Source: Alphaproteobacteria bacterium
GTDB taxonomy: Bacteria; Pseudomonadota; Alphaproteobacteria; JAQWUY01
Direction: 5' to 3'
Length of the DNA stretch: 64,000 nt
Assembly: GCA_965276005.1 (NCBI GenBank)
Contig: OZ254962.1
Location: 1,887,809-1,951,808 of the forward strand
The position numbers were made by a program, and so were the translations under genes. This document shows, in pieces, positions 1 to 64,000 of the stretch. The notes under the pieces were generated by a model that was not told where the DNA came from, did no database searches, and saw only the letters and a list, made by a program, of their open reading frames with translations. Positions within the stretch are counted from its first letter, which is position 1, and the number at the start of each line of letters is the position of its first letter.

Positions 1-670
1 TGCCATTGCCCAGTTAAAAAGACTGTATACAAAAGCCAAAACAAAACCCACTGTTGTAGAAATCGACAGCACTGGTGGGGTGACCGATTTCGGCATGGAC
101 TTAGGGGCATTTATTGCCGATAATAGCCTTGATGTACGGGTGTTAGGTATGTGTTTTTCGTCCTGTGCCAACTTTGTGTTTCCTGCGGGTAAAACGACTT
201 ACATCGGTAAAAATGCCTTTGTTGGCTGGCACGGGGACGGTACCAGCAGCGACATATACAGCCAAATAAAATACGGTATAGGTCCCGAACAGTCGTTACG
301 CACGGCACTGATTGAAATGTACGACCGCATGGGACAGAAATACACGGAAAAAGAATTGCAACGAGAAACCGCCACACAGCTCCGATATATCGATCGACAA
401 AAGGCTCAAGAGGATACATTTTACAAAAAATACAACATAAGCCCGCAACTTGCCCGTTACCCGCACATGACAGAAGCAGGTAGACAGGATCTGGAAAACA
501 GCCCCCAAAACAGTATGGGCTGGACATACACCCCAGAAGTTTTAAAACAACTGGGGGTAAATCTGGTGCTGATAGACAACACATGGGTGTTCGATACGGA
601 TACTTACGACAAGCAAAAACCCCATTTTATGGGGGCAACTCTGCATTTGATTCGGGAGATCAAACAATAA
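1..670 (+). CDS. ClpP/S49-fold serine protease-like protein, 5'-partial (reading frame is open to the window start)
   Basis: Frame is open from nt 2. The motif '...VVEIDSTGGVTDFGMDLGAFI...VRVLGMCFSSCANFVFPAGKTTYIGKNAFVGWHG' resembles the ClpP/SppA-type GG...G.A.S.G...AG core. The track ORF 80..670 is only the ATG-truncated form. Confidence 0.4.
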   Translation, partial: AIAQLKRLYTKAKTKPTVVEIDSTGGVTDFGMDLGAFIADNSLDVRVLGMCFSSCANFVFPAGKTTYIGKNAFVGWHGDGTSSDIYSQIKYGIGPEQSLRTALIEMYDRMGQKYTEKELQRETATQLRYIDRQKAQEDTFYKKYNISPQLARYPHMTEAGRQDLENSPQNSMGWTYTPEVLKQLGVNLVLIDNTWVFDTDTYDKQKPHFMGATLHLIREIKQ

Positions 671-715
671 ATTTCATTTTGTGGCTTGTTTTGTGAGTCT
701 AGGGGGCTATCGCCC

Positions 716-2116
716 TCAGCGGTTGCAACCGCTGGCTTTCTTGTTACGCATATGTGCATATGGATTTTGCGATTTTCTCAACAGCACCCTTAACGGCACG
801 CCCCACAAGTGAAAATCTTCCCGTAACCCCTGTGCCAAGTACCGCACATAGCTTTGGGGCATGTCATGCGGCATCGACACACTTACATAAAAGGTGGGCG
901 GACGGGTTTTAATTTGGCTCATATAGCGAATTTTTAACCGCCGCCCCGCCACCAAAGGCGGCGGGTGGTGTTGCGTTTTATAGCGGAGCCAGTTGTTTAA
1001 TTTTGCGGTGGAAACCCGCATATTCCACACTTCGAACGCCTCGAATACCGCCTGCATCAACTGTTTGATATTACGACCATTTAAGGCGGACAGGGGTACA
1101 ACCGGTACGCCCCGCACTTGTGGCAAAGATGTTTGTACCCGTTGTTTTATCTGCTGTAAAGTATTGTGTTTATCCTTGACAATATCCCATTTGTTGGCAC
1201 CGATAACCAACGCCCGCCCTTCTTCTATGACCGTTTGGGCGATCGATAGGTCTTGTTTTTCCAAGCCCTGCTGCATATCGACAAGCAACACCACCACTTG
1301 GGCAAATTTAATCGCCCGTATGCTGTCAGCGGCGGCAAGTTTTTCGATCTTTTCCGATACCCGCCCCCGTTTTCTAAGCCCTGCTGTGTCGACCAAGCGG
1401 ACTTTTCTATCGAAAATATCAAAGTCAGAGGCGATGCTATCACGGGTAATACCCGCCTCTGGTCCAGTAAGCATTCTGTGTTCGCCCAAATAGCTGTTGA
1501 CCAAAGTGGATTTTCCCGCATTCGGTCGCCCTACGATTGCCATGTGCAGGGGGCGAGATAGGACAACCGCATCGTCCGCCTGTTCACCCCTGTCGACAAA
1601 CATATCTGTATCTGTTGGCATTTGAAAATTGTGGTGCTGTAACGCATCGTATAAATCGCCCATGCCTTCGCCGTGTTCGGCAGATATAGCCACCACATCG
1701 CCCAACCCCAAAGCATACGCCTCAGCAATATCCGCTACAAAGTGTTTTTTTTCGCATTTGTTTGCCACCAAAACAATGGGGGTGTGTTGCTTGCGTAAAA
1801 ACCGGGCAAAGTGTGCATCAAGAGGGGTTACCCCCTCACGGGCGTCGATCAGCATCAGTACCACATCCGCATCGGCAATCGCCGCTTCTGTTTGCCCCTG
1901 CATACGGGATTCAAGGCTGTTGTCGAGGGCTTGTTCCAGACCTGCTGTATCGATAACCGTAAATTTTAAATCGGCGATTTTGCCATCGCCAACCCGTCTG
2001 TCCCGGGTTACGCCGGGGGTGTCGTCAACGATTGCCAAGCGTTTACCCACCAAGCGATTGAACAATGTAGATTTGCCCACATTGGGTCGCCCCACTAAAC
2101 ATACAGTAAGCCCCAT
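716..2116 (-). CDS. der: Ribosome-associated GTPase Der (EngA), two tandem GTPase domains plus KH-like C-terminus
   Basis: 466 aa. Two G1 motifs (GRPNVGKST and GRPNAGKST), DTAG motifs, NKCE/NKWD G4 motifs. Typical Der length and architecture. Confidence 0.92.
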   Translation of the reverse strand: MGLTVCLVGRPNVGKSTLFNRLVGKRLAIVDDTPGVTRDRRVGDGKIADLKFTVIDTAGLEQALDNSLESRMQGQTEAAIADADVVLMLIDAREGVTPLDAHFARFLRKQHTPIVLVANKCEKKHFVADIAEAYALGLGDVVAISAEHGEGMGDLYDALQHHNFQMPTDTDMFVDRGEQADDAVVLSRPLHMAIVGRPNAGKSTLVNSYLGEHRMLTGPEAGITRDSIASDFDIFDRKVRLVDTAGLRKRGRVSEKIEKLAAADSIRAIKFAQVVVLLVDMQQGLEKQDLSIAQTVIEEGRALVIGANKWDIVKDKHNTLQQIKQRVQTSLPQVRGVPVVPLSALNGRNIKQLMQAVFEAFEVWNMRVSTAKLNNWLRYKTQHHPPPLVAGRRLKIRYMSQIKTRPPTFYVSVSMPHDMPQSYVRYLAQGLREDFHLWGVPLRVLLRKSQNPYAHMRNKKASGCNR

Positions 2117-2160
2117 AGTTTTACCTTATTCGAGATACAAAATTTGACATGCAAAATTTT

Positions 2161-2760
2161 TTATATGCCTTGCAAAATAGCCATTGCTAACGATTTGTAT
2201 TCTTGTGCCGCATCGGCACTGTCAACAAGGCTTTGCAAGATGTCCGCTGCTTGTTGTGTATCGCCAGATTTCAACAATATTTCGGCTTTGGTCAGCTTCG
2301 CCAAATCGCCAAATACCAGCGATTGGATGAGATGTGTCGGCACGGTCGTTGTTTTGCCCGCCTCAATTTCTATCCAAATTGCCGACAGCTGGGCATATTG
2401 TCGATGTATGGGAACTGTAGTTTGTGCGGCATAAGTATTTAAAGTCTGTATGGCATCGTCATACTTTTTGTCGTCTGTTAAGAGTTTTGCCTTATTGATG
2501 ACCGCTATAAATTGTACCCCATCTGCACTGTTGGCAATCACCGTATCCAAAGCAGACACATCGCCCAACGCTTTATCGAGTGCCACATTCTGCGATTCCA
2601 TTTTTTTCGCCGCCGCCGAAGTATACCACGAATACCCCCCAGTCGCCGCCACAATAGCCACCGCCCCACCGACAATCAAGTATTTAAACCGGTGCCAAAG
2701 CGTTACCAGTTTTTCGTCTTTAATATCTTGGTTGACTTCATCAATAAATTGTTTAGACAT
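2161..2760 (-). CDS. YfgM-like (UPF0070) membrane-anchored TPR-like protein
   Basis: 199 aa with a single N-terminal TM (LIVGGAVAIVAATGGY) and a helical C-terminus. Lies immediately upstream of der, as in the conserved yfgM-bamB-der neighbourhood. Confidence 0.5.
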   Translation of the reverse strand: MSKQFIDEVNQDIKDEKLVTLWHRFKYLIVGGAVAIVAATGGYSWYTSAAAKKMESQNVALDKALGDVSALDTVIANSADGVQFIAVINKAKLLTDDKKYDDAIQTLNTYAAQTTVPIHRQYAQLSAIWIEIEAGKTTTVPTHLIQSLVFGDLAKLTKAEILLKSGDTQQAADILQSLVDSADAAQEYKSLAMAILQGI

Positions 2761-2863
2761 GCTGTTTTCCCCAATATGTATCCTGCAAACAGAGTATACT
2801 ATGTACCACCCCCTTTTACAATGTTTTTTTTATGACATGTTGGCTACGATACTGTTAAACCCG

Positions 2864-4501
2864 TTACAAAAACGCTGTAACAATTTGCGGCACAAACAGT
2901 ATGGTCATGAGTACGATTAACTGCATGCCGATAAACGGCAAGAAGCCCCGAAAAATGTCGACTAAAGTGATGTGGGGCGGGGCTACGGATTTTAGATAAA
3001 ACGCCGCTGGTCCAAATGGGGGCGATAGGAAGCTGACCTGCATATTGACACAAAACAGGATACCAAACCACACTTGTACCATAGTGCGACTGTCCAGTCC
3101 CCCCGTTAGTCCTAGTTCGTCCATAGGTAACTTTAACACGATGGGCAAAAACACCGGCATCACCAACAACACAATCCCCGTCCAATCCATAAACGCCCCG
3201 AGCACCAAAAACACCAACATCATAATCAGCAAAATCCCCATAGTGGGCAAGTCGTATCCCAATATTAAATTCGCCACAAAAGTAGGTCCGCCAACGATGG
3301 TATATGCCCCGCTTAATGCCGCCGCCCCAAAAGTCACCCAAATGATAGTACCCGTAGATTTAAAAGTACGCATCGACGCCTGTTTAAGCACATCAAAACT
3401 AAATTCCCCCCGTAAAACAATCAGTATAAATACGGCAAATGCCCCCAGTGCCGCCGCTTCGGTAATCGAAGTTACACCGCCATAAATAGACCCCAACACA
3501 ATAAACACAACGCCGATCGGCTGAATAATCCCCTTCGTATGGTGCCAAGTTTCCTTGATGAGTGCCACCCCAAACGCCCGCAACGCAAACACAACACACG
3601 CCGCAAACACAGGCAAACCCACATACAAATGATACGGGTTTAACACCGTATCCGGATGTAAATCCGCCGATGAGGACAACACCCAATACCGCACCGCCAA
3701 AAACAACGCCAGCCCGCCGATACATTCGATGCCGATAACTTTTCCATACGCCCGCATTTGGCTGCCCGTCATATCGTCGTCAGAAGGATCAGGCAACGGT
3801 GCCAATGCAGGATTTATATTTGTCCGCACAAGAATATACAAAATATACAAAGACGCCAGCATAAAGCCCGGTAAAAATGCCGCTTTAAACAACGCACTGA
3901 CCGATGTTTCGGTTACCAATCCATAAAAAATAAGCACAATCGACGGGGGAATCATCGTCCCCAACGACCCAGACGCACAAATAGTACCAATCGCCAAGTT
4001 TTGATTATAGCCAAGCCGTAACATCTGCGGCAAGGCAATTAAACCCAGCAACACCACTTCGCCACCGATAATGCCAGACATCGCCGCCATCACTACCGCC
4101 ATTAACGAAGTTACAACCGCTACGCCGCCACGAATACGGGACAGCCAAACACTAAACGAAGTATACATGTCTTTGGCAATGCCGGATCGCTCAAGCAACG
4201 CCGCCATAAAAATAAACAGCGGCACCGATATAATGACATAATTGGTGGTAATGCCGTATAACTTCTGGGCAAGGATACTCATCGGACCGCTGCCAAATCG
4301 GCGGGTAAGCGTGCCTTCGCCGATTTTCCACGCCTCGAAATCGAGCCCGTGTACAAACGGATCCGTAAACAGGGTGGGCTCGAATTTTAAAATCATCACC
4401 ACCGCCGCCAAAAAACCAGAGGCAAACCCAAGTGGCATACCAATTGCCAACAAAGCAAACATCGCCATCAGCGTTATCAGTGATATAGTCCCCACATCCA
4501 T
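2864..4501 (-). CDS. dctM: TRAP transporter large permease subunit (DctM family)
   Basis: Polytopic ~545-aa protein; TRAP DctM is the best fit. Real start is probably the internal Met (MDVGTISL...) at 4501; the longer track ORF 2864..4564 runs into the dctQ stop. Confidence 0.8.
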   Translation of the reverse strand: MDVGTISLITLMAMFALLAIGMPLGFASGFLAAVVMILKFEPTLFTDPFVHGLDFEAWKIGEGTLTRRFGSGPMSILAQKLYGITTNYVIISVPLFIFMAALLERSGIAKDMYTSFSVWLSRIRGGVAVVTSLMAVVMAAMSGIIGGEVVLLGLIALPQMLRLGYNQNLAIGTICASGSLGTMIPPSIVLIFYGLVTETSVSALFKAAFLPGFMLASLYILYILVRTNINPALAPLPDPSDDDMTGSQMRAYGKVIGIECIGGLALFLAVRYWVLSSSADLHPDTVLNPYHLYVGLPVFAACVVFALRAFGVALIKETWHHTKGIIQPIGVVFIVLGSIYGGVTSITEAAALGAFAVFILIVLRGEFSFDVLKQASMRTFKSTGTIIWVTFGAAALSGAYTIVGGPTFVANLILGYDLPTMGILLIMMLVFLVLGAFMDWTGIVLLVMPVFLPIVLKLPMDELGLTGGLDSRTMVQVWFGILFCVNMQVSFLSPPFGPAAFYLKSVAPPHITLVDIFRGFLPFIGMQLIVLMTILFVPQIVTAFL

Positions 4502-4523
4502 TTTGCCATTCCTCTTATTTTTT

Positions 4524-5243
4524 TCAATCAAGTATATTGTCTTCAAATGGCACCGCTGCCACATGGAAATCCCGTATCAGCCCAACAACAACCGCCACAA
4601 TTACCACCAGCAATCCCGCACTTATACCATATCGCCATATATCGGGAATACTCGATTCCACCCCACGGGTACCCAACAACAAACCTATAGCATACACGCA
4701 ACATACGACCACAAGCACAGTTACGCACACATCATATAGCTTACGAACAAGTGCAGGCAACCGCCAATCACGGATAAAATTAGACACCGCTTGTAGGCTA
4801 AACAGCAACAACAACACCAATATTAACATTCTGTTTGTGGCGGGAATCGGTGGGTCAAAAAAAGTACCGAATCGCTCCCATGTGAAAAATTTTCTGACGG
4901 TGCTGTTTAACCCGCCCCAGACAACCCAAAACACAAAAAACAACAAACACAGAGTCGACAAAATATCAAACACCCGTTTTAGCCACAACGGTGCCATATC
5001 ATATATGATGGAAATGCGAATATGGCTGCGTTGCTGCATAGCGTACAAACCGGCAAACAAATATATAAATCCCCCCAGCCACAAGGCGGTTTCATTTATC
5101 CACATGGTGGATGACACAAATATATATCGATATGTAATGTCCAGCAACATAAGACAAATAATCGCTGCGGGGAGCCACATGGCAACACGGCTGGACCATA
5201 TGGACAAAGTATCCATAGGTCCATTTTGACGGTGTTCATACAT
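4524..5243 (-). CDS. dctQ: TRAP transporter small permease subunit (DctQ family)
   Basis: About 4 TM segments. Sits between the DctP and DctM genes in the canonical dctPQM order. Confidence 0.65.
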   Translation of the reverse strand: MYEHRQNGPMDTLSIWSSRVAMWLPAAIICLMLLDITYRYIFVSSTMWINETALWLGGFIYLFAGLYAMQQRSHIRISIIYDMAPLWLKRVFDILSTLCLLFFVFWVVWGGLNSTVRKFFTWERFGTFFDPPIPATNRMLILVLLLLFSLQAVSNFIRDWRLPALVRKLYDVCVTVLVVVCCVYAIGLLLGTRGVESSIPDIWRYGISAGLLVVIVAVVVGLIRDFHVAAVPFEDNILD

Positions 5244-5346
5244 TTTTGGTATCTCTCTATTACATATGGGTATGGCTTATGGTATATATTTTAAAACGAC
5301 AGGCAACACGGATATACTATCCGCATTGCTTGTATCGTTGTTGTGA

Positions 5347-6381
5347 CTAGTCGATGGCACCAATCTTTTTCAAGTAAGCTTTGTGGTTTGCAACCAATGC
5401 TTTTGCTTCTGGAGTTGTGGCAAATTCAGGCCAAGTGGCAACCGCCGCCTCCCGGAATTTACGGACATCTTCGGCAGACCATGTGGATACAGTGATACCT
5501 TGTTTACGCAACGCATCCGCCGCTTCTGCGTTCTTTTGTCTAAATGTTGTTACCACATTCAAGGACAACGCCTTTGCAGCGGTTTTTAAAATTGCCTGCT
5601 GTTGATTGGTCAAGGAGTCCCAAACCTCTGTATTACACGCCAAGTGTTCGGTCGGCATAGAGTGGAACCCCGGATAGTTTGTATACTTGGCAATGTCGTA
5701 CATACCGCCATTTTTGTTTACCGCTAATTGAGAATAATCGGCACCATCGATCATTTTGGTTTCCATAGCAGTATACACTTCGGCGAAGTCCATTACAATC
5801 GGCTTGGCACCTAATTTTTCAAAAATCTTAGGCTCCATACCGGGGGGGGAACGGAATTTCCATCCTTTTAAGTCTTCGATACCTGCAATCGGACGGGTAG
5901 AACTTAGGGATTCATGGTCAGGTACAAACACGCCCACCAAAGTCATACCATAACTGTCATACAATGCTTGTGCGGCTTTGTTGCCACCACCGGTATAAAA
6001 CCATTCCAGCTGTTGATATGGGGACGCATATCCGCCCATAATATCCGAAACAAATTGGAACGCTGGATTTTTACCCGTTTGGTATCCGACACCTGTCATG
6101 TCGCAGTCGAGTACCCCATTCATCGCTGCATCAAATGTTTCTGTGGACTTTACCACAGCAGCGGAATAAAACATTTCTAATGTTAAATCGCCATTCGACA
6201 TGGCCGCCACATTTTTCGCAAATGCTTTATATAAAATGCCAAAATCTGATGTTTCTGCGAAGTGGGTTTGCACCCGTAAAGTTGTCCCCGCAAGGGCAGT
6301 CGTTGCCAACAGACCCATAGCCCCTGCAGCGATTATAGTTTTTCTTAAAAATTTCATAGTATTTGCTCTCTTGTCGTTCAT
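5347..6381 (-). CDS. dctP: TRAP transporter solute-binding protein (DctP family)
   Basis: 344 aa with a signal peptide (MKFLRKTIIAAGAMGLLATTALA) and TRAP SBP-like sequence. First gene of the dctPQM operon. Confidence 0.85.
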   Translation of the reverse strand: MNDKRANTMKFLRKTIIAAGAMGLLATTALAGTTLRVQTHFAETSDFGILYKAFAKNVAAMSNGDLTLEMFYSAAVVKSTETFDAAMNGVLDCDMTGVGYQTGKNPAFQFVSDIMGGYASPYQQLEWFYTGGGNKAAQALYDSYGMTLVGVFVPDHESLSSTRPIAGIEDLKGWKFRSPPGMEPKIFEKLGAKPIVMDFAEVYTAMETKMIDGADYSQLAVNKNGGMYDIAKYTNYPGFHSMPTEHLACNTEVWDSLTNQQQAILKTAAKALSLNVVTTFRQKNAEAADALRKQGITVSTWSAEDVRKFREAAVATWPEFATTPEAKALVANHKAYLKKIGAID

Positions 6382-6564
6382 AAAGTTACACTATACACAA
6401 GGTAACGGATTTACCTTGTTACCCATATGAAATACATACATATTTCATATAAATCTATTCCTAATGTGCAACGCACTATACCATATCAAAAAAACACTGT
6501 CAAGGACCCTATATGGTAAGGCATCACACTATCGTACACCGGTGCTGTACACTTTTGCTTGCGG

Positions 6565-7863
6565 CTACTGCCACTCTGTGCCGTGCGGGTAGGCAAATCG
6601 GGCAATGCTTTCTGGTTTAATATCGGCTGTGTATCCCGGTGCTGTGGGGGCGATGTAGCGGCTGTTTTTTATTGCCGCTGCATTGTTAAAATGTTCGCCC
6701 AAGTGATTCACATACTCGATAACCCGCCCCTGCATAGTACCGGATATACACAGATAATCGATCATCGACAAGTGCTGTACATATTCGCACAGCCCGATAC
6801 CGCCCGCATGGGGACATACTATCTTGCCAAATTTGTGTGCCATCATCATCACCGTGATAATTTCATTAACCCCAGCAATACGGCACGAATCAATCTGTAC
6901 CACATCGATGGCATCGGCTTGTAAGAACTGTTTAAACATCACCCGGTTATGACAGTGTTCGCCCGTTGCCACTTGTGTGGGGGCAACGGCTGCACGGATG
7001 GCTTTGTGTCCCAGTATATCGTCTGGGCTGGTGGGTTCTTCGATAAACCAAGGGTTAAATTGTTGCAACGCATTGACCCAGTCGATGGCTTGCTGCACAT
7101 CCCAGTTTTGGTTGGCGTCGATCATTAACTTTATATTGTCGCCAATCACTTCACGGGCAATGCGACAGCGCCGTATATCGTCTTGTAAATCGATACCTAC
7201 CTTCAGTTTAATATGCGTCCAGCCGTCATCGACGCATTGCTGACACAACCGCCGTAGTTTATCATCTGGATAGCCAAGCCAACCCGCAGAGGTGGTATAT
7301 GCCGGGTATCCGTGTTGTTTTAAATAGGCGATTCGCTCCGCTTTACCGTCAGCGGATTTTTGCAACATCGCCAGCCCTTGTGCACGGGTCAACACATCGG
7401 ATATGTACGAGTAATCGAGACAATCGTTTAGCTGTTCGGGGGACATATCCGCTACCAATTGCCAGACGGGTTTTTTTGCCGCTTTTGACCATAAATCCCA
7501 AATAGCATTCACAATCGCCGCCGATGCCAAGTGCATGACGCCCTTATCGGGACCCAACCATCGTAGTTGGCTGTCGCCACTGGTGATGTGTTTCCACACT
7601 TGTCCCATGTTGGTGGTTATATCTGATAAAGTTTTACCCACAAGCAAATGTGCCATCGCCTCAATGGCACGACAACACACATCATTGCCCCGCCCAATAG
7701 TAAAGGTCAGCCCTTTACCCTGTAAACCGTCCGTATCCGTATGCAGCACCACATGGGCGGCAGAATAATCGGGGTCTTTGTTAATCGCATCAGATCCGTC
7801 CAGATGTTTCGATGTGGGAAAACGAATATCATCGGTGGTAATATGGGTTATGGTAATAGGCAT
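6565..7863 (-). CDS. Enolase-superfamily dehydratase, L-fuconate dehydratase-like (mandelate racemase/muconate lactonizing family)
   Basis: 432 aa. N-terminus 'ITHITTDDIRFPTS' matches the FucD-type N-terminus. MR/MLE metal-binding region present (KLKVG, IDANQNW, EEP). Confidence 0.75.
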   Translation of the reverse strand: MPITITHITTDDIRFPTSKHLDGSDAINKDPDYSAAHVVLHTDTDGLQGKGLTFTIGRGNDVCCRAIEAMAHLLVGKTLSDITTNMGQVWKHITSGDSQLRWLGPDKGVMHLASAAIVNAIWDLWSKAAKKPVWQLVADMSPEQLNDCLDYSYISDVLTRAQGLAMLQKSADGKAERIAYLKQHGYPAYTTSAGWLGYPDDKLRRLCQQCVDDGWTHIKLKVGIDLQDDIRRCRIAREVIGDNIKLMIDANQNWDVQQAIDWVNALQQFNPWFIEEPTSPDDILGHKAIRAAVAPTQVATGEHCHNRVMFKQFLQADAIDVVQIDSCRIAGVNEIITVMMMAHKFGKIVCPHAGGIGLCEYVQHLSMIDYLCISGTMQGRVIEYVNHLGEHFNNAAAIKNSRYIAPTAPGYTADIKPESIARFAYPHGTEWQ

Positions 7864-8061
7864 GGGTACATTCCTTCTCTACACTCTCTATATATAAAAC
7901 ACAATTTTACATATAATTTTTAAAAAAGGCAATACATTTTTTACGAATACGCAAAAAAAACACACCATTTTTATGTGTGTGCTTTATCGATACCCAAAAA
8001 TCGCACAAAAAAGGGCGATTTAATCGCCTGATTTTAAACGGTAGCTAAAACTACACAAAAA

Positions 8062-8093
8062 AGGGGGCAGCTCAATTGCCACCCCGCTTTTTT
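8062..8093 (-). terminator. Rho-independent terminator downstream of the porin gene (bidirectional-looking; A-run on one side, T-run on the other)
   Basis: aaaaaaGGGGGCAGctcaatTGCCACCCCgctttttt. A second hairpin, GGCGATTtAATCGCC plus a T-run, lies at about 8017-8035. Confidence 0.5.
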
Positions 8094-8122
8094 CAAGAAC
8101 AACTCGGTTGTCAGTCTTCGCA

Positions 8123-9112
8123 TTAGAAGCTGATTTTTGTACCGATGTAAGTTGTTTTCTTTTCGCCATCTTTTTTGTCTTCGACGGTCACTTTCAGACC
8201 TTCGGCAACAGTGTAGTTTGCAGTGATTGTGGTTTTCTTTGTTTTATCCGCATTGGGTTTGGTTTCTGTACCATATTTCACATCCCAGTTAGATGCGGCA
8301 TACTTCAATGACATACCTGTACCTGAGTTGCTACCTACTTTTCTTGAAGCATACTCAAAGGTTATACCGCTCATGCCACCGCTAAGTTTCCAGCCACTTT
8401 CTTTCACTTTTTCGCCACCAGTAGTAACATCCTCGGAACCATAGCCGAATCCGATGTCAGCACCAGAGAACGCTCCCTCATACTTGATACCAAAGCCACG
8501 GGGATCTTTTTCTCCTCCACCATAAGTGTAGCCGCCAGAGAAGCCAGAGAACGAAGGACTGGTGTAAGTTATGGCACTATTCATACTTTCGGTACCCACA
8601 TCACCTCCAACTGCTTTGTTGGCAAAGGAATCATGATGCCCCAAGTCTACACGCCCCCAAGACCCAGAAACGAACGCAGAAGCCTCAGACTTCGTTGGCT
8701 CGTAATCGCCAATGGTAGCAGCTACATCACCGGTGAGTGCACTATCTGTGCCAACATAATTATCTTTGACTGTGCCTACCTTAGACCCATTATCGCTTAG
8801 AACATCTCTGTCTTCTTCCTCGTTATCAATACTAAGTCCACGGGTATCCTCAAAGTTAAGATGCGTATTCTCAGAAGTTGCATTGCCAACCTTTACTTTG
8901 TAAGTACCGCCAAAAGTCAAACCGCTAGAGGTGGTCTTAGAGTCAGAAAAAACGACTTCACCAGAGGTGCCAAAGCGCTTGCCTTTCTCCACCCCATTCT
9001 TTTCACTTTGGTCTGCAGTGTAGTACCTAGTTGTTACGGAACCGGATACAGTTGCCGCAAACGCAGAGCCGGCAAATGCCAACGCTGTTGCTACTAATAG
9101 AATTTTTTTCAT
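8123..9112 (-). CDS. Outer-membrane porin (alphaproteobacterial general porin-like beta-barrel)
   Basis: Signal peptide MKKILLVATALAFAGSAFA. Gly/Ser/Thr-rich with alternating beta-strand pattern. C-terminal Phe (…GTKISF). Confidence 0.6.
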   Translation of the reverse strand: MKKILLVATALAFAGSAFAATVSGSVTTRYYTADQSEKNGVEKGKRFGTSGEVVFSDSKTTSSGLTFGGTYKVKVGNATSENTHLNFEDTRGLSIDNEEEDRDVLSDNGSKVGTVKDNYVGTDSALTGDVAATIGDYEPTKSEASAFVSGSWGRVDLGHHDSFANKAVGGDVGTESMNSAITYTSPSFSGFSGGYTYGGGEKDPRGFGIKYEGAFSGADIGFGYGSEDVTTGGEKVKESGWKLSGGMSGITFEYASRKVGSNSGTGMSLKYAASNWDVKYGTETKPNADKTKKTTITANYTVAEGLKVTVEDKKDGEKKTTYIGTKISF

Positions 9113-9447
9113 TCTTGTTTCCTTCTTAAAAATCGAAAAAATTAATTAAAATCTCAAGGGCATCCACAAACAAAAGAATCCGTCAACACCCCCATACCAA
9201 GACCCCAAAACCAGCATTCAGCCGCTATTCGGTCAAGGCACCCGTGCCGCCTGACACAGAACAGGGACACCATACACCCGCTAATGTGTATGTGCAAATG
9301 TTAAGACGCCTTGACATGCAAAAAACATGTTGGGTGTGATTTTTTTGCAACACCCGCATAGTATTTTTATTATACAAACACAAAATAACATGTTATAGTA
9401 AGGCTACATTTAACTTACAACAACTGTTTTAAAAGACTCTGAAGCTT

Positions 9448-11490
9448 ATGTCTGACCCACTCGTAGCACAGGAAAATACAAACAAAATACGCATCATATG
9501 CAGCGGTTATATGCTGTGTAACCTGTTTGTAATGTCATTCCTATTTTTTTGGTTTTATGTCATATATCGAAGTGAAAGTTTTAACTCTATAACTGTCATG
9601 TGGCTATATACAGCGTTTGTGGCATCGTCAACGATTGTTACGGCTTTTTTGTTACGCCATCAACAGACACCGCAAAATGTGGCTACTGTTAGCCTGTTAT
9701 TTGCAAGTATTGCCATTATAACCGTTATTTTTAGTCCATTTCGGGATATTCCCTTCGTTGCAGGTATATTTGGTAATATACGGATTCCCCTATATAGCGT
9801 ATCATTATTTGCCATTGTGTGCCTATCGTTAAAAATTATTGTGCTGTGCAGAAAGCACGCCCCCATAATAACACTGTGGTCGATGTTTGGATTTATTGTT
9901 ACCTCTTTCACAGTAATGTTTATTGCCGCCAACGATATGTTTAATCAGGACTTCAACGCAGTTACGGGCATTATCAGTCTGGTGATGATTTGTGCATTTG
10001 TCGACAGGAACATGTGGCAAAATGCCCATATATCTCATAAGATTTTAATTGTTGCAAGCATCTGCATTACACTATTTTTCACCCTTAGCAACGACAACCG
10101 CACCGCCCGGGCGGTGATATTGGTGGTTCCTGTCATGACCTTATGTACAATATATGTATTGCATAAGATTTTTCAACGAAAAATTGCTCTGCGACTTATC
10201 AGCTTACTGCCCATATCTGCACTTATGGTACTCACCTTATCGATACTTGTTGCCGCCCGACTTATTGACACACAAGCATTTGAAGGATCCATGTTCAGAA
10301 CCGTTTGGTTACGAGCCACATTATGGCAATCTATTTTACAAGGTATGTCATGGCAAGATTGGATTTTTGGATATGGATGGGGGTTGTCATATTTGCCATC
10401 GATAAATGCAACATGGGTTGAAGGCACAGGGAAATATTTGGGCAATGTGTATACGGGACAGTATGTGTCAAACTATTTGGGTGGCGGATTCGATCACGCC
10501 CATAATGAATTGATACAATTTTTGGGGGCGGGTATACTGTCAATGTCTATATATATCCTTATACTGTTTAGGCTCTCTTGGGATAACCGCCAGCGACCGA
10601 TTGTCATTGCCATGTTGACAACATATACAACCTTGTTGGCTACATGGTTTCATGTGACTGAGGACACCATTTTTTTAATGTTGGCTTTCGGGTTTTTGGC
10701 GGCAAGTAACACAAAAGTCACATACACATATACGCCCCCCATACTGATAAAAACCAAAGCGATAGCATACAAATATTTTTCCGTATTCTGTGGCGGGATT
10801 TTAATTGTATATGCGGTATTCGCCACCACCATTCATATTCCCTATGTATGGGCTGTACAAAAAAATAAAATTACCCGTGAAATGTACGATAATAAATGGT
10901 ATACTGGATTTCAAGTGAGCGGATACCGATTGGAATCTGTGTGGTGGCGTAATAGATTTAACAGAGCAGTATACAAATTGCAAAATAGTAAAAAGAGTTT
11001 CAATAAAGAATTTACAACCTATTTGGTCGATATGCTGGATACGATGAAAATTGTTGCCAAACAAGAAGGAAGCATCGCCCTATACGAATTGGCAGATACT
11101 TATAATTATCTGTTTAATATACGCAGTGAAAATCTGGTGTTAGAGAAAATCCGTGAGCGGGAATATGGCAATTGGGCGACTATTATGTTAATGGTTAATG
11201 ACGAACTAGACGGGCGACCCGATTTGTTTGTAAAATACATGAGGTGGCATTATCACAACCACTTTGACACGGCAATTTACGAAGTCACAAAACGCATCTT
11301 GGCAAAAAATCCCAATAATGCGGTGGCGTTATATTGGCGCTCGGCAATTTTTAGAAGACAAGGTAAAATGGTAGAAGCGGATGCGTACCTTAAAAAAGCA
11401 TTTAAAAATAACATCACCCGCTATCAAAAAACCACGCCCGATGAATATGAACAATACAAACATTTGATCGACCCTATATATCAACGATAA
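9448..11490 (+). CDS. O-antigen ligase (Wzy_C/WaaL) family polytopic membrane protein with C-terminal TPR-like soluble domain
   Basis: About 12 TM helices. O-antigen ligase signature loop 'GGGFDHAHNELIQFLGAGIL'. C-terminal 'AVALYWRSAIFRRQGKMVEADAYLKKAF' is TPR-like. Confidence 0.6.
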   Translation: MSDPLVAQENTNKIRIICSGYMLCNLFVMSFLFFWFYVIYRSESFNSITVMWLYTAFVASSTIVTAFLLRHQQTPQNVATVSLLFASIAIITVIFSPFRDIPFVAGIFGNIRIPLYSVSLFAIVCLSLKIIVLCRKHAPIITLWSMFGFIVTSFTVMFIAANDMFNQDFNAVTGIISLVMICAFVDRNMWQNAHISHKILIVASICITLFFTLSNDNRTARAVILVVPVMTLCTIYVLHKIFQRKIALRLISLLPISALMVLTLSILVAARLIDTQAFEGSMFRTVWLRATLWQSILQGMSWQDWIFGYGWGLSYLPSINATWVEGTGKYLGNVYTGQYVSNYLGGGFDHAHNELIQFLGAGILSMSIYILILFRLSWDNRQRPIVIAMLTTYTTLLATWFHVTEDTIFLMLAFGFLAASNTKVTYTYTPPILIKTKAIAYKYFSVFCGGILIVYAVFATTIHIPYVWAVQKNKITREMYDNKWYTGFQVSGYRLESVWWRNRFNRAVYKLQNSKKSFNKEFTTYLVDMLDTMKIVAKQEGSIALYELADTYNYLFNIRSENLVLEKIREREYGNWATIMLMVNDELDGRPDLFVKYMRWHYHNHFDTAIYEVTKRILAKNPNNAVALYWRSAIFRRQGKMVEADAYLKKAFKNNITRYQKTTPDEYEQYKHLIDPIYQR

Positions 11491-11511
11491 CACGGTATAA
11501 AAGTATATATT

Positions 11512-13053
11512 ATGAAAAAACACGCATATACGGATTTACGGCAATTTTTAGATATTTTAGAACAACAAGGGGACTTAGTGCGGGTACAAACCCCTGTTAG
11601 TACCCATCTGGAAATGACGGAGATACAAACTCGACTGATTCGGGACGGGGGTCCTGCTGTATTGTTTGAAAATGTCATAAAAGCTGATGGGCAGCCATCG
11701 CCCATGCCCGTATTGGTCAATTTATTTGGCACTATCGATCGGGTGGTACTAGGTATTACCCGTACTGTAAGCGGTGATTCGAATGGTGATATATTACGCT
11801 CAATAGGCGAAGAATTGGCATTTATGCGGCAACCGCCTCCCCCGCAAGGCATCAAAGACGCCCCCAAATTTATCAACCTTGCCAAAACCGTACTGACTAT
11901 GGCACCCAAAACCGTAAAAAACGCCCCCTGTCAACAGGTGGTCATAAGCGGCGATGCCATCGATTTAAACACCTTGCCCATACAGGGGTGTTGGCCAAAT
12001 GAGCCGGCACCGCTGATTTCGTGGGGGGTGTGCGTATCGCAAGGTCCCAACCCCAAAGCGGACAGAACGGACAATTTTAACTTGGGGATTTACCGTATGC
12101 AGCAGCTGGGCAAAAACCAAGCCATCATGCGATGGTTAAAACATCGGGGCGGTGCCCAACATCACCAAAGATGGCAACAACACAACACAGATCCCCTACC
12201 TGTGGCAGTGGTCATTGGAGCCGATCCGGCAACCATTTTAGCGGCAGTAACCCCCATACCCGATACCCTTAGCGAATACCAATTTGCCGGTCTGCTAAGG
12301 GACAAAAAAACCTCGCTAGTCGACTGTAAAACCGTCCCCCTAAAAGTCCCCGCTACCGCTGAAATCATTTTGGAAGGCACCGTGTCTCTGGGCACATACG
12401 CCGCCGAAGGTCCCTATGGCGACCACACGGGATATTACAACAGTGTCGAACACTTTCCCGTATTTACCTGTACTGCTATTACCATGCGTAACACCCCCAT
12501 ATACCTATCCACATACACCAGCCGCCCCCCCGACGAACCCAGTGTACTGGGCGAAGCGTTAAACGATGTATTTATCCCCTTGATTCAACAACAATTCCCA
12601 GAAATAACCGACTTCTGGCTGCCCCCAGAAGGCTGTTCGTATCGCATCGCTGTTATCAGCATAAAAAAAGCCTATGCGGGACACGCCAAACGGGTCATGA
12701 TGGGGGCGTGGTCGTACTTGCGGCAATTTATGTATACAAAGTGGATTATCGTTGTCGACGACACCATAAACGCCAGATGCTGGCAAGATGTGTGGTGGGC
12801 AGTATCGACAAAAATGGATCCCGCCCGTGATATAACTGTGTTGGAAAATACCCCCATAGACTACCTAGATTTTGCCAGCCCAGAAAGCGGATTGGGATCG
12901 AAAATAGGTCTGGACGCCACCGACAAAATCCCCCCAGAAACCCAAAGAGAATGGGGCAAAGGTATATACATGGACAAACAAGTCATACAAAAAGTATCAG
13001 ACATGTGGGAACAAATGGGCTTGCCCAAACACTCAAAACCCCCCATTTGGTGA
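11512..13053 (+). CDS. ubiD: UbiD-family (prenylated-FMN dependent) decarboxylase, 4-hydroxy-3-polyprenylbenzoate decarboxylase-like
   Basis: 513 aa. N-terminus '[49 protein letters not shown]' is the classic UbiD N-terminus. Confidence 0.8.
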
Positions 13054-13115
13054 GTACAACAAAACCCAATCCAAAAAACAAACGCACAATACGACAAAAA
13101 CAAGGAGCATAAACC

Positions 13116-13421
13116 ATGAAGTATATAGCAATTTTATGTTTACCAATATTTCTAACCGCTTGTGGCAAGGAATTTAAAGACAAAAATATGACCCCTATTC
13201 GTACAGGTATGACTACAGAACAGATTCAAACACGATTTGGCGACCCCCACAAAGTTTCAGTTACCACCTGTGATACCACATTTAGCCTGCCCAAACCGTG
13301 TACTATTTGGCAATATACCCAATCCGTTTGGGGGGTTAAAATAAGTGATACCTTTACTTTTTATACGGATGAAACAGATGGAAAATTGTATTTAAAAGAC
13401 TTTGACATTAACCGATATTAG
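13116..13421 (+). CDS. Small lipoprotein, BamE/SmpA-OmlA-like (paralog 1)
   Basis: Lipobox FLTAC|G. 'GMTTEQIQTRFGDPH' resembles the BamE 'G.tk.qV...lG.P' motif. 101 aa. Confidence 0.5.
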   Translation: MKYIAILCLPIFLTACGKEFKDKNMTPIRTGMTTEQIQTRFGDPHKVSVTTCDTTFSLPKPCTIWQYTQSVWGVKISDTFTFYTDETDGKLYLKDFDINRY

Positions 13422-13541
13422 CTGGTATATTGCGATGTGCTAAAAAATATTTATTGTGCCAACTCCAGATTCTAGTTGCAAAACCAAATATTTTACAGTA
13501 CACTTAATGCGTAAAACATCAAATCTTAAGGAGAATAGAAA

Positions 13542-13868
13542 ATGAAATATGTGACAATTTTACTTTTACCAATATTTTTAGTAGCTTGTGGTAAGGGGTT
13601 TAGTGATAAAAAGGTTATGAGTATTCGTAAGGGTACCAGTGCAGAACAGATTCAAGCAATGTTTGGGGCTCCCCATAGCATTTCAGTTTCTACATGTGGC
13701 GTGGAAACTGACCAGCCTTGGAGCTGTACCAATTGGGAGTATGACCGAGCCGGTTGGACTACCACTGACGCAAAAGCCACCTTCACCTTTTATACAGATG
13801 AGACAGATGGAGAATTGTACTTAGATAGCTTCGATATCGACCGAGACCACGAAAAAACGCAATTTTAA
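13542..13868 (+). CDS. Small lipoprotein, BamE/SmpA-OmlA-like (paralog 2; tandem duplicate of 13116..13421)
   Basis: Lipobox FLVAC|G. '[15 protein letters not shown]'. Shares the C-terminal '[11 protein letters not shown](K/E)LYL' block with paralog 1. Confidence 0.5.
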
Positions 13869-15649
13869 TCGGATACCTTAATCGGCAGTTTTACCGCTAT
13901 GTGTACATCTTTTAACGCTTGTTCTGGCACTGCGTTGGGGGCTTGCATCAAAGCGTCTTGAGCGTTTTGGTTTAGGGGAAATGCGGTGATTTGGCGGATA
14001 TTCGGTTCATCTGCCAACAGCATAACGATGCGGTCGATACCCGGTGCTGCCCCTCCGTGTGGCGGGGCTCCGAATTTAAAAGCGTTTATCATACCGGCAA
14101 ATTTTTCGTCGACAAAGTGTTGGTCGTGCCCAGCAATGGCAAAGGCTTTGTACATAATTTCCGGCAGGTGGTTACGAATGGCACCACTGGAAAGTTCAAA
14201 ACCATTACACACAATGTCGTATTGGTATGCCAAAACATCCAGTGGGTGTTGGGTTTCTAAGGCGTGCATACCGCCTTGTGGCATAGAAAACGGGTTGTGA
14301 GAAAAATCGATTTTGCCCAATTCATCACTGTATTCGAACATGGGAAAATCGACAATCCAACAGAAGTTGTATTCTGTATCGCTGATTATATCTAGTTCCT
14401 CGCCGATTTTTGTCCGTGCCAAGCCGGCAAATGGGGCAGCTTCTTTTTCCATGCCACAAGCAAAAAACACCGCATCCCCCGTGTCGATGCCCGCCGCATC
14501 GATAATCATTTGTATACGGTCATCGGATAGGTTGTTGGCGATGGGACCGGCGGCACCGTCCGCTTTCAATTGGATATATCCCAGCCCCGCTTGTCCCTGT
14601 TGCCTTGCCCAGTCGTTGAGTTTGTCGAAAAACGAACGGGGCTTGTCAGCGGCATGGGGGGCGGGGATTGCCCGCACAACACAGCCTTGCGATACCAATT
14701 TGGCAAAGATTTTAAAGCCAGAATCCCGAAACGCAGCGGACACATCGCACATCTCAATAGGGTTGCGAAGATCAGGCTTGTCCGTACCATATTTTAACAC
14801 AGCGGTGTTATAAGCAATACGGGGAAACGGATATGGGGTTACGGACTTTCCATTGGCAAATTCGGTAAATACCCCATGTAGTACCGGTTCAAGGGCATCA
14901 AACACATCCTCTTGGGTAACAAAAGCCATCTCGAAATCTAGTTGGTAAAATTCCCCGGGGGAACGATCTGCCCGGGCATCTTCATCACGAAAACAAGGGG
15001 CAATTTGAAAATATCTATCGAATCCTGACACCATTAACAGCTGTTTAAACTGTTGCGGTGCTTGTGGCAACGCATAAAATTTGCCCGCATGTAAACGGCT
15101 GGGAACGATAAAGTCCCTTGCCCCTTCGGGCGAAGAGGCGGTTAAAATCGGCGTTTGAAACTCGATAAAACCACAATCGGTCATACGGTTGCGAAGGGAG
15201 GCAATGACTTTCGAGCGTAACAAAATGTTTTTCTGCATATGTTCTGTACGCAAGTCAAGAAAACGGTATTTTAACCGCATATCTTCCGGGTATCCTGCGT
15301 CTTGGTTTACGGGAAATGGCAACGGATCCGCTGCCGATTGCACGCAAAAATCTTGAATCTGCACTTCGATAGCACCGCTTGCCAAATTTTTGTTGACGGT
15401 ATCCGCACTGCGGTTGACCACCACACCGGTAACGGTTACTACGGTTTCGTTTGATACGCTCTCGACGGCACCAAACAACGCATGGGTATTGTCGATGACA
15501 CACTGGGTTAATCCGTGCGTATCCCGAAGGTCTAAAAACAACAATCCCCCATGGTCTCGCACCCGGTGTACCCACCCAGACAAACGAACAGTCTCGCCCG
15601 TGTGTGCGGTGTTTAATGCGTTACAAGTATGTGATCGATATGCGTGCAT
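13865..15649 (-). CDS. aspS: Aspartyl-tRNA synthetase
   Basis: 594 aa. Class II aaRS motifs ([24 protein letters not shown]). Bacterial-type AspRS with the GAD insertion domain. Confidence 0.95.
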
Positions 15650-15799
15650 AATACAGTATTCCTTATATTTGGTTTGATAATCCGTATACCCATCGTATAT
15701 ATATTACAGCATTTGTCAAGAAAACAGTTGCATAGTTTACAAATGTAGCCTATATACATACCCATATATACATATAAACAGCTTAGAAAACATATTGCA

Positions 15800-16948
15800 A
15801 TGCAGATTATCACCACTACGGCAGATGTGGTCGCCCTGTGCGACCGGTTAAAATCCAGCCCTTATATTGCCCTTGACACAGAATTTATGCGGGAGGGTAC
15901 TTATTATTCGGAGCTGTCGCTTATACAAGTGGCAACGGACGATACGGAAGCCATCATCGACCCCTTAAACGCAGCTATCGATATATCGCCGTTTTTTGAC
16001 ATATTAAACGATACACACATCGTTAAAGTGTTGCATGCTGCCCGACAGGATTTAGAAATTTTTCATGTGCTGATGGACGGACGAGTCCCCGCCCCTATTT
16101 TTGATACACAGGTTGCGGCGGCTTATGTGGGGTATGGCGACCAAGTGGGATATGAAACCCTCATCAACCGCATTTTAAAAGTATCGATTAACAAATCCGC
16201 TCGCTATACGGATTGGTCAAAACGCCCCCTAACACAAACACAATTGCAGTACGCTATTGGCGATGTGACCCATTTACGCCATATATATAAACACCTGCAA
16301 CAGCAGCTCAGCGATAAAAATCGCAGCAGCTGGATTGCCGATGAAATGGCGATGTTGCAATCGCCCAGCACATATGCTATGCCCCCGCATGAGGCGTACC
16401 AAAAAATAAAATACGGACGGGCAAAACCAAAGTTCTTGGCGGTTTTACAGCAGATAGCATGTGTACGAGAACAACAAGCCAAACACAAAAACCTAGCCCG
16501 CCGCCGCTATATCAAAGACGAAACCCTAATGGACATCGCCGGCACCATGCCCCAAACCCACGAAGATCTATCCCGCATTCGGGGCATTCCCAAGTCGTGG
16601 ATTCACAAGTATCACGGCAATTTAATCCTAAACGCCGTACAAAAAGCCCTAGACCTAGACCCATCGGCATATCCGCAAGTACCCGAACACACCCCCCTAA
16701 CCAAACCACAGGCAAACACCATTGAAATATTAAAACTGGTATTAAAAATCTGTGCCAACGATGCGGACATAGTCCCCCGTTTAATCGCCAGCACCCAAGA
16801 CATAGAAAACATCGCCCGGGGCAAAAAACACATAACCGACCTACCCACATGGACATACGACATTTTCGGCATATACGCCGAAAAAATCCTACAAGGCAAA
16901 ATCGCCATTACTTTAAAACAGGGCAAAATTTGCCTAACAGATGGATAA
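15800..16948 (+). CDS. rnd: Ribonuclease D (3'-5' exonuclease plus HRDC domain)
   Basis: 382 aa. DEDDy exonuclease motifs (ALDTEFMRE..., VKVLHAARQDLE, YAIGDVTHL). HRDC-like C-terminus. Confidence 0.85.
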   Translation: MQIITTTADVVALCDRLKSSPYIALDTEFMREGTYYSELSLIQVATDDTEAIIDPLNAAIDISPFFDILNDTHIVKVLHAARQDLEIFHVLMDGRVPAPIFDTQVAAAYVGYGDQVGYETLINRILKVSINKSARYTDWSKRPLTQTQLQYAIGDVTHLRHIYKHLQQQLSDKNRSSWIADEMAMLQSPSTYAMPPHEAYQKIKYGRAKPKFLAVLQQIACVREQQAKHKNLARRRYIKDETLMDIAGTMPQTHEDLSRIRGIPKSWIHKYHGNLILNAVQKALDLDPSAYPQVPEHTPLTKPQANTIEILKLVLKICANDADIVPRLIASTQDIENIARGKKHITDLPTWTYDIFGIYAEKILQGKIAITLKQGKICLTDG

Positions 16949-17012
16949 CGCCCTTGACAATTTAACAACATAGCGTATACAATATGCACAAAACTATTAA
17001 GGAAAAACCAAA

Positions 17013-17318
17013 ATGCAAAAAACATATTATGCGGTTATAACCCACAAACAGGGCGATTCGGATTACGGGGTGTTTTTTCCCGAAGTCGACAATTGTTTTA
17101 CCAGTGGCGGCATGGTAGAAAACGCCTGCGATGTATTAGAATTACATTTCGCCGATTGGCAATGGGCGGACCCAAAGTCTATGCCATTTGCCGATTTAAA
17201 CATTGAACTAGACCCAGCCGATGGCGAAGTGGTAACGATTGTTCCTGTTTCTGTGCCTGTCAGGGAACATACAACCCGTCCCAACACCACCATTAACCCC
17301 CGTGTTGTACCAGCGTAA
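17013..17318 (+). CDS. HicB-family (UPF0150) antitoxin-like protein; no hicA partner detectable
   Basis: 101 aa with a 'YYAVITHKQGDSDYGVFFPEVDNCFTSGGMVENACD' HicB-like core. Strong sigma70-like promoter (TTGACA-17-TATACAAT) and RBS (AAGGAAA) upstream. Confidence 0.55.
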   Translation: MQKTYYAVITHKQGDSDYGVFFPEVDNCFTSGGMVENACDVLELHFADWQWADPKSMPFADLNIELDPADGEVVTIVPVSVPVREHTTRPNTTINPRVVPA

Positions 17319-17454
17319 ACGAAATCGGTGAAAACTGTTTGGCGTTTATTGAATAGGTCGTACGGGAAAAGTCACGAAATACCATACGACTATTCCCTCT
17401 CCTCACCACCATTCCTATACAAAATGAAGGAGTCTATTGAACATATGGTTAACC

Positions 17455-17820
17455 CTATTTATTGGTTGCGTCTTTTAACACTTGATGTATATCTGTATCC
17501 ATTAAATGAGTATTCATCGCCATATAATCCACAGCCTGCATACTTCGCACATCTCTGGCATGGACATCTGCCCCACTATCAAGTAACAGCTTGATAACTT
17601 CTGGATTACGACCTAAAAAAGCCCCTGTCATTAATACGGTTATATCACCTGTTTTACGGTTACGGGCGTTGACATCCGCACCAGAAGCAATTAATAACTT
17701 GATAACCTCTAGGTTTGTGTTTTGCCATATAGCATTCATTAAAGGTGTATTTCCCTTATTATCGGTGGCATTTATGTCTAGTCCTTGTGTAATATCAGTC
17801 TGTAGCACTTGTGGGGTCAC
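17455..17820 (-). CDS. Ankyrin-repeat protein (3 ANK repeats)
   Basis: 'GNTPLMNAIWQNTNLEVIKLLIASGADVNARN', 'ITVLMTGAFLGRNPEVIKLLLDSGADVHARD'. Canonical ANK consensus (TPLH.A...G..E.vklLl..GAdvna.d). Confidence 0.8.
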   Translation of the reverse strand: MTPQVLQTDITQGLDINATDNKGNTPLMNAIWQNTNLEVIKLLIASGADVNARNRKTGDITVLMTGAFLGRNPEVIKLLLDSGADVHARDVRSMQAVDYMAMNTHLMDTDIHQVLKDATNK

Positions 17821-17994
17821 ATTTCGCCAATAGTATAAATCTTGTAACCATGCGTATGTTTCGTCATCTATCTTATTGCTAACTTTTGCATAATCCTACG
17901 CATAAAGTCAATGAAAACGATTTGCTAATAAACTTAATACAGTACGGTTTCAACGGAATTCGCAGAAAGTTAAAGTAACACGAAACAGATAAAA

Positions 17995-18663
17995 CTAAAT
18001 GTCAAACTTCGGACTATCCAATGCGTCGAGAATCTCTCTCACAAATGGTATTGTAACGGTGGTTTTTTCTGATAGGGATTTGGTGTTTAGGGTTTTTACG
18101 AAACTTTGTACCGCCTCATACGAACGGTGTAGTCTTGGGATTATGTATGATACGACTTCGCTGGTTAAGAATATGTTGTAATCGTTTAGGGTTTTTAACA
18201 ATATGTGGTGCAATACTATATCAGAGGGGTTTTTTAGGGATATGAGCATGGCTTGTTGTAGTCTGGATATGACATCGGGGGTTTTGAAGGGTATTGTTTG
18301 TATGGGGTGGGTGCTGGTTAGCACACATTTTGTTTGGTTTTGTTTACATGTATTTAGGGCGTGAAACAGGGTTTGTTCGCACATGGTGTCCACATTGTCG
18401 ATGACACAATAGGTTTTGTCCTGCACATGGTTTAGGGTGGTGTTTGCCCCTTGCAGCACGGGGATACTGTGTTTTTGTGCATAAATGTGGGCTAGGTGGG
18501 TTTTGCCGGCGGCTTTTGTGCCGCACACCAGCAATGTATTATCGCCCCACAGGTGCGGTTTTAGGAGTATATCCAACGGGTTGAGAACGACGGCGGGATC
18601 GACAAAGTACGATTCGATACTGTAATCATACACAACGGCAAAATCTAGGGGGAGCTGCGTCAT
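17995..18663 (-). CDS. hda: Hda/HdaA-like DnaA-related regulatory inactivator (AAA+ fold)
   Basis: 222 aa. Walker A-like 'CGTKAAGKTHLAHI', Walker B 'VIDNVD'. DnaA domain-III-like but no DNA-binding domain IV. Confidence 0.6.
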   Translation of the reverse strand: MTQLPLDFAVVYDYSIESYFVDPAVVLNPLDILLKPHLWGDNTLLVCGTKAAGKTHLAHIYAQKHSIPVLQGANTTLNHVQDKTYCVIDNVDTMCEQTLFHALNTCKQNQTKCVLTSTHPIQTIPFKTPDVISRLQQAMLISLKNPSDIVLHHILLKTLNDYNIFLTSEVVSYIIPRLHRSYEAVQSFVKTLNTKSLSEKTTVTIPFVREILDALDSPKFDI

Positions 18664-19709
18664 TCCTGTCCTTTATACAGATCAGATTGTACATAATATT
18701 TGTATATCACCCGGGCAGAGGTGCCTATAATTGCCGCCAGTGGCACCGCCAGCAGCACGCCCAAGAACCCCATCAGCACCCCGAATACCATCAGGGCAAA
18801 AATCAGCCACACGGGATTTAAACCCACCTTATCGCCGACAATGTTTGGGGTCAGCACCATGCCCTCCAGCGTTTGGGCAACCGCATGTACCAGCCATACC
18901 CATATCACAGCGGTTACATCCGTAAACTGCACCACCGCCAGCAAAGTCGCCAAAAACACCCCCACAAACGACCCCACATACGGGATAAAACTTAACACCC
19001 CTACCAACACGCCAATAGCAACCGCATATTGCAATCCCACCAACCACAGCCCTAGCGTATACAGACTGCCTAAGGCAACCATCACAATCAATTGCCCCCG
19101 AAAGAATGCCGACACCGTGCGATCCAGCGAAGTCAACCACTCGACCGCAAAAGCTCGATATTTTACTGGTACACAGCTGATTAAAATAGGCATCACTCGA
19201 TGTATATCTCGCAACATATAAAACAACACCACCGGCACCAATACCAGCAAAAACGCCCCGTTTAAAATATTGCTAAACTGTTTTGCCGCCACTTGTAAAG
19301 ATTTGCCTAAATACTGGTTTAACAGCCCTTGCAGCTGCGTTACAATATTGCTTATGTCGGGAATTTCTACGCCATAGCCGGCTAAAATCTGTTGTGTCCT
19401 CGATAAAGCGGTGGGCAATAATGCAATAATCTGTTGTGTTTGTTCCAATATAAGAGGCAACAGCAACGCCAAAAACCCGGCAATTAAACCCAAAAAACAC
19501 AGCACCAACAATAGCGACCCCAAACCCCTTGGCACCCCGTATGTTTCCAACCCGTCGACAACAGGCGTCAACACATAGGCAATAATCGCCGATATAATAA
19601 ACGGCCACAACACGGATTGCACCGCCCCCAACATGTAAAACAGTGCCGATAGGGTTGCCAATAATAATAATAATCGTATGGTTATAATGCCTTGCATATG
19701 TATTTCCAA
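18660..19709 (-). CDS. AI-2E family transporter (PerM/YdiK-like)
   Basis: 349 aa with about 8 TM helices and AI-2E family-like sequence. Confidence 0.8.
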   Translation of the reverse strand: MEIHMQGIITIRLLLLLATLSALFYMLGAVQSVLWPFIISAIIAYVLTPVVDGLETYGVPRGLGSLLLVLCFLGLIAGFLALLLPLILEQTQQIIALLPTALSRTQQILAGYGVEIPDISNIVTQLQGLLNQYLGKSLQVAAKQFSNILNGAFLLVLVPVVLFYMLRDIHRVMPILISCVPVKYRAFAVEWLTSLDRTVSAFFRGQLIVMVALGSLYTLGLWLVGLQYAVAIGVLVGVLSFIPYVGSFVGVFLATLLAVVQFTDVTAVIWVWLVHAVAQTLEGMVLTPNIVGDKVGLNPVWLIFALMVFGVLMGFLGVLLAVPLAAIIGTSARVIYKYYVQSDLYKGQE

Positions 19710-19739
19710 TGTAGCGTTATGCGTTATACAGGCACATCC

Positions 19740-20828
19740 TTATGATGTTGCCTGTGTGTGGTCGACAATCCACACGGTATCCTGTGTGTTTATATCATAC
19801 TTTTTTTGTTGTAAGAACAAATAAAAATTTTTTAATACGCCTGTGTATTGTACAGAAGCTGTAACGATGTTGCCTTGTACGCTGTACAGTTCCACCGCTT
19901 GCACCATAGGATAGGTCTGCAACCGGGTTTTTAACGCCTGCCAATCGTCGAGGGTGTTTATGGAAAATGTTATTTGAATAATTTTATTGCCTTGTTTTTC
20001 GGCTAAGGCGTGTTGTTTTTTCCACTGCAATTCTGCATCTTGGAAAAACCGCACCGCCAAATCGCCTAAAGTATTTAGGACTATGGTGTCTGTATTGGGC
20101 TGTCCCATGCGTATGGGGGTGGGGAATTTTTCTATTAAAGTATACTGAGTCCCATCTAAAATGCCGCCAATAGCCTTATACTTGAGTACAATTCCGGTCG
20201 ATTCCACATGCACGCTGGCAATCAGCACCGTATCCGCCCCGTATGACAATCCAAATCTGAGCATTTTATCCCGATTGGCAAGCACATGCCGATCGACTTT
20301 TAGTGAATCTTGCATGCCCCTATCGGACACATACAGCGGCAACAATCCGCCTGAGGAGTCGATATTTTGCAAGGCGGTTTGCCACATATTGGTATATTCG
20401 TATATTTGCATAATCCCCTTATAGGTAAACACCGGCACAATAAGGGCGGGAAACCCTTTGTCTTCCACAAAGGCAATGCTTTTTTTGCGTAACGATTGTT
20501 GAATCCGCAACGGGTCGAGATAAATAATAATTTCCGCCCGGTATCTGTTCGAGTGGGTTTTTTCCGATAGCACATCGATCTTTTTGATAAACGATTCCCG
20601 TTCCGTTTGTGATACTTTACGGGCTTCGTCTGGGTCGAGTAAAATGCGTTGTATCACCTTGTGCCAAAATGTATTTTTTGCCTTTTGAAAACCTTTATTT
20701 TTGGCATCTTGTGCGGTCGCCCCTTGTTCATTAATGACAATCACAGACGATGTATACAGGGGGCTAGCGATTGCCCCGCCCAAAAAAAGCAGCCCATATA
20801 AACATATACATACAATAAAGCGATTCAT
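19740..20828 (-). CDS. Secreted/periplasmic protein of unknown function
   Basis: Signal peptide MNRFIVCICLYGLLFLGGAIA|SP. No recognisable catalytic motif. A G11 tract lies about 100 nt upstream of its start. Confidence 0.4.
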   Translation of the reverse strand: MNRFIVCICLYGLLFLGGAIASPLYTSSVIVINEQGATAQDAKNKGFQKAKNTFWHKVIQRILLDPDEARKVSQTERESFIKKIDVLSEKTHSNRYRAEIIIYLDPLRIQQSLRKKSIAFVEDKGFPALIVPVFTYKGIMQIYEYTNMWQTALQNIDSSGGLLPLYVSDRGMQDSLKVDRHVLANRDKMLRFGLSYGADTVLIASVHVESTGIVLKYKAIGGILDGTQYTLIEKFPTPIRMGQPNTDTIVLNTLGDLAVRFFQDAELQWKKQHALAEKQGNKIIQITFSINTLDDWQALKTRLQTYPMVQAVELYSVQGNIVTASVQYTGVLKNFYLFLQQKKYDINTQDTVWIVDHTQATS

Positions 20829-20927
20829 AGGACGGATTGTACATCATTTTTATAGCAAAAAAAAGCTATAAAAAACGCCTGCTAAAACATCGATCGCATT
20901 CCCCCCGTCCCCGTACCATCGAGGGGA

Positions 20928-31203: not shown

Positions 31204-34200
31204 GTGGCAAAAACAGCAACATTTATACTGGGTATAGTCATCGCCACCACCGCGCAAGCCAACAAAATACAGTTGCAAGGGGATAGTGCCATATACAACA
31301 GACAACAAAATACCTTGATACTGGATAAAAATGCTTCGGCAAAAAATGCAGAGGGGGTGGTGACTTCGAACAAAATTATATACAATCAAAACACGGACAT
31401 TGTAACCGCTACGGGCAACGCCTATTTTATCTCGTCAAATGTCGATCGACCGATTACCTTAAATGCGGATACGCTTATTTATAACCAAAAAAACAGCGTA
31501 TTGACCCTAAAAACCAACGCCCAAGCCCAAAACAATACGGTAATATTACAATCGACATATGTAACTTATGACGGTAAAAACAATATGTTGACAACACAGG
31601 GCAATACTGTATTTACCTCTAAAACCGATACCATTGTCCTACGGGGGGAAAATGCCACATACGATGGCACCCAACAGCTGTTGCAGCTTTATAAAAACGC
31701 CCAAGCGGAAAATGAACACGCTGTATTACAATCAAACGCCTTGCTATACAATCAAAAAAGCCAAGTGATAGAAACCACCGGCAATACCGTATTTCGTGCC
31801 AAAAACAGTCCCATCATCCTGCAAGGGGAAGACGCTGTGTACGATCGCAACGCACAAACCCTTGTGCTAAACAAAAACGCCCAAGCGGAAAATGAGACCG
31901 CCTTATTACAATCAAACCGTCTGTCTTACGACCAAATAAACGATGTGATTAACACGACAGATAACACGGTATTTACTTCGAAATCAGATGCGACTGTACT
32001 CAAAGGCAACCAAGCGGTGTATGATCGCAAACAGCAATTTATCGTACTCGACAAAGGGGCTAGTGCGGAAAATGCCGATAGCCTATTAACAGCCGATAAA
32101 ATCACCTACGATCAAAACACCAATATCATGGACGCAAAAGGCAAAGTATACTACAGCAACAAGGACATAAACACAAAAAACCGTTTAACCTTAGCCGGCA
32201 ATATAGCACAATACAATGGCAATATGCGTACCCTCATCGTGCAAGACAATACCCGTGCCAAAGGGGCAAAAGGGGAAATGACATCCGATAGCATCGTATA
32301 TGACGAATCGACCGACTTGGTACAGGCAGCAGGCAATGTACAGTACAAAGACACACAGGGTAACATCAGCACTATGGATACCTTAAAATCAAATATCGCT
32401 TTCGATACCATGAGTGGTACCAACATTCAACGCACCTTGCAAAATAATGTGCTGGTTTCTGCCCAAGTTTTTAAAACCTATCCCAACGGCAATATGGAAG
32501 TGGAAAAAGGCACCTATACATCCTGTTTGGTACCAGAGGGAGAAACAATCCCCACTTGGCTACTAAGGGCGGAAAATGTTACCCTCGATGCAGAAGATGA
32601 AAATATTGTCTTTACAAATTCTCGCATGGAATTGGCGGGCGTTCCTGTGTACTATTGGCCGTATTTGGAACAACCCACACCAGATGTGATAAAAAGAGAC
32701 GGATGGCTGATCCCCGATATAGGCACCACCAGCACAATCGGTCTGTTTGTAAAAGCACATTATTATCAATCAAACAGCGACAATTCAGATATGATCGTAA
32801 CCCCCATTTACACCACCCGCAGAGGACAAGGATTAGAAATATCCTATCGTAAAAATGGCAATAACAGTATCACCCGAAACAACATATCAGTGATGCAAGA
32901 TACCGATGTAGATGTCGAAGACAGTGCACAGGGGCATTGGTTTGCGTCTTATGTCAAAAATGCAAGCAATGGCTGGCAATATAAACTGGATCACCAAAAT
33001 GTGACGGAAAAATCGTACTTCAAAACTTATACCCTGCTCAACAAAGCCATCCAAGACAACTTACGCAGTGGAGCAACCGCAACCAAAATTAACCAAAGCT
33101 CCGTCCTTGCCATCGACACCGCATCGTATCGTGATGTGCGACAAGACGCACAACCGGTCACCACTTTATTACCGAGTATACAATATGAAAAAGCCTTTCA
33201 AAGTGCCAACGGCAACAACAATATAAACATCAAAACCATCGTCCGATCTATGCAAAAGCGAGGGCTGCTAAAATCCCATACCGCATCGACAACCGTTACC
33301 TATTCCCGCCCGTTTGTCAGCAAACAGGGGCTGGTTATCAAAACCGATATAAGCGGACGGGGGGACGCATACAACTACCGATATTACAAATCTACCATAA
33401 TAGATGGCAGGGATCGTACAATAGGCACTTTGAATCGCTTTACCCCTATGGCAAGCGTGGTGGTATCCTATCCATTAATCGTAGAAAATCAATACAATGT
33501 ACCAAAAAACCGTCAGGTTATTTTGGAACCTGTGGCAGGTGTATTTATATCGCAGCCAAAAGAAAACCCCGATTGGTTACCCAACAACGACACCGTAGAT
33601 TTTGAGCTGGACGAATCCAATCTGTTCTCCAATAATCGCTATGCGGGGGTGGATAAAATCGATACGGGACACCGCTATTCCTATGGCAGCCGCTTAAAAA
33701 TATGGCAAGACGATGCGTATATCCAAGCGTTCTTAGGACAAAATATCACCCGTGCGGTTCAAAACCCCTTATCAGACTTTATCGGTAGCCTGTACGCCAA
33801 GTGGCAAAATATCGACATGTATGCAAATTTTGAACTGGACAGCGATGATTTTAGCACCAGAAAAATAGAATCAAATGTGGAATACATACGGGAAAAATAT
33901 ACACTTAGTGGGGGCTATACAAAAATCAACCCCCGTGAAACATCGCAACTACAATCCATAGCACAAACAAAAATGGGTGTTGCCTATCACATCAATACTC
34001 GATGGCGATTAACCACAGAACACAGCTACGAATTTGAAGAAAGTAAAAAAGGTCTGATTCGTCAGTCACTGGGCTTAGAATACAATACAGACTGTGGATG
34101 TTTTGCCGCCAGCTTGCAATACAAACAAGATTATTCAAAATCCAGAAGCACCCCAGACAAATCGCTGTTTATCCAAATGAAGTTCCGTGAAGTGGGCAAC

Positions 34201-34218
34201 TTTCAAGAACAATTTTAA
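31204..34218 (+). CDS. lptD: LPS-assembly protein LptD with expanded, internally repeated N-terminal (OstA-like) region
   Basis: C-terminal OstA_C/LptD barrel region (…WPYLEQPTPD…GYTKINPRE…) ending in Phe. Start is probably GTG 31204 right after the lptG stop. N-terminus VAKTATFILGIVIATTAQA is a signal peptide. The track ORF 30862.. is an over-extension into lptG. Confidence 0.8.
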   Translation: MAKTATFILGIVIATTAQANKIQLQGDSAIYNRQQNTLILDKNASAKNAEGVVTSNKIIYNQNTDIVTATGNAYFISSNVDRPITLNADTLIYNQKNSVLTLKTNAQAQNNTVILQSTYVTYDGKNNMLTTQGNTVFTSKTDTIVLRGENATYDGTQQLLQLYKNAQAENEHAVLQSNALLYNQKSQVIETTGNTVFRAKNSPIILQGEDAVYDRNAQTLVLNKNAQAENETALLQSNRLSYDQINDVINTTDNTVFTSKSDATVLKGNQAVYDRKQQFIVLDKGASAENADSLLTADKITYDQNTNIMDAKGKVYYSNKDINTKNRLTLAGNIAQYNGNMRTLIVQDNTRAKGAKGEMTSDSIVYDESTDLVQAAGNVQYKDTQGNISTMDTLKSNIAFDTMSGTNIQRTLQNNVLVSAQVFKTYPNGNMEVEKGTYTSCLVPEGETIPTWLLRAENVTLDAEDENIVFTNSRMELAGVPVYYWPYLEQPTPDVIKRDGWLIPDIGTTSTIGLFVKAHYYQSNSDNSDMIVTPIYTTRRGQGLEISYRKNGNNSITRNNISVMQDTDVDVEDSAQGHWFASYVKNASNGWQYKLDHQNVTEKSYFKTYTLLNKAIQDNLRSGATATKINQSSVLAIDTASYRDVRQDAQPVTTLLPSIQYEKAFQSANGNNNINIKTIVRSMQKRGLLKSHTASTTVTYSRPFVSKQGLVIKTDISGRGDAYNYRYYKSTIIDGRDRTIGTLNRFTPMASVVVSYPLIVENQYNVPKNRQVILEPVAGVFISQPKENPDWLPNNDTVDFELDESNLFSNNRYAGVDKIDTGHRYSYGSRLKIWQDDAYIQAFLGQNITRAVQNPLSDFIGSLYAKWQNIDMYANFELDSDDFSTRKIESNVEYIREKYTLSGGYTKINPRETSQLQSIAQTKMGVAYHINTRWRLTTEHSYEFEESKKGLIRQSLGLEYNTDCGCFAASLQYKQDYSKSRSTPDKSLFIQMKFREVGNFQEQF
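31261..32356 (+). repeat. Seven tandem ~52-aa (~156-bp) repeats within lptD
   Basis: Repeat pattern 'L.L.KNAQAEN...LQSN.L.YNQ....I.TTGNTVF.SK.D' occurs seven times (e.g. LTLKTNAQAQNNTVILQSTYVTYDGKNNMLTTQGNTVF; LQLYKNAQAENEHAVLQSNALLYNQKSQVIETTGNTVF). Confidence 0.7.
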
Positions 34219-34219
34219 A

Positions 34220-35062
34220 ATGATTATCGACGCTATTAACGCCTTGCCCAGTCTGCAACAAACCGTACGGGATTTTCACTTGAGTCCCCAAAAAAAGTGG
34301 GGGCAAAATTTTTTATACGATATGAACATCACCCACAAAATCGTTCGCTGTGCCGGCGATGTCCGCAGCGGCACAGTGATCGAAGTGGGACCCGGACCGG
34401 GGGGACTAACCCGTGCCATACTGATGGCAGGGGCAACAGATGTGATCGCCATCGACAGGGATATACGGGCGGTACACGCCTTGACACCCCTAGTAAATGC
34501 CAGTGACAATATGTTACAGGTACAACACGGCAATGCGGGACACGCTGACATTTGGCATATGGGATCCGCCCCCCGGCACATTATTGCCAACCTGCCGTAC
34601 AATGTGGGTACACAGCTGTTGTTGTCGTGGATAAAGCACCGCCAACACTTTGCCAAAATGACCCTGATGTTTCAAAAAGAAGTCGCCGAACGCATCACCG
34701 CCCCACAGGGACACAAACACTATGGCAGGCTTGCCGTACTGTGCAACTGGGCGTGTCATACACAAATTGCCATGACCCTGCCCCCCAGTGCATTCACCCC
34801 GCCACCTAAGGTAGACAGTGCCGTAGTAACCTTAATCCCCCGTGCCATTCCCCTAGGCAGGTGCAGTTTACACAGCTTGGAAACAATCACCAAAGCCGCT
34901 TTTGGACAACGGCGAAAAATGCTCCGTTCCTCGTTAAAATCGCTGGCGGTCGATTCGCTGGCGTTACTAGAACACTGCAACATTGCCGCCACACTTAGGG
35001 CAGAAGAACTGCACATACAACAATTCTGTGCATTGGCAAAAGCCTATGAGGCGATGGTATAA
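34220..35062 (+). CDS. rsmA: 16S rRNA (adenine1518/1519-N6) dimethyltransferase
   Basis: 'GQNFLYD...', 'VIEVGPGPGGLT', 'ANLPYNV' KsgA motifs. Follows lptD as in the conserved lptD-surA-pdxA-ksgA region. Start MIIDAINAL. Confidence 0.9.
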   Translation: MIIDAINALPSLQQTVRDFHLSPQKKWGQNFLYDMNITHKIVRCAGDVRSGTVIEVGPGPGGLTRAILMAGATDVIAIDRDIRAVHALTPLVNASDNMLQVQHGNAGHADIWHMGSAPRHIIANLPYNVGTQLLLSWIKHRQHFAKMTLMFQKEVAERITAPQGHKHYGRLAVLCNWACHTQIAMTLPPSAFTPPPKVDSAVVTLIPRAIPLGRCSLHSLETITKAAFGQRRKMLRSSLKSLAVDSLALLEHCNIAATLRAEELHIQQFCALAKAYEAMV

Positions 35063-35263
35063 TCAAAATTATAGGGAAAATTATATAAAATGATACCGTC
35101 TTGGTATACTGTATAATTTTCGTTTTGTGGGATGCATCGTGAGGTTTAAGGGGCTAACGCCCCTCGCTCGTATGATGTTGATTTTGCCGTACTGCGTACG
35201 ACAAAATACAACACTCGTTACCCCGCTCTGCGCCACAATGCCACTGCGTGGCAAGCAGTGGCA

Positions 35264-35288
35264 AGCGGTTGCAACCGCTTTTAATATA
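35264..35288 (+). terminator. Rho-independent terminator after rsmA (palindrome GCGGTTGCAACCGC plus a T-run)
   Basis: gcggttgcaaccgcTTTTaat. A second hairpin GGGGCtaacGCCCC sits at 35151-35164. Confidence 0.55.
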
Positions 35289-35336
35289 CTCCACAAACAA
35301 TCGGTTATATAAACTTCACCATCTTACAAAAAACCT

Positions 35337-36335
35337 CTATTTATACTTACGGCGATTATTAAACAGCTGATCTAACTTGGCATTGGGGGCAAAGTGTTTT
35401 GTATTTACCTGTTTCCAACCGCCAAACGCCGTATCAATATCGTACAATTTCACCGCAGGGAAATTGTCCGCATACTTGTTCGATACCACAGGGTGATTTA
35501 CCCGGTTGTTAAATTGGGCAATAATTTCTTGTCCTGCCTCAGAATATAGAAAGTCTAGATACGCTTTTGCCTGTTGTGTGGTACCTTTTTTTTGTGCCAC
35601 TTTATCGACAACTGAGATGGGAAATTCCGCCTTTAAAGAAGTTTTTGGCACAATCCGTTGGTATGTATCCGCCCCTTCTTTGGCGATAATATTTACCACT
35701 TCTGCCTCAAAAGTTACCAATACATCGCCAATTTTACGGTCGGTAAAGGTGGTGGTTGCCCCCCGTCCGCCCGTGTCGAAAACCTTGACCCTCGAAAACA
35801 GTCGACTTATGAAAGCGTCTGTTTTTGCACCTTCGCCATAATTTTCAACCCCATACGCATACGCCGCCAAGTATGTATAACGGGCGTTACCAGAAGTTTT
35901 CGGATTGGGAAAAATCACATCCACATCCGATCGAGCCAAATCAGACCAGTCTTGAATGTTTTTCGGATTCCCCTTTCGTACCAAAAACGCCGGCAGCGAA
36001 TAATAAGGCGAAGCGTTATTTGCCAGTCGCCCTTGCCAATCCGCATCGACAAAGCCTTTTTCCGCCAAAATATCGATGTCCTTCCACTGGTTAAAAGTCA
36101 CCACATCCGCCCCCAAACCCTGTAAAATTGCTCGTGCTTGTTTGCTGGTACCCGCATGGGATTGCTTAATCGCAATATCATCGCCGGTTTTTGCTTTATA
36201 GTCGGCAACAAACGCCGGGTTAATAGTTGCAAACAATTCCCGAGCAATATCATAAGACGCATTCAACAAAGTCGTCGCAGAAGCCGAAGTAACCAACCCA
36301 ATCGCCACAACAGTAGAGAAAAATATTTTTTTCAT
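35337..36335 (-). CDS. sbp: Sulfate/thiosulfate ABC transporter substrate-binding protein
   Basis: 332 aa with signal peptide MKKIFFSTVVAIGLVTSASA. Sbp/CysP family-like throughout. Confidence 0.85.
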   Translation of the reverse strand: MKKIFFSTVVAIGLVTSASATTLLNASYDIARELFATINPAFVADYKAKTGDDIAIKQSHAGTSKQARAILQGLGADVVTFNQWKDIDILAEKGFVDADWQGRLANNASPYYSLPAFLVRKGNPKNIQDWSDLARSDVDVIFPNPKTSGNARYTYLAAYAYGVENYGEGAKTDAFISRLFSRVKVFDTGGRGATTTFTDRKIGDVLVTFEAEVVNIIAKEGADTYQRIVPKTSLKAEFPISVVDKVAQKKGTTQQAKAYLDFLYSEAGQEIIAQFNNRVNHPVVSNKYADNFPAVKLYDIDTAFGGWKQVNTKHFAPNAKLDQLFNNRRKYK

Positions 36336-36656
36336 GTTTAGTTTCCTTATATTAAAATACAGTGTAAAAAATAATAATTTGGCATATCACAGTCAAATTA
36401 AGTACAATTATAAGCAAAATATTTTATTATGCAACAATAAAATATATTTTTATTTTAATTACACTTTTTTTATGTTTAATGTAGATGTAGCATTTACGAA
36501 AGTGTGATTTTATTCCATACTAACGGATTATACTCTTTATGCGTACAAATACGACACACCTATCAACAAAAAACACAGCAAATAAAATACATACAAAAAA
36601 TGTTTGATTTTTGCCATAAACGCATGTATAAGGTCAGTGGCAAACCAAAAAGCACC

Positions 36657-36731
36657 GCCGTCGTAGCTCAGTGGTAGAGCGCGTCATTGGTAATGACGAG
36701 GTCGGAAGTTCAATTCTTCTCGACGGCACCA
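36657..36731 (+). tRNA. tRNA-Thr (anticodon GGU), CCA encoded
   Basis: Acceptor stem GCCGTCG/CGACGGC, U8-A9, D-stem GCTC/GAGC, anticodon stem CGTCA/TGACG with loop TTGGTAA (anticodon GGT), T-arm GGAAG-TTCAATT-CTTCT, discriminator A, CCA. 75 nt. Confidence 0.9.
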
Positions 36732-36941
36732 TTTAAAAAGTGTTGTAAATCAATATGTTAAATTCTATTTTGAATTTTTAAACCTTCCATTTTTAAATCT
36801 AATTTTTTGACTTGTACCGACAGAATACCTTGCCACAAAGGTGCATATGGGGTGCATAATCGAGTGTTTTTTTTGATATTGTGTGCATTTAGTATAAATT
36901 ATACCTTGCAATTTGTATAATTTTCATGCAAAATACAAGGT

Positions 36942-38111
36942 ATGTTAAAGCGATATATTACAGATTTTGTACATAAAAGTGTATCCCAAATGCCGGCGGT
37001 GGCGTTGTTGGGGGCTCGGCAAGTGGGGAAGACTACGCTTGCTAAGACCTTTATGGCGGATGGGAATGCCATTTATATGGACTTGGAAAATCCTCGGGAC
37101 TTGTTACGGCTCGACGACCCTTTGGCGTTTTTTGCGGAACATGCGGACAAGTTGATTATTCTGGACGAAATCCAACGCATGCCCAATATGTTTACGACCC
37201 TGCGAGGGATGATTGATACCAACCGTGCTAACGGTCGTAGGGTTGGACAGTTCTTATTATTAGGCTCTGCATCTATGGATTTAATGCGTCAATCGTCCGA
37301 AAGTCTTGCCGGTCGTGTGCGGTATGTACATATGGGCGGATTAAATGTACTGGAAATCGGGAAAAGCCGTCAAGATATGAATCGCCTGCTACTGCGGGGG
37401 GGATTTCCCGAAAGTTACTTAGCGGTCGATGACAGTTCGGCTATGGATTGGGTGCATGATTTAATAAGTACTTATCTGGAACGGGACATTCCGCAAATGG
37501 GCTTTAATGTACCTGCAGACAGGTTGCGGAGATTGTGGGCTATGCTTGCCCATTTGCAAGGGGAAACGGTTAATGTCAGCACCTTAGCCACCAATTTGGA
37601 AGTACAACGGGCAACTGTCAATCACTATTTGGATATTTTAACTGATTTATTATTAGTTCGTAAATTACAACCGTATCACGCCAATGTAAAAAAACGCCTA
37701 GTAAAATCCCCCCGATACTATATTCGGGACACGGGCATACAAAATTGTTTGTTGGGCATAGAAAATCACGATGCGTTATTATCCAACCCCATACTAGGCA
37801 AATCATGGGAAGCGTTCATCATAGAAAACATCCACTCTGTCCTGCCGAAACGGGCAGAAACATACTTTTACCGCACGCAAGCAGGGGCAGAAATAGATCT
37901 CATCATAAAATTCCCCACAGGCGACATCTGGGCAATCGAAATAAAATACGGACAATCCCCAAAAATCAGCAAACATTTTCATACGACCTGTCAAGACATA
38001 GGGGCAACCCAAAAATACATCATATACGGCGGGAACGATACATTCCCCATCAGAAATGGCGTTGTTATGACAGGGGTAAAGGCGTTTATGGAAAGACTTG
38101 GGGAATACTAA
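36942..38111 (+). CDS. AAA ATPase (AAA_14-like) with C-terminal DUF4143 / PD-(D/E)xK-like domain
   Basis: Walker A 'GARQVGKTT', Walker B 'LIILDEIQ'. C-terminal 'GAEIDLIIKFPTGDIWAIEIKYG' is a PD-(D/E)xK nuclease-like motif. Typical DUF4143-family ATPase. Confidence 0.8.
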   Translation: MLKRYITDFVHKSVSQMPAVALLGARQVGKTTLAKTFMADGNAIYMDLENPRDLLRLDDPLAFFAEHADKLIILDEIQRMPNMFTTLRGMIDTNRANGRRVGQFLLLGSASMDLMRQSSESLAGRVRYVHMGGLNVLEIGKSRQDMNRLLLRGGFPESYLAVDDSSAMDWVHDLISTYLERDIPQMGFNVPADRLRRLWAMLAHLQGETVNVSTLATNLEVQRATVNHYLDILTDLLLVRKLQPYHANVKKRLVKSPRYYIRDTGIQNCLLGIENHDALLSNPILGKSWEAFIIENIHSVLPKRAETYFYRTQAGAEIDLIIKFPTGDIWAIEIKYGQSPKISKHFHTTCQDIGATQKYIIYGGNDTFPIRNGVVMTGVKAFMERLGEY

Positions 38112-38150
38112 CACCTTGCTTTAACCGTCTGTTTACCATACTTTTTTAAA

Positions 38151-38865
38151 GGGCTGTACCAGATAACTAGCCTAAATATTTTTTAGTCCACTGTTTTTTT
38201 TGTGATTTAAAACCACTGTGATTAAATCGCCACTCACATTCTTTCAAGTATAGCACGAAATTCTGCTTAGAAATACTATTATATGTACGCATATGGCGTT
38301 TAGCTTGGTTCCAAAAATTTTCAATGCCATTTATGTGATTATCACCATCTGCAAACTCTGTGCTATGGTTAATCCGCATATGGTGAAAATCTGTAACATC
38401 CAAAGCATTATATCCTTTCCAACCATCACTATATACGATACTATCAGGAACAACTTTGCTTTCAATAATTGGTATTAAAGTATCACCACTTGCATCAGGT
38501 ATCATTTGCGTATAAACCTTTTCGCCCCTTTTAAGTAAGCCAAATACAGGTGTTTTCGCCTTCGCACCCCGCCCCCTTTTTCCTTTACGGCTACCACCGA
38601 AATAACTCTCGTCAACTTCTATTTTACCACCAAAATAATTACTGCCTTGCTGTTCCATTTCATAGAAAATTATCTCTCTTAAACGATGAAAATAATATGC
38701 TGAGGTCTTATGATTAACACCTATCAATTCATTGGCACAACGAGCTGTCGTTCCTGCAACAAAGTGTTCAATTAATTGCTCTTGCTTATACCAACTTATC
38801 CGACTTTTTTTAAATAATCTATCCATAATAACAACCTATCATAAGTTAGTTATCTGGTACAGCCC
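38151..38865. mobile_element. IS1595-family insertion sequence (compact, ~715 bp) with 19-bp perfect terminal inverted repeats
   Basis: Left IR GGGCTGTACCAGATAACTA (38151-38169). Right IR is its reverse complement TAGTTATCTGGTACAGCCC (38847-38865). Encloses the single transposase ORF. Confidence 0.75.
38167..38826 (-). CDS. IS1595-family transposase (N-terminal zinc-ribbon-like region plus DDE domain)
   Basis: 219 aa. '…YSDGWKGYNALD…HMRINHSTEF…GIENFWNQAKRHM…' is the DDE_Tnp_IS1595 pattern. Confidence 0.8.
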   Translation of the reverse strand: MDRLFKKSRISWYKQEQLIEHFVAGTTARCANELIGVNHKTSAYYFHRLREIIFYEMEQQGSNYFGGKIEVDESYFGGSRKGKRGRGAKAKTPVFGLLKRGEKVYTQMIPDASGDTLIPIIESKVVPDSIVYSDGWKGYNALDVTDFHHMRINHSTEFADGDNHINGIENFWNQAKRHMRTYNSISKQNFVLYLKECEWRFNHSGFKSQKKQWTKKYLG

Positions 38866-38952
38866 CAAATTTTAATTTCATGCTTTGCTCTTCTGTATGG
38901 AGCACCGAATCTTTATCTAGTGCTAATCGTCTTGTGTCAAACTATGCTGACA

Positions 38953-39129
38953 CTAATTGCTTTGAGTTAAGTCTAATTCACCATCAGCAACGGCTAATAA
39001 CAAATTAAATACATAAACAGTTGGTTTTCTGCCTGATCCTTTTTCTAACACAGATATTAAATTTTCATCTACTAGTTTCCTCAGAATACTATTTGCGGTT
39101 TCCCTGCTCTTAATATCTGCAACTTCCAT
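38953..39129 (-). pseudogene. Remnant encoding a Fic-family-like C-terminal winged-helix segment
   Basis: 'SRETANSILRKLVDENLISVLEKGSGRKPTVYVF' matches the C-terminal wHTH pattern of Fic/DOC proteins. No Fic core upstream. The 5' part of track ORF 38953..39384 overlaps the cysJ remnant and looks spurious. Confidence 0.3.
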
Positions 39130-39238
39130 GAAGTTACTTGAATTGATAATTGGAAATCTAAAAAACGCATCCAATGCCCCGATAACAGATGGAGAGTGGG
39201 TTGTTTCAGTAAACTTTTGTTTCATCATTTCATGCGTT

Positions 39239-39616
39239 CTTAGAACCAATGCGTGTGGGGACAATTGGCTGTTTTTTGGCGATCGCACCGAAGCCAACGA
39301 TTTTTTATACAGTGAAACCTTAACCACATGGGAAAAACAAGGCAAACTGCGGCTGTCCTTGGCATGGTCCCGTGACCCTAACACCCCAAAAACCTATGTA
39401 CAAGACCTGATGTTACAACAGGGCGAAGACATTTTTAAACAACTTGAGAAGGGGGCATACTTTTACATTTGCGGTGATGCATCGAAAATGGCAAAAGATG
39501 TGGACGCCGCCTTATTAGAAATCGTATCGACACACGGAGCTATGGCAATAGAAAAAGCCACCGCATACATTAACGACCTAAAAAAGAATAAACGCTATGT
39601 GCGCGATGTGTATTAA
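39239..39616 (+). pseudogene. cysJ: 3' remnant of sulfite reductase (NADPH) flavoprotein gene cysJ (FAD/NADPH-binding C-terminus only)
   Basis: 'WLFFGDRTEANDFLY…YFYICGDASKMAKDVDAALLEIV…RYVRDVY*' reproduces the CysJ / cytochrome-P450-reductase C-terminal end (...RYQRDVY). The N-terminal ~430 aa are absent. Confidence 0.7.
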
Positions 39617-39637
39617 AGTGACCATAGTATCGCTGCA

Positions 39638-39659
39638 ACAAAAAAGTAATCAGACGACC
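39638..39659. repeat. Left copy of ~22-bp imperfect direct repeat flanking the MTase/DUF262-HNH cassette
   Basis: ACAAAAAAGTAATCAGACGACC versus the right copy ACAAAAACAGCAATCAGACGACC (42132-42154). The 12-mer AATCAGACGACC is shared perfectly. Confidence 0.7.
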
Positions 39660-39753
39660 TTTAGGAATTTTTATACATAACTCCGAAAGCCCATCCCCAT
39701 AAATTGCTACTATATGAACGGAATTTCACCTATATTCCATAAAATATCGACTG

Positions 39754-40839
39754 TTATCTGCTAGATTTTCTACGATTGCAATCTTTGCATAACATTTGAC
39801 AGTTTTGTTCCACCGTTTTACCGCCCTGCGACCATGGGGTGATGTGATCGCCTTCCATTTGTTTAATGTCAAAGTGTTCGTTGCAGATTATACATATACC
39901 GTTTTGTTTTTGGTATACTCTTTGTTTTATTTGGGGAATAAAAGCCCTTATATTTAAATGTCGTTCGTCATGAGTTAGGATATAAGGATAGATACCCTTT
40001 TGATTTTGTACATCTTCGTCTTCAATAAGTTTTGATATTTCTTTTTCTAATTCTGTCGTATCATAAGTCTTATCTTTAAATTCATTATACAGATCCCCCC
40101 AATTTACACCTTTCATTATTTTAACTCGTTTTTCTATAAAAGTGCCTTTTACCCAAGTAATGACATTTTGAAAGTATTGCCATAAAGCAAGTGCATTAAG
40201 ATCATGCTGATGATTCGACATATATGGTTCAATATTTTTTTCTGAAATCCATTTTATTACTGTTTCTAAATAGTCTTGTCTAATAGCAGAGCCGTTCAAA
40301 TAATCATGTCCAATTTGATAGGCAGGACACCCATTTTTACTGAAATACCTTTTAGCATCGGTGACCCAAGAACCCGAATAAACAGCATTTCTTAATTCTT
40401 GTTCTGTTAATTTTTCGCCTGCTATGTTAATAGTTTGAAACCATTTTAATTTTTCACTATCTTTGCCGCTACAAATATAAACCATTAATTTATAATCTAA
40501 AATTTGCTGTTGTTCGTCCGATTGCAAATTATGAAAACTTCTTAAATTATAAGAAAAATCACCATTGATATATTGGCATAAGGATAGGGTTCTTTGTTGC
40601 CCATCTATAACTTCAAAAGTTCCATTCTCTTTAAGAGCCCAATACATGACATTTAATGGAAAATTGTTTGTTACAGTATTTATAACTGCGTCCCGTTGTG
40701 CGTCTTTATAGATAAACTCCCGTTGATAGGGAGGGCGAATATCTAACTTTCCACCATACCCTAAAATGCCATTCTCTTGGTTGTCTTCATATCCATCTGT
40801 TAGTTCACGAACGGTTATTTCTTTAAGTTCTATTTTCAT
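39754..40839 (-). CDS. DUF262 (ParB-like NTPase/nuclease, DGQQR motif) plus C-terminal HNH endonuclease domain protein
   Basis: 'IRPPYQREFIY', 'FEVIDGQQRTLSL' (DUF262 hallmarks). C-terminal 'CIICNEHFDIKQMEGDHITPWSQGGKTVEQNCQMLCKDCNRRK' is an HNH motif. Start overlaps the methyltransferase stop (ATGA). Confidence 0.75.
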   Translation of the reverse strand: MKIELKEITVRELTDGYEDNQENGILGYGGKLDIRPPYQREFIYKDAQRDAVINTVTNNFPLNVMYWALKENGTFEVIDGQQRTLSLCQYINGDFSYNLRSFHNLQSDEQQQILDYKLMVYICSGKDSEKLKWFQTINIAGEKLTEQELRNAVYSGSWVTDAKRYFSKNGCPAYQIGHDYLNGSAIRQDYLETVIKWISEKNIEPYMSNHQHDLNALALWQYFQNVITWVKGTFIEKRVKIMKGVNWGDLYNEFKDKTYDTTELEKEISKLIEDEDVQNQKGIYPYILTHDERHLNIRAFIPQIKQRVYQKQNGICIICNEHFDIKQMEGDHITPWSQGGKTVEQNCQMLCKDCNRRKSSR

Positions 40840-41930
40840 AATTTTTTATTCCTTATAATTATGCGTGCGTATATACTAGAATACAATGCACCAGTTTCAC
40901 AGTCCTTAAATGCAGGTAGTTTTTTATCTTTTGTGGGATTATAAAGTCTATATAAAGTCCCTTTTGCATTCATTGTATATATACCTGTTGATTTCCCGGT
41001 TTTTTTGTCTAAAATCTCCATTTTTCTGTTAGTATCAAATTCAATAGAGCCAACAATCCCCAATGCTATAATTTCAAATTGTTCGGGATTATATTTATCC
41101 ATAAAAGTAATAGGGACACCCATCTCACCAGAATAATCCATTGGAATATCTTTGGTTTTGTCGACATTGATTGCATTAAAATTTTCATATTTCGGGTACG
41201 ATTCAGGTTCATACATTTTATAAAGAATTAAATCTTCGTAACGAGACTTATATTCCAAGTTTGTAAACCAACGAACACCTTTAACTCGGATAAATTTATT
41301 ATTATTTTCATCTACTCTAAACCCTGACGCTTTTAATGGATAGTCCTTGGGAACTCCAAATTCTCTGTCGCCACTTTTTATACTTGCCCCTAACCATATT
41401 TTATTATCACGAATCAACGAAAAAATTTCCTTATAAGTGAGTGCATTTAAATTTCCGATAATTAAAAACTGTTTATCATATTCGATTAGTTGTGCAACAT
41501 ACTCTCGAAACAGTGAAAATGGGGGGTTGGTAACAATAATATCTGCTTGTTTTAAAATATCGATACATTCATTACTACGAAAATCACCATCGCCATCAAG
41601 ATAATGAACGCCTATCTCTTCTATATCGGGAACATTGTTGCCATTTTTATCACCATTGTATTCAAGATAAATGGCTTTTTCGCTATCATTTTGACTAAAA
41701 AAATCCCTATTTTGATTTTTGTAACAAATGGTTATGAGTTTTTTTAAGCCAAGATGTTCAAAGTTATAAGAAAAATAGTGAAAAAAATTACTTACTCGTG
41801 GGTCATCACAATTACAAAGAACAGTTTTACCTTTAAAATGTTCCTTGTAATGTTTCAATTCTTTTTCAATATCCGAAAGCTGCGTATAGAACTCGTCCTT
41901 TTTTTGCTTTTTTGCTTGCTGTAAACCCAC
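40836..41930 (-). CDS. DNA methyltransferase, N6-adenine/N4-cytosine class (NPPF motif IV), EcoRI-methylase-family-like N-terminus
   Basis: 'DIIVTNPPF' catalytic motif. N-terminal 'KKQKKDEFYTQLSDIEKELKHY' resembles the EcoRI-type adenine methyltransferase family. Annotated start is GTG; an upstream ATG with a GAGGA SD lies beyond the poly-G tract (see findings). Confidence 0.7.
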   Translation of the reverse strand: MGLQQAKKQKKDEFYTQLSDIEKELKHYKEHFKGKTVLCNCDDPRVSNFFHYFSYNFEHLGLKKLITICYKNQNRDFFSQNDSEKAIYLEYNGDKNGNNVPDIEEIGVHYLDGDGDFRSNECIDILKQADIIVTNPPFSLFREYVAQLIEYDKQFLIIGNLNALTYKEIFSLIRDNKIWLGASIKSGDREFGVPKDYPLKASGFRVDENNNKFIRVKGVRWFTNLEYKSRYEDLILYKMYEPESYPKYENFNAINVDKTKDIPMDYSGEMGVPITFMDKYNPEQFEIIALGIVGSIEFDTNRKMEILDKKTGKSTGIYTMNAKGTLYRLYNPTKDKKLPAFKDCETGALYSSIYARIIIRNKKL

Positions 41931-41940
41931 ATTTCTAGTG

Positions 41941-41955
41941 GGGGGGGGGGGGGGG
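41941..41955. repeat. G15-16 homopolymeric tract (poly-C on the MTase coding strand), 10-25 nt upstream of the MTase GTG start
   Basis: catttctagtGGGGGGGGGGGGGGG(G)taaat. The longest homopolymer in the window. Confidence 0.85.
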
Positions 41956-42131
41956 TAAATATTTGTTTTTGTTGACTATTTTGTGTCATTACGCTATCAA
42001 TTCCTCATATGTTAATTTATTATCAAAGCCCCATCAAGTAGGCTGTTCGTATGGTCAAGTGTTAGTTCACAATTTCTTGTTTGGTAGCAACACTGGTATT
42101 TTGGATCATAATATCCCTGCAAATCGTAAAC

Positions 42132-42154
42132 ACAAAAACAGCAATCAGACGACC
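42132..42154. repeat. Right copy of the direct repeat flanking the MTase/DUF262-HNH cassette
   Basis: ACAAAAACAGCAATCAGACGACC. Confidence 0.7.
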
Positions 42155-42181
42155 GCTTTAATCTAAAATTAAAAGTACATA

Positions 42182-42775
42182 TCATGTAACAACATACTCG
42201 GATATGGCAATAATCACAGACACTAGCCCAGCGGTCAAGAATATTGTGCGATAACTTGAAATATGGATGTCTCGTTTGGTATCTTTGCGTAGCTGTTCTA
42301 TATCCTTACGCAAATCAACAATTTCCCTACGCAGATCGGCAATTTCTCTGTGAATATTTGCAATTTCCTCACGCACATCTGCAATTTCTTTTTCGGTTTC
42401 CACCCTTAATTTTGCAATTTCCTCATGGACATTTGTAATTTCTCTATGAATATTTGCAATTTCTTGCTTAGTCTCCACTCGTAAGCTTTCAATCTCTTTA
42501 TGGATATTTGCAATTTCTTTATGCACATCCGCAACCTCCCGTTTGCTATCGATACGCATTTGTTCTATATCCTTGTGGATAATAGCTATTTCTTTTTGAA
42601 TTTCTGCTACATCTTGTTTGGTAGCAACATTGGTGTTGGCAACCACCGCATAAGCAAGTGCCTTAGCATTTTGTTCTGACATGCCCATTCGTATCAGTTC
42701 TTGGGCGGTGCTGTATGTATCTGCAGTAGCAATTTGTAGTTCCATAGATCTTCTCCTTAGATGCGATTTTACCAC
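42182..42775 (-). CDS. Coiled-coil protein with tandem 11-aa (hendecad) repeats and C-terminal TM anchor
   Basis: Repeats KEIANIHKEIE / REITNVHEEIA / EEIANIHREIA. C-terminal hydrophobic 'IFLTAGLVSVIIAI'. The DNA carries the matching 33-bp tandem repeats (about 42290-42600). Confidence 0.5.
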   Translation of the reverse strand: MVKSHLRRRSMELQIATADTYSTAQELIRMGMSEQNAKALAYAVVANTNVATKQDVAEIQKEIAIIHKDIEQMRIDSKREVADVHKEIANIHKEIESLRVETKQEIANIHREITNVHEEIAKLRVETEKEIADVREEIANIHREIADLRREIVDLRKDIEQLRKDTKRDIHISSYRTIFLTAGLVSVIIAISEYVVT

Positions 42776-42935
42776 AGATTTACTTGAGAATCAACAACAG
42801 ATATTTGTCTTTTGTACATTTATACTTGTCGCCATTTTTTACGGGGGGCAAATAAACATCCACTGTCATCCCTTCCTAAATACCCCTAATGAGATGATAA
42901 AAGTATAAATCATAACAAAAAAATCTTATTTACAT

Positions 42936-43424
42936 ATGGAGTTAAATATGGGTATAATAGGCTTCGATTTTGCAAAATACACGGGAATATCTATGCCAAC
43001 ATTAACGGAAAAAACCAGTTTACGATTTAAGCATATACGCACCGCACATTTGTCAGAAAATACCGAAGACTATGTGGAATTGATATACGAATTATATCAA
43101 CAAAAAGGCGTTGCCCGCAGTGTCGACATCGCTAAGTACTTGGGGGTTAGCAAACCAACAGTCAATAAAACCTTAGCCCGTTTGCACAAAGAAGGGTTTG
43201 TCATTTGCCAAGCCTATCATCCCATTGCCCTAACAGACAAAGGCACAGAACTTGCCAAATATTGCCAAGCCCGCCACAAAGTTGTTCTCGACTTCCTGTT
43301 GGCAATCGGCGTTCCCAAAAATGTAGCAGAAATCGATGCAGAAGGCTTGGAACACCACGCCAGCCCGGAAACACTACAAATGTTTGAAGACTTTGTGCAT
43401 AGACAAAACAACACCGATACCTAA
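42936..43424 (+). CDS. DtxR/MntR-family metal-dependent transcriptional repressor
   Basis: 162 aa. N-terminal wHTH 'VARSVDIAKYLGVSKPTVNKTLARLHKEGFV'. Dimerisation/metal-site region 'HKVVLDFLLAIGVPKNVAEIDAEGLEHHASPETL'. Confidence 0.75.
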   Translation: MELNMGIIGFDFAKYTGISMPTLTEKTSLRFKHIRTAHLSENTEDYVELIYELYQQKGVARSVDIAKYLGVSKPTVNKTLARLHKEGFVICQAYHPIALTDKGTELAKYCQARHKVVLDFLLAIGVPKNVAEIDAEGLEHHASPETLQMFEDFVHRQNNTDT

Positions 43425-43429
43425 TATAT

Positions 43430-44347
43430 ATGGATACGCATAACACATTATACATTATTGGACCGAGCGCATCGGGAAAATCAGATTTCGCCGTACGATT
43501 GGCACAGCACTATAATGGTGTCATCATAAACGCCGACAGCATGCAAGTATACCAAGGTGTACGCATAGTAACCGCTATTCCCGATACACACACCCAACAG
43601 GGCATACCGCATATGCTGTACGGGTGCGTATCACCCCTAAAACCGTTTGATGTGACCCAGTGGCGACAGCGGGCTGTGGCGTGTATACAACAGGTACTAC
43701 AAATGGGCAAAACCCCCATTTTATGCGGGGGAACGGGATTATATGCGGCGGCAATCATGCACGGCTTATCGCCGATTCCCGATATAAACCCAACCATTCG
43801 CCAAACCGTCCGTAACATGGATGCACAAATGCTGTATACGGCTTTGCAAACCGAAGATCCCATCATGGCAAAACGATTACACAGGGGCGATACACACCGT
43901 TTGGCACGGGCATTGGAAATCGTCCGCAGCACAGGTACCAGCCTTGCCCATTATCAAAACATACCGCCGATTCTCATTCCTGCGGATATTCGAATCAAAA
44001 TGGTGGCACTTTTGCCAAAACGACAGACTCTATACGACCGCATCAACCACAGATTCGCCCATATGTTCAAAAACGGGGCGGTCGACGAAGTACAACAGCT
44101 GTTGCAAATGGGCGTCGATGACACCGCCCAAATCTTGCGGGCAATCGGCATTGCCGAAATTGTCGCATATATACAAGGAAAATACGATAAACACACCGCT
44201 ATCACGCATGGCAAAACCGCTACCCGCCGCTATGCCAAACGACAAATAACCTATATCCGCCACCAATTAAACCCACACATTATTATTGATGATACACAGC
44301 TTTTTGACATGCGGGATATACTTTTATATAAAAACAATGTACACTAA
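43430..44347 (+). CDS. miaA: tRNA dimethylallyltransferase
   Basis: 'LYIIGPSASGKSDFAVRLAQ…INADSMQVYQG…IPH…LCGGTGLY' are canonical MiaA motifs. 305 aa. Confidence 0.9.
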   Translation: MDTHNTLYIIGPSASGKSDFAVRLAQHYNGVIINADSMQVYQGVRIVTAIPDTHTQQGIPHMLYGCVSPLKPFDVTQWRQRAVACIQQVLQMGKTPILCGGTGLYAAAIMHGLSPIPDINPTIRQTVRNMDAQMLYTALQTEDPIMAKRLHRGDTHRLARALEIVRSTGTSLAHYQNIPPILIPADIRIKMVALLPKRQTLYDRINHRFAHMFKNGAVDEVQQLLQMGVDDTAQILRAIGIAEIVAYIQGKYDKHTAITHGKTATRRYAKRQITYIRHQLNPHIIIDDTQLFDMRDILLYKNNVH

Positions 44348-44415
44348 AGTGTATATTCTTTTTTTATTTTCTGTTATATTGGTTTCTATTAGGACAACAC
44401 ATATTAGGACAACAC

Positions 44416-45177
44416 ATGAAATCACAGCAACAACATGATATTTTGCCAGTAGAGAAAGTCATCGACGATATTACCCTGCACAAGGCAAAAAAAGGCGACA
44501 TCGGGGCGTGCTTTGATGTGGGCGATGCGTATTACCATTACTACAGGGACACACCAAAATCGTCTGTGGATGTGCTGCACCACGCAGAAAAATGGTTTAC
44601 GAAAGGGCTAAATTTGGGATCAGCCGCAGGATTTTATCCGCTCGGACTGGTGTACATGGAATATGCGGACGCTTTGTCCGAAACAGAAAAAAACATCAAG
44701 CAAAAACTGTCCTACCTGCTGCAGGCAGAATACTTATTTTTAAAAGCATTCCACGAAACTGAGGACACGGACGCCTGTTACCAGTTAGGCAAATTATACT
44801 TCGATCATGCGGATGTATTAGAATTCAACATGGAAACCACCCCACACTGCAAAATCGCCAACGACGATATGTCATTTATCAAAAAACAACGACGAAAAAA
44901 GTTGGAATCCGCAGAAAAGTACTTTTTATTGGCGATCACCCGGGGGACTCGTAAACCAGAACTCGTCCATTACATGCTGGGCATATTGTATTGGCAATAC
45001 GCAATAGATGCCAACAAAAAAGAAAAACCAAAATGTGTGGAAAATGCCCAATTCCATTTCAATTACACACTGCACCTGCAACCCCGAATCGCCATATGGA
45101 CGATATGCAGACTGTTTTTAAGTATCGGAGAATATAAGGTGGCGTTAAAGTACTTTTTGCGTATTTTTATTGGTTAA
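44416..45177 (+). CDS. Sel1-like/TPR-like repeat protein
   Basis: 'AEKWFTKGLNLGSAAGFYPLGLVYMEY', 'AEYLFLKAFHETEDTDACYQLGKLYFDH', 'AEKYFLLAITRGTRKPELVHYMLGILYWQ' fit the Sel1 repeat spacing. Low GC. Confidence 0.4.
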   Translation: MKSQQQHDILPVEKVIDDITLHKAKKGDIGACFDVGDAYYHYYRDTPKSSVDVLHHAEKWFTKGLNLGSAAGFYPLGLVYMEYADALSETEKNIKQKLSYLLQAEYLFLKAFHETEDTDACYQLGKLYFDHADVLEFNMETTPHCKIANDDMSFIKKQRRKKLESAEKYFLLAITRGTRKPELVHYMLGILYWQYAIDANKKEKPKCVENAQFHFNYTLHLQPRIAIWTICRLFLSIGEYKVALKYFLRIFIG

Positions 45178-45315
45178 GTGGTTTTTTTTATGGTGAAAGT
45201 TAAACACACTGTAAACAATATTTGACCAAAAATGCTTTTTTAGATAAAAAAATGACAAAATTTCGTTAAAACATGCTACTATTTAAAAAATGTATTGTTA
45301 AAAAAGAGTAATATT

Positions 45316-46482
45316 ATGTTAAAAAAGGTAAGTGTTTCTAACTATCATAGCATAGGACAACAAGCAGTTGAAATGTGTTTTGATTCTGAACTACCCATTT
45401 ATATTGTGATGGGGGGGAATGCATCGGGCAAGACAACTTTATTAAAAGCTATTTCCTTTATCTTTTGGTTTATGAATTCTGATGAACAACATGAGAAAGA
45501 CGAAATGGTGTTTTTCCCTCATGTACTGCATAAAACATCACCCTCTGTATTTGCAATAGAATATACAGATGGCAAAGCCAAATATCAATATCAACTTGAA
45601 TTCAAAAATGGTACTTTAGTCAGAGAAGAATTTTCAAAACATGTGACTAGGGGATATTCAAGAGTGTATTCTGTGTTTCGTACAAAAAACAATGTAGAAT
45701 ATAAACTTTCAAACGCATTAAAATCAGTCCTTAATGAAAATGATAAAGTGCGTTATGGCAAGTTGAAAAATTGTTCGTTTTACAGATTTTTGCAAAATAC
45801 GGGGTATTTTGATTTATTGAATATCGATGTCAATTTTGTAAAAAATATTGTGAGTAATTCTAGTAATATTGGGCGTCAAATCCAACAAGATGGAGTAAAC
45901 ATGTTTTTTAGCTTAGCCAATATATTACAAGAAAATAAAAAATTGCAGGACTTTTTAATTAACCATTTGCAAATGTTCGATTTCAATATATCAAAATTTG
46001 TTTTTGATGACAAGCAAGCACTAAGAAATGATAAAGGAGAACTAGAAACTGTAACGACTACAAGCTTGGTTCATAAAACTGAAAGTTCTAAGGCAACACT
46101 ACCATTGCTCTTTGAATCAGAGGGAACTTATGCAGTGATACCGTTTTTGATCAATTTGTATGAGTTGATAAAAAATGGCGGCGTTATGATATGGGATGAG
46201 CTAGAAAACAGTACACATCCATTGGTCGCCAAAAAATTTATATCTGTATTAAAACAATATGTACAACATCATAACATACAAATAATTTTTGCCAGCCATA
46301 TGAATGCGTTACTGAATGAATTTGAGAAGAAAAGTATATTTTTTGTGGAAAAAACCGATCTGTTGGAAACAGATGTTTATACATTAAATGATGTCGAAGG
46401 TGTGCGTAAAGATGAAAATTTTGCTGATAAGTACATTGGGGGGGTATATGGTGGCACTCCAGATATTATGGGAGTTGCCTAA
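45316..46482 (+). CDS. ABC-type AAA_21/AAA_15-like ATPase (AbiLi-like component of an abortive-infection/OLD-like pair)
   Basis: Walker A 'GGNASGKTTLLKAI', Walker B 'IWDELENSTHP', H-loop 'FASHMN'. Likely start is the second Met (MLKKVSVSNYHSIG), the typical N-terminus of these ATPases. Low GC (~30%). Confidence 0.7.
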   Translation: MLKKVSVSNYHSIGQQAVEMCFDSELPIYIVMGGNASGKTTLLKAISFIFWFMNSDEQHEKDEMVFFPHVLHKTSPSVFAIEYTDGKAKYQYQLEFKNGTLVREEFSKHVTRGYSRVYSVFRTKNNVEYKLSNALKSVLNENDKVRYGKLKNCSFYRFLQNTGYFDLLNIDVNFVKNIVSNSSNIGRQIQQDGVNMFFSLANILQENKKLQDFLINHLQMFDFNISKFVFDDKQALRNDKGELETVTTTSLVHKTESSKATLPLLFESEGTYAVIPFLINLYELIKNGGVMIWDELENSTHPLVAKKFISVLKQYVQHHNIQIIFASHMNALLNEFEKKSIFFVEKTDLLETDVYTLNDVEGVRKDENFADKYIGGVYGGTPDIMGVA

Positions 46483-47051
46483 TGGGTAAAAAAAGAAATA
46501 GAAAGACAGGGTATTTGTTTGTACTTGAAGGTGATGATGAGGAAAAATTATTGTGTGTATTTAAAAAGCTATATACAATACATAAAAAACACATTAGTTT
46601 TAAAGAAGTATTTGCCAAGGGAGGCGATCCAGATTCCATTATTACCTCTGCTTGTCACAAAAAGGATACAGTAGACTTTACATATGTATTATTAGACAAT
46701 GACATACCTATGAAATCAGATAATAAGACACTCTGGCAAGCTTGGACTATAGGAGGGACGCCTATTAATGGGAAAACACCATCACAACTTGTTGTTCTAA
46801 ATAAGAACGATAGAAATCCAATCTTAATAGTTTCTGAACCATTAGCTATGGAAAATACATTATTGGATTTGTTTTCTATTGAGGTAACTGCTGATAACAC
46901 AAAGGATTTAAAAACGCAGGTCAGAAACCATCTTGGGACAAATTGGGACAAAAAAATTACTCGAAAAATGTTAGAATCATCAACTAACTCTGTCATTCAA
47001 GAATTGGTGAAAATATTTCGAGAAATAGAAAACATTTCGCTCAGAAATTAA
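46482..47051 (+). CDS. RloB/DUF4276-like Toprim-fold protein (AbiLii-like partner)
   Basis: N-terminal '[15 protein letters not shown]' (RloB-type 'l.v.EGe.tE' motif) and 'LLDNDIP' (DxD). Start overlaps the ATPase stop (TAATG). Confidence 0.55.
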
Positions 47052-47071
47052 AATCTAGCAAAGGAACGCAT

Positions 47072-48946
47072 ATGGTAAAAACATTTGATGTTATTGTGAT
47101 TGGCGGTGGGCATGCGGGATGTGATGCGGTGGCGGCGGCTGCTCGTATGGGGGCGAACGCATTGTTGCTTACCAATGGCAGACAGCACATTGGGGTTATG
47201 TCTTGTAACCCGGCTATTGGCGGGCTGGGCAAAGGGCATTTGGTCAAAGAAATTGACGCCTTAGACGGGGTGATGGGCGTTGTTACGGATCGGGCGGGCA
47301 TTCAATACCGTATGCTTAACGCATCTAAAGGTCCCGCCGTTTGGGGACCCCGCACACAGGCAGATCGTGCGTTGTACAAATCCGCTATGCAGGAGGTGAT
47401 CTTTCACTACCCGAATGTAACCGTCGCCGATGGCTTGGCGGCAGAAATTTTATTCGACACCAATACAGTCATCGGCGTTCGCACAGAGGACAACGATACA
47501 TACACTTGCGGGGCGGTGGTGGTAACCACAGGGACTTTTTTAAACGGCAAAATCTTTATGGGCGATGAGTCTTGGGATGCGGGGCGTATAGGGGAAGCAC
47601 CGGCAAAAAATTTGTCTACTTGCTTGCAAAATATAGGCTTTCAAATGGGGCGGTTAAAAACCGGTACGCCCGCCCGCTTGATCGAGGAATCCATAAACAC
47701 GGATGGTTTCGATGTACAGTATCCAGACGATACGCCGGTGCCGTTTTCTTATTTGAATACCGTTATCGATATTCCGCAAGTTCGCTGTTTTATTGCCTAT
47801 ACCAACGCCGAATCGCATCGAATCATTCGGGATAATTTACATCTGTCGTCGATGTATTCGGGACACATTAAAGGTGTAGGTCCCCGCTACTGCCCCTCTA
47901 TCGAAGACAAAATTGTTCGCTTTGCCGATAAGCACCGTCATCAAATATTTCTCGAGCCCGAAGGGCTAAACGACAACACCATATATCCGAACGGTATGTC
48001 TATGTCCATGCCCCGCAGAGTACAAGATGCGTTTTACAAGTCGATCAAAGGGCTAGAAAATGTGCAGATTAAACAGTACGCATACGCCATTGAGTACGAC
48101 TACATCGACCCCCGAGAATTAAAGCCTACCTTAGAGGCAAAAAAGGTCTCAGGGCTGTTTATGGCGGGGCAAATAAACGGCACCACAGGATACGAAGAAG
48201 CCGCCGCACAAGGTTTAATCGCCGGTATCAACGCCAGCCTTGTTGCCGGCGACAGCCAAAAACAATTTACCATTTCTCGCACAGATGGATATATCGGGGT
48301 GATGATCGACGATTTAATCACCCGGGGCACCAATGAACCCTACCGCATGTTTACCAGCCGAGCCGAATACCGCTTGCGACTGCGACAAGACAATGCGGAT
48401 CAACGCTTAACCAACACCGGCATCGAAATCGGTGTGGTCGGAAAAACCCGCAAAAAGCACTGGACAAACAAGAAAAACGCCCTGCATACAGTAAAAACAA
48501 AAATGCAATCGTTAAAAGCCAGCCCGAATCACTTACAGCGATTCGGTATTGCCATCAACAAAGACGGCAAAGTACGCACCGCCTTAGACATATTGGGGTT
48601 GCCGAATATTACCTTTGATACCCTCTGTCAAGTGTGGCCCGAACTGAACGCCCTGTCCGCCCCCATGCGACAAGCAATGGAAATCGATGCATTATACAGC
48701 GGCTATATGGTACGGATGGAACAGGATATTGCCGCTTTTAAAAAAGACGAAAATATCCGTTTGCCCATCGATTTAGACTACAAAAATATCGGCGGGTTAT
48801 CGTCCGAATCCATCGACAAACTCAGCCAAGCCCAACCGGCAACACTGGGAGCGGCAAGTCGTATTCCCGGCATTACACCGGCAGCGGTCATAACCGTGTT
48901 GCACTATGTACGCAAAACCTATACCAACAAAGCCCCTGCGGGATAA
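47072..48946 (+). CDS. mnmG: tRNA uridine 5-carboxymethylaminomethyl modification enzyme MnmG (GidA)
   Basis: '[15 protein letters not shown]' FAD motif. 624 aa, typical MnmG throughout. Confidence 0.95.
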
Positions 48947-48987
48947 TAACGGAGCGAGATATAACAAGAGGAAAAAATATTTTCACC

Positions 48988-49599
48988 ATGTATAACAAAC
49001 ACACTTTACATAATATTATTCCCTTGACCAATGCGACTGTGCACACCTTACAAACATATGTGGACTTAATCGGCAAGTGGCAACGGGCGGTCAATCTGGT
49101 ATCAAAACACAGCCTTAAACACATTTGGCACCGCCATATTGCCGATAGCATACAAATATATCCCTTAATACCAACCGCCTGTAAAACCCTTGCCGACTTG
49201 GGCAGTGGCGGCGGGTTGCCGGCTATTGTCATTGCCATCTTGGCACAGGACACAGACATAGGGCAAGACATACACATCACCATGATTGAATCAGACAAAA
49301 AGAAAGCTTTGTTTTTACGACACTGCATTCGGGAATTGCACTTAAACGCATCGGTGATAAACGACAGAATCGAAAATATACAAGACACACATTTTCACAT
49401 AGTAACCGCACGGGCGTTATGTGAAGTGCGATCGCTATTGGATTTTATGACCCATCTGCAATGCCCACAAGGTATATTCCTAAAAGGCGAATCCGTTGCC
49501 CAAGAAATTGCCAATGCCAAAACCCAATACACCTTTGGCATACGCCAAACCCAATCGCTTACCCACAGCGAATCGTCCATACTGTCGATTGCCTTATAG
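48988..49599 (+). CDS. rsmG: 16S rRNA (guanine527-N7)-methyltransferase RsmG (GidB)
   Basis: 'LADLGSGGGLPAIVIAI' SAM motif. Follows mnmG. Confidence 0.85.
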   Translation: MYNKHTLHNIIPLTNATVHTLQTYVDLIGKWQRAVNLVSKHSLKHIWHRHIADSIQIYPLIPTACKTLADLGSGGGLPAIVIAILAQDTDIGQDIHITMIESDKKKALFLRHCIRELHLNASVINDRIENIQDTHFHIVTARALCEVRSLLDFMTHLQCPQGIFLKGESVAQEIANAKTQYTFGIRQTQSLTHSESSILSIAL

Positions 49600-49612
49600 T
49601 GTGCGTTGCCTA

Positions 49613-49628
49613 TGTTTCACATGAAACA
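49613..49628. promoter_or_regulatory. parS: parS-like centromere site (15/16 match to the consensus TGTTTCACGTGAAACA)
   Basis: TGTTTCACATGAAACA lies 14 nt after the rsmG stop and 140 nt upstream of parA. A half-site copy GTTTCAC sits at 49711-49717. Confidence 0.75.
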
Positions 49629-49769
49629 TTTTTATACTGCTGTGCCACTGAGGCAATGTTTTTTCATAGGTTGTATAAAAAAATTTTATCGTTTTTCGCA
49701 TTTTTTTGTTGTTTCACATATTTTTCTTTGCTATGGTGGCTGTGTACATTTTTTATATACGAGGACAGC

Positions 49770-50534
49770 ATGACCGCAAAAATATTCGCACTTGCCAATC
49801 AAAAAGGGGGCGTTGGCAAGACGACAACCGCTATTAATTTGGCAACCGCATTGGCGGTGTGCGGTAAAAAAACCTTGTTGGTCGACTTGGATTCACAGGG
49901 CAACGCATCGACCGGTGTAGGCGTGCAAGACCGCCAAGATATTATCGGCACATACGATTTATTACTGCACACCGAATACTATGACGATGCGGCTATCGAA
50001 ACCGAAATAGACAATTTTTCGATCATCCCCGCCAGCCTCGATGTGGCAACTTCAGAAGTTGCCTTGTCGAACCTGCCAGACCCGGAGCAAAACCTTAAAA
50101 AATCCCTGTTGCCATATCTGCATAAGTACGATTATATATTTCTCGATTGCCCGCCAAATTTGGGGATTATTACCCTAAATGCCCTAGTCGCCGCCGATTA
50201 TGTATTGGTGCCATTGCAAGCGGAATTTTACGCTCTCGAGGGCTTGACACAAATACTGGGTACCGTACGGCGGGTACGGGACAATATCAACCCTGATTTA
50301 CGCTTGGGCGGGGTGCTTATCACCATGTATGATCGCCGTAACAAACTGTGCTTGAATGTCGATAAGGATGTGCGAAATCACCTAGGCAGCGTGGTATTTA
50401 AAACCCTTATTCCCCGCAATGTCCGAGTGGCGGAAGCCCCGTCATATGGCACACCCGTATTGTTTTACGACCACACCTGTATCGGGGCTCAAGCGTATGC
50501 GGAACTCGCCATCGAGTTTGGGCAAAAATTTTAA
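49770..50534 (+). CDS. parA: Chromosome partitioning ATPase ParA (Soj)
   Basis: 'KIFALANQKGGVGKTTTAINLA' deviant Walker A. Start at 49770 (MTAKIFA). The track ORF 49461.. is an in-frame upstream over-extension overlapping rsmG. Confidence 0.9.
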   Translation: MTAKIFALANQKGGVGKTTTAINLATALAVCGKKTLLVDLDSQGNASTGVGVQDRQDIIGTYDLLLHTEYYDDAAIETEIDNFSIIPASLDVATSEVALSNLPDPEQNLKKSLLPYLHKYDYIFLDCPPNLGIITLNALVAADYVLVPLQAEFYALEGLTQILGTVRRVRDNINPDLRLGGVLITMYDRRNKLCLNVDKDVRNHLGSVVFKTLIPRNVRVAEAPSYGTPVLFYDHTCIGAQAYAELAIEFGQKF

Positions 50535-50552
50535 CATACAAGGACAAAAACC

Positions 50553-51440
50553 ATGGTTATTCAAGCAAAGAAAAAACACACACACCGCCACAGCGGCTTG
50601 GGACGGGGGCTGGATTCGTTAATTGCCACCACCCATTTAGACAGTCAAAAAAATGATATTTTACACATCGATGTAGCAAGCCTGCGGGCGGGTATTGGAC
50701 AGCCCCGTAAAAACTTTAACGCAACCAGTCTAAACGAACTTGCCGAATCGATTCGACAAAAAGGGCTGTTACAACCGCTGCTGATTCGTGACATTAACGG
50801 TACCAACGCCTATGAAATTGTCGCCGGCGAAAGACGCTATCGAGCGGCAAAAATTGCCGGCTTGCAGACCGTGCCTTGTATCGTCATGCAAATAGACGAT
50901 GTAACCGCCCACGAAGTCGCCCTGATTGAAAACATCCAACGGGAAGACCTCGACCCCCTAGAAGAAGCATTCGGGTATAAAACCATCATGGAAAACTTTC
51001 ACTATACCCAACAGCAAATGGCACAAATAATCGGCAAATCCCGATCCCGTATTGCCAATACGCTACGGCTGTTACAGTTGCCCGAAGAAGTGCAACAGCA
51101 CATCCGTAACGGCACCCTGACCTCAGGACATGCCAAAGTATTGGTCGGCGTCAAAAACGCAACAACAATCGCCAAAAAAATCATCAGCGAAAACATGAGT
51201 GTACGGCAAACAGAACAATACATCAAAGATCTAAAAAATCCCACAAAACCCTCAAAAAATACAAACGATACCAGCGATTCGTTACAACAGACCCAACAAC
51301 AGCTGTTAAGCCAACTGTACAACCGCCCCGTAAACATCAAAATAAACGCCAAAGGGGCGGGCAAAATCACTCTGCCGTTTGACAACAAACACGATATGGA
51401 ACAGCTGTTAAACGCCCTTGCCAACATGCGGGGAGAGTAA
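50553..51440 (+). CDS. parB: Chromosome partitioning protein ParB (Spo0J)
   Basis: 'GLLQPLLIR', 'YEIVAGERRYRAAKIAGL' ParB box II (GERRxRA). HTH 'QQQMAQIIGKSRSRIANTLRLL'. Confidence 0.9.
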   Translation: MVIQAKKKHTHRHSGLGRGLDSLIATTHLDSQKNDILHIDVASLRAGIGQPRKNFNATSLNELAESIRQKGLLQPLLIRDINGTNAYEIVAGERRYRAAKIAGLQTVPCIVMQIDDVTAHEVALIENIQREDLDPLEEAFGYKTIMENFHYTQQQMAQIIGKSRSRIANTLRLLQLPEEVQQHIRNGTLTSGHAKVLVGVKNATTIAKKIISENMSVRQTEQYIKDLKNPTKPSKNTNDTSDSLQQTQQQLLSQLYNRPVNIKINAKGAGKITLPFDNKHDMEQLLNALANMRGE

Positions 51441-51546
51441 AATAATTTTTTATTATGCCCAGTAAAAACAGAAAAATATTGCTCAAATAATAAAAATATA
51501 GTATATTTTTGCTATAATACAGCAATTTTTAAAAGGAAATATACAT

Positions 51547-52350
51547 ATGAAAATCACCCCCTTTGCCTATGTTTTTCATGCCGTATGGTTTGTTGTGAAA
51601 CATATCATCGACATGACAAAGTTGGTTATATGTATCCCGGTTGCCTTGTCTGTTTTTATACTATTTATAGAATATGTTATCAGTGGTGAAATGTTCGGCG
51701 ATTCCACCAGTGGTAATATGGTACCTGATATTATAATTACCTCTGTATTTTTATTTTTTTGTGTAAAGTATGCCTTAACACAGATACAAACAGACGCACA
51801 ACCATTTTCCTTTAAAACCCTAGTACAAGTAAAGGACACATCAAGCAAACAACACCCTATCATAAAGGTATTCTTAAAGGGACTTTTATTTTCTATCTTA
51901 TTGCTTCCCATGTTATTGTTGGGATTTAGTATATATAGTACCCCCCATATGACAGCAGGGGTTATACTTAGTATTTTACTGTTCATGATGGGTATTATAT
52001 ACATTAGATTAAGATTTATTTTGATTGCCACTGCTATGGAAGATATAGCAACAATAGAACATATTTGGTGTATGACCAAAGGTTTTAATGTGGCGTATTT
52101 TAAATTTATGATTGCCTTATTGATATTGACCACACTGTGGCTGATTTTAAATGCCATATTTTTTGTACTCTTTACTTTGATAGAATCCACATGGGCAAAT
52201 ACCATTTGGGGTGAATCTGCCTTGTTTATATTTATCGGCACCATATATTGGTTGTTTTACGCTATGTACAATCACGCATTTTTATTATTTTACTTGGACT
52301 TAAAAAAGTTATATCATGACACCAACACCTATAGACTATGGGAAATATGA
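51547..52350 (+). CDS. Polytopic membrane protein, paralog 1 of a tandem triplicate family (function unknown)
   Basis: N-terminus 'MKITPFAYVFHAVWFVVKHI' is shared with paralogs 2 and 3 (M[RQ][IV]TPFKY). About 6 TM segments. -10 TATAAT and an AAGGA RBS upstream. Confidence 0.5.
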   Translation: MKITPFAYVFHAVWFVVKHIIDMTKLVICIPVALSVFILFIEYVISGEMFGDSTSGNMVPDIIITSVFLFFCVKYALTQIQTDAQPFSFKTLVQVKDTSSKQHPIIKVFLKGLLFSILLLPMLLLGFSIYSTPHMTAGVILSILLFMMGIIYIRLRFILIATAMEDIATIEHIWCMTKGFNVAYFKFMIALLILTTLWLILNAIFFVLFTLIESTWANTIWGESALFIFIGTIYWLFYAMYNHAFLLFYLDLKKLYHDTNTYRLWEI

Positions 52351-52388
52351 TTGTAAAACCAAAACAGATGTATACAGGAGAATTTTAT

Positions 52389-53210
52389 ATGCGAATAACA
52401 CCTTTTAAATATGCCCTAGATGCCAATATTTTTGTCTTAAAAAACTTTGACAATGTGGTGCGATTGGTTTTGGTTTACACGCTTATTAGCACGCTGTTAT
52501 ATGTGACAGACGCTACAAACATAGACCAAAAATTACATCTAGGGCTAGACGATATAATCAATGTGCAATTTGTGTTGGCATTACTTGCCCAACAGTTTTT
52601 GTTCATTATGTATATTGTGCCCTACATCCAATACGCATATGCCAAGCACCAAAACCCAAACACAGATGCCCGCCCTAGCGTACAAATGTCGGTGTCGTGG
52701 AATACCTATAAAAGTGCATATTTTATCGCCACCTTGAAAATTATTTTCTGGACGATAATAGCCTTTGTTGTTTTATTTATGCCTCTGCTTATATTCGTTT
52801 TTTTTGACCCCATGACCAGTGTTTTTAGAATCATTATTGCCGTTATATGTGTAGGGACAATTTTAATATTTTCGCTGATTACAGCCCTGCGGTTACAAAT
52901 GGCAGCCATCGCCGCCGCATTGGGGCAAGATGCCCGTATCACATACGCATGGGAAATCACCAAGGAACACAAAGGCAAATTGTTTTTGTTGCTGGTATCC
53001 AATGTTATATTTGTCCTATTGTGGTATGGGGCGTCTGAACTTGTAAGCCTACCTTTTGCGACAGCGGACTCCCTGTGGGCAAATATTTTTGGTACCTTTA
53101 TAGAATTTCTTGTCGTTTGCATAGGCACTATAACAGCAACGCACAGCATGATGCTATTTTTTACCGCCCGACAAGACAGCATCGAAAATGCTAAAAAATA
53201 CACGGTGTAG
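52389..53210 (+). CDS. Polytopic membrane protein, paralog 2
   Basis: 'MRITPFKYALDANIFVLKNFDNVVRL…VPYIQYAYAKHQNP…' with an AGGAG RBS. The track ORF 52338.. is an over-extension. Confidence 0.5.
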   Translation: MRITPFKYALDANIFVLKNFDNVVRLVLVYTLISTLLYVTDATNIDQKLHLGLDDIINVQFVLALLAQQFLFIMYIVPYIQYAYAKHQNPNTDARPSVQMSVSWNTYKSAYFIATLKIIFWTIIAFVVLFMPLLIFVFFDPMTSVFRIIIAVICVGTILIFSLITALRLQMAAIAAALGQDARITYAWEITKEHKGKLFLLLVSNVIFVLLWYGASELVSLPFATADSLWANIFGTFIEFLVVCIGTITATHSMMLFFTARQDSIENAKKYTV

Positions 53211-53288
53211 GGTGTTAAAAAATATGTGCACCACCATTATAAATCTGTTATAATACCGCCGTAAACATACAAGTCTGGAGGATTTTAT

Positions 53289-54077
53289 ATGCAGGTAACA
53301 CCTTTTAAATATGTCATCGATGCCCATGTCTTTGCTGTCAAGAACTTTGAAAACATTGTGCGGTTATGCTTGTTGGCGGGTGTTATTGGCACGGTGTCTA
53401 CCGTATTGGATTTTGGCACCCCACCACTCCTAGACGCACAAGGCAATTTCACCGCTGTACTCACTTGGGATTTAGCGGTTACGGTGGTTGTGAATTTTAT
53501 TCTAAGCGTTATGTTTACCGTGCCATATATCCAATACGCCCACACAAAAAGCCAACGGCCCACCGCACATATTCGCCCGCATATTCAGATGTCGCTGGGG
53601 TGGAATAAATATAAAACCGCTTACCTTATTGCCAGCTTAAAAGTGTTTGCCATGTGGTTTGCCTTGATTGTGTTGGTGATTGTTGCAGATGCTGTATTAA
53701 GTGTGCCACCGCTTGTCAGCATCACCGTATTTTTAATTGCCATAGCGTTTATATTACGGCTGTATGTGATAACAACCGCCGCCGCATTGGGCGATAGCTC
53801 TGACATCAAAGCCATCTGGCACATCACCCAAACGCACACCGGAAAATTTATGATTTTAATCGTCTGTAATGTTTTTTTTATGATAACATGGGGGGTGGTC
53901 ATATCCATACTCAGCACCCCATTTTTAACCGTCGATACATGGTGGGCAGAAGTTGTGGGTACCTTTATACAAATTATGTTGACATACGCTATGACCCTTG
54001 CCATTGCCCATAGTTTTTTGTTGCTGTATACGGCGATAAAACCGTCCAAACATACCAATACAACATATGACATATAA
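53289..54077 (+). CDS. Polytopic membrane protein, paralog 3
   Basis: 'MQVTPFKYVIDAHVFAVKNFENIVRL…VPYIQYAHTKSQRP…' with a GGAGG RBS. Closest to paralog 2. Confidence 0.5.
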   Translation: MQVTPFKYVIDAHVFAVKNFENIVRLCLLAGVIGTVSTVLDFGTPPLLDAQGNFTAVLTWDLAVTVVVNFILSVMFTVPYIQYAHTKSQRPTAHIRPHIQMSLGWNKYKTAYLIASLKVFAMWFALIVLVIVADAVLSVPPLVSITVFLIAIAFILRLYVITTAAALGDSSDIKAIWHITQTHTGKFMILIVCNVFFMITWGVVISILSTPFLTVDTWWAEVVGTFIQIMLTYAMTLAIAHSFLLLYTAIKPSKHTNTTYDI

Positions 54078-54090
54078 GAACAATACTCTC

Positions 54091-55125
54091 ATGAAAAATA
54101 AATCTGCTAGATATATCATATCCGTTGTTTTGTGTGTTATTGGGGTACACTTTTTCCCCGCTTATGCCGCCGCTGTCAACACACAATCGGGGGCGGTTAT
54201 TGTCATGTTTCACCGCTTTGGTCAAAATACGCACCCCAGTACCAATGTAACCCTGCAGCAGCTCAACACTTTTGTATCGTATATACAGAACAACGGGTTT
54301 AGCGTTCGCCCCTTATCACAAGTGGTAACCGCTGTGCAAAACGGCGATTTTGTACCGGCAAAAACGGTGGTTATCACCATCGACGATGCGTATAAATCGA
54401 TTTATACCCACGCATATCCGCTGTTTAAACGGGCGGGGTTTCCATTTACCGTGTTTTTGTCTAGCCGGGAGATAGGCGGAAAAAATTTCCTGTCTTGGCA
54501 ACAGGTTAGCGAAATGGCAGCCGATGGCGTCGATTTTCAAGCCCACACGCACACCCACGCCCACATGCCCCAACGCACCACAGAACAAAATATAGCAGAC
54601 ATCGACACCAATGTAAAATTGATTGAAAAATACACAGGGATAAAACCCACCTTGTTTGCGTATCCCTATGGAGAGGCTAGTACAGATACTATCGATACGG
54701 TTAAAAACATGGGGTTTCGTGCGGGATTTTCGCAACACTCTGGTGTATTTACCCCAACTGGCGATATGTTTTATATCCCAAGGTTTTCCCTAAACGAAAA
54801 ATACGCCACCACAGAACGGATAAAGTTGGTATTAAACGCCCGCCCCTTTGCCGTTACCGCTTTCAGCCCCAACAACCCACACATCGACAAAAACAACCCG
54901 CCGGTGATACACTTCAGCGTCCCCGAATCGCTAAAATCGTTGCACAATATAAACTGTTTTTATAACGGTGTTGCCAAGATGACCACAAACAAAACCTATC
55001 CCACCGTCACCTTAACTTTCGACCAACCATTCGGCAGCGGCAGGCACCGCATCAACTGCACCGCCCGCCATCCAGACGGTCGGGGATACCGTTGGCTTGG
55101 CATGCAATATGTGGTAACGCCATAA
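54091..55125 (+). CDS. Polysaccharide deacetylase (NodB-homology domain, CE4) with signal peptide
   Basis: 'VVITIDDAYKSIYTHAYPLFKRAGFPFTVFLSSREIG…LSWQQVSEMAADGVDFQAHTHTHAHM' are NodB motifs (TIDD, H-x4-H region). N-terminal MKNKSARYIISVVLCVIGVHFFPAYA is a signal peptide. Confidence 0.75.
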   Translation: MKNKSARYIISVVLCVIGVHFFPAYAAAVNTQSGAVIVMFHRFGQNTHPSTNVTLQQLNTFVSYIQNNGFSVRPLSQVVTAVQNGDFVPAKTVVITIDDAYKSIYTHAYPLFKRAGFPFTVFLSSREIGGKNFLSWQQVSEMAADGVDFQAHTHTHAHMPQRTTEQNIADIDTNVKLIEKYTGIKPTLFAYPYGEASTDTIDTVKNMGFRAGFSQHSGVFTPTGDMFYIPRFSLNEKYATTERIKLVLNARPFAVTAFSPNNPHIDKNNPPVIHFSVPESLKSLHNINCFYNGVAKMTTNKTYPTVTLTFDQPFGSGRHRINCTARHPDGRGYRWLGMQYVVTP

Positions 55126-55134
55126 AAAATAACG

Positions 55135-56496
55135 CTACTTGCCGATACAAAAATCGGCAAATACGATGTCGAGGATGTGTTCTACATCCACTTGCCCGGT
55201 GATTTTACCCAATGCCCGCACAGCTAGTCTGAGCTCTTCGGCTGTCAATTCGATACTTGCGGCGGATTTTGCCCGGGTGATATATTCTACGCACTGCTGC
55301 AGTGCCACCCGGTGGCGATGGCGGGTAATCATCGGCTCTGATGGCACGGCGAATCGCTTTAAAATCAGTCCCTTTAAATGGGATATAAACGCCTCTAAGC
55401 CCTGTTCCGTTAGTGCAGACACACAAAATATATTTTCAGCGGCTGAGGGGGCTTTAAAATCGCTTTTTTCCGATTTGTTGGCAACCACTATCACGGCAGC
55501 GGTGGGATTGTCGATGGTCGACAGCCTGCTTTGCACATACCCCTCATTTATGCGTACATCGCTGCCATCTGCGACCAAAACCACAATATCCGCATTGTTT
55601 GCCGCATCGATTGCCCGCTTGATGCCTTCGCTTTCGACAGCATCTGTGCTGTGTCGCACGCCGGCGGTGTCCAACACCCGCACCGCATAGCCGCCAATGT
55701 CCAAATGCACTTCGATCACATCACGGGTGGTGCCGGCGGTGGGGGACACAATCGCCACATCTCGCTTTGCCAGCGTATTCACCAAAGACGACTTGCCCGC
55801 ATTCGGATCGCCAATAACAGCCACCTGAATACCACTGCGAATGCGTTCGCTAATACCGCCACAGTGTAGGTGCTTGTCCATATCGGCAACAAGCCCATCG
55901 ATTTTCGCAAAAGCGTTTTGTGCCACATCAGCGGGCAAGTCTTCATCGGGAAAATCCATATACGCTTCATAATGGGCAAGTATGGGCAACAAGGTATCCG
56001 CCCACTGGGTGTATTTTTGCCGCATCCCCCCCTGATATTGATATTGGGCCTGCCGCATTTGCATAGCAGTTTCGGCGTTTATAAGATCCATCACCCCTTC
56101 GCTTTGCGTTAAATCCATCTTGCCATTGACAAACGCCCGTTTGCAAAATGCCCCCGGTTCTGCCAAGCTGGCACCGGCACCTTCGAGAGCAGTAAACAGC
56201 TTATCGATAACCGCTCGTGACCCGTGACAATGCCATTCGACCACATCTTCACCGGTGAAAGAATAAGGGGCGGGAAATACCACCGCCATCGCATGGTCTA
56301 TGTCCGTGTTATCGCTGGGATCCACCAACCGCACCCTTCGCAACATACGGGGGGGGAAATCAGACACAGCCGTATCAGCCACCAACCTATCGGCAATAGC
56401 GATAGCCGTTGCCCCCGATAGCCGCACCACCGCAACCCCCGCCCGTCCCACAGCAGACGCCAGAGCGTAAATGGTTGCGGATTGTCCCATCGACAT
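55135..56496 (-). CDS. mnmE: tRNA modification GTPase MnmE (TrmE)
   Basis: 'GDPNAGKSSLVN', 'DTAG', 'NKSE' G-domain motifs. C-terminal 'CIGK' tetrapeptide. 453 aa. Confidence 0.92.
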   Translation of the reverse strand: MSMGQSATIYALASAVGRAGVAVVRLSGATAIAIADRLVADTAVSDFPPRMLRRVRLVDPSDNTDIDHAMAVVFPAPYSFTGEDVVEWHCHGSRAVIDKLFTALEGAGASLAEPGAFCKRAFVNGKMDLTQSEGVMDLINAETAMQMRQAQYQYQGGMRQKYTQWADTLLPILAHYEAYMDFPDEDLPADVAQNAFAKIDGLVADMDKHLHCGGISERIRSGIQVAVIGDPNAGKSSLVNTLAKRDVAIVSPTAGTTRDVIEVHLDIGGYAVRVLDTAGVRHSTDAVESEGIKRAIDAANNADIVVLVADGSDVRINEGYVQSRLSTIDNPTAAVIVVANKSEKSDFKAPSAAENIFCVSALTEQGLEAFISHLKGLILKRFAVPSEPMITRHRHRVALQQCVEYITRAKSAASIELTAEELRLAVRALGKITGQVDVEHILDIVFADFCIGK

Positions 56497-56497
56497 C

Positions 56498-56821
56498 CTA
56501 CGCTAACACAGAATCGACCCAAGATTCAAGGTCTGCCTTACCGGCGGCACCAACCTTCTGACCGATAACTTCACCGCCCTTAAACACCAGCAAAGTGGGA
56601 ATCCCCCGCACGGCAAACTTTGCCGCCAAATCTTGATTTTCATCCACATTGACTTTGACCACTTTCAAGGTGTCATGGCGATCGGTTGCCAACTGTTCCA
56701 ATGCGGGTGCCAACGCCACACACGGACCACACCAAGGTGCCCAAAAATCCAATAAAACCGGGGTATCCGATTGTAATACCACCGCATCAAAATCCGCATT
56801 CGAAACCGCTATTGCTGTCAT
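56498..56821 (-). CDS. trxA: Thioredoxin
   Basis: 'WAPWCGPC' active site. 107 aa. Confidence 0.92.
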   Translation of the reverse strand: MTAIAVSNADFDAVVLQSDTPVLLDFWAPWCGPCVALAPALEQLATDRHDTLKVVKVNVDENQDLAAKFAVRGIPTLLVFKGGEVIGQKVGAAGKADLESWVDSVLA

Positions 56822-56914
56822 ATGTTTTCTCCTTGAAAGTTATATTTTCGCCGTTATTATACCACACAAAATTAAAAAAATCTAGTGTGCCCTTATCCCA
56901 TATATATAATGTCC

Positions 56915-59900
56915 CTAGCTGGGCATTTCAAGTAAGAAACAGTTATATGTCCACAATACGGCAGTGCGAATGGTTTTATGGGGATAAATGGCAGTGATTA
57001 AATCGCCGTATATTTTTAATTGCCGTTTGTAGATATTTGGCACTTTGTCTATGGTTGCAGCAGCCGGGCGGTTGGATTTAAAATCGACAACCCACACCGT
57101 ATCGCCGACCACACACAAGCGATCGATAACAGCATTTACGGGGACTTGTTTTCCGTCCACAGAGACAATACCAGACACGGGCACTTCCGCACGGGCGGTC
57201 GGGGCAAATATAAACGGGTATTTTTCGATCACCGCTAATATTTCGCTCATATATTCCCGTTGTGTCGCCGCATCCAGTTTAAAACGGGGGGTTTGCAAGT
57301 ATCTTTGTACAGTATCCGCCCGCTTTTCGGGGGCAATACCGCCAATATTTTCTAGCACCCGGTGCATGATATTGCCCCGTTTATACATATCGTTTACCGC
57401 CCCCTTATGCTGTATCAATGGACTGGGGGCAGGGGTCGTATCTTGGGTCACAGCATCGGACGGACGCAGCGGACGGGCGGTAGGGGATTCGGTTTTGGCA
57501 TCCTGATACGCCCAATCAGGGATAGGCACAACACGGGTAGGTTTTTCGTCTGCTGTGTCCTCCATATTTTCAACTGGCGTAGGCGGTGGGTTATATGCGT
57601 ACTCGTATATATATTGAGAATAATCCTTGCTGGTTTGGCTTTCGCTTTGCCAAATTTTTTCGTTTTTATAGGATACATAGGGGGATTTTCGACATGATTC
57701 TAAGTCCTGCATGCCTCCATACAAGGCGTCATACCAACAGCTATTCCTATGCTTGCGTCCATATCCGCCGCATATGAGTATATCTTCCGCACGGGTCATC
57801 GCCACATACAATAACCGCTTGCTTTCCGCATCGGTTTTATCTAGCATGTGTTGCGTAATGTGCAGTTTGTCATAGGCAACCAACCGTTGTGCCGTATCAT
57901 TGGCAACGACAAGGTGCGTTTTATTCTCATTCCACAGTAAAGTTTCCTTGTACGACTCCGCACGGTAACAATCGGGGACAATGACAATCGGGGCTTCCAG
58001 CCCTTTGGCACCGTGTATGGTCATGATGCGGACTTGGGTATTTTGTACACTGTCTGCGTCCCGTTTGATTTCCACATTGTCATTTTTTACCTTGTCGAGT
58101 ATCCCTTGTATAGTAGGGATATTATCGAGTTCATCGGTCATTGCCAGCTGTAACAATTCATCGATAACATCGGTGACTTGCCCGCCCAATCGGGCGACAA
58201 AGGCTTGCCTGCCGGTAAGCGGTTTCACGCCGCCGCCATGCAATACACACGGGCTGTTTAACACAGTATTTATCATTTCAAACGGGCGGGCAAAGTCCGC
58301 CATGTCGAGAAACTTTTGTAGGTAATTGACCGCATCCGCATGTTGTGGACATTCCCGTATCGCCTGCCACAGGGTTTTTCTGCCCCGATTGTGGGCAAAA
58401 TGGCATATATCTTCGTCCGTTAGCCCTACCAAAGGGGATTTTAACACACATGCCAACGACAAATCGTCCTCTGGCAATATGGCAAACTGCAACAGTGCCA
58501 AAATGTCCTTAATGGCGATATTTTCATACAGTTTTAAACGGTCACTGCCCGCCACCGCCACGCCTATATAATTTAAAGTGCGAATCAGTGCATCGACAAA
58601 ACTGCCGATGCGGTTTTTTACCAATACCAATATATCACCCGCCTGTGCCATACGCTGTTTTGACGGCAAATATGTAGGGTGGTGTAGCATATGATAAATT
58701 GTATAGGCTATTTCCTGAGCGTAAGCAATCGAAGCTTTGGGAATCATGTTGTTTTGGCTGTACAGCACGGGCAGCAGCAGCACCCGCCCATACGCCGCCG
58801 CCCGATGGGCGTCGTGGACAATAGGCGTATCCGTCCCCAATTGGGTCATACCCGCCCGTGCCATAGTCGTATCGACCCATTGTAACACCGCCGGTACCGT
58901 ACGAAACGACACGGCAAGGGGAATGTCCTGAAACGCATACCCCGCCCCCTCAGACATATTTTTAAAATGGGTTTTGTTGTCGAAAAACCCTTGCGGATCC
59001 GCCCCTTGAAAACTGTAAATAGATTGCTTGTCGTCCCCCACCGCAAATACTGTATGGTCAGGATATGCGGTGGTTTGCTGTGCGGGGGCGGCAAAAAACG
59101 GCTCGATAATGTGCCGTAATATCGCCCATTGCTGCGGCGAAGTGTCCTGCGATTCGTCAAGCAGTATATGCTGATGCCCCCGATCGGTTTTATAGGTGAC
59201 CCAATCGGCGATGCCTTGTTTGCTAAACAACCGTTCTGTGTAAGTGATAATATCATCAAAATCCAGTACATTGTGAACCCGTTTTAGCCGTGTATAGCCC
59301 CGTATAAAATGGTCCGCCACTTGTAGTAACGATTCGGTGTTTTGTGCCATGTGCAAGCACATAGTTTTATCTTTATATGTTTTATATACGCTCGACACAG
59401 GCTGTAATATATGGATATTTTGTTTTAGTATAGCGGGTGCTTTTCCCCTGCCCAAAGAAAAACCTGTGCCATCTGATTTATAAAAACTTTCAATAAAATA
59501 ATATGCCACATCAAAGGTTATAATGTTAGTAAATAGCACATCAATGGCATTGATATATTCCGCTGTTTTTTTCCCGCTTGCACCTTGAATAGCATGATAA
59601 AATTGTTGTATAATCTCTTTCATATCCAAAAATTGTTGTACAAATTGCCGTTGATACATATCGACCGTATCGGACGGTTGCACCCCTAATGTGGCATATA
59701 TATCGAAACCGTTTTTAAGCACTTTTTCGAAAGCGTAGCGATGTTCAAAAACCGCTTCGATTTTCCCATCGAAACTGTTTTTGCCACCGTGTTTCATCAG
59801 CCGTTGCAAATGGGGAATACAAGCGGGGTCTTGTGCCAATATATTGAACACTTGTTGTCTCAGTGCCTGTTCGTCTTCCAGTACTCCAAAACCCACCGGC

Positions 59901-64000: not shown

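Follow-up and report, generated by a model that had tools for sequence, protein, structure and literature searches.

The region described here lies within a 64-kb window, the whole stretch of DNA that was analysed, on a contig of 2,965,790 bp. Nearly all of the features that an initial annotation had listed for it were recovered, with matches far beyond chance. The locus comprises the following features:

35337–36335, minus strand: sbp/cysP, 332 aa, intact, above the cut-offs of NF008106 and TIGR00971
36336–36656, no strand: AT-rich spacer of 321 nt separating the divergently oriented genes sbp and tRNA-Thr
36657–36731, plus strand: tRNA-Thr(GGU), anticodon GGT, CCA encoded (ARAGORN; Rfam RF00005, 73.6 bits)
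36942–38111, plus strand: AAA_14+DUF4143 ATPase, PADLOC candidate PDC-S01, 389 aa, intact (Pfam, PADLOC)
38151–38865, minus strand: insertion sequence (IS) of the IS1595 family, IS1016 subgroup type, exactly 715 bp, with inverted repeats and transposase
38167–38826, minus strand: IS transposase gene, intact, 219 aa (NF033547, PF12762)
38953–39246, minus strand: 3' remnant of a fic gene, ~97 codons plus stop, C-terminal winged-helix region only
39128–39616, plus strand: chimeric open reading frame (ORF) of 162 aa, 40 codons antisense to the fic remnant plus 122 CysJ-like codons
39247–39616, plus strand: CysJ-like 3' remnant, last 122–124 codons, ending in RYVRDVY
39620–39659, no strand: left direct repeat, imperfect, 40 nt, beginning 4 nt past the cysJ-like stop
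39754–41930, minus strand: type II restriction-modification (RM) cassette (Pfam, PADLOC)
39754–40839, minus strand: GmrSD_N/HNH nuclease (PF03235+PF01844; PADLOC REase_II, 1.1e-129)
40836–41930, minus strand: EcoRI-like adenine methyltransferase (PF13651, 5.3e-142; PADLOC MTase_II, 6.5e-122)
42104–42154, no strand: right direct repeat, 51 nt (an extra 11 nt), terminator-like on the minus strand, downstream of a coiled-coil gene

The sbp gene is intact, as annotated. Its product matches the NCBIfam profiles NF008106 (CysP; 425.7 bits, cut-off 308) and TIGR00971 (411.2 bits, cut-off 155.5) over residues 2–330, as a full-length Sbp/CysP protein does, and is 82% identical to P0392 over its full length; the GC content of the gene (44.6%) equals the window mean. 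The three nearest homologues (82, 74, and 72% identical) are all encoded within sbp-cysT-cysW-cysA operons, and such operons were seen in the comparison loci L084, L085, L086, L001, and L012. DNA homology with L084 ends at the sbp stop codon. No cysT, cysW, or cysA gene lies next to sbp, and tblastn with the CysT, CysW, and CysA proteins of the homologous operons found none in the 64-kb window; the absence of cysTWA and of cysI had been claimed before and was borne out at this scale. The gene sbp is intact but stranded, the cysT-cysW-cysA genes of its nearest homologues having apparently been lost. In E. coli, sbp is likewise a stand-alone gene, unlinked to cysPUWAM and thus apart from the permease and ATPase genes, and therefore an orphan sbp is by itself no sign of decay. 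However, in contrast to the E. coli gene, the solitary sbp described here looks secondary because its nearest homologues (72–82% identical) are all operon-linked to cysTWA.

The spacer between sbp and the tRNA gene, about 320 nt by the earlier estimate, has a GC content of only 25.5%, compared with 44.3% for the window. An Rfam search of positions 36336–36656 gave no match, and promoter-like hexamers are present on both strands, yet at a frequency not above chance for the region. The spacer is probably the promoter region of both sbp and tRNA-Thr. The tRNA-Thr(GGU) gene and the DUF4143 ATPase gene that follows it were also correctly identified by the initial annotation. The ATPase matches the Pfam domains AAA_14 (1.7e-25) and DUF4143 (2.1e-45, positions 1–160 of 160) as well as the PADLOC profiles PDLC04790 (1.7e-90) and PDLC04789 (4.9e-58, residues 1–351 against profile positions 1–357 of 375). 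It thus resembles PDC-S01 proteins, whose profiles it matches along most of the protein. PDC-S01 itself is a candidate defence gene, predicted computationally, to which the ATPase is assigned by these matches. The GC content of the gene, 45.0%, is native-like, and the gene may therefore belong to the resident DNA and not be an import.

The IS was described correctly as a 715-bp element of the IS1595 family. Its terminal inverted repeats are 24 nt long and 92% complementary, it has a GC content of 35.9%, and it is present in a single copy in the window. The transposase scores 173 bits against NF033547 (cut-off 75; positions 2–214 of 215) and matches PF12762 at 2.6e-35. Elements of the IS1016 subgroup were recognized by a length of ~700–745 bp together with terminal inverted repeats, both of which are found here, and by the catalytic signature E-DESYFG...VYTD...HINGIENFWSQAK...ECEFRFN (PMC12561309), to which VDESYFG, VYSD, HINGIENFWNQAK, and LKECEWRFN correspond in the translated transposase. 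In its length and its one DDE transposase of ~219 aa the element resembles the IS1016 subgroup (for example ISApl4, 712 bp; PMC12561309), with which it also shares the motifs DESYFG, VY(S/T)D, HINGIENFW.QAK, and ...KECE.RFN, the inverted repeats, and A/T-rich flanks. The transposase is only ~62–65% identical to its nearest relatives, which are found on plasmids or chromosomes of Psychrobacter, Vibrio, Providencia (ISEc75-like), and Neisseria. A further difference is that IS1016 elements are flanked by direct target repeats of 7–9 bp (PMC12561309), whereas the flanks of the present IS, TTTTTAAA and CAAATTTT, contain no target-site duplication. Therefore, at least one IS flank appears to have been rearranged after insertion; the missing duplication does not exclude the element from the family.

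Beyond the IS, two gene fragments meet. The winged-helix remnant of a Fic-like protein is real, although its size is ~97 codons and not ~60 as first estimated. Residues 47–135 of the remnant ORF align with residues 280–368 of a 374-aa Fic_N+Fic protein (BLASTP, 48% identity, E 5e-24), and 165 representative proteins match the remnant at E <= 0.001. The full-length proteins among the matches (362–377 aa) carry Fic_N+Fic and are aligned at residues ~280–368. The remnant thus resembles the C-terminal part of Fic_N+Fic+winged-helix proteins of ~370 aa, with up to 48–53% identity; in contrast to these proteins, it lacks Fic_N and the catalytic Fic domain. No Pfam domain was detected in it, and it does not qualify as a Fic/DOC protein. 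Its GC content is 34.4%.

The CysJ-like fragment corresponds to the C-terminal 122 residues of CysJ from E. coli (1DDG residues 253–374, E 5e-30). It matches NF004859 ('sulfite reductase subunit alpha') at positions 416–539 of 539 (157 bits, cut-off 432) and TIGR01931 at positions 475–597 of 597 (147 bits, cut-off 668), so that the earlier figure of about 125 remaining codons was accurate. The likeness to CysJ (PDB 1DDG/6EFV) and NF004859 runs end to end over these last 122–124 residues and includes CGDA..MAKDV and the terminal KRYxRDVY. However, ~80% of the CysJ protein has no counterpart here: the FMN and FAD domains and the NADPH loop with GPGTG are gone, alignment A1 shows no M(I)MVGPGTGxAPF motif in the fragment, and both profile scores stay below the cut-offs for a full FMN, FAD, and NADPH domain protein. 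Full-length CysJ-like homologues match the window solely at 39245–39613. The fragment, with a GC content of 44.3%, is equally similar (52–62%) to CysJ-like proteins of 590 aa, FAD/NAD-only proteins of 380 aa, and molybdopterin-fused proteins of ~1400 aa. The strict assignment to cysJ made by the initial annotation therefore could not be upheld, and the label CysJ-like is safer. In L087, which carries the best CysJ-like homologue, the gene immediately upstream of that homologue belongs to the NirA family, and 28 of the 80 cysJ-anchored comparison loci have a NirA/CysI-type gene within 8 kb; tblastn with the NirA-family protein of L087 found no such hemoprotein partner in the 64-kb window.

At 39246/39247 the minus-strand tail of fic and the plus-strand tail of the cysJ-like gene are joined 5' end to 5' end with zero spacer: Fic homology reaches 39246, and CysJ homology begins at 39245–39248. 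To judge from these alignments, both stumps are genuine gene remnants, and neither is predicted to be able to encode an active enzyme. One deletion over two divergent genes is enough to account for both. Because both frames are open and family-invariant residues are retained in the CysJ tail, this deletion would be recent on the time scale of neutral decay. Between the junction and the IS end lie 381 nt, and thus the IS is not directly tied to the deletion.

A database protein of 162 aa (P0001) is 100% identical to the chimeric ORF that spans the junction. Its residues 1–40 have no homologue, and the opposite strand of that stretch encodes fic. The ORF is most likely a pseudogene artefact. It is very improbable that the remnants are instead stand-alone functional genes with their own starts, encoding a winged-helix protein of ~90 aa and a short NAD-binding protein of the CysJ C-terminal type. 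Such genes would fit with the open frames, with the calling of the 162-aa ORF as a protein, and with the many CysJ-like proteins of 143/145 aa and Fic-C-terminal-like proteins of 82–88 aa in the databases. However, these short proteins all start at one conserved internal Met (MVGPGTG in CysJ; MK..F in Fic) and stem mostly from contigs of ~1 kb, as expected of truncated gene calls, whereas the CysJ-like tail described here lacks even the GPGTG loop, the first 40 codons of the ORF are antisense fic, and the Fic homology extends past the candidate Met upstream, up to the junction. Equally hard to credit is that the head-to-head fusion gave rise to a novel gene that is expressed (the 162-aa or the ~90-aa winged-helix ORF, with a new role), accompanied by an orphan Sbp used for sensing and not for transport, and, separately, that a G16 tract renders the nearby type II methyltransferase phase-variable.

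The next feature is the methyltransferase/nuclease cassette, which follows where the initial annotation had placed it. Its GC content is 31–33%. The two halves of the flanking direct repeat are found at just these two places in the window, and the copies agree at 36 of 40 positions apart from an 11-nt indel. RM insertions have been defined by the presence of R and M genes in less than 20 kb between repeats of more than 30 bp (Furuta, Abe & Kobayashi 2010, PMC2853133), and the 2.4-kb insert with REase_II and MTase_II between repeats of 40 nt and 51 nt corresponds to this definition. It resembles the published RM-complex insertions with long target duplication (PMC2853133) in containing only R and M, with no transposase or integrase inside. 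In contrast to them, the repeats are imperfect (36/40 plus the 11-nt indel), and the duplication is read from the repeats of one genome. The cassette would be a separate arrival, inserted between the stop codon of the cysJ-like tail and the coiled-coil gene that converges on it, and its insertion would have duplicated a terminator-like target of ~40–50 nt (a putative duplication). Farther along, beyond the cassette, lies an AbiL-like pair.

The site lies directly after rsmA, a point at which each of the four related genomes examined departs in gene order. The block hda...pepA-lptF-lptG-lptD-rsmA is conserved in the four genomes, the genes after rsmA differ in each of them, and the DNA alignment to L081 stops at window position 35062. 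Synteny with the relatives was compared on this left side (the hda...rsmA block); the right side here consists of the coiled-coil gene, mntR, and miaA. The closest relatives have RsmA identities of just 78% and 69% and are not syntenic past rsmA, and therefore we infer the order and number of the events. By their GC content of ~44%, sbp, tRNA-Thr, and the CysJ-like reductase tail look resident, and the foreign parts interleaved with them have low GC (the IS, the fic remnant, and the RM cassette).

Taken together, the locus, which lies directly after rsmA where synteny breaks recurrently, is likely to be a variable, mosaic stretch of a low-GC alphaproteobacterial genome and not a functional system. 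A single deletion across the two divergent genes would have removed ~280 fic codons and ~415–470 cysJ-like codons, and probably also a hemoprotein (NirA/CysI-type) gene, which usually lies just upstream of cysJ-like genes. The genes that would still be working are sbp, the tRNA gene, the PDC-S01-type candidate ATPase gene, the transposase gene, and the RM pair. Defence island is a better description of the neighbourhood, which holds a type II RM cassette, an AbiL-like pair, and the PDC-S01 candidate. All of its parts are of known kinds, and it shows the usual attrition of a rearrangement hot spot, not a new system.

The initial annotation had instead envisaged one ancestral sbp-cysTWA...cysI-cysJ locus around tRNA-Thr, worn down step by step through insertions and deletions while the genome underwent reductive evolution. 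This history is unlikely, although several of its elements held up: the stumps are real, sbp is stranded without the cysTWA genes of its nearest homologues, the cysJ-like gene is down to a tail, and the insertions are of foreign, low-GC DNA. In addition, sbp and the cysJ-like tail both have the mean GC content of the window and lie 2.9 kb apart, a spacing of two sulfur-related genes that may reflect an ancestral linkage unseen in the more distant comparison loci. The related genomes are small (1.56–2.63 Mb), and surA is found in just one relative. The single contiguous ancestor, however, was not supported by the comparison loci. A cysJ-like gene was found within 10 kb on either side in none of 83 sbp-anchored loci, and sbp within 8 kb on either side in none of 80 cysJ-anchored loci, so that the two genes are unlinked in 163 of 163 comparison loci. 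Furthermore, two deletions, one at the fic–cysJ-like junction and one downstream of sbp, would explain all of the missing sequence, and, as noted for E. coli, sbp can stand alone. A genome contig of 2.97 Mb with several defence systems is atypical of strong reduction, and a defence island, placed where synteny breaks across the clade, makes up most of the region; reductive evolution is thus not supported.

Integration at the tRNA end had also been suggested. Integration often takes place at tRNA 3' ends, and in islands formed there the integrase gene usually adjoins the tRNA. An RM system together with an integrase at a tRNA has been described (PMC2853133). An origin of 36732–39246 as the leftover of an integrase-type island at the tRNA-Thr 3' end would fit with the foreign-looking IS and fic remnant downstream of the tRNA gene, and yet we regard it as distinctly unlikely. 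No integrase ORF, fragment, or domain was found between tRNA-Thr and mntR (36732–42935; ORFs, Pfam, NCBIfam, PADLOC), and a search of the window for an attR-like site, that is, a second copy, downstream of tRNA-Thr, of 14–24 nt from the 3' end of the tRNA, returned none. The sole window match to the 3'-end 24-mer with up to three mismatches is tRNA-Thr itself, and the 3'-end 14-mer recurs exactly just once, within aspS at a distance of 21 kb upstream. Moreover, the neighbour of the tRNA, in the position where islands usually hold the integrase, is the DUF4143 ATPase gene with its native-like GC content. In this reading, the distal end, which was indeed deleted, would have gone, with the integrase, attR, and the 5' part of fic, in the deletion that truncated cysJ.

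For annotation and metabolic inference, the main uses of these results, the mosaic reading implies that the entry for the 162-aa database protein should carry a chimeric-pseudogene flag. The locus would supply neither a sulfite-reductase flavoprotein nor a sulfate permease, and sulfate assimilation in the organism would be either lost or reliant on genes elsewhere. The site records, for a little-known lineage of Alphaproteobacteria, a rearrangement hot spot after rsmA that gathers defence genes.

All features listed in the initial annotation were found in the window, the only exception being the length of one gene remnant. They are arranged as follows:

35337-36335, minus strand: sbp, encoding a sulfate/thiosulfate-binding protein of 332 aa (NCBIfam)
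36336-36656: AT-rich spacer between sbp and the tRNA gene, 321 nt, GC content 25.5% (window mean, 44.3%)
36657-36731: tRNA-Thr(GGU) gene
36942-38111: intact AAA_14+DUF4143 ATPase gene, 389 aa (Pfam)
38151-38865: IS1595-family insertion sequence, exactly 715 bp, with an intact 219-aa transposase
39246 down to 38953, minus strand: Fic tail, about 97 codons (phmmer and BLASTP)
39128-39616, plus strand: chimeric ORF of 162 aa with a CysJ-like tail
39754-41930, minus strand: nuclease/methylase pair (Pfam)

The spacer (about 320 nt, AT-rich), the tRNA, the DUF4143 AAA ATPase, the 715-bp IS1595-family element and the methyltransferase/nuclease cassette following the cysJ stump had thus been described correctly, whereas the Fic remnant, although present, is longer than the roughly 60 codons assumed. 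PADLOC classified the ATPase as a candidate PDC-S01. Rfam revealed no family besides the tRNA between 34500 and 44000, and no match to the neisserial DUS was found.

Pfam did not detect any domain in the ORF 38953-39384, which contains the Fic tail, and a sequence search of the PDB with the tail yielded no meaningful match. However, phmmer run against the whole library returned 165 hits, among which the full-length matches were Fic_N+Fic proteins of 362-377 aa that aligned only via residues ~280-368. With BLASTP, residues 47-135 of the ORF matched residues 280-368 of one such protein, the 374-aa P0243, with 48% identity. On the plus strand, the CysJ homology of the ORF 39128-39616 starts only at residue 41 (window position 39248). 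The match is limited to the last 122 residues of E. coli CysJ and covers positions 416-539 of 539 in NF004859 and 475-597 of 597 in TIGR01931, in agreement with the cysJ 3' stump noted initially. Because the minus-strand Fic homology stops at 39246 and the plus-strand CysJ-like homology starts at 39245-39248, the two genes are joined 5' end to 5' end, with no spacer at all. A single deletion across two divergently oriented genes would give exactly such a junction.

The Fic tail has lost both the Fic_N and the Fic domain. Missing from the CysJ-like tail are the flavodoxin and FAD domains as well as the NADPH-binding loop GPGTGxAPF, which in all homologues lies just upstream of the tail region (alignment A1). 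Neither tail can be active. Both reading frames are still open, and wherever the other eleven proteins in alignment A1 are invariant, the CysJ-like tail has the same residue, which indicates that the deletion is recent when measured against neutral decay. Public protein collections list the 162-aa ORF as P0001, encoded on a contig of 2,965,790 bp; it is a chimera, the first 40 codons of which are antisense to the fic tail. Between 39155 and 39247, the plus strand weakly resembles the GPGTG region (alignment A1 and a single tblastn extension); this likeness was rejected, since on the opposite strand the sequence codes for the fic tail, with 48% identity. Database entries of 143/145 aa (CysJ-like) and of 82-88 aa (Fic C-terminal) are numerous (P0002-P0120 and P0241-P0390), and could be taken for stand-alone families. 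However, these short entries begin at one conserved internal Met and most likely result from truncated gene calling, an artefact that can look like a separate family when only lengths are compared.

The full-length relatives of the CysJ-like tail fall into three classes, namely proteins with the CysJ architecture (547-592 aa), FAD/NAD-only proteins (about 380 aa) and molybdopterin fusions (about 1340-1430 aa), and the identity over the tail is 51-62% in all three. The best full-length relative (62%), 591 aa in length, scores above the NF004859 cut-off, and its gene is located directly downstream of a gene for a NirA-family hemoprotein. A NirA/CysI-type gene was found within 8 kb in 28 of the 80 cysJ-anchored loci. 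The defensible designation for the product of the parent gene is "CysJ-like sulfite/nitrite reductase flavoprotein". Neither a second fragment of a CysJ-like gene nor a NirA/CysI fragment is present in the 64 kb.

The integrity of sbp, as initially annotated, was corroborated by scores well above both NCBIfam cut-offs (NF008106, 425.7 bits versus 308; TIGR00971, 411.2 bits versus 155.5). Its closest homologues (82, 74 and 72% identity) are all part of sbp-permease-permease-ATPase operons, and in Aliihoeflea and Vibrio, more distant homologues precede cysT and cysW (NCBIfam), in Vibrio also cysA. In the window, by contrast, the homology to L084, one of the loci with an sbp-cysTWA operon, breaks off where sbp ends, at its stop codon; rsmA, which is convergent, has its 3' end only 275 bp away, and no remnant of cysT, cysW or cysA was found across the 64 kb. 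The reported absence of cysTWA and cysI thus holds for the entire window, and sbp is intact yet locally orphaned. The sbp gene of E. coli is naturally monocistronic, so that orphan status alone does not prove a loss of function. A search of genome contigs with sbp yielded only matches of 61% identity or less. As none of the large related genomes is represented among the 120 best sbp homologues, the gene is either absent from them or divergent.

Four related genomes or contigs were identified via RsmA homologues with 78, 69, 63 and 62% identity; the genomes have sizes of 2.63, 2.58 and 1.84 Mb, and the nearest named relative is Aestuariispira (RsmA identity 57%). The block hda/AI-2E...ndk-rpmF-holC-pepA-lptF-lptG-lptD-rsmA is common to all four, but the genes after rsmA differ in all five genomes compared: SDR and ADH genes follow in locus L081, an FMN dehydrogenase gene and an AAA_15/DUF4276 pair in L083, a transposase fragment and a ribosomal protein operon in L167, and gmk-mltG-acpP in L169. 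Because of these differences, and because the DNA alignment with L081 stops at 35062, the final base of rsmA, the feature is located at a clade-wide synteny breakpoint.

The initial annotation had interpreted the region as a single sulfur-assimilation locus, eroded by insertions and deletions at a tRNA gene in a genome undergoing reductive evolution. This reading is partly supported: the gene remnants and the orphan sbp are real, but the data do not establish a single eroded locus, integration at the tRNA or reductive evolution. A cysJ-like gene was found near sbp in none of 83 sbp-anchored loci (+/-10 kb), and sbp near a cysJ-like gene in none of 80 cysJ-anchored loci (+/-8 kb), which argues against a common locus and shows that linkage of the two genes is not the rule. 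In this particular clade, an ancestral linkage may have existed, because both genes have native GC content and are only 2.9 kb apart. Integration at the tRNA lacks support, since the window has no attR-like repeat of the tRNA 3' end downstream and domain and family searches found no integrase gene. Fourteen nt of the tRNA-Thr 3' end (TCTCGACGGCACCA) do recur exactly 21 kb upstream of the tRNA, inside aspS (15460-15473); this is probably a coincidence, as about 0.2 such matches are expected by chance. Reductive evolution, in turn, is not supported by the 2.97-Mb contig and the neighborhood rich in defence genes, which fit better with a variable defence island than with a shrinking genome.

The most likely history would comprise four steps: foreign DNA carrying fic, and also an IS1016-type element, would have been inserted; one deletion would then have fused the fic and cysJ-like tails; cysTWA would have been lost separately downstream of sbp; and the RM cassette would have been inserted independently. 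All components are of known kinds, the IS and the island being merely new members.

The IS is bounded by 24-nt terminal inverted repeats, and its transposase, which shares about 64% identity with the closest relatives in plasmid records, carries the motifs that are the signature of the IS1016 subgroup (PMC12561309). Such elements normally generate target duplications of 7-9 bp, rearranged copies excepted (PMC12561309). No such duplication is present in the flanks, TTTTTAAA and CAAATTTT, which indicates that at least one of them was altered after insertion. Further copies of the IS ends are missing from the window. The fic/cysJ junction is 381 nt away from the IS end, and thus the IS is not directly implicated in the deletion.

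The nuclease/methylase pair, a type II RM system according to PADLOC, lies between the two copies of an imperfect direct repeat (39620-39659, 40 nt, and 42104-42154, 51 nt), which are identical at 36 of 40 positions and differ by an 11-nt indel; neither half occurs elsewhere in the window. Promoter and terminator scans did not exceed shuffled expectation; the right-hand copy was caught by the minus-strand terminator scan, and the left-hand copy is similar by eye. Cassette and repeats conform to the sequence criteria for an "insertion with long target duplication" of RM complexes (PMC2853133). Such a duplication implies that the cysJ-like gene and a coiled-coil gene were convergent neighbors before the insertion, in which case the cysJ-like tail would still occupy its ancestral position with respect to mntR-miaA.

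The coiled-coil gene (42182-42775) encodes a membrane-anchored protein and carries repeats with a 21-nt period (family D1); its 5' part recurs as a 26-nt copy with 92% identity (D4) just downstream at 42075-42100, beside the RM insertion. On the minus strand, the GTG start of the EcoRI-like methyltransferase gene is closely preceded by a G16 homopolymer (41940-41955). With 16 G residues, the ORF from the ATG at 41989 ends after 44 aa, whereas with 17 or 14 it would read into a methyltransferase of 383-384 aa; the tract represents either a switch for phase variation or an error in assembling the homopolymer. Between miaA and mnmG (45295-47051), an AbiLi-like ATPase gene (45295-46482; AAA ATPase, PADLOC 3.2e-57) is accompanied by a gene for a 189-aa partner without family match. 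This pair is probably a second defence insertion, near the origin-proximal mnmG-rsmG-parA-parB genes.

Upstream of the breakpoint, a rotamase (surA-like) gene is present between lptD and rsmA only in L167. The LptD ORF (30862-34218) has a long N-terminal region with degenerate repeats (NAQAEN...), and in the relatives the length of LptD lies between 669 and 1068 aa. An ORF of 1684 aa (20954-26008) has no counterpart at that place in L081, is related to a part of the 7381-aa gene that follows rsmA in L083, and lies right beside a G11 tract (20928-20938).

Follow-up and report, generated by a model that had tools for sequence, protein, structure and literature searches.

Within the window, which here denotes the whole 64,000-nt (64-kb) stretch of alphaproteobacterial DNA that was analysed, two genes of a putative restriction-modification (R-M) system lie between a truncated cysJ gene and a gene coding for a hendecad/heptad-repeat coiled-coil protein. 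The plus-strand order of the elements is cysJ, the left copy of an imperfect direct repeat (F′), the restriction endonuclease gene, the methyltransferase gene with its leader, a 26-nt gene relic (D4′), the right copy of the repeat (F), the C-terminal body of the hendecad gene, the resident 26-mer D4, the N-terminus of the hendecad gene, and mntR. The cysJ remnant (39266–39616, plus strand) is convergent with the cassette genes and retains the last 116 residues of the sulfite reductase flavoprotein, corresponding to positions 424–539 of 539 in NCBIfam PRK06214 and 482–597 of 597 in TIGR01931, with a Pfam NAD_binding_1 domain. An IS1595-family insertion sequence (38151–38865, minus strand; PF12762) with 24-nt terminal inverted repeats (pair I1) bounds the rearranged stretch on its left side, and its DDE transposase is the only mobility gene nearby. 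Because cysJ itself is a remnant beside this IS element, the left flank of the locus has been rearranged. A tRNA-Thr gene is located 3 kb to the left of the cassette, at the start of a variable region; an island integrated at this gene was ruled out, as no second copy of its 3′ end was found within 36.3–43.0 kb. On the right, the hendecad gene (42182–42745, minus strand) codes for a protein with a C-terminal hydrophobic tail and a weak DUF1640/CCDC90-like match.

The endonuclease gene (39754–40839, minus strand; 361 aa) combines a GmrSD_N/DUF262 domain (PF03235) with a C-terminal HNH domain (PF01844) and matched the PADLOC model REase_II PDLC03418 over its full length (E=1e-129). The adjacent, co-oriented methyltransferase gene (40836–41989, minus strand), overlapping it by 4 nt, codes for an EcoRI-family N6-adenine methyltransferase with a full-length match to Pfam PF13651 (E=5e-142) and a match to PADLOC MTase_II PDLC03297 (E=6.5e-122). 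The two genes are predicted to constitute a Type II R-M system. A tract of 16 G residues at 41940–41955 puts the ATG of the methyltransferase gene, at 41989, in a different frame from the gene body (ORF 40836–41930). The ~2.4 kb between the F copies contains these two genes and the 26-nt relic and nothing else, at a GC content of 0.29–0.35 against ~0.44–0.50 in the neighbourhood. The view of a first-pass annotation of this DNA, that the repeats bracket a compositionally foreign, horizontally acquired cassette, is supported. As that annotation also noted, there is no integrase inside: neither a tyrosine nor a serine recombinase was found among the ORFs of 36–46 kb, in the cassette or beside it.

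The flanking repeats were located at their originally reported positions, as ACAAAAAAGTAATCAGACGACC at 39638–39659 and ACAAAAACAGCAATCAGACGACC at 42132–42154. A count over both strands of the 64-kb window gave exactly two occurrences of the 12-mer core AATCAGACGACC, against an expectation of 0, and permitting one mismatch recovered those two copies alone. The 22- and 23-mers form the most conserved part of an imperfect direct repeat that extends further, comprising F′ at 39620–39664 (45 nt), which begins 4 nt past the cysJ stop codon, and F at 42103–42161 (59 nt with a 10-nt indel counted), which ends ~20 nt short of the hendecad-gene stop. The two copies share ~88% identity over aligned bases, and F differs additionally by the 10-nt insertion AATCGTAAAC between the left block and the core. 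The left block is identical at 15 of 18 positions (GACCATAGTATCGCTGCA at 39620–39637 versus GATCATAATATCCCTGCA at 42104–42121), and F can be described by the pattern ACAAAAA[N]AGYAATCAGACGACC plus this block. To the right of the core, past (C)TTTA, extra similarity toward the genes was not significant. An Rfam search of 36–44 kb returned the tRNA as the sole match and no known RNA motif at F, and a metagenome scan with the repeat core returned no matches.

Exact 12-mer matches are, taken one at a time, common in a stretch of 64 kb, and the repeats were used in part to define the cassette, which left some room for a chance resemblance of two AT-rich intergenic stretches. With the intergenic gaps set by gene boundaries alone (39617–39753, from the cysJ stop to the nuclease stop, and 41990–42181, from the methyltransferase ATG to the hendecad stop), the gap-versus-gap local alignment scored 35, a value attained in 1 of 5000 dinucleotide shuffles and in 1 of 4930 real random window pairs, excluding a chance match at about 2 in 10,000. 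The adjacent left block was significant alone, 2 of 5000 shuffles reaching its score when the core was masked, and coincidence is hardly credible as an explanation of the repeat.

A shorter duplication is interleaved with the F copies. The relic D4′ (42075–42100, minus strand) is identical at 24 of 26 positions to D4 (42612–42637, minus strand) in the intact hendecad gene, where it corresponds to codons ~37–45; it lies 2–3 nt from the right copy of F and 537 bp from D4. The 16-codon fragment at 42062–42109, previously described as a duplicate of the hendecad N-terminus, is thus real, but only these 26 nt are homologous and they do not represent the very N-terminus. In the closely related strain L001, whose flanks are 99.4% identical, D4 is the exact point at which the N-terminal part of the hendecad gene is fused to the leader of the methyltransferase gene, and hence the junction point of a 537-bp difference between the strains; window positions 42096–42611 are missing. 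This fusion bears out the earlier proposal that the cassette once sat beside, or recombined with, a copy of the hendecad gene. Both repeat positions are lost in L001, and its methyltransferase allele carries no G tract. Divergence between the two strains rises to 6–11% in the block from the methyltransferase to the hendecad gene, compared to 0.6% in the flanks, which suggests allele exchange. A hendecad paralog is present elsewhere in the source genome; a search with the hendecad protein yielded six weak homologs only and no ortholog with genomic context.

Homologs of the methyltransferase at 55–78% identity were found in 213 species-representative genomes from many phyla, with the nuclease directly downstream in most of the 80 loci examined. 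Of the 45 plasmid records in which the pair was also present, 26 are predicted to be mobilizable. Homology to one such locus (L004) and to the plasmids stops within the coding sequences, at window positions ~39763–41925, and the core of F was absent from all other loci of the pair (L004–L084, ~80 genomes) and from the 45 plasmid records. These distributions indicate that the R-M pair moves widely among bacteria as a bare two-gene unit. Flanking repeats were missing from 44 of 46 other module loci, so repeats are no general property of the R-M module, and such a general trait was ruled out. The two exceptions carried repeats unrelated to F: the module at L018 is bracketed by its own two-copy direct repeat of 136–220 nt, and the repeat flanking the module at L056 is multi-copy.

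The locus may well consist of two tandem units, each running from the start of F to the end of D4, with the R-M genes standing in one unit in place of the hendecad body and the other unit being intact. We lean towards the interpretation that homologous or microhomology-mediated recombination placed an R-M-bearing and an intact version of one locus side by side in tandem. On balance, F′ and F would then represent a 45–58-bp imperfect duplication of what was originally a short spacer separating the convergent cysJ and hendecad genes. In the proposed sequence of events, the R-M genes would have replaced the body of one hendecad-gene copy; either the segment from F to D4 had already been tandemly duplicated beforehand, or one homologous crossover and one microhomology join later linked the R-M-bearing and intact alleles. 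A 5-nt microhomology, GTATT, is common to the joint between D4′ and F and to the end of cysJ. In L001, recombination between D4′ and D4 would subsequently have removed 537 bp. No site-specific recombinase would be involved at any of these steps, and F′ and F, as direct repeats, could in principle permit loss or amplification of the cassette. We infer the recombination mechanism and also the order of events, the latter because no genome with a single F between cysJ and the hendecad gene and without the cassette was found among the relatives searched. In relatives at 61–70% MiaA identity the genes upstream of mntR differ, a MiaA scan of the genome contig collection found nothing, and an MntR scan returned relatives at ≤57% identity only.

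The first-pass annotation had proposed a site-specific insertion at a short att-like sequence. The element would have been integrated by a recombinase acting in trans or since lost, leaving the repeats as attL and attR with a 12-nt crossover core, and the identical 12-nt core with less similar arms exactly bracketing low-GC DNA in a variable region that starts at a tRNA-Thr gene has the appearance expected of such an event. However, the only mobility gene nearby is the transposase of the IS1595 element, which has inverted repeats of its own, the repeat does not derive from a tRNA 3′ end, and the core is missing from the ~80 other genomes and the 45 plasmid records that carry the same gene pair, in which homology ends within the genes. 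Moreover, the right copy adjoins the D4′ relic, a piece copied from the adjacent chromosomal gene, which would place that relic within the supposed element end and points instead to a recombination joint of two versions of the locus. We regard integration at an attachment site as improbable. Marginally less so, though still unlikely, is a cassette that came to lie between two pre-existing repeats, F being a 3′-flank or terminator element of the minus-strand genes (hendecad and nuclease) or of hendecad paralogs. Both copies are downstream of minus-strand genes with a T-run at the end on that strand, and the right copy fits the pattern of a hairpin followed by a T-run 28 nt past the hendecad stop (7 pairs in the pattern scan, 3 of them G-C); the paralog elsewhere in the genome and the multi-copy repeat at L056 are also compatible with this origin. 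Yet the hairpin is weak (−7.8 kcal/mol), no better than shuffled sequences (z=0.07) and not shared by the left copy, and the significant extra similarity lies past the T-run rather than in the stem. In addition, F was present in 2 copies in the window and in none of the other loci fetched, including >60 kb of DNA from relatives of the host, with no Rfam match.

Target duplication, put forward earlier as the alternative to an att site, fits the evidence. R-M units with a long target duplication are known from Helicobacter pylori, and a survey of them (Furuta, Abe and Kobayashi, Nucleic Acids Res 2010; PMC2853133) used as criteria R and M gene homologs, an insert of <20 kb without other mobile-element genes, a flanking repeat of >30 bp that matches one copy in an insert-free related genome, and a repeat that is not multi-copy in its genome. 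The published units carry low-GC inserts without mobility genes, between direct target repeats of 46 bp to several hundred bp that lie at the 3′ ends of genes and have no other copies in the genome (PMC2853133). The present cassette likewise contains R and M homologs alone in a low-GC insert of ~2.4 kb, well within the size limit and free of mobile-element genes, and its repeats exceed 30 bp, are found at a flanking gene's 3′ end and had no further copy in the sequence that was available; the likeness is close to two Haemophilus influenzae cases with 46-bp repeats (PMC2853133). Several features count against this interpretation, among them the rearranged left flank at the cysJ remnant and the lack of flanking repeats at 44 of 46 other module loci. 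The copies of F, ~88% identical and separated by the 10-nt indel, are more diverged than published long target duplications, in which copies are typically 95–100% identical (PMC2853133), and D4′ lies between the insert and F, so that the arrangement is not a plain target-insert-target but an interleaved one with two alleles in tandem. The anatomy also resembles two other known processes, homology-facilitated illegitimate recombination and the substitution of alleles at R-M loci. Here too, related strains have different content at the same position, the more divergent block stands out clearly from its flanks and one joint shows a 5-nt microhomology. This likeness is one of anatomy, and those systems are found in transformable bacteria. 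Integrase-mediated islands, whose attL/attR repeats are often at tRNA genes, share with the cassette the identical-core direct repeats, the low-GC foreign DNA and the proximity of a tRNA, but the cassette has no integrase, its repeat is unrelated to the tRNA, and the core does not travel with it in other hosts.

A bolder interpretation takes the F′…D4′ and F…D4 arrangement as an R-M unit caught midway through the life cycle that the Kobayashi group has proposed, in which entry by direct duplication is followed by repeat-mediated excision or amplification. We consider it a long shot; if true, L001 would provide natural evidence of short repeats recombining. In its boldest form, the DUF262/HNH nuclease itself would have cut the DNA and thereby led to the microhomology joint. 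Under the reading that we prefer, the tandem joining of two alleles, the imperfect copies of a local intergenic sequence around the cassette are more likely than not a known kind of insertion scar, and not the attachment site of a self-mobile element; the finding is real but fairly ordinary. It gives a clear illustration, from an alphaproteobacterial lineage that has hardly been sampled, of how a bare R-M pair that brings no mobility gene may become fixed in a chromosome, and the pair of strains (the host and L001) illustrates how short duplications may be reused for deletion. The locus adds one case to a known phenomenon and reveals no new one. It also cautions that short flanking repeats should not be taken for att sites when a neighbour-gene relic is present at the joint.

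The reverse complement of the core (GGTCGTCTGATT) resembles a Neisseriaceae dialect of the DNA uptake sequence. DNA uptake sequences typically occur at about one copy per kb. An uptake sequence was ruled out, since the 64 kb hold 2 copies and show no such k-mer in excess, and since the host is alphaproteobacterial by its MiaA homologs. Within the 64-kb window a dispersed repeat of the REP/MITE type is likewise unsupported, with the same count of 2 copies even with one mismatch; the high copy number by which the first-pass annotation would have recognized a REP-like element was not observed in the DNA examined, and the window contains no over-represented 10–14-mer of this sort. Compared to Type II R-M systems of the M.EcoRI family, the present pair is alike in its full-length PF13651 methyltransferase and in its fit to the PADLOC MTase and REase models. 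R.EcoRI is a PD-(D/E)XK enzyme; the partner nuclease here differs in combining DUF262 (GmrSD_N) and HNH domains, and the methyltransferase in having its frame broken by the G16 tract.

The cassette holds two minus-strand open reading frames, a REase ORF (39754-40839) with a GmrSD_N/DUF262 domain and a C-terminal HNH domain, and an MTase ORF (40836-41930) encoding a full-length EcoRI-family adenine methyltransferase (PF13651, E=5e-142). PADLOC matched the nuclease protein end to end to the Type II REase model PDLC03418 (E=1e-129) and the methyltransferase protein to the Type II MTase model PDLC03297 (E=6.5e-122); taken with the Pfam domains, these matches mark the cassette as a predicted Type II restriction-modification (R-M) pair of a recognised kind. 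Its low GC content, reported in the first-pass annotation, was confirmed (0.29-0.35 versus about 0.44-0.50 nearby). The natural methyltransferase ATG lies at 41989, and a run of 16 G residues (41940-41955) shifts it out of frame with the gene body, a frame restored by 17 or 14 G. The allele in the close strain L001 lacks the G tract, reads TPTKS where the window has TPPPPP, and is in frame. The G16 tract could reflect phase variation of the methyltransferase by strand slippage, or else an assembly error in homopolymer length.

The first-pass annotation had bounded the cassette by ~22-bp direct repeats at 39638-39659 and 42132-42154. Both positions held, and the repeat proved longer than claimed, a permissive alignment adding a block to the left of the core. 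The left copy of this imperfect repeat (F', 39620-39664) starts 4 nt past the cysJ stop codon, and the right copy (F, 42103-42161) ends ~20 nt short of the stop of a coiled-coil (hendecad) gene. The common 12-mer AATCAGACGACC occurred only twice on both strands of the 64-kb window, in the two repeats, and allowing one mismatch yielded no extra copies there. Because the cassette limits had been set partly by the repeats themselves, the boundaries were re-tested from the genes alone, using the gaps 39617-39753 (cysJ stop to nuclease stop) and 41990-42181 (methyltransferase ATG to hendecad-gene stop). The top local alignment of the two gaps scored 35; among 5000 dinucleotide shuffles a single one equalled this, as did a single one of 4930 randomly drawn pairs of real segments from the window. 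Masking the core still left a significant similarity of GACCATAGTATCGCTGCA (39620-39637) to GATCATAATATCCCTGCA (42104-42121), attained by 2 shuffles out of 5000. The right copy carries a 10-nt insertion between the GATCATAATATCCCTGCA block and the core, and on the gene-proximal side past (C)TTTA no significant similarity was left between the copies. We regard a chance resemblance of the two copies as highly improbable.

The left flank begins with the cysJ 3′ remnant (39266-39616), coding for the native last 116 residues of the sulfite reductase flavoprotein CysJ, and continues outward with a gene fragment, an IS1595 element (38151-38865; 24-nt inverted repeats, no obvious target-site duplication), an AAA_14/DUF4143 gene and a tRNA-Thr gene. 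The gene fragment (38953-39265, minus strand) adjoins the cysJ remnant where the latter is truncated on its 5′ side, has no Pfam or NCBIfam match, and by eye resembles a winged-helix C-terminal region. The AAA_14/DUF4143 ATPase gene (36942-38111), just past tRNA-Thr, gave a strong PADLOC match to the candidate defence family PDC-S01 (E=1.7e-90). On the right, the hendecad gene (42182-42745, minus strand), whose coiled coil has 7- and 11-residue repeats and a hydrophobic tail, is followed by mntR and then miaA; its protein has hardly any homologs, the best of them a paralog of 106 residues encoded at another place in the source genome.

The 16-codon fragment of the hendecad gene noticed earlier inside the cassette indeed holds a relic 26-mer (D4', 42075-42100) identical at 24 of 26 positions to its resident counterpart (D4, 42612-42637), which corresponds to codons about 37-45, and only 2-3 nt separate D4' from F. 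The plus-strand order is cysJ, F', REase-MTase-leader, D4', F, hendecad body, D4, hendecad N-terminus and mntR. The locus thus comprises two tandem units, each with F at the start and D4 at the end; in the first the R-M genes stand in place of the gene body, and the second is intact. The D4'/F joint, CTGGTATT/TTGGATCAT by direct reading, can be read as a putative switch from D4 (TTGGTGTT) to the cysJ end (GTGTATTAAAGTGACCAT) inside a 5-nt microhomology.

Judged by its MiaA homologs, the organism belongs with thinly sampled Alphaproteobacteria; MiaA identity to the nearest genomes is 99%, 70%, 64% and 61%. The 99% relative, L001, is a 23.9-kb metagenome contig that is 99.4% identical to the window over the tRNA/AAA_14 flank and mntR-miaA. 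It lacks window 38147-41710, F' included, and another IS1595-family element adjoins a 5′ fragment of its methyltransferase gene. Also missing is window 42096-42611, with F and the hendecad gene body, so that the methyltransferase leader runs straight into the hendecad N-terminal region, with one D4 copy at the junction. The simplest derivation of this state is a 537-bp deletion by D4' x D4 recombination in a window-like ancestor, which would leave a truncated 62-codon gene; the reverse event, a gain of the segment, may have taken place instead. Identity between L001 and the window drops to 92% in the methyltransferase 5′ part, 89% in the leader and 94% in the hendecad N-terminus, well below the flanks, suggesting an exchange of the methyltransferase-to-hendecad block between lineages. 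The two sequences part at the same base, 38147, where their IS1595-family elements (within 38147-38865 in the window and 1497-2403 in L001) are different, oppositely oriented and ~80% similar over short stretches; IS-mediated deletions on the left side of the locus are suggested.

Methyltransferase relatives at 55-78% identity were present in 213 species-representative genomes, the hosts including Vampirovibrio, Gracilibacteria, Parcubacteria, Bacteroidales, Spirochaetota, Chloroflexota and an archaeon, and a nuclease homolog lay directly downstream on the same strand in most of 80 loci examined. Plasmids carry the pair as well, in 45 records, of which 26 are predicted to be mobilizable. DNA homology to plasmids always fell within about 39763-41925, inside both coding sequences, as did that to the nearest chromosomal copy, L004 (72.7% DNA identity, window 39784-41907); F was absent from these other loci. 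When direct repeats were sought between the 300 nt on each side of 46 loci with an adjacent pair, the flanks of 44 were no different from their own shuffles, and two, L018 and L056, showed strong repeats unrelated in sequence to F. In L018, from an uncultured bacterium, the pair lies between two copies of a 136-220-nt direct repeat (5691-5910 and 8107-8327) with 88% identity over the last ~136 nt; the upstream copy stops 64 nt short of the methyltransferase start, the downstream one starts 8 nt past the nuclease stop, making this a candidate long target duplication around the same module. The L056 repeat (about 250 nt) has a third copy nearby and is therefore multi-copy. The module is thus a highly mobile unit of just the two genes and lacks characteristic ends; repeats beside it occur occasionally and are specific to the host.

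Repeats around R-M genes have been assigned by Furuta, Abe and Kobayashi to site-specific recombination, long target duplication or chance insertion between repeats, with long target duplication requiring that the insert contain both R and M and span <20 kb and that the repeat exceed 30 bp (PMC2853133). All three features are present here. The locus is also very like the Haemophilus influenzae cases, in which 46-bp genome-unique repeats extend over the 3′ end of an adjacent gene and enclose a GC-poorer insert (PMC2853133). However, F' and F are more diverged than the copies in published long target duplications, and the additional D4' relic makes the arrangement a tandem of two alleles rather than a plain target-insert-target. 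Because of the three shared features and the Haemophilus influenzae likeness, and despite this divergence and D4', we lean modestly towards recombination-driven duplication of the local target as the origin of the repeats.

Target duplication was one half of the mechanism offered in the first-pass annotation; the other half, insertion of the cassette at an att-like site, now appears improbable, since no recombinase is present in or beside the cassette, the core is not carried along with the R-M module, and a relic of a chromosomal gene sits at the supposed element end. Somewhat less improbable, but still unlikely, is that F was a pre-existing terminator-like repeat: the right copy fits a terminator pattern, yet its folding is no better than that of shuffles, and the same hairpin is not formed by the left copy. 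Under the favoured duplication of the target, the locus would be a further example of an already known R-M-linked rearrangement.

More distant relatives keep mntR-miaA with a different upstream gene each time, namely a porin in L002, ubiB in L096 and an AAA_21+RloB pair in L097. A scan of the metagenome collection returned no match to the F core pattern, and a search with MntR returned no relatives above 57% identity. In L002 (70% MiaA identity), the porin gene (L002 8205-9473) directly adjoins mntR; its window homolog, at about 8104-9141, lies about 33.8 kb from mntR (9141-42919), a distance that a large insertion or else a rearrangement would explain. The conserved mntR-miaA core is flanked by defence-type genes that differ among the window (the R-M pair upstream of mntR, an AbiLi-like AAA_21 ATPase at 45295-46482 downstream of miaA), L001 (SocA_Panacea and DUF2971 genes downstream of miaA) and L097, with its AAA_21 and RloB genes, and these surroundings look like a defence-gene hotspot.

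Follow-up and report, generated by a model that had tools for sequence, protein, structure and literature searches.

Several described restriction-modification (R-M) systems bear on the locus reported here. M.EcoRI, the methylase of the EcoRI system, has the prototype site GAm6ATTC (PMC4081073). SspE, a nuclease with an N-terminal DUF262 domain, is the restriction arm of a host modification system (PMC8713573, PMC12707154). Homopolymeric G/C tracts in R-M genes, including those for Type II components, act as a phase-variation device in H. pylori (PMC4209511). The literature that we searched held no biochemical description of the DUF262-HNH nuclease family or of its cassette with an M.EcoRI-like methylase, no characterised DUF262-HNH Type II enzyme, and no EcoRI-family methylase paired with DUF262.

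We analysed such a cassette in a 64,000-nucleotide stretch of DNA (the window) from an uncultured alphaproteobacterium. On the minus strand, a methylase ORF (40836-41930) is followed by a DUF262+HNH nuclease ORF (39754-40839). The methylase stop and the nuclease start share the letters ATGA at 40836-40839, a 4-nt overlap that the first-pass annotation of this DNA had described and that the ORF coordinates confirm. A run of 16 cytosines (C16, coding strand) lies 5' of the methylase ORF. Our preferred reading, which we hold with modest confidence to be probable, is a mobile R-M cassette whose methylase is out of frame at C16 and is switched on and off by slippage in the tract. The features of the locus are as follows.

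42135-42154, no strand assigned: upstream copy of a 20-nt imperfect direct repeat (AAAACAGCAATCAGACGACC), repeat family D8.
42001-42006, minus strand: Shine-Dalgarno sequence GAGGAA, 11 nt 5' of the ATG at 41989 (AAGGAA in the same place in the sister contig L082).
41931-41989, minus strand: 5' coding leader that the methylase had ancestrally, beginning at the ATG and ending directly ahead of the GTG (homologous ATG in L082; N-terminal alignment).
41940-41955, minus strand: poly-C16 tract on the coding strand, G16 on the plus strand (direct count; three-frame translation).
41855-41989, minus strand: 44-aa out-of-frame ORF read from the ATG at 41989 at the assembled tract length, crossing the GTG at 41930 (ORF list; three-frame translation).
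40836-41930, minus strand: methylase gene body with GTG start at 41930, 364 aa (PF13651, identity to M.EcoRI, PADLOC MTase_II).
39754-40839, minus strand: nuclease gene (R), 361 aa (PF03235, PF01844, PADLOC REase_II, invariant columns kept).
39640-39659, no strand assigned: second copy of the 20-nt D8 repeat, on the downstream side (AAAAAAGTAATCAGACGACC).

The module had earlier been given the span 39754 to 41960. Its first boundary stands; the second falls short of the true 5' end, with the ATG at 41989 and the Shine-Dalgarno sequence reaching 42006 both outside it.

The methylase matches the Pfam profile EcoRI_methylase (PF13651) at 5e-142, with 473.6 bits against a cut-off of 26.4, and the match spans positions 2-345 of the 345 in the profile. 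Its residues 3-288 share 56% identity with residues 10-295 of M.EcoRI (326 residues), and it matches PADLOC MTase_II (PDLC03297) at 6.5e-122. The N-terminal DEFYTQ block is encoded at 41880-41897 (residue 12), and motif IV, (D/N)PP(Y/F), is present as NPPF at 41517-41528 (TNPPF begins at residue 135). A full-length match and both motifs are marks of the EcoRI_methylase family, and the protein is, as judged from its sequence, a predicted gamma-class N6-adenine methyltransferase of that family, which would be expected to make N6-methyladenine within a short defined site. As an indirect check of specificity, GAATTC was not significantly avoided in the window (5 observed and 6.5 expected), and avoidance of the palindromes GAATTC and CAATTG in the window was uninformative as a proxy.

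The nuclease matches PF03235 (GmrSD_N, DUF262) at 5e-18 and PF01844 (HNH) at 1e-14. With the PF13651 match, these bear out the first-pass calls of an EcoRI-methylase-like enzyme and a DUF262 plus HNH protein; Pfam searches of both proteins recovered the families that had been expected of them. The N-terminal part is a DUF262/GmrSD_N domain of the ParB-Srx type with DGQQR at 40591-40605 (beginning at residue 79). The C-terminal zinc-ribbon HNH has the motif order CxxC...DH...N...CxxC, with CIIC at 39874-39894, DH at 39832-39852 and N...CKDCN at 39766-39804. No Pfam match to DUF1524 (PF07510) was found in the nuclease. The PADLOC model REase_II (PDLC03418) matches it at 1.1e-129 over its full length (1-360 against 1-371 of 372); the type IV mREase model matches only the HNH region (3e-6), and NsnA only the DUF262 region (2e-26). 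All 129 of the 129 invariant columns of a 40-sequence family alignment are kept. The AlphaFold model was of moderate quality (pLDDT 65, pTM 0.45, middle region below 50), and a Foldseek search with it gave no match at E <= 0.001 and no full-length analogue. Weaker fold matches linked the HNH part to 4h9d and McrA and the N-terminus to ParB, Noc and Srx, so that the predicted structure weakly backs the ParB/Srx plus HNH assignment. The enzyme presumably cleaves DNA that lacks the cognate mark.

The pairing of a methylase with a DUF262-HNH nuclease had been regarded as a non-standard layout, a view that the family does not bear out. Of 81 methylase-anchored loci, which span more than 10 phyla, 73 have the nuclease downstream on the same strand, and the pair is found on plasmids of Bacteroidota, Bacillota, Actinomycetota and Pseudomonadota. 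The gap between the genes is at most 15 nt in about 40 loci, and nine share the same 4-nt overlap. In nuclease-anchored samples the methylase lies upstream with a 4-nt overlap, beside an integrase or resolvase, and the two were paired in every sample inspected. As in Type II R-M systems generally, adjacent separate genes co-occur across genomes and match catalogued Type II models. The family counts more than 8000 relatives, and comparison across it indicates that the cassette is a common, widespread mobile R-M pair. In about 20 loci the two genes stand 0.7-3.5 kb apart with unrelated genes between them (transposase, Fic and toxin-antitoxin genes, ATPases, coiled-coil proteins). Because these inserts are mutually unrelated, we rejected the idea of a further conserved gene separating the pair. 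Elsewhere, a broken methylase sits beside an intact nuclease in loci L017 and L063 and on the Chryseobacterium plasmid L090; such cases are too few for the balance of broken methylases and broken nucleases across the family to be informative.

In the window, the cassette occupies a variable islet with tRNA-Thr on one side and mntR/miaA on the other, which also holds a complete IS1595 and other gene remnants. The two genes have a GC content of 31.3% and 33.0% against 44.3% for the window, in keeping with the first-pass estimate of about 30% against about 45%. Because of this low GC and the IS1595 copy and gene remnants alongside, the cassette appears to be foreign and horizontally acquired. The two 20-nt repeat copies mark the upstream and downstream edges of the 2.5-kb cassette: the downstream copy lies about 95 nt past the nuclease stop, and the upstream copy overlaps a terminator-like hairpin (42157-42140) at the end of the preceding coiled-coil gene. 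Neisseria-type DNA uptake sequences were considered for the GGTCGTCTGA motifs and rejected; the only two occurrences of these DUS-like motifs are at the cassette edges. By homology of its MiaA, the organism belongs to the Alphaproteobacteria.

The tract had been read as G15-16 and as the longest homopolymer of the window. A recount in the assembly gives exactly G16 at 41940-41955, and the next longest runs are A14 and then G11. The word GGGGGGGG occurs 17 times in the window, compared with 3.1 +/- 2.0 in dinucleotide-preserving shuffles, an excess due to the G16 and G11 runs. The C16 tract is a strong statistical outlier. No over-represented 9- to 12-mers were found in the window. The G11 run at 20928 was rejected as a second contingency tract: it belongs to a C-rich/G-rich hairpin just past a gene end and is more likely a terminator.

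At C16, the upstream ATG (41987-41989) is out of frame with the methylase ORF, as the first-pass annotation had noted together with its GAGGAA. The same annotation had proposed that a change of -1 or +2 would fuse the two; frame analysis shows instead that the fusing change is +1 or -2. At C14, C17 or C20 the ATG is fused to the methylase, at C15 or C18 its frame ends at a TAG 4 nt before the GTG at 41930, and at C16 or C19 it yields an out-of-frame 44-aa peptide. The -1/+2 arithmetic matches a tract count of 15. The peptide MTQNSQQKQIFTPPPPPTRN-, proposed as the N-terminal addition, is the C17 product.

The contig L082, from the same species, has flanks 97.8-99.4% identical to the window. Its methylase remnant reads MTQNNQQKQILTPTKSANLCQAKKEKNDEFYTQ in frame from the homologous ATG and Shine-Dalgarno sequence, and it carries CTCCC where the window has C16. 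From the ATG to a conserved CAAGCA there are 71 nt in the window and 60 nt in L082; the window is 11 nt longer at the tract and therefore out of frame. L085, a more distant relative, begins with MTSNTQNK... at the position equivalent to 41989. Because L082 uses the same ATG and Shine-Dalgarno sequence in frame without the tract, and because the start of L085 is equivalent, we take the ATG at 41989, as judged from these alleles, to be the ancestral methylase start, which places the tract inside the coding sequence. Compared with M.EcoRI and other relatives, C16 sits in a lineage-specific N-terminal insertion between that ATG and the first conserved motif. A long repeat within coding sequence, the length of which toggles the frame from an authentic start, is the arrangement of a contingency locus. 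The slipped-strand type of layout suggested earlier is thus upheld, in that the tract is intragenic, breaks the frame at the assembled length, and follows a start authenticated by L082 and L085.

The apparent frameshift could also be a one-base consensus error, an assembly miscount in which the tract really has, or mostly has, a length of 17 (or 14), the methylase is in frame and the R-M system is constitutively active. With one C added, the insertion relative to L082 would be a clean 12 nt and in frame, and a working methylase would explain the fully intact nuclease. The source is a 2.97-Mb single contig, which points to a probable long-read assembly, and no positions are harder to call than 16-base homopolymers; a single-base error within the tract is possible and, under the preferred reading, would affect whether the state is called ON or OFF. 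Over about 11.5 kb of shared flank, however, the window and L082 differ by only two 1-nt indels, neither in a long homopolymer; the consensus quality is therefore high, and homopolymer errors do not abound in the source assembly. We consider a miscount unlikely, and even a true one would leave the tract slippage-prone: the site would differ in its present state but be of the same nature.

The cassette of L082 itself is destroyed, with the methylase cut at residue ~88 beside an IS1595-family fragment and the nuclease gene gone, the result of an IS-associated deletion. Such wreckage in a sister strain is what would be expected if the frameshift in the window were a fixed inactivating lesion in a methylase pseudogene, with the cassette on its way to being lost and the tract having no switching role. 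The gene remnants and complete IS1595 of the islet agree with this view, as do the broken methylases beside intact nucleases in L017, L063 and L090. Yet, the tract aside, both ORFs of the window are full-length and keep all family-invariant residues, and in a Type II system it is lethal for the methylase to be lost ahead of the nuclease. Random inactivating lesions, moreover, do not typically take the form of an 11-nt expansion to pure C16, and we regard decay as very unlikely.

Some of the same evidence counts against switching by slippage. We scanned for further tract alleles with DNA patterns in JGI metagenomes (two patterns) and viral contigs (one pattern). Across these collections and our protein searches, there was one tract-bearing allele only and no tract-length variation was seen. 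The 81 family loci had no 5' homopolymers or other repeats, save an unrelated G9 149 nt upstream in L053. With a 5' tract absent from all 81 loci, the methylase family gives no hint that switching has been selected repeatedly. The single allele, the lack of length polymorphism in the searched collections, and a sister strain with no tract and a cassette destroyed by the IS-associated deletion all weigh against the preferred reading.

With the ATG at 41989 out of frame, the remaining start is the GTG at 41930, which has no Shine-Dalgarno-like sequence 5' of it (CCCCACTAGAAAT). If translation nonetheless began there, tract length might tune expression rather than switch it. The leader of C15 or C18, ending 4 nt before the GTG, could permit termination-reinitiation, and that of C16 would cross and occlude the GTG; slippage of RNA polymerase or the ribosome on the tract may add a leaky in-frame product. 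The GTG ORF alone spans the Pfam profile from position 2 and retains the family-conserved L-x-x-A-K-K-x-K-K-DEFYTQ block, and DEFYTQ is normally preceded by only 12-20 residues in the family. By frame analysis there are three distinct states, and the tolerance of an intact nuclease at C16 would be accounted for. The GTG is nevertheless poorly placed as a start for want of a ribosome-binding sequence, whereas the upstream ATG and its Shine-Dalgarno sequence are conserved in both alleles of the lineage, and reinitiation and slippage are conjectural here. We find such leader control quite unlikely.

The preferred reading, on which an ordinary R-M cassette with a contingency tract is plausible, would run as follows. 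A two-gene R-M cassette arrived horizontally in an uncultured alphaproteobacterium, where the M.EcoRI homologue would methylate and the nuclease, which joins a ParB/Srx-type NTP-binding DUF262 domain to an HNH domain and is the constant partner of this methylase clade, would cut unmarked DNA. The run of 16 C, placed in a dispensable lineage-specific leader between the ATG with its Shine-Dalgarno sequence and the first conserved motif, is intrinsically prone to slipped-strand gain and loss. At C14, C17 or C20, full-length methylase would be made with a short poly-proline leader. At C16, the ancestral start is out of frame and the sole start left is the GTG. Because tract length sets the frame from the ancestral start, methylase output, and hence protective or regulatory methylation, would be expected to vary stochastically between cells.

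A methylase that is OFF beside an intact Type II nuclease with its own initiation site (AAGGAA, 9 nt 5' of its ATG) should be self-toxic, which argues against a clean OFF state. This difficulty would vanish if the DUF262-HNH partner were not an autonomous Type II endonuclease and depended on, or were licensed by, the methylase or its m6A mark. It might do so in a physical complex, as Res does on Mod in Type III systems, or through a DUF262 NTPase that senses self-methylation, as SspE does with phosphorothioate. Hints in this direction are the intact nuclease beside a frame-shifted methylase here and the broken methylases in L017, L063 and L090. We hold this dependence to be improbable. Were it true, methylase OFF would be non-lethal and would switch the whole defence, the abundant cassette would stand for a class of restriction, m6A-based and NTP-dependent, that is as yet uncharacterised, and the C16 allele would be its natural all-or-none switch.

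A further reading, built on the co-switching by polarity of the first-pass annotation, is a full phasevarion, in which the methylase, turned ON or OFF, rewires a regulon and transcriptional or translational polarity co-silences the nuclease. The tract lies in 5' coding sequence, which is also where phase-variable mod genes have theirs; the ATGA overlap occurs here and in nine other loci, and there are precedents in other bacteria. Against polarity stand the AAGGAA that the nuclease has 9 nt before its ATG and the roughly 20 family loci in which 0.7-3.5 kb of unrelated genes separates the pair, so that the nuclease can do without coupling to the methylase. C16 is, moreover, unique to one strain. 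We give this model little credence.

On present evidence the locus counts as an ordinary mobile R-M system that has a single hypermutable site, of a type (an M.EcoRI-like methylase with a DUF262-HNH nuclease) that is extremely common on mobile DNA. If slippage were confirmed, an uncultured alphaproteobacterium, rather than one of the usual host-adapted pathogens, would have a contingency-type switch on a Type II methylase. Long reads, in which tract length and m6A can be phased on a single molecule, would permit a clean natural experiment.

Compared with known phase-variable R-M genes, the locus resembles HP1471, HP1522 and HP0464 of H. pylori and the Type III mod phasevarions in that a long G/C homopolymer within R-M coding sequence decides the full-length reading. 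It differs in that no switching was seen, and in its host, an uncultured alphaproteobacterium and not a classic contingency-locus organism. Here the methylase would be what switches while its nuclease is encoded separately, and this raises a self-toxicity problem that is absent from Type III and Type IIG systems.

The nuclease is like GmrSD, BrxU and SspE in its N-terminal DUF262 domain with DGQQR and its C-terminal His-Me finger nuclease. Its C-terminus is, however, a canonical zinc-ribbon HNH (PF01844/PF14279, with CxxC pairs) and not DUF1524, and at 361 aa it is much shorter. GmrSD and BrxU are stand-alone modification-dependent enzymes, whereas this nuclease nearly always directly follows a cognate m6A methylase. 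Of the marks of a GmrSD-type Type IV enzyme, it thus has the DUF262 domain with DGQQR and lacks both DUF1524 and stand-alone status.

The differences from the EcoRI system lie in the partner, here a DUF262+HNH protein where the E. coli plasmid annotates an EcoRI-type endonuclease beside M.EcoRI, and in the gene order, here methylase then nuclease and on the E. coli plasmid nuclease then methylase. The alignment with M.EcoRI does not extend to the C-terminal ~75 residues of the methylase, so the recognition site may also differ. The likenesses are the methylase, 56% identical to M.EcoRI with DEFYTQ and NPPF in the same motif order, and the two-gene Type II layout on mobile DNA.

The window carries a mobile restriction-modification cassette whose methylase has a long, frame-determining homopolymer between its authentic start and its catalytic body. 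The first-pass annotation had described two overlapping genes on the minus strand, and both were recovered by minus-strand reading and an ORF listing of 39500-42400. They are co-directional and have the four bases ATGA in common.

41930 (GTG) to 40836, minus strand: methylase ORF, 364 aa
40839 (ATG) to 39754, minus strand: nuclease ORF, 361 aa
41987-41989, minus strand: upstream ATG, with a Shine-Dalgarno GAGGAA at 42001-42006

Pfam searches placed both proteins in the expected families: the methylase in PF13651 EcoRI_methylase (5e-142, profile positions 2-345 of 345), with DEFYTQ and TNPPF motifs, and the nuclease in PF03235 GmrSD_N/DUF262 (5e-18) and PF01844 HNH (1e-14), with DGQQR and CxxC...DH...N...CxxC motifs. 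The low GC content suspected earlier was also evident (31.3% and 33.0% vs 44.3% for the window).

The EcoRI likeness first noted at the N-terminus of the methylase is real but not confined to that region, as identity to M.EcoRI was 56% over residues 3-288, with the last ~75 residues unaligned. The reference for M.EcoRI came from a 5.6-kb E. coli plasmid, where its gene is annotated beside "type-2 restriction enzyme EcoRI". By sequence, our protein is a member of the EcoRI methylase family; M.EcoRI itself has 326 aa and produces GAm6ATTC (PMC4081073). Among the family loci L001-L081, the last ~35-75 residues of the methylase (within ~290-364) were the sole poorly conserved part of either protein; many tblastn matches end near residue 290, where M.EcoRI diverges too. 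This stretch may be a module for specificity or for contact with a partner. In a 4th-order Markov analysis of the whole window, GAATTC was not avoided (5 vs 6.5 expected); GATATC (3 vs 23.7) and GTTAAC (1 vs 11.3) were strongly so, a sign that EcoRV-like and HpaI-like restriction may act, or may once have acted, in this organism.

The nuclease had more than 8000 relatives at E <= 1e-30; its best matches were 71-80% identical over the full length, nearly all of them 360-367 aa long, and were named only generically (DUF262 domain-containing, GmrSD restriction endonuclease domain-containing, HNH endonuclease family). Its AlphaFold model was mediocre (pLDDT 65), and weak fold matches of the HNH part to 4h9d and McrA and of the N-terminus to ParB, Noc, and sulfiredoxin are consistent with, though not decisive for, a ParB/Srx-type plus HNH assignment. 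With PADLOC, REase_II PDLC03418 matched the full-length nuclease (1e-129) and MTase_II PDLC03297 matched methylase residues 3-291 (6.5e-122); the GmrSD-like type IV, NsnA, and PD-T4-2 models gave weak, single-domain matches only. Judged by gene content, the pair is a putative Type II system, and the PADLOC Type II models match it.

This layout had been called non-standard for Type II, a view that is not supported: the pair is very widespread, and the PADLOC Type II models already recognize it. Our scan, which used one genome per species, found 80 loci with a methylase relative in Bacteroidota, Verrucomicrobiota, Chloroflexota, Spirochaetota, CPR phyla, Campylobacterota, Actinomycetota, an archaeon, and others. 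With one further locus, L001, included, 73 of the 81 have a full or contig-truncated nuclease homologue downstream on the same strand, and several of the others end too early to judge. The gap is at most 15 nt in ~40 loci, with the same -4 overlap in nine; in some it is 0.7-3.5 kb and filled with mutually unrelated genes. Searches anchored on the nuclease returned a 350-aa EcoRI-family methylase directly upstream, with a 4-nt overlap and an adjoining integrase or resolvase. Plasmids of Chryseobacterium, Macrococcoides, Aeromonas, Sulfitobacter, Gordonia, Variovorax, Enterococcus, Ligilactobacillus, and others bear the pair as well. In the literature searched, no biochemical characterization of this cassette was found.

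In three loci, the methylase gene is broken by a frameshift or stop codon and the DUF262-HNH gene is intact (L017, L063, and L090, the last at 1501-3516 of the Chryseobacterium taklimakanense plasmid NZ_CP034172.1). In a classical Type II pair one would not expect this, unless the host is protected by another methylase or the nuclease requires its partner. These cases are only a hint that the nuclease may depend on its methylase, since loci with a broken or missing nuclease gene are about equally common in the family.

The cassette sits in a variable islet of a 2.97-Mb contig, with miaA 1.5 kb away. The best named relatives of MiaA are alphaproteobacterial (40-49% identity), and the collection searched held a single near-identical sequence. 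The islet reads in order:

36657-36731: tRNA-Thr
next in order: DUF4143 ATPase gene
38151-38865: complete IS1595-family element with 24-nt inverted repeats and a 219-aa transposase
38953-39616: gene remnants, among them a C-terminal NAD_binding_1 piece from a flavoprotein reductase
next in order: nuclease gene, methylase gene, repeat-rich coiled-coil gene
end: mntR, miaA, then gidA/gidB/parAB
39640-39659 and 42135-42154: 20-nt imperfect direct repeats flanking the 2.5-kb cassette, the upstream copy (42135-42154) overlapping a terminator-like hairpin

The coiled-coil gene (42182-42775, 197 aa) contains about ten 21-nt-periodic repeats at 42298-42613, and one 26-nt repeat is present twice, in the 5' part of this gene (42612-42637) and again shortly upstream of the methylase (42075-42100). 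A sister strain, represented by a conspecific metagenomic contig, lacks the 537 nt between these copies, so that its coiled-coil N-terminus is joined to a short ORF ending in a TAA that overlaps the ATG of the methylase (TAATG). Another variable islet is found 2 kb away from the cassette. At 45295-47051 the window has two genes of ~30% GC, one for a 395-aa AAA_21/AAA_15 ATPase and one for a protein of 189 aa that matched nothing in Pfam; the corresponding site of the sister contig (5476-6814) carries SocA_Panacea and DUF2971 genes, between flanks otherwise 98-99% identical. The site resembles a hotspot for the exchange of defence genes near gidA/parAB.

The 23.9-kb sister contig carries the same flanking genes as the cassette at 97.8-99.4% DNA identity. 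It lacks the nuclease gene and retains only a 91-aa N-terminal methylase fragment, which ends beside an IS1595-family fragment. This IS1595-family fragment differs from the window's element. The methylase fragment starts in frame at the homologous ATG, preceded by AAGGAA (MTQNNQQKQILTPTKSANLCQAKKEKNDEFYTQ...), and has CTCCC where the window has C16 on the coding strand. From the ATG to a conserved CAAGCA there are 71 nt in the window vs 60 nt in the sister, so the window is 11 nt longer. A more distant relative begins MTSNTQNKKLRQAKK... at the equivalent point. In an alignment that included M.EcoRI and other relatives, the window and sister alleles have in common a 9-13-residue insertion in the N-terminal leader, with the tract inside it; ahead of DEFYTQ, family members typically have no more than 12-20 residues. 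From these starts, the 11-nt difference, and the leader insertion, we conclude that ATG 41989 is the ancestral start, that the tract is intragenic in a segment tolerating length change, and that the assembled C16 allele reads out of frame. The first-pass annotation had also placed the upstream ATG out of frame, and its frame arithmetic needs correction: fusion at C16 takes +1 or -2, not -1 or +2. By frame analysis, C14, C17, or C20 yields the whole protein, led by TP(4-6)T; C15 or C18 gives a stop at a TAG 4 nt before GTG 41930, and C16 or C19 a 44-aa peptide ending at 41855. Leaky or alternative initiation (at the GTG, by termination-reinitiation, or by polymerase or ribosome slippage) may bypass the frame problem, but no Shine-Dalgarno-like sequence precedes GTG 41930.

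The tract is exactly G16 (41940-41955) and, as had been claimed, the longest homopolymer of the window. There were 17 GGGGGGGG words vs 3.1 +/- 2.0 in shuffles, an excess due to this run and one G11, and the tract length is far outside chance. The G11 run (20928-20938; C11 on the minus strand) closely follows the stop codon of the gene for a TPS-domain/FG-GAP protein of 1684 aa (TpsA-like). We considered it as a second contingency tract, but its context after a gene end, CCCCCCCCCCCTCCCC...GGGGACGGGGGG, can form a hairpin and it is probably a terminator instead. An A14 run (26131-26144; T14 on the minus strand) is intergenic, flanked by an NDK gene and by the TpsA-like gene, whose putative start it precedes by ~125 nt, and could be a promoter-spacer or UP-element tract.

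Slipped-strand changes in the G16 tract would make methylase output stochastic, and two of three sequence-level hallmarks of a contingency locus are present. Tract-length polymorphism, the third, was not seen, with no second tract-bearing allele in any collection searched, and the sister strain and all 81 relatives lack the tract. Polar co-silencing of the nuclease, proposed earlier, is not established because that gene is fully intact with its own AAGGAA 9 nt upstream, and its relatives are often kilobases from the methylase. With a classical Type II pair, switching the methylase cleanly OFF should poison the cell, and the nuclease is intact; we therefore kept four alternatives alive, namely cassette decay, as in the sister strain, alternative initiation, nuclease dependence on the methylase, and a one-base consensus error hiding a true C17. 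A 16-base run remains hard to call, but gross homopolymer error is unlikely because no more than two 1-nt indels separate the window and sister in ~11.5 kb of common flank. A DUF262-HNH restriction mechanism that is methylase-dependent and NTP-driven, which would make methylase switching safe, seems improbable to us.

Among known systems, GmrSD, BrxU, and SspE have the DUF262 domain in common with our nuclease, but two defining features of that family are missing here, namely a DUF1524 domain and action as a stand-alone enzyme. EcoRI offers a methylase 56% identical to ours over residues 3-288, with the last ~75 residues of ours unaligned. The placement of the tract in the methylase has the same arrangement as the homopolymer-controlled restriction-modification genes of H. 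pylori (PMC4209511).

Follow-up and report, generated by a model that had tools for sequence, protein, structure and literature searches.

A probable horizontally acquired AbiL/RloAB-type gene pair with a divergent Toprim partner beside mnmG in an alphaproteobacterial chromosome

The window analysed here, a 64,000-nt stretch of an alphaproteobacterial chromosome, carries two genes on the + strand directly upstream of mnmG. ORF1 (45316-46482) encodes an ATPase of 388 aa, one residue shorter than the 389 aa given in an earlier sequence-only reading (389 codons include the stop), and ORF2 (46482-47051) encodes a small protein of 189 aa. The two genes overlap by 1 nt in the stop codon that lies between them, at a + strand TAATG stop/start junction (46480-46484) whose sequence points to translational coupling, as that reading had proposed. 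Downstream, the 20-nt gap that it had also noted separates the end of ORF2 from the start of mnmG at 47072; this spacer (47052-47071, +) contains the mnmG ribosome-binding site AAAGGA and no terminator. Because homologues were found at E values of 1e-122 for ORF1 and 1e-47 for ORF2, these are not chance ORFs.

ORF1 is preceded by an AT-rich leader on the same strand (45178-45315, 21.7% GC), presumably the promoter and ribosome-binding region of a two-gene operon, in which AAGAG stands about 8 nt before the ATG. A site scan of 44300-47200 found no sigma-70-like + strand site upstream of this ATG; the sole + strand promoter-consensus match near the leader, 45319-45348, starts just inside ORF1. 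The operon promoter probably lies within the leader. In the same scan no terminator-like site was found downstream of 44982, and a weak promoter-like site (47026-47054) falls inside the 3' end of ORF2. Since no terminator precedes mnmG, read-through is possible, and the pair may be co-transcribed with this housekeeping gene.

The composition of the pair is foreign to its surroundings. GC content is 32.2% and 32.1% for the two ORFs (GC3 27.8 and 26.3), vs 47.6% for miaA (GC3 50.0) and 49.5% for mnmG (GC3 54.1), in agreement with the earlier estimate of about 30%, far below the neighbours.

ORF1 has the complete motif set of an ABC ATPase: Walker A GGNASGKTT (residues 33-41), a signature-like ESEGT (267-271), Walker B IWDELENST (292-300) and the H-loop ASH (326-328). 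All four are invariant across 10 homologues, and the three that had been recognised from the letters alone are among them. The best of 97 PADLOC matches was the AbiLi profile PDLC02335 (E 3.1e-56, 188.8 bits), with AAA_21 and AAA_15 as the Pfam matches, and the structure model resembles Rad50, SMC, PtuA, retron ATPases and AriA. Two other PADLOC profiles were far behind AbiLi: AriA reached 2.8e-23, and GajA 4.2e-13, mainly limited to the N-terminal P-loop region. MADS (MAD3/MAD4), a multi-gene locus associated with methylation, was considered and rejected, with the MAD3 equivalog NF047739 scoring 28.8 bits on ORF1 against a cutoff of 420 and no MADS genes in the neighbourhood. Phage records yielded none but distant homologues (~24% identical). 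ORF1 is thus an AbiLi-type, Rad50/SMC-like ABC ATPase (AAA_15/AAA_21), presumably acting as sensor or regulator.

ORF2 was far harder to place. Direct profile search returned zero matches at E<=1 in Pfam (including RloB, PF13707), PADLOC, NCBIfam and PHROGs; a word-indexed search of 5.8 billion proteins returned ORF2 alone, and phmmer against PDB sequences gave nothing meaningful. Run against PDB sequences, the profiles built for the ORF2 family (A3) and for RloB (A4) produced chance matches alone, for instance to PU.1 and ribosomal protein S12. The PADLOC profile search proposed for this locus succeeded for ORF1 and left ORF2 without a match: as neither the AbiLii nor the RloB HMMs see ORF2, PADLOC would call the ATPase alone, and automated pipelines would not report a complete AbiL system.

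The family of ORF2 emerged from its relatives. Searching 1.8 billion representatives with phmmer identified 38 relatives of about 200 aa each, the best at E 1e-47. AbiLii was matched by 22 of the 39 aligned sequences (best 4.8e-15 and 1.1e-6 with the two PADLOC models) and RloB PF13707 by seven (best 5.7e-8), while DUF4435 or AriB was matched neither by ORF2 nor by any of the 39 aligned relatives. The nearest relatives of ORF2 are marginal on AbiLii (P0012 at 0.03, P0014 at 1.1e-6). We then compared the ORF2 clade by hhalign with four RloB proteins annotated by PGAP, which came from plasmid loci that had been reached only via the ATPase. The two profiles aligned with a probability of 95.1% (E 3.4e-8), lining up EGxxE, GxP, DxD and SxP..E; among 100 column shuffles the score never exceeded 19.7, vs 56.1 observed, nor the probability 1.5%. 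Identity to annotated RloB is just ~24% over 106 aligned columns. The RloB assignment suggested earlier for the small protein is not reached by direct profile search and is supported by the profile-profile comparison.

The predicted structure points in the same direction. The ORF2 model (pLDDT 95.5) orders its strands and places its motifs as Toprim domains typically do; its best Foldseek match is 6nk8/6njw, and its top solved matches include the Toprim regions of OLD nucleases (BpOLD, GajA, TsOLD). The 11-residue RloB-type N-terminal motif and the DxD motif claimed from the sequence were located at residues 12-22 and, as DND, at 72-74. An OLD-type catalytic set (E16 and E20 at i and i+4, D72xD74, an acidic residue at 124, which is E124 in ORF2, and K144) is invariant in the ORF2 family and parallels E400/E404, D455/D457, E508 and K562, the catalytic residues of BpOLD (PMC6755086). 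The relatives' matches, the profile-profile alignment, the model and the catalytic set together support ORF2 as a predicted member of the RloB/AbiLii Toprim family, albeit a divergent one. Judged from its residues, it holds a complete two-metal catalytic set and is presumed to be a metal-dependent nuclease, the effector or toxin of the pair.

Pairing of the two genes is conserved. A ~400-aa AAA_15/21 ATPase lies directly before each examined ORF2 relative, and the order ATPase then small protein was found at 8/8 independent metagenomic and 7/7 plasmid loci, mostly with overlapping genes. The TAATG junction recurs in five of the eight metagenomic homologues of the pair, and TAAAATG joins the genes in two more. 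The closest homologue lies in a defence island with SocA_Panacea, DUF2971, HNH and ThsB_TIR, and some homologous pairs are carried on small plasmids of 4-5 kb. Two distant relative pairs (P0050 and P0055; loci L009 and L021) sit between hsdS and hsdR, as do the RloAB genes of Campylobacter. No relative of the ORF2 clade was found on viral contigs (IMG/VR).

In the closest relative genome, the one retrieved, the mnmG locus lacks the pair, so the pair is not conserved at this locus throughout the lineage. Foreign composition and this absence support horizontal acquisition. The same genome does not have miaA upstream of mnmG and hence offers no clean empty-site comparison; the former miaA-mnmG adjacency implied by the sequence-only reading finds no support there. 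Nor did the gene upstream of the leader (44416-45177, orf253) prove to be a recognisable Sel1-repeat gene as had been claimed: it has no Pfam Sel1 match at E<=1, and its matches to PDB sequences are weak (E 0.013 to a TPR-repeat protein and E 6.6 to one with SEL-1 repeats). Because the composition of orf253 is native-like (GC3 49.6), the compositionally foreign insert comprises only ~45178-47071. We rejected orf253 as a third component, given that native-like composition, its absence beside homologous pairs and its lack of a PADLOC match. No phage, integrase or direct/inverted-repeat boundaries were found flanking the pair, whose direct neighbours are orf253 and mnmG; the flanks contain no hsd genes. 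A low-GC pair encoding an EcoRI-type MTase and a DUF262/HNH (GmrSD-HNH) protein, with a composition like that of ORF1-ORF2, lies 3.4 kb upstream (39754-41930).

ABC ATPase plus Toprim/OLD defence systems include AbiL and RloAB (PMC13064643, PMC10440598, PMC11464382, PMC10802264). AbiL (AbiLi/AbiLii), an abortive infection system described by Deng et al. (1999) and covered in the review PMC13064643, is encoded on plasmid pND861 of Lactococcus lactis. The locus resembles it in having two co-oriented genes, a Rad50/SMC-like ABC ATPase followed by a small OLD-type Toprim protein, with ORF1 matching the AbiLi profile and the relatives of ORF2 matching the AbiLii profiles. The predicted AbiLii superimposes on the OLD nuclease C-terminal region 6NJV (PMC13064643), a likeness echoed by the best Foldseek match of ORF2. 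The differences are that neither PADLOC AbiLii model detects ORF2, that its small clade has conserved features of its own (GG at 47-48, W88, N107 and an insert separating DxD from strand 4), and that the pair lies on an alphaproteobacterial chromosome rather than a lactococcal plasmid. RloA/RloB, named as restriction-linked ORFs in the type I R-M loci of Campylobacter jejuni, are likewise an ATPase with an RloB-type Toprim partner; here, however, the pair stands alone beside mnmG without hsd genes, so that the location implied by the name in its strict sense is lacking, and ORF2 falls short of PF13707 at E<=1.

Fused OLD proteins of class 1 (P2 Old, TsOLD) and class 2 (GajA of Gabija, BpOLD) share with the pair the class of ATPase, the Toprim plus helical-domain fold and the two-metal pattern of E, E at i+4, DxD, a distal acidic residue and Lys, but they are single polypeptides, whereas here ATPase and Toprim are encoded by two genes. 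Gabija further has an adjacent UvrD-like helicase, GajB; no helicase adjoins the pair here, and the downstream gene is mnmG. In Septu (PtuA/PtuB) and in retrons Ec78/Ec83 the ATPase is paired with an HNH nuclease instead of a Toprim protein, and the locus has neither a retron RT nor an ncRNA. We conclude that ORF1-ORF2 belongs to the known AbiL/RloAB family, divergent yet still recognisable and otherwise a routine insertion of defence genes, and that it is neither PARIS nor class 1 OLD. The original reading, an ATPase coupled to an RloB/Toprim-like protein as an AbiL-like candidate, agrees with profile, profile-profile, structural and neighbourhood evidence; of its label "AbiL / PARIS / class-1 OLD", AbiL alone survives.

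PARIS (AriA/AriB, class 4 OLD-like) is another split system, also combining an ABC ATPase with a separate Toprim nuclease; its AriA hexamer responds to anti-restriction proteins, Ocr among them, by setting free a tRNA-Lys nuclease of the DUF4435-Toprim type. Such an identity is highly improbable here, as the AbiLi profile fits ORF1 far better than AriA, whose coiled-coil inserts are long and which assembles into a propeller hexamer, and as AriB is a ~35 kDa DUF4435 protein, while ORF2, at 189 aa, belongs to a family in which AbiLii and RloB matches are frequent and DUF4435 matches absent. The literature, too, describes AbiL and RloAB as structurally distinct from PARIS. PARIS does provide a precedent for sensing anti-restriction proteins, and that bears on a slightly less remote idea, that the pair is an accessory of the RloAB kind and works only in concert with an R-M system, for instance as a back-up on R-M inhibition, with the upstream MTase/GmrSD-HNH pair as its partner. 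The hsdS-hsdR placement of the two distant relatives and the similar composition of the MTase/HNH genes speak for it. We nevertheless consider it very improbable: no hsd genes adjoin ORF1-ORF2 in the window, the closest homologous pairs (L001, L002, L004) lie outside R-M operons, and four genes separate the two low-GC pairs, of which mntR, miaA and orf253 are more native-like and a coiled-coil gene is intermediate.

Somewhat more credible, if still improbable, is a selfish type II toxin-antitoxin module in which an AAA antitoxin neutralises a Toprim toxin and which stabilises only itself or the surrounding DNA, with no anti-phage role. NetFlax validated AAA-antitoxin/TOPRIM_OLD-toxin pairs by toxicity-neutralisation assay (PMC10440598), and both the foreign composition and the 4-5 kb plasmids carrying homologous pairs would fit. 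Relatives nevertheless occur in defence islands and type I R-M operons, and AbiL proper was defined by phage resistance; moreover, addiction and defence are compatible, which brings this closer to a sub-case than to a competing explanation. Least probable of all is a reading of the pair as a remnant without activity, or as a RecF/SbcC-like housekeeping fragment next to an unrelated small ORF. This could draw on the missing direct family match of ORF2 and on weak N-terminal matches of ORF1 to the P-loop regions of RecF, SMC_N and SbcC. Yet the RecF profile (TIGR00611) gives 22.8 bits where its cutoff is 172, and SbcC 12.4 where it is 478, so the ATPase is not the housekeeping protein that the sequence-only reading had named as a counter-explanation. 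Both proteins are full length relative to their homologues, the ATPase and Toprim motifs are all intact, and ORFs of 388 and 189 aa with such strong homologues would not arise by chance in 32% GC DNA.

We consider it probable that ~45178-47071 is a horizontally acquired AbiL/RloAB two-gene module, with an ATPase-restrained Toprim nuclease as the working model. PARIS is the only split system of this kind with a solved mechanism, a scaffold-sequestered nuclease and phage-triggered release, and serves as the template; by analogy with it and with the NetFlax-validated pairs, we infer complex formation, toxicity of ORF2, a trigger, a substrate and an anti-phage phenotype. The ORF1 ATPase would form an oligomeric scaffold that holds ORF2 silent. 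A phage-derived cue, sensed via the ATPase, would release or activate the nuclease, which could then cut nucleic acid, either DNA (as OLD/GajA do) or tRNA/RNA (as AriB and RNase M5 do). Cutting would arrest the infected cell and so abort the infection. Conceivably, though we think it unlikely, ORF2 and its ~40 representative relatives form a distinct, HMM-unseen subtype of AbiLii/RloB effectors, marked by the invariant GG47-48, W88 and N107, whose insert could set a substrate or activation mode unlike that of characterised OLD-type nucleases, for example that of an RNase M5/AriB-like tRNA/RNA nuclease rather than a DNase.

With this pair the ABC ATPase plus Toprim modules (AbiL/RloAB), a widespread class, gain a chromosomal example from an alphaproteobacterium. 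It also reveals a whole clade of small Toprim partners to which the RloB model of Pfam and the AbiLii models of PADLOC are blind, so AbiL-type systems are undercounted in automated defence censuses; the ORF2-family alignment (A2/A3) could seed a better profile.

A functional link of the pair to miaA and mnmG, anticodon-loop modification being set against a tRNA-cutting Toprim protein, was also considered. As such neighbours occur at 0/15 homologous loci, we regard their proximity as coincidence, and the speculation that the position between the two genes, or possible read-through into mnmG, is functionally meaningful as very unlikely. The region as a whole is rearranged and compositionally patchy, and lies beside the mnmG-rsmG-parAB cluster.

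The pair consists of ORF1, an ABC ATPase gene (45316-46482, +), and ORF2 (46482-47051, +), which encodes a small Toprim-like protein of 189 aa. A TTG at 45295 opens a 395-aa frame in the ORF list, and the internal ATG at 45316 yields a protein of 388 aa ending at 46482; this start is supported by the MLKK N-terminus that ORF1 shares with its four closest homologues. The sequence-only reading had given 389 aa, counting the stop codon. The translational coupling it described was confirmed by a TAATG overlap of the ORF1 stop and ORF2 start (46480-46484). The motifs it quoted were all found at their residues: GGNASGKTT (33-41), IWDELENST (292-300) and ASH (326-328) in ORF1, and an N-terminal motif (12-22) and DND (72-74) in ORF2; ORF1 also carries ESEGT at 267-271. 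The pair abuts mnmG as reported, with ORF2 ending at 47051 and mnmG (Pfam GIDA 1e-160) starting at 47072, preceded by AAAGGA. Its low GC was likewise evident: 32.2% for ORF1 and 32.1% for ORF2 (GC3 27.8 and 26.3), versus 47.6% for miaA (GC3 50.0) and 49.5% for mnmG (GC3 54.1). The 138-nt leader has a GC of 21.7%. The composition of the gene upstream, orf253 (44416-45177; GC 42.4%, GC3 49.6), is native-like, and the foreign patch is therefore limited to about 45178-47071. Repeat and terminator scans found no flanking repeats, integrase or terminator bounding the pair, and because a terminator is absent, read-through into mnmG is possible.

The label "Sel1-repeat gene" previously attached to orf253 was not confirmed: this gene has no Pfam Sel1 match, and its matches among PDB sequences are weak, at E 0.013 to a protein with TPR repeats and at E 6.6 to one with SEL-1 repeats. 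It matched no family and has no homologue in the mnmG locus of a relative genome (L008). A perfect 15-nt tandem duplication (TATTAGGACAACACA x2, window 44387-44416) ends at its ATG.

ORF1 matches Pfam AAA_21 (1.2e-20) and AAA_15 (2.1e-12). Using PADLOC, we found AbiLi at 3.1e-56, with AriA (2.8e-23), HEC-01A, ATPase-Toprim_I-B, GajA, mad3 and PtuA much weaker. A housekeeping identity, which the sequence-only reading had set against a defense role, was rejected (RecF 22.8 bits vs a cutoff of 172; SbcC 12.4 vs 478). Close relatives are few: three metagenomic clusters at 48-51% identity, followed by proteins at 35%, 32% and lower. The homologues show no variation at Walker A, a signature-like ESxGT, the DE of Walker B, Q322 or H328. 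These profile and motif findings fit the literature, where AbiLi is described as an ABC ATPase of Rad50-like type (PMC13064643).

ORF2 had no match in any profile library tried, in a word-indexed protein search or among PDB sequences. Exhaustive phmmer against 1.84 billion representatives (E<=1e-3) matched 38 proteins, nearly all about 190-220 aa (best 1e-47, 1e-28 and 3e-11). The family was aligned from these relatives together with partners encoded beside ATPase homologues. Invariant residues are E16-G17, E20, G47-G48, D72xD74, W88, N107, P113, S118, P120 and K144, and residue 124 is always acidic (26 E and 13 D among 39 aligned sequences). PADLOC AbiLii PDLC02337 was matched by 22 of the 39, PDLC02338 by 14 (best 4.8e-15) and Pfam RloB by 7 (best 5.7e-8); besides AbiLii/RloB, no family recurs among them. 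An independent RloB set was built from plasmid loci reached only by tblastn with the ATPase, in which the downstream gene is PGAP-annotated as "RloB family" or "RloB domain-containing" (Vibrio, Photobacterium, Mesorhizobium and Enterobacter). Aligned with hhalign against this set, a four-member ORF2 clade gave 95.1% probability (E 3.4e-8, 106 columns), matching at EGxxE, GxP, DxD and SxP..E; 100 column shuffles of the RloB alignment reached at most 1.5% probability and a score of 19.7 vs 56.1 observed. The two-metal set of the OLD nuclease BpOLD comprises E400 and E404 (i, i+4), D455xD457, E508, which follows strand 4, and K562, which lies in the helical domain (PMC6755086). As read from sequence, the conserved ORF2 residues reproduce this set; by sequence order and secondary structure, residue 124 would correspond to E508 and K144 to K562. 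We conclude from the transitive matches, the profile-profile alignment and the catalytic pattern that the ORF2 family belongs with the RloB/AbiLii Toprim proteins.

The pairing is conserved. ORF2 relatives lie directly 3' of an ATPase of ~390-420 aa (AAA_15/AAA_21) in every readable neighborhood, comprising the partners of P0003, P0004 and P0007, the relatives P0050, P0056, P0070, P0055 and P0085 themselves, and seven plasmid loci. The TAATG overlap recurs in five of eight metagenomic pairs, and GC is lower in the pair than in its flanks in 14 of 15 loci. SocA_Panacea, DUF2971, HNH and ThsB_TIR genes neighbor the closest homologous pair. Two distant pairs, on metagenomic or genomic contigs, are flanked by hsdS and hsdR within type I R-M operons (the P0050 locus, L009, 2630-6600; the P0055 locus, L021, 2317-4100), the classic RloAB position; in L009, a second AAA_15/AAA_21 gene (585 aa) precedes the ATPase and RloB-like pair. 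Neither miaA nor mnmG nor any homologue of orf253 occurs close to the homologous pairs, and as neighbors they are therefore incidental.

The sequence-only reading had proposed an "AbiL / PARIS / class-1 OLD" type, of which only the first name stands. The pair matches AbiL/RloAB in architecture, ATPase profile, and Toprim fold and motifs; homology of ORF2 emerged from profile-profile and transitive tests, although direct AbiLii and RloB HMMs missed it, and the pair lies outside the hsd locus that defines RloAB in the strict sense. [quoted passage not shown] Gabija was likewise rejected for want of a helicase, Septu for want of an HNH partner and MADS on a score far under its cutoff. We conclude that the pair is a divergent new member of the AbiL/RloAB kind, of practical interest mainly as an effector clade missed by current defense-system profiles.

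Both an ABC ATPase and an OLD-type Toprim protein are intact in the pair, and the two genes are translationally coupled and co-inherited across a diverse family. By analogy with known systems, the two proteins may form a complex in which ORF2, a putative metal-dependent nuclease, would act as toxic effector, while the ORF1 ATPase would hold it in check and sense infection. DNA is cut by OLD and GajA, RNA by AriB and RNase M5; two relatives are annotated "RNase M5" by one source. The template for this proposal is PARIS, in which AriB is sequestered by an AriA hexamer until the phage protein Ocr triggers its release, and then cleaves tRNA-Lys (PMC11464382). AAA-antitoxin/TOPRIM_OLD-toxin pairs, whose toxicity is neutralized in NetFlax assays (PMC10440598), offer a second precedent. 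The literature treats AbiL and RloAB as structurally distinct from PARIS and leaves open whether they work in a PARIS-like manner.

The locus was compared with one relative, a MAG annotated as alphaproteobacterium with an 83% identical MnmG. Both share mnmG-rsmG-parA-parB, and similarity at the DNA level sets in precisely with the start codon of mnmG (47074). Upstream, the relative carries smr, secB, argD, argF, carbonic anhydrase, hsp33, dctP and an unknown gene, all of ordinary GC, with neither an AbiL pair nor miaA; none of these genes occurs within the 64-kb window. An FNR-like oxidoreductase gene, intact in the relative (L008 110-919), bounds that block, whereas only its C-terminal 125 residues are left in the window (39239-39613, 84% identical), adjoining an IS1595-family transposase (38167-38826, -). 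The ~7 kb between the FNR-like gene and mnmG hold wholly different genes in the two genomes. The absence of the relative's block and the reduction of the FNR-like gene to a remnant point to replacement or rearrangement of the 7.4 kb upstream of mnmG. This segment contains two low-GC defense-like patches. One comprises an EcoRI-type methyltransferase and a DUF262/HNH protein, the other is the AbiL pair; between them lie mntR, miaA and orf253, all native-like, and a coiled-coil gene whose composition is intermediate. On this single comparison, the pair is not conserved at this locus; conservation across the lineage would, in the sequence-only reading, have counted against a defense insert. It is physically wedged between miaA and mnmG, as described, but this does not amount to a simple insertion into a once-contiguous miaA-mnmG.

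The first patch (39754-41930, -) encodes an N6-adenine methyltransferase (PF13651 5e-142; PADLOC MTase_II) and, downstream with a 4-nt overlap, a protein of 361 aa that carries a GmrSD_N/DUF262 domain and has an HNH at its C-terminus. At 31-33% GC (GC3 about 25%), its foreign composition matches that of the AbiL pair, and the patch is probably a second module, of an unusual restriction type. The coiled-coil gene (42182-42775, -) encodes 197 aa, nearly all of it a repeated coiled-coil motif (…KEIANIHREI…/…EEIAKLRVE…), and the protein ends in a hydrophobic tail; its CCDC90-like/DUF1640-type matches are weak and sub-threshold. Low-GC DNA starts just past tRNA-Thr(GGT) (36657-36731) and a DUF4143/AAA_14 ATPase gene (36942-38111); this region may be a genomic island edge, with no integrase seen. 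Downstream of parB, a second lower-GC stretch (51547-56496; orf267 GC 33%, orf290 GC 39%) contains three ORFs (267, 290 and 262 aa) that match nothing in Pfam, followed by a polysaccharide deacetylase gene and then mnmE on the opposite strand, which is therefore ~6 kb from mnmG and inverted. Finally, given a TPS (two-partner secretion) domain at its N-terminus together with FG-GAP repeats, a 1684-aa protein (20954-26008, -) is a large secreted exoprotein.
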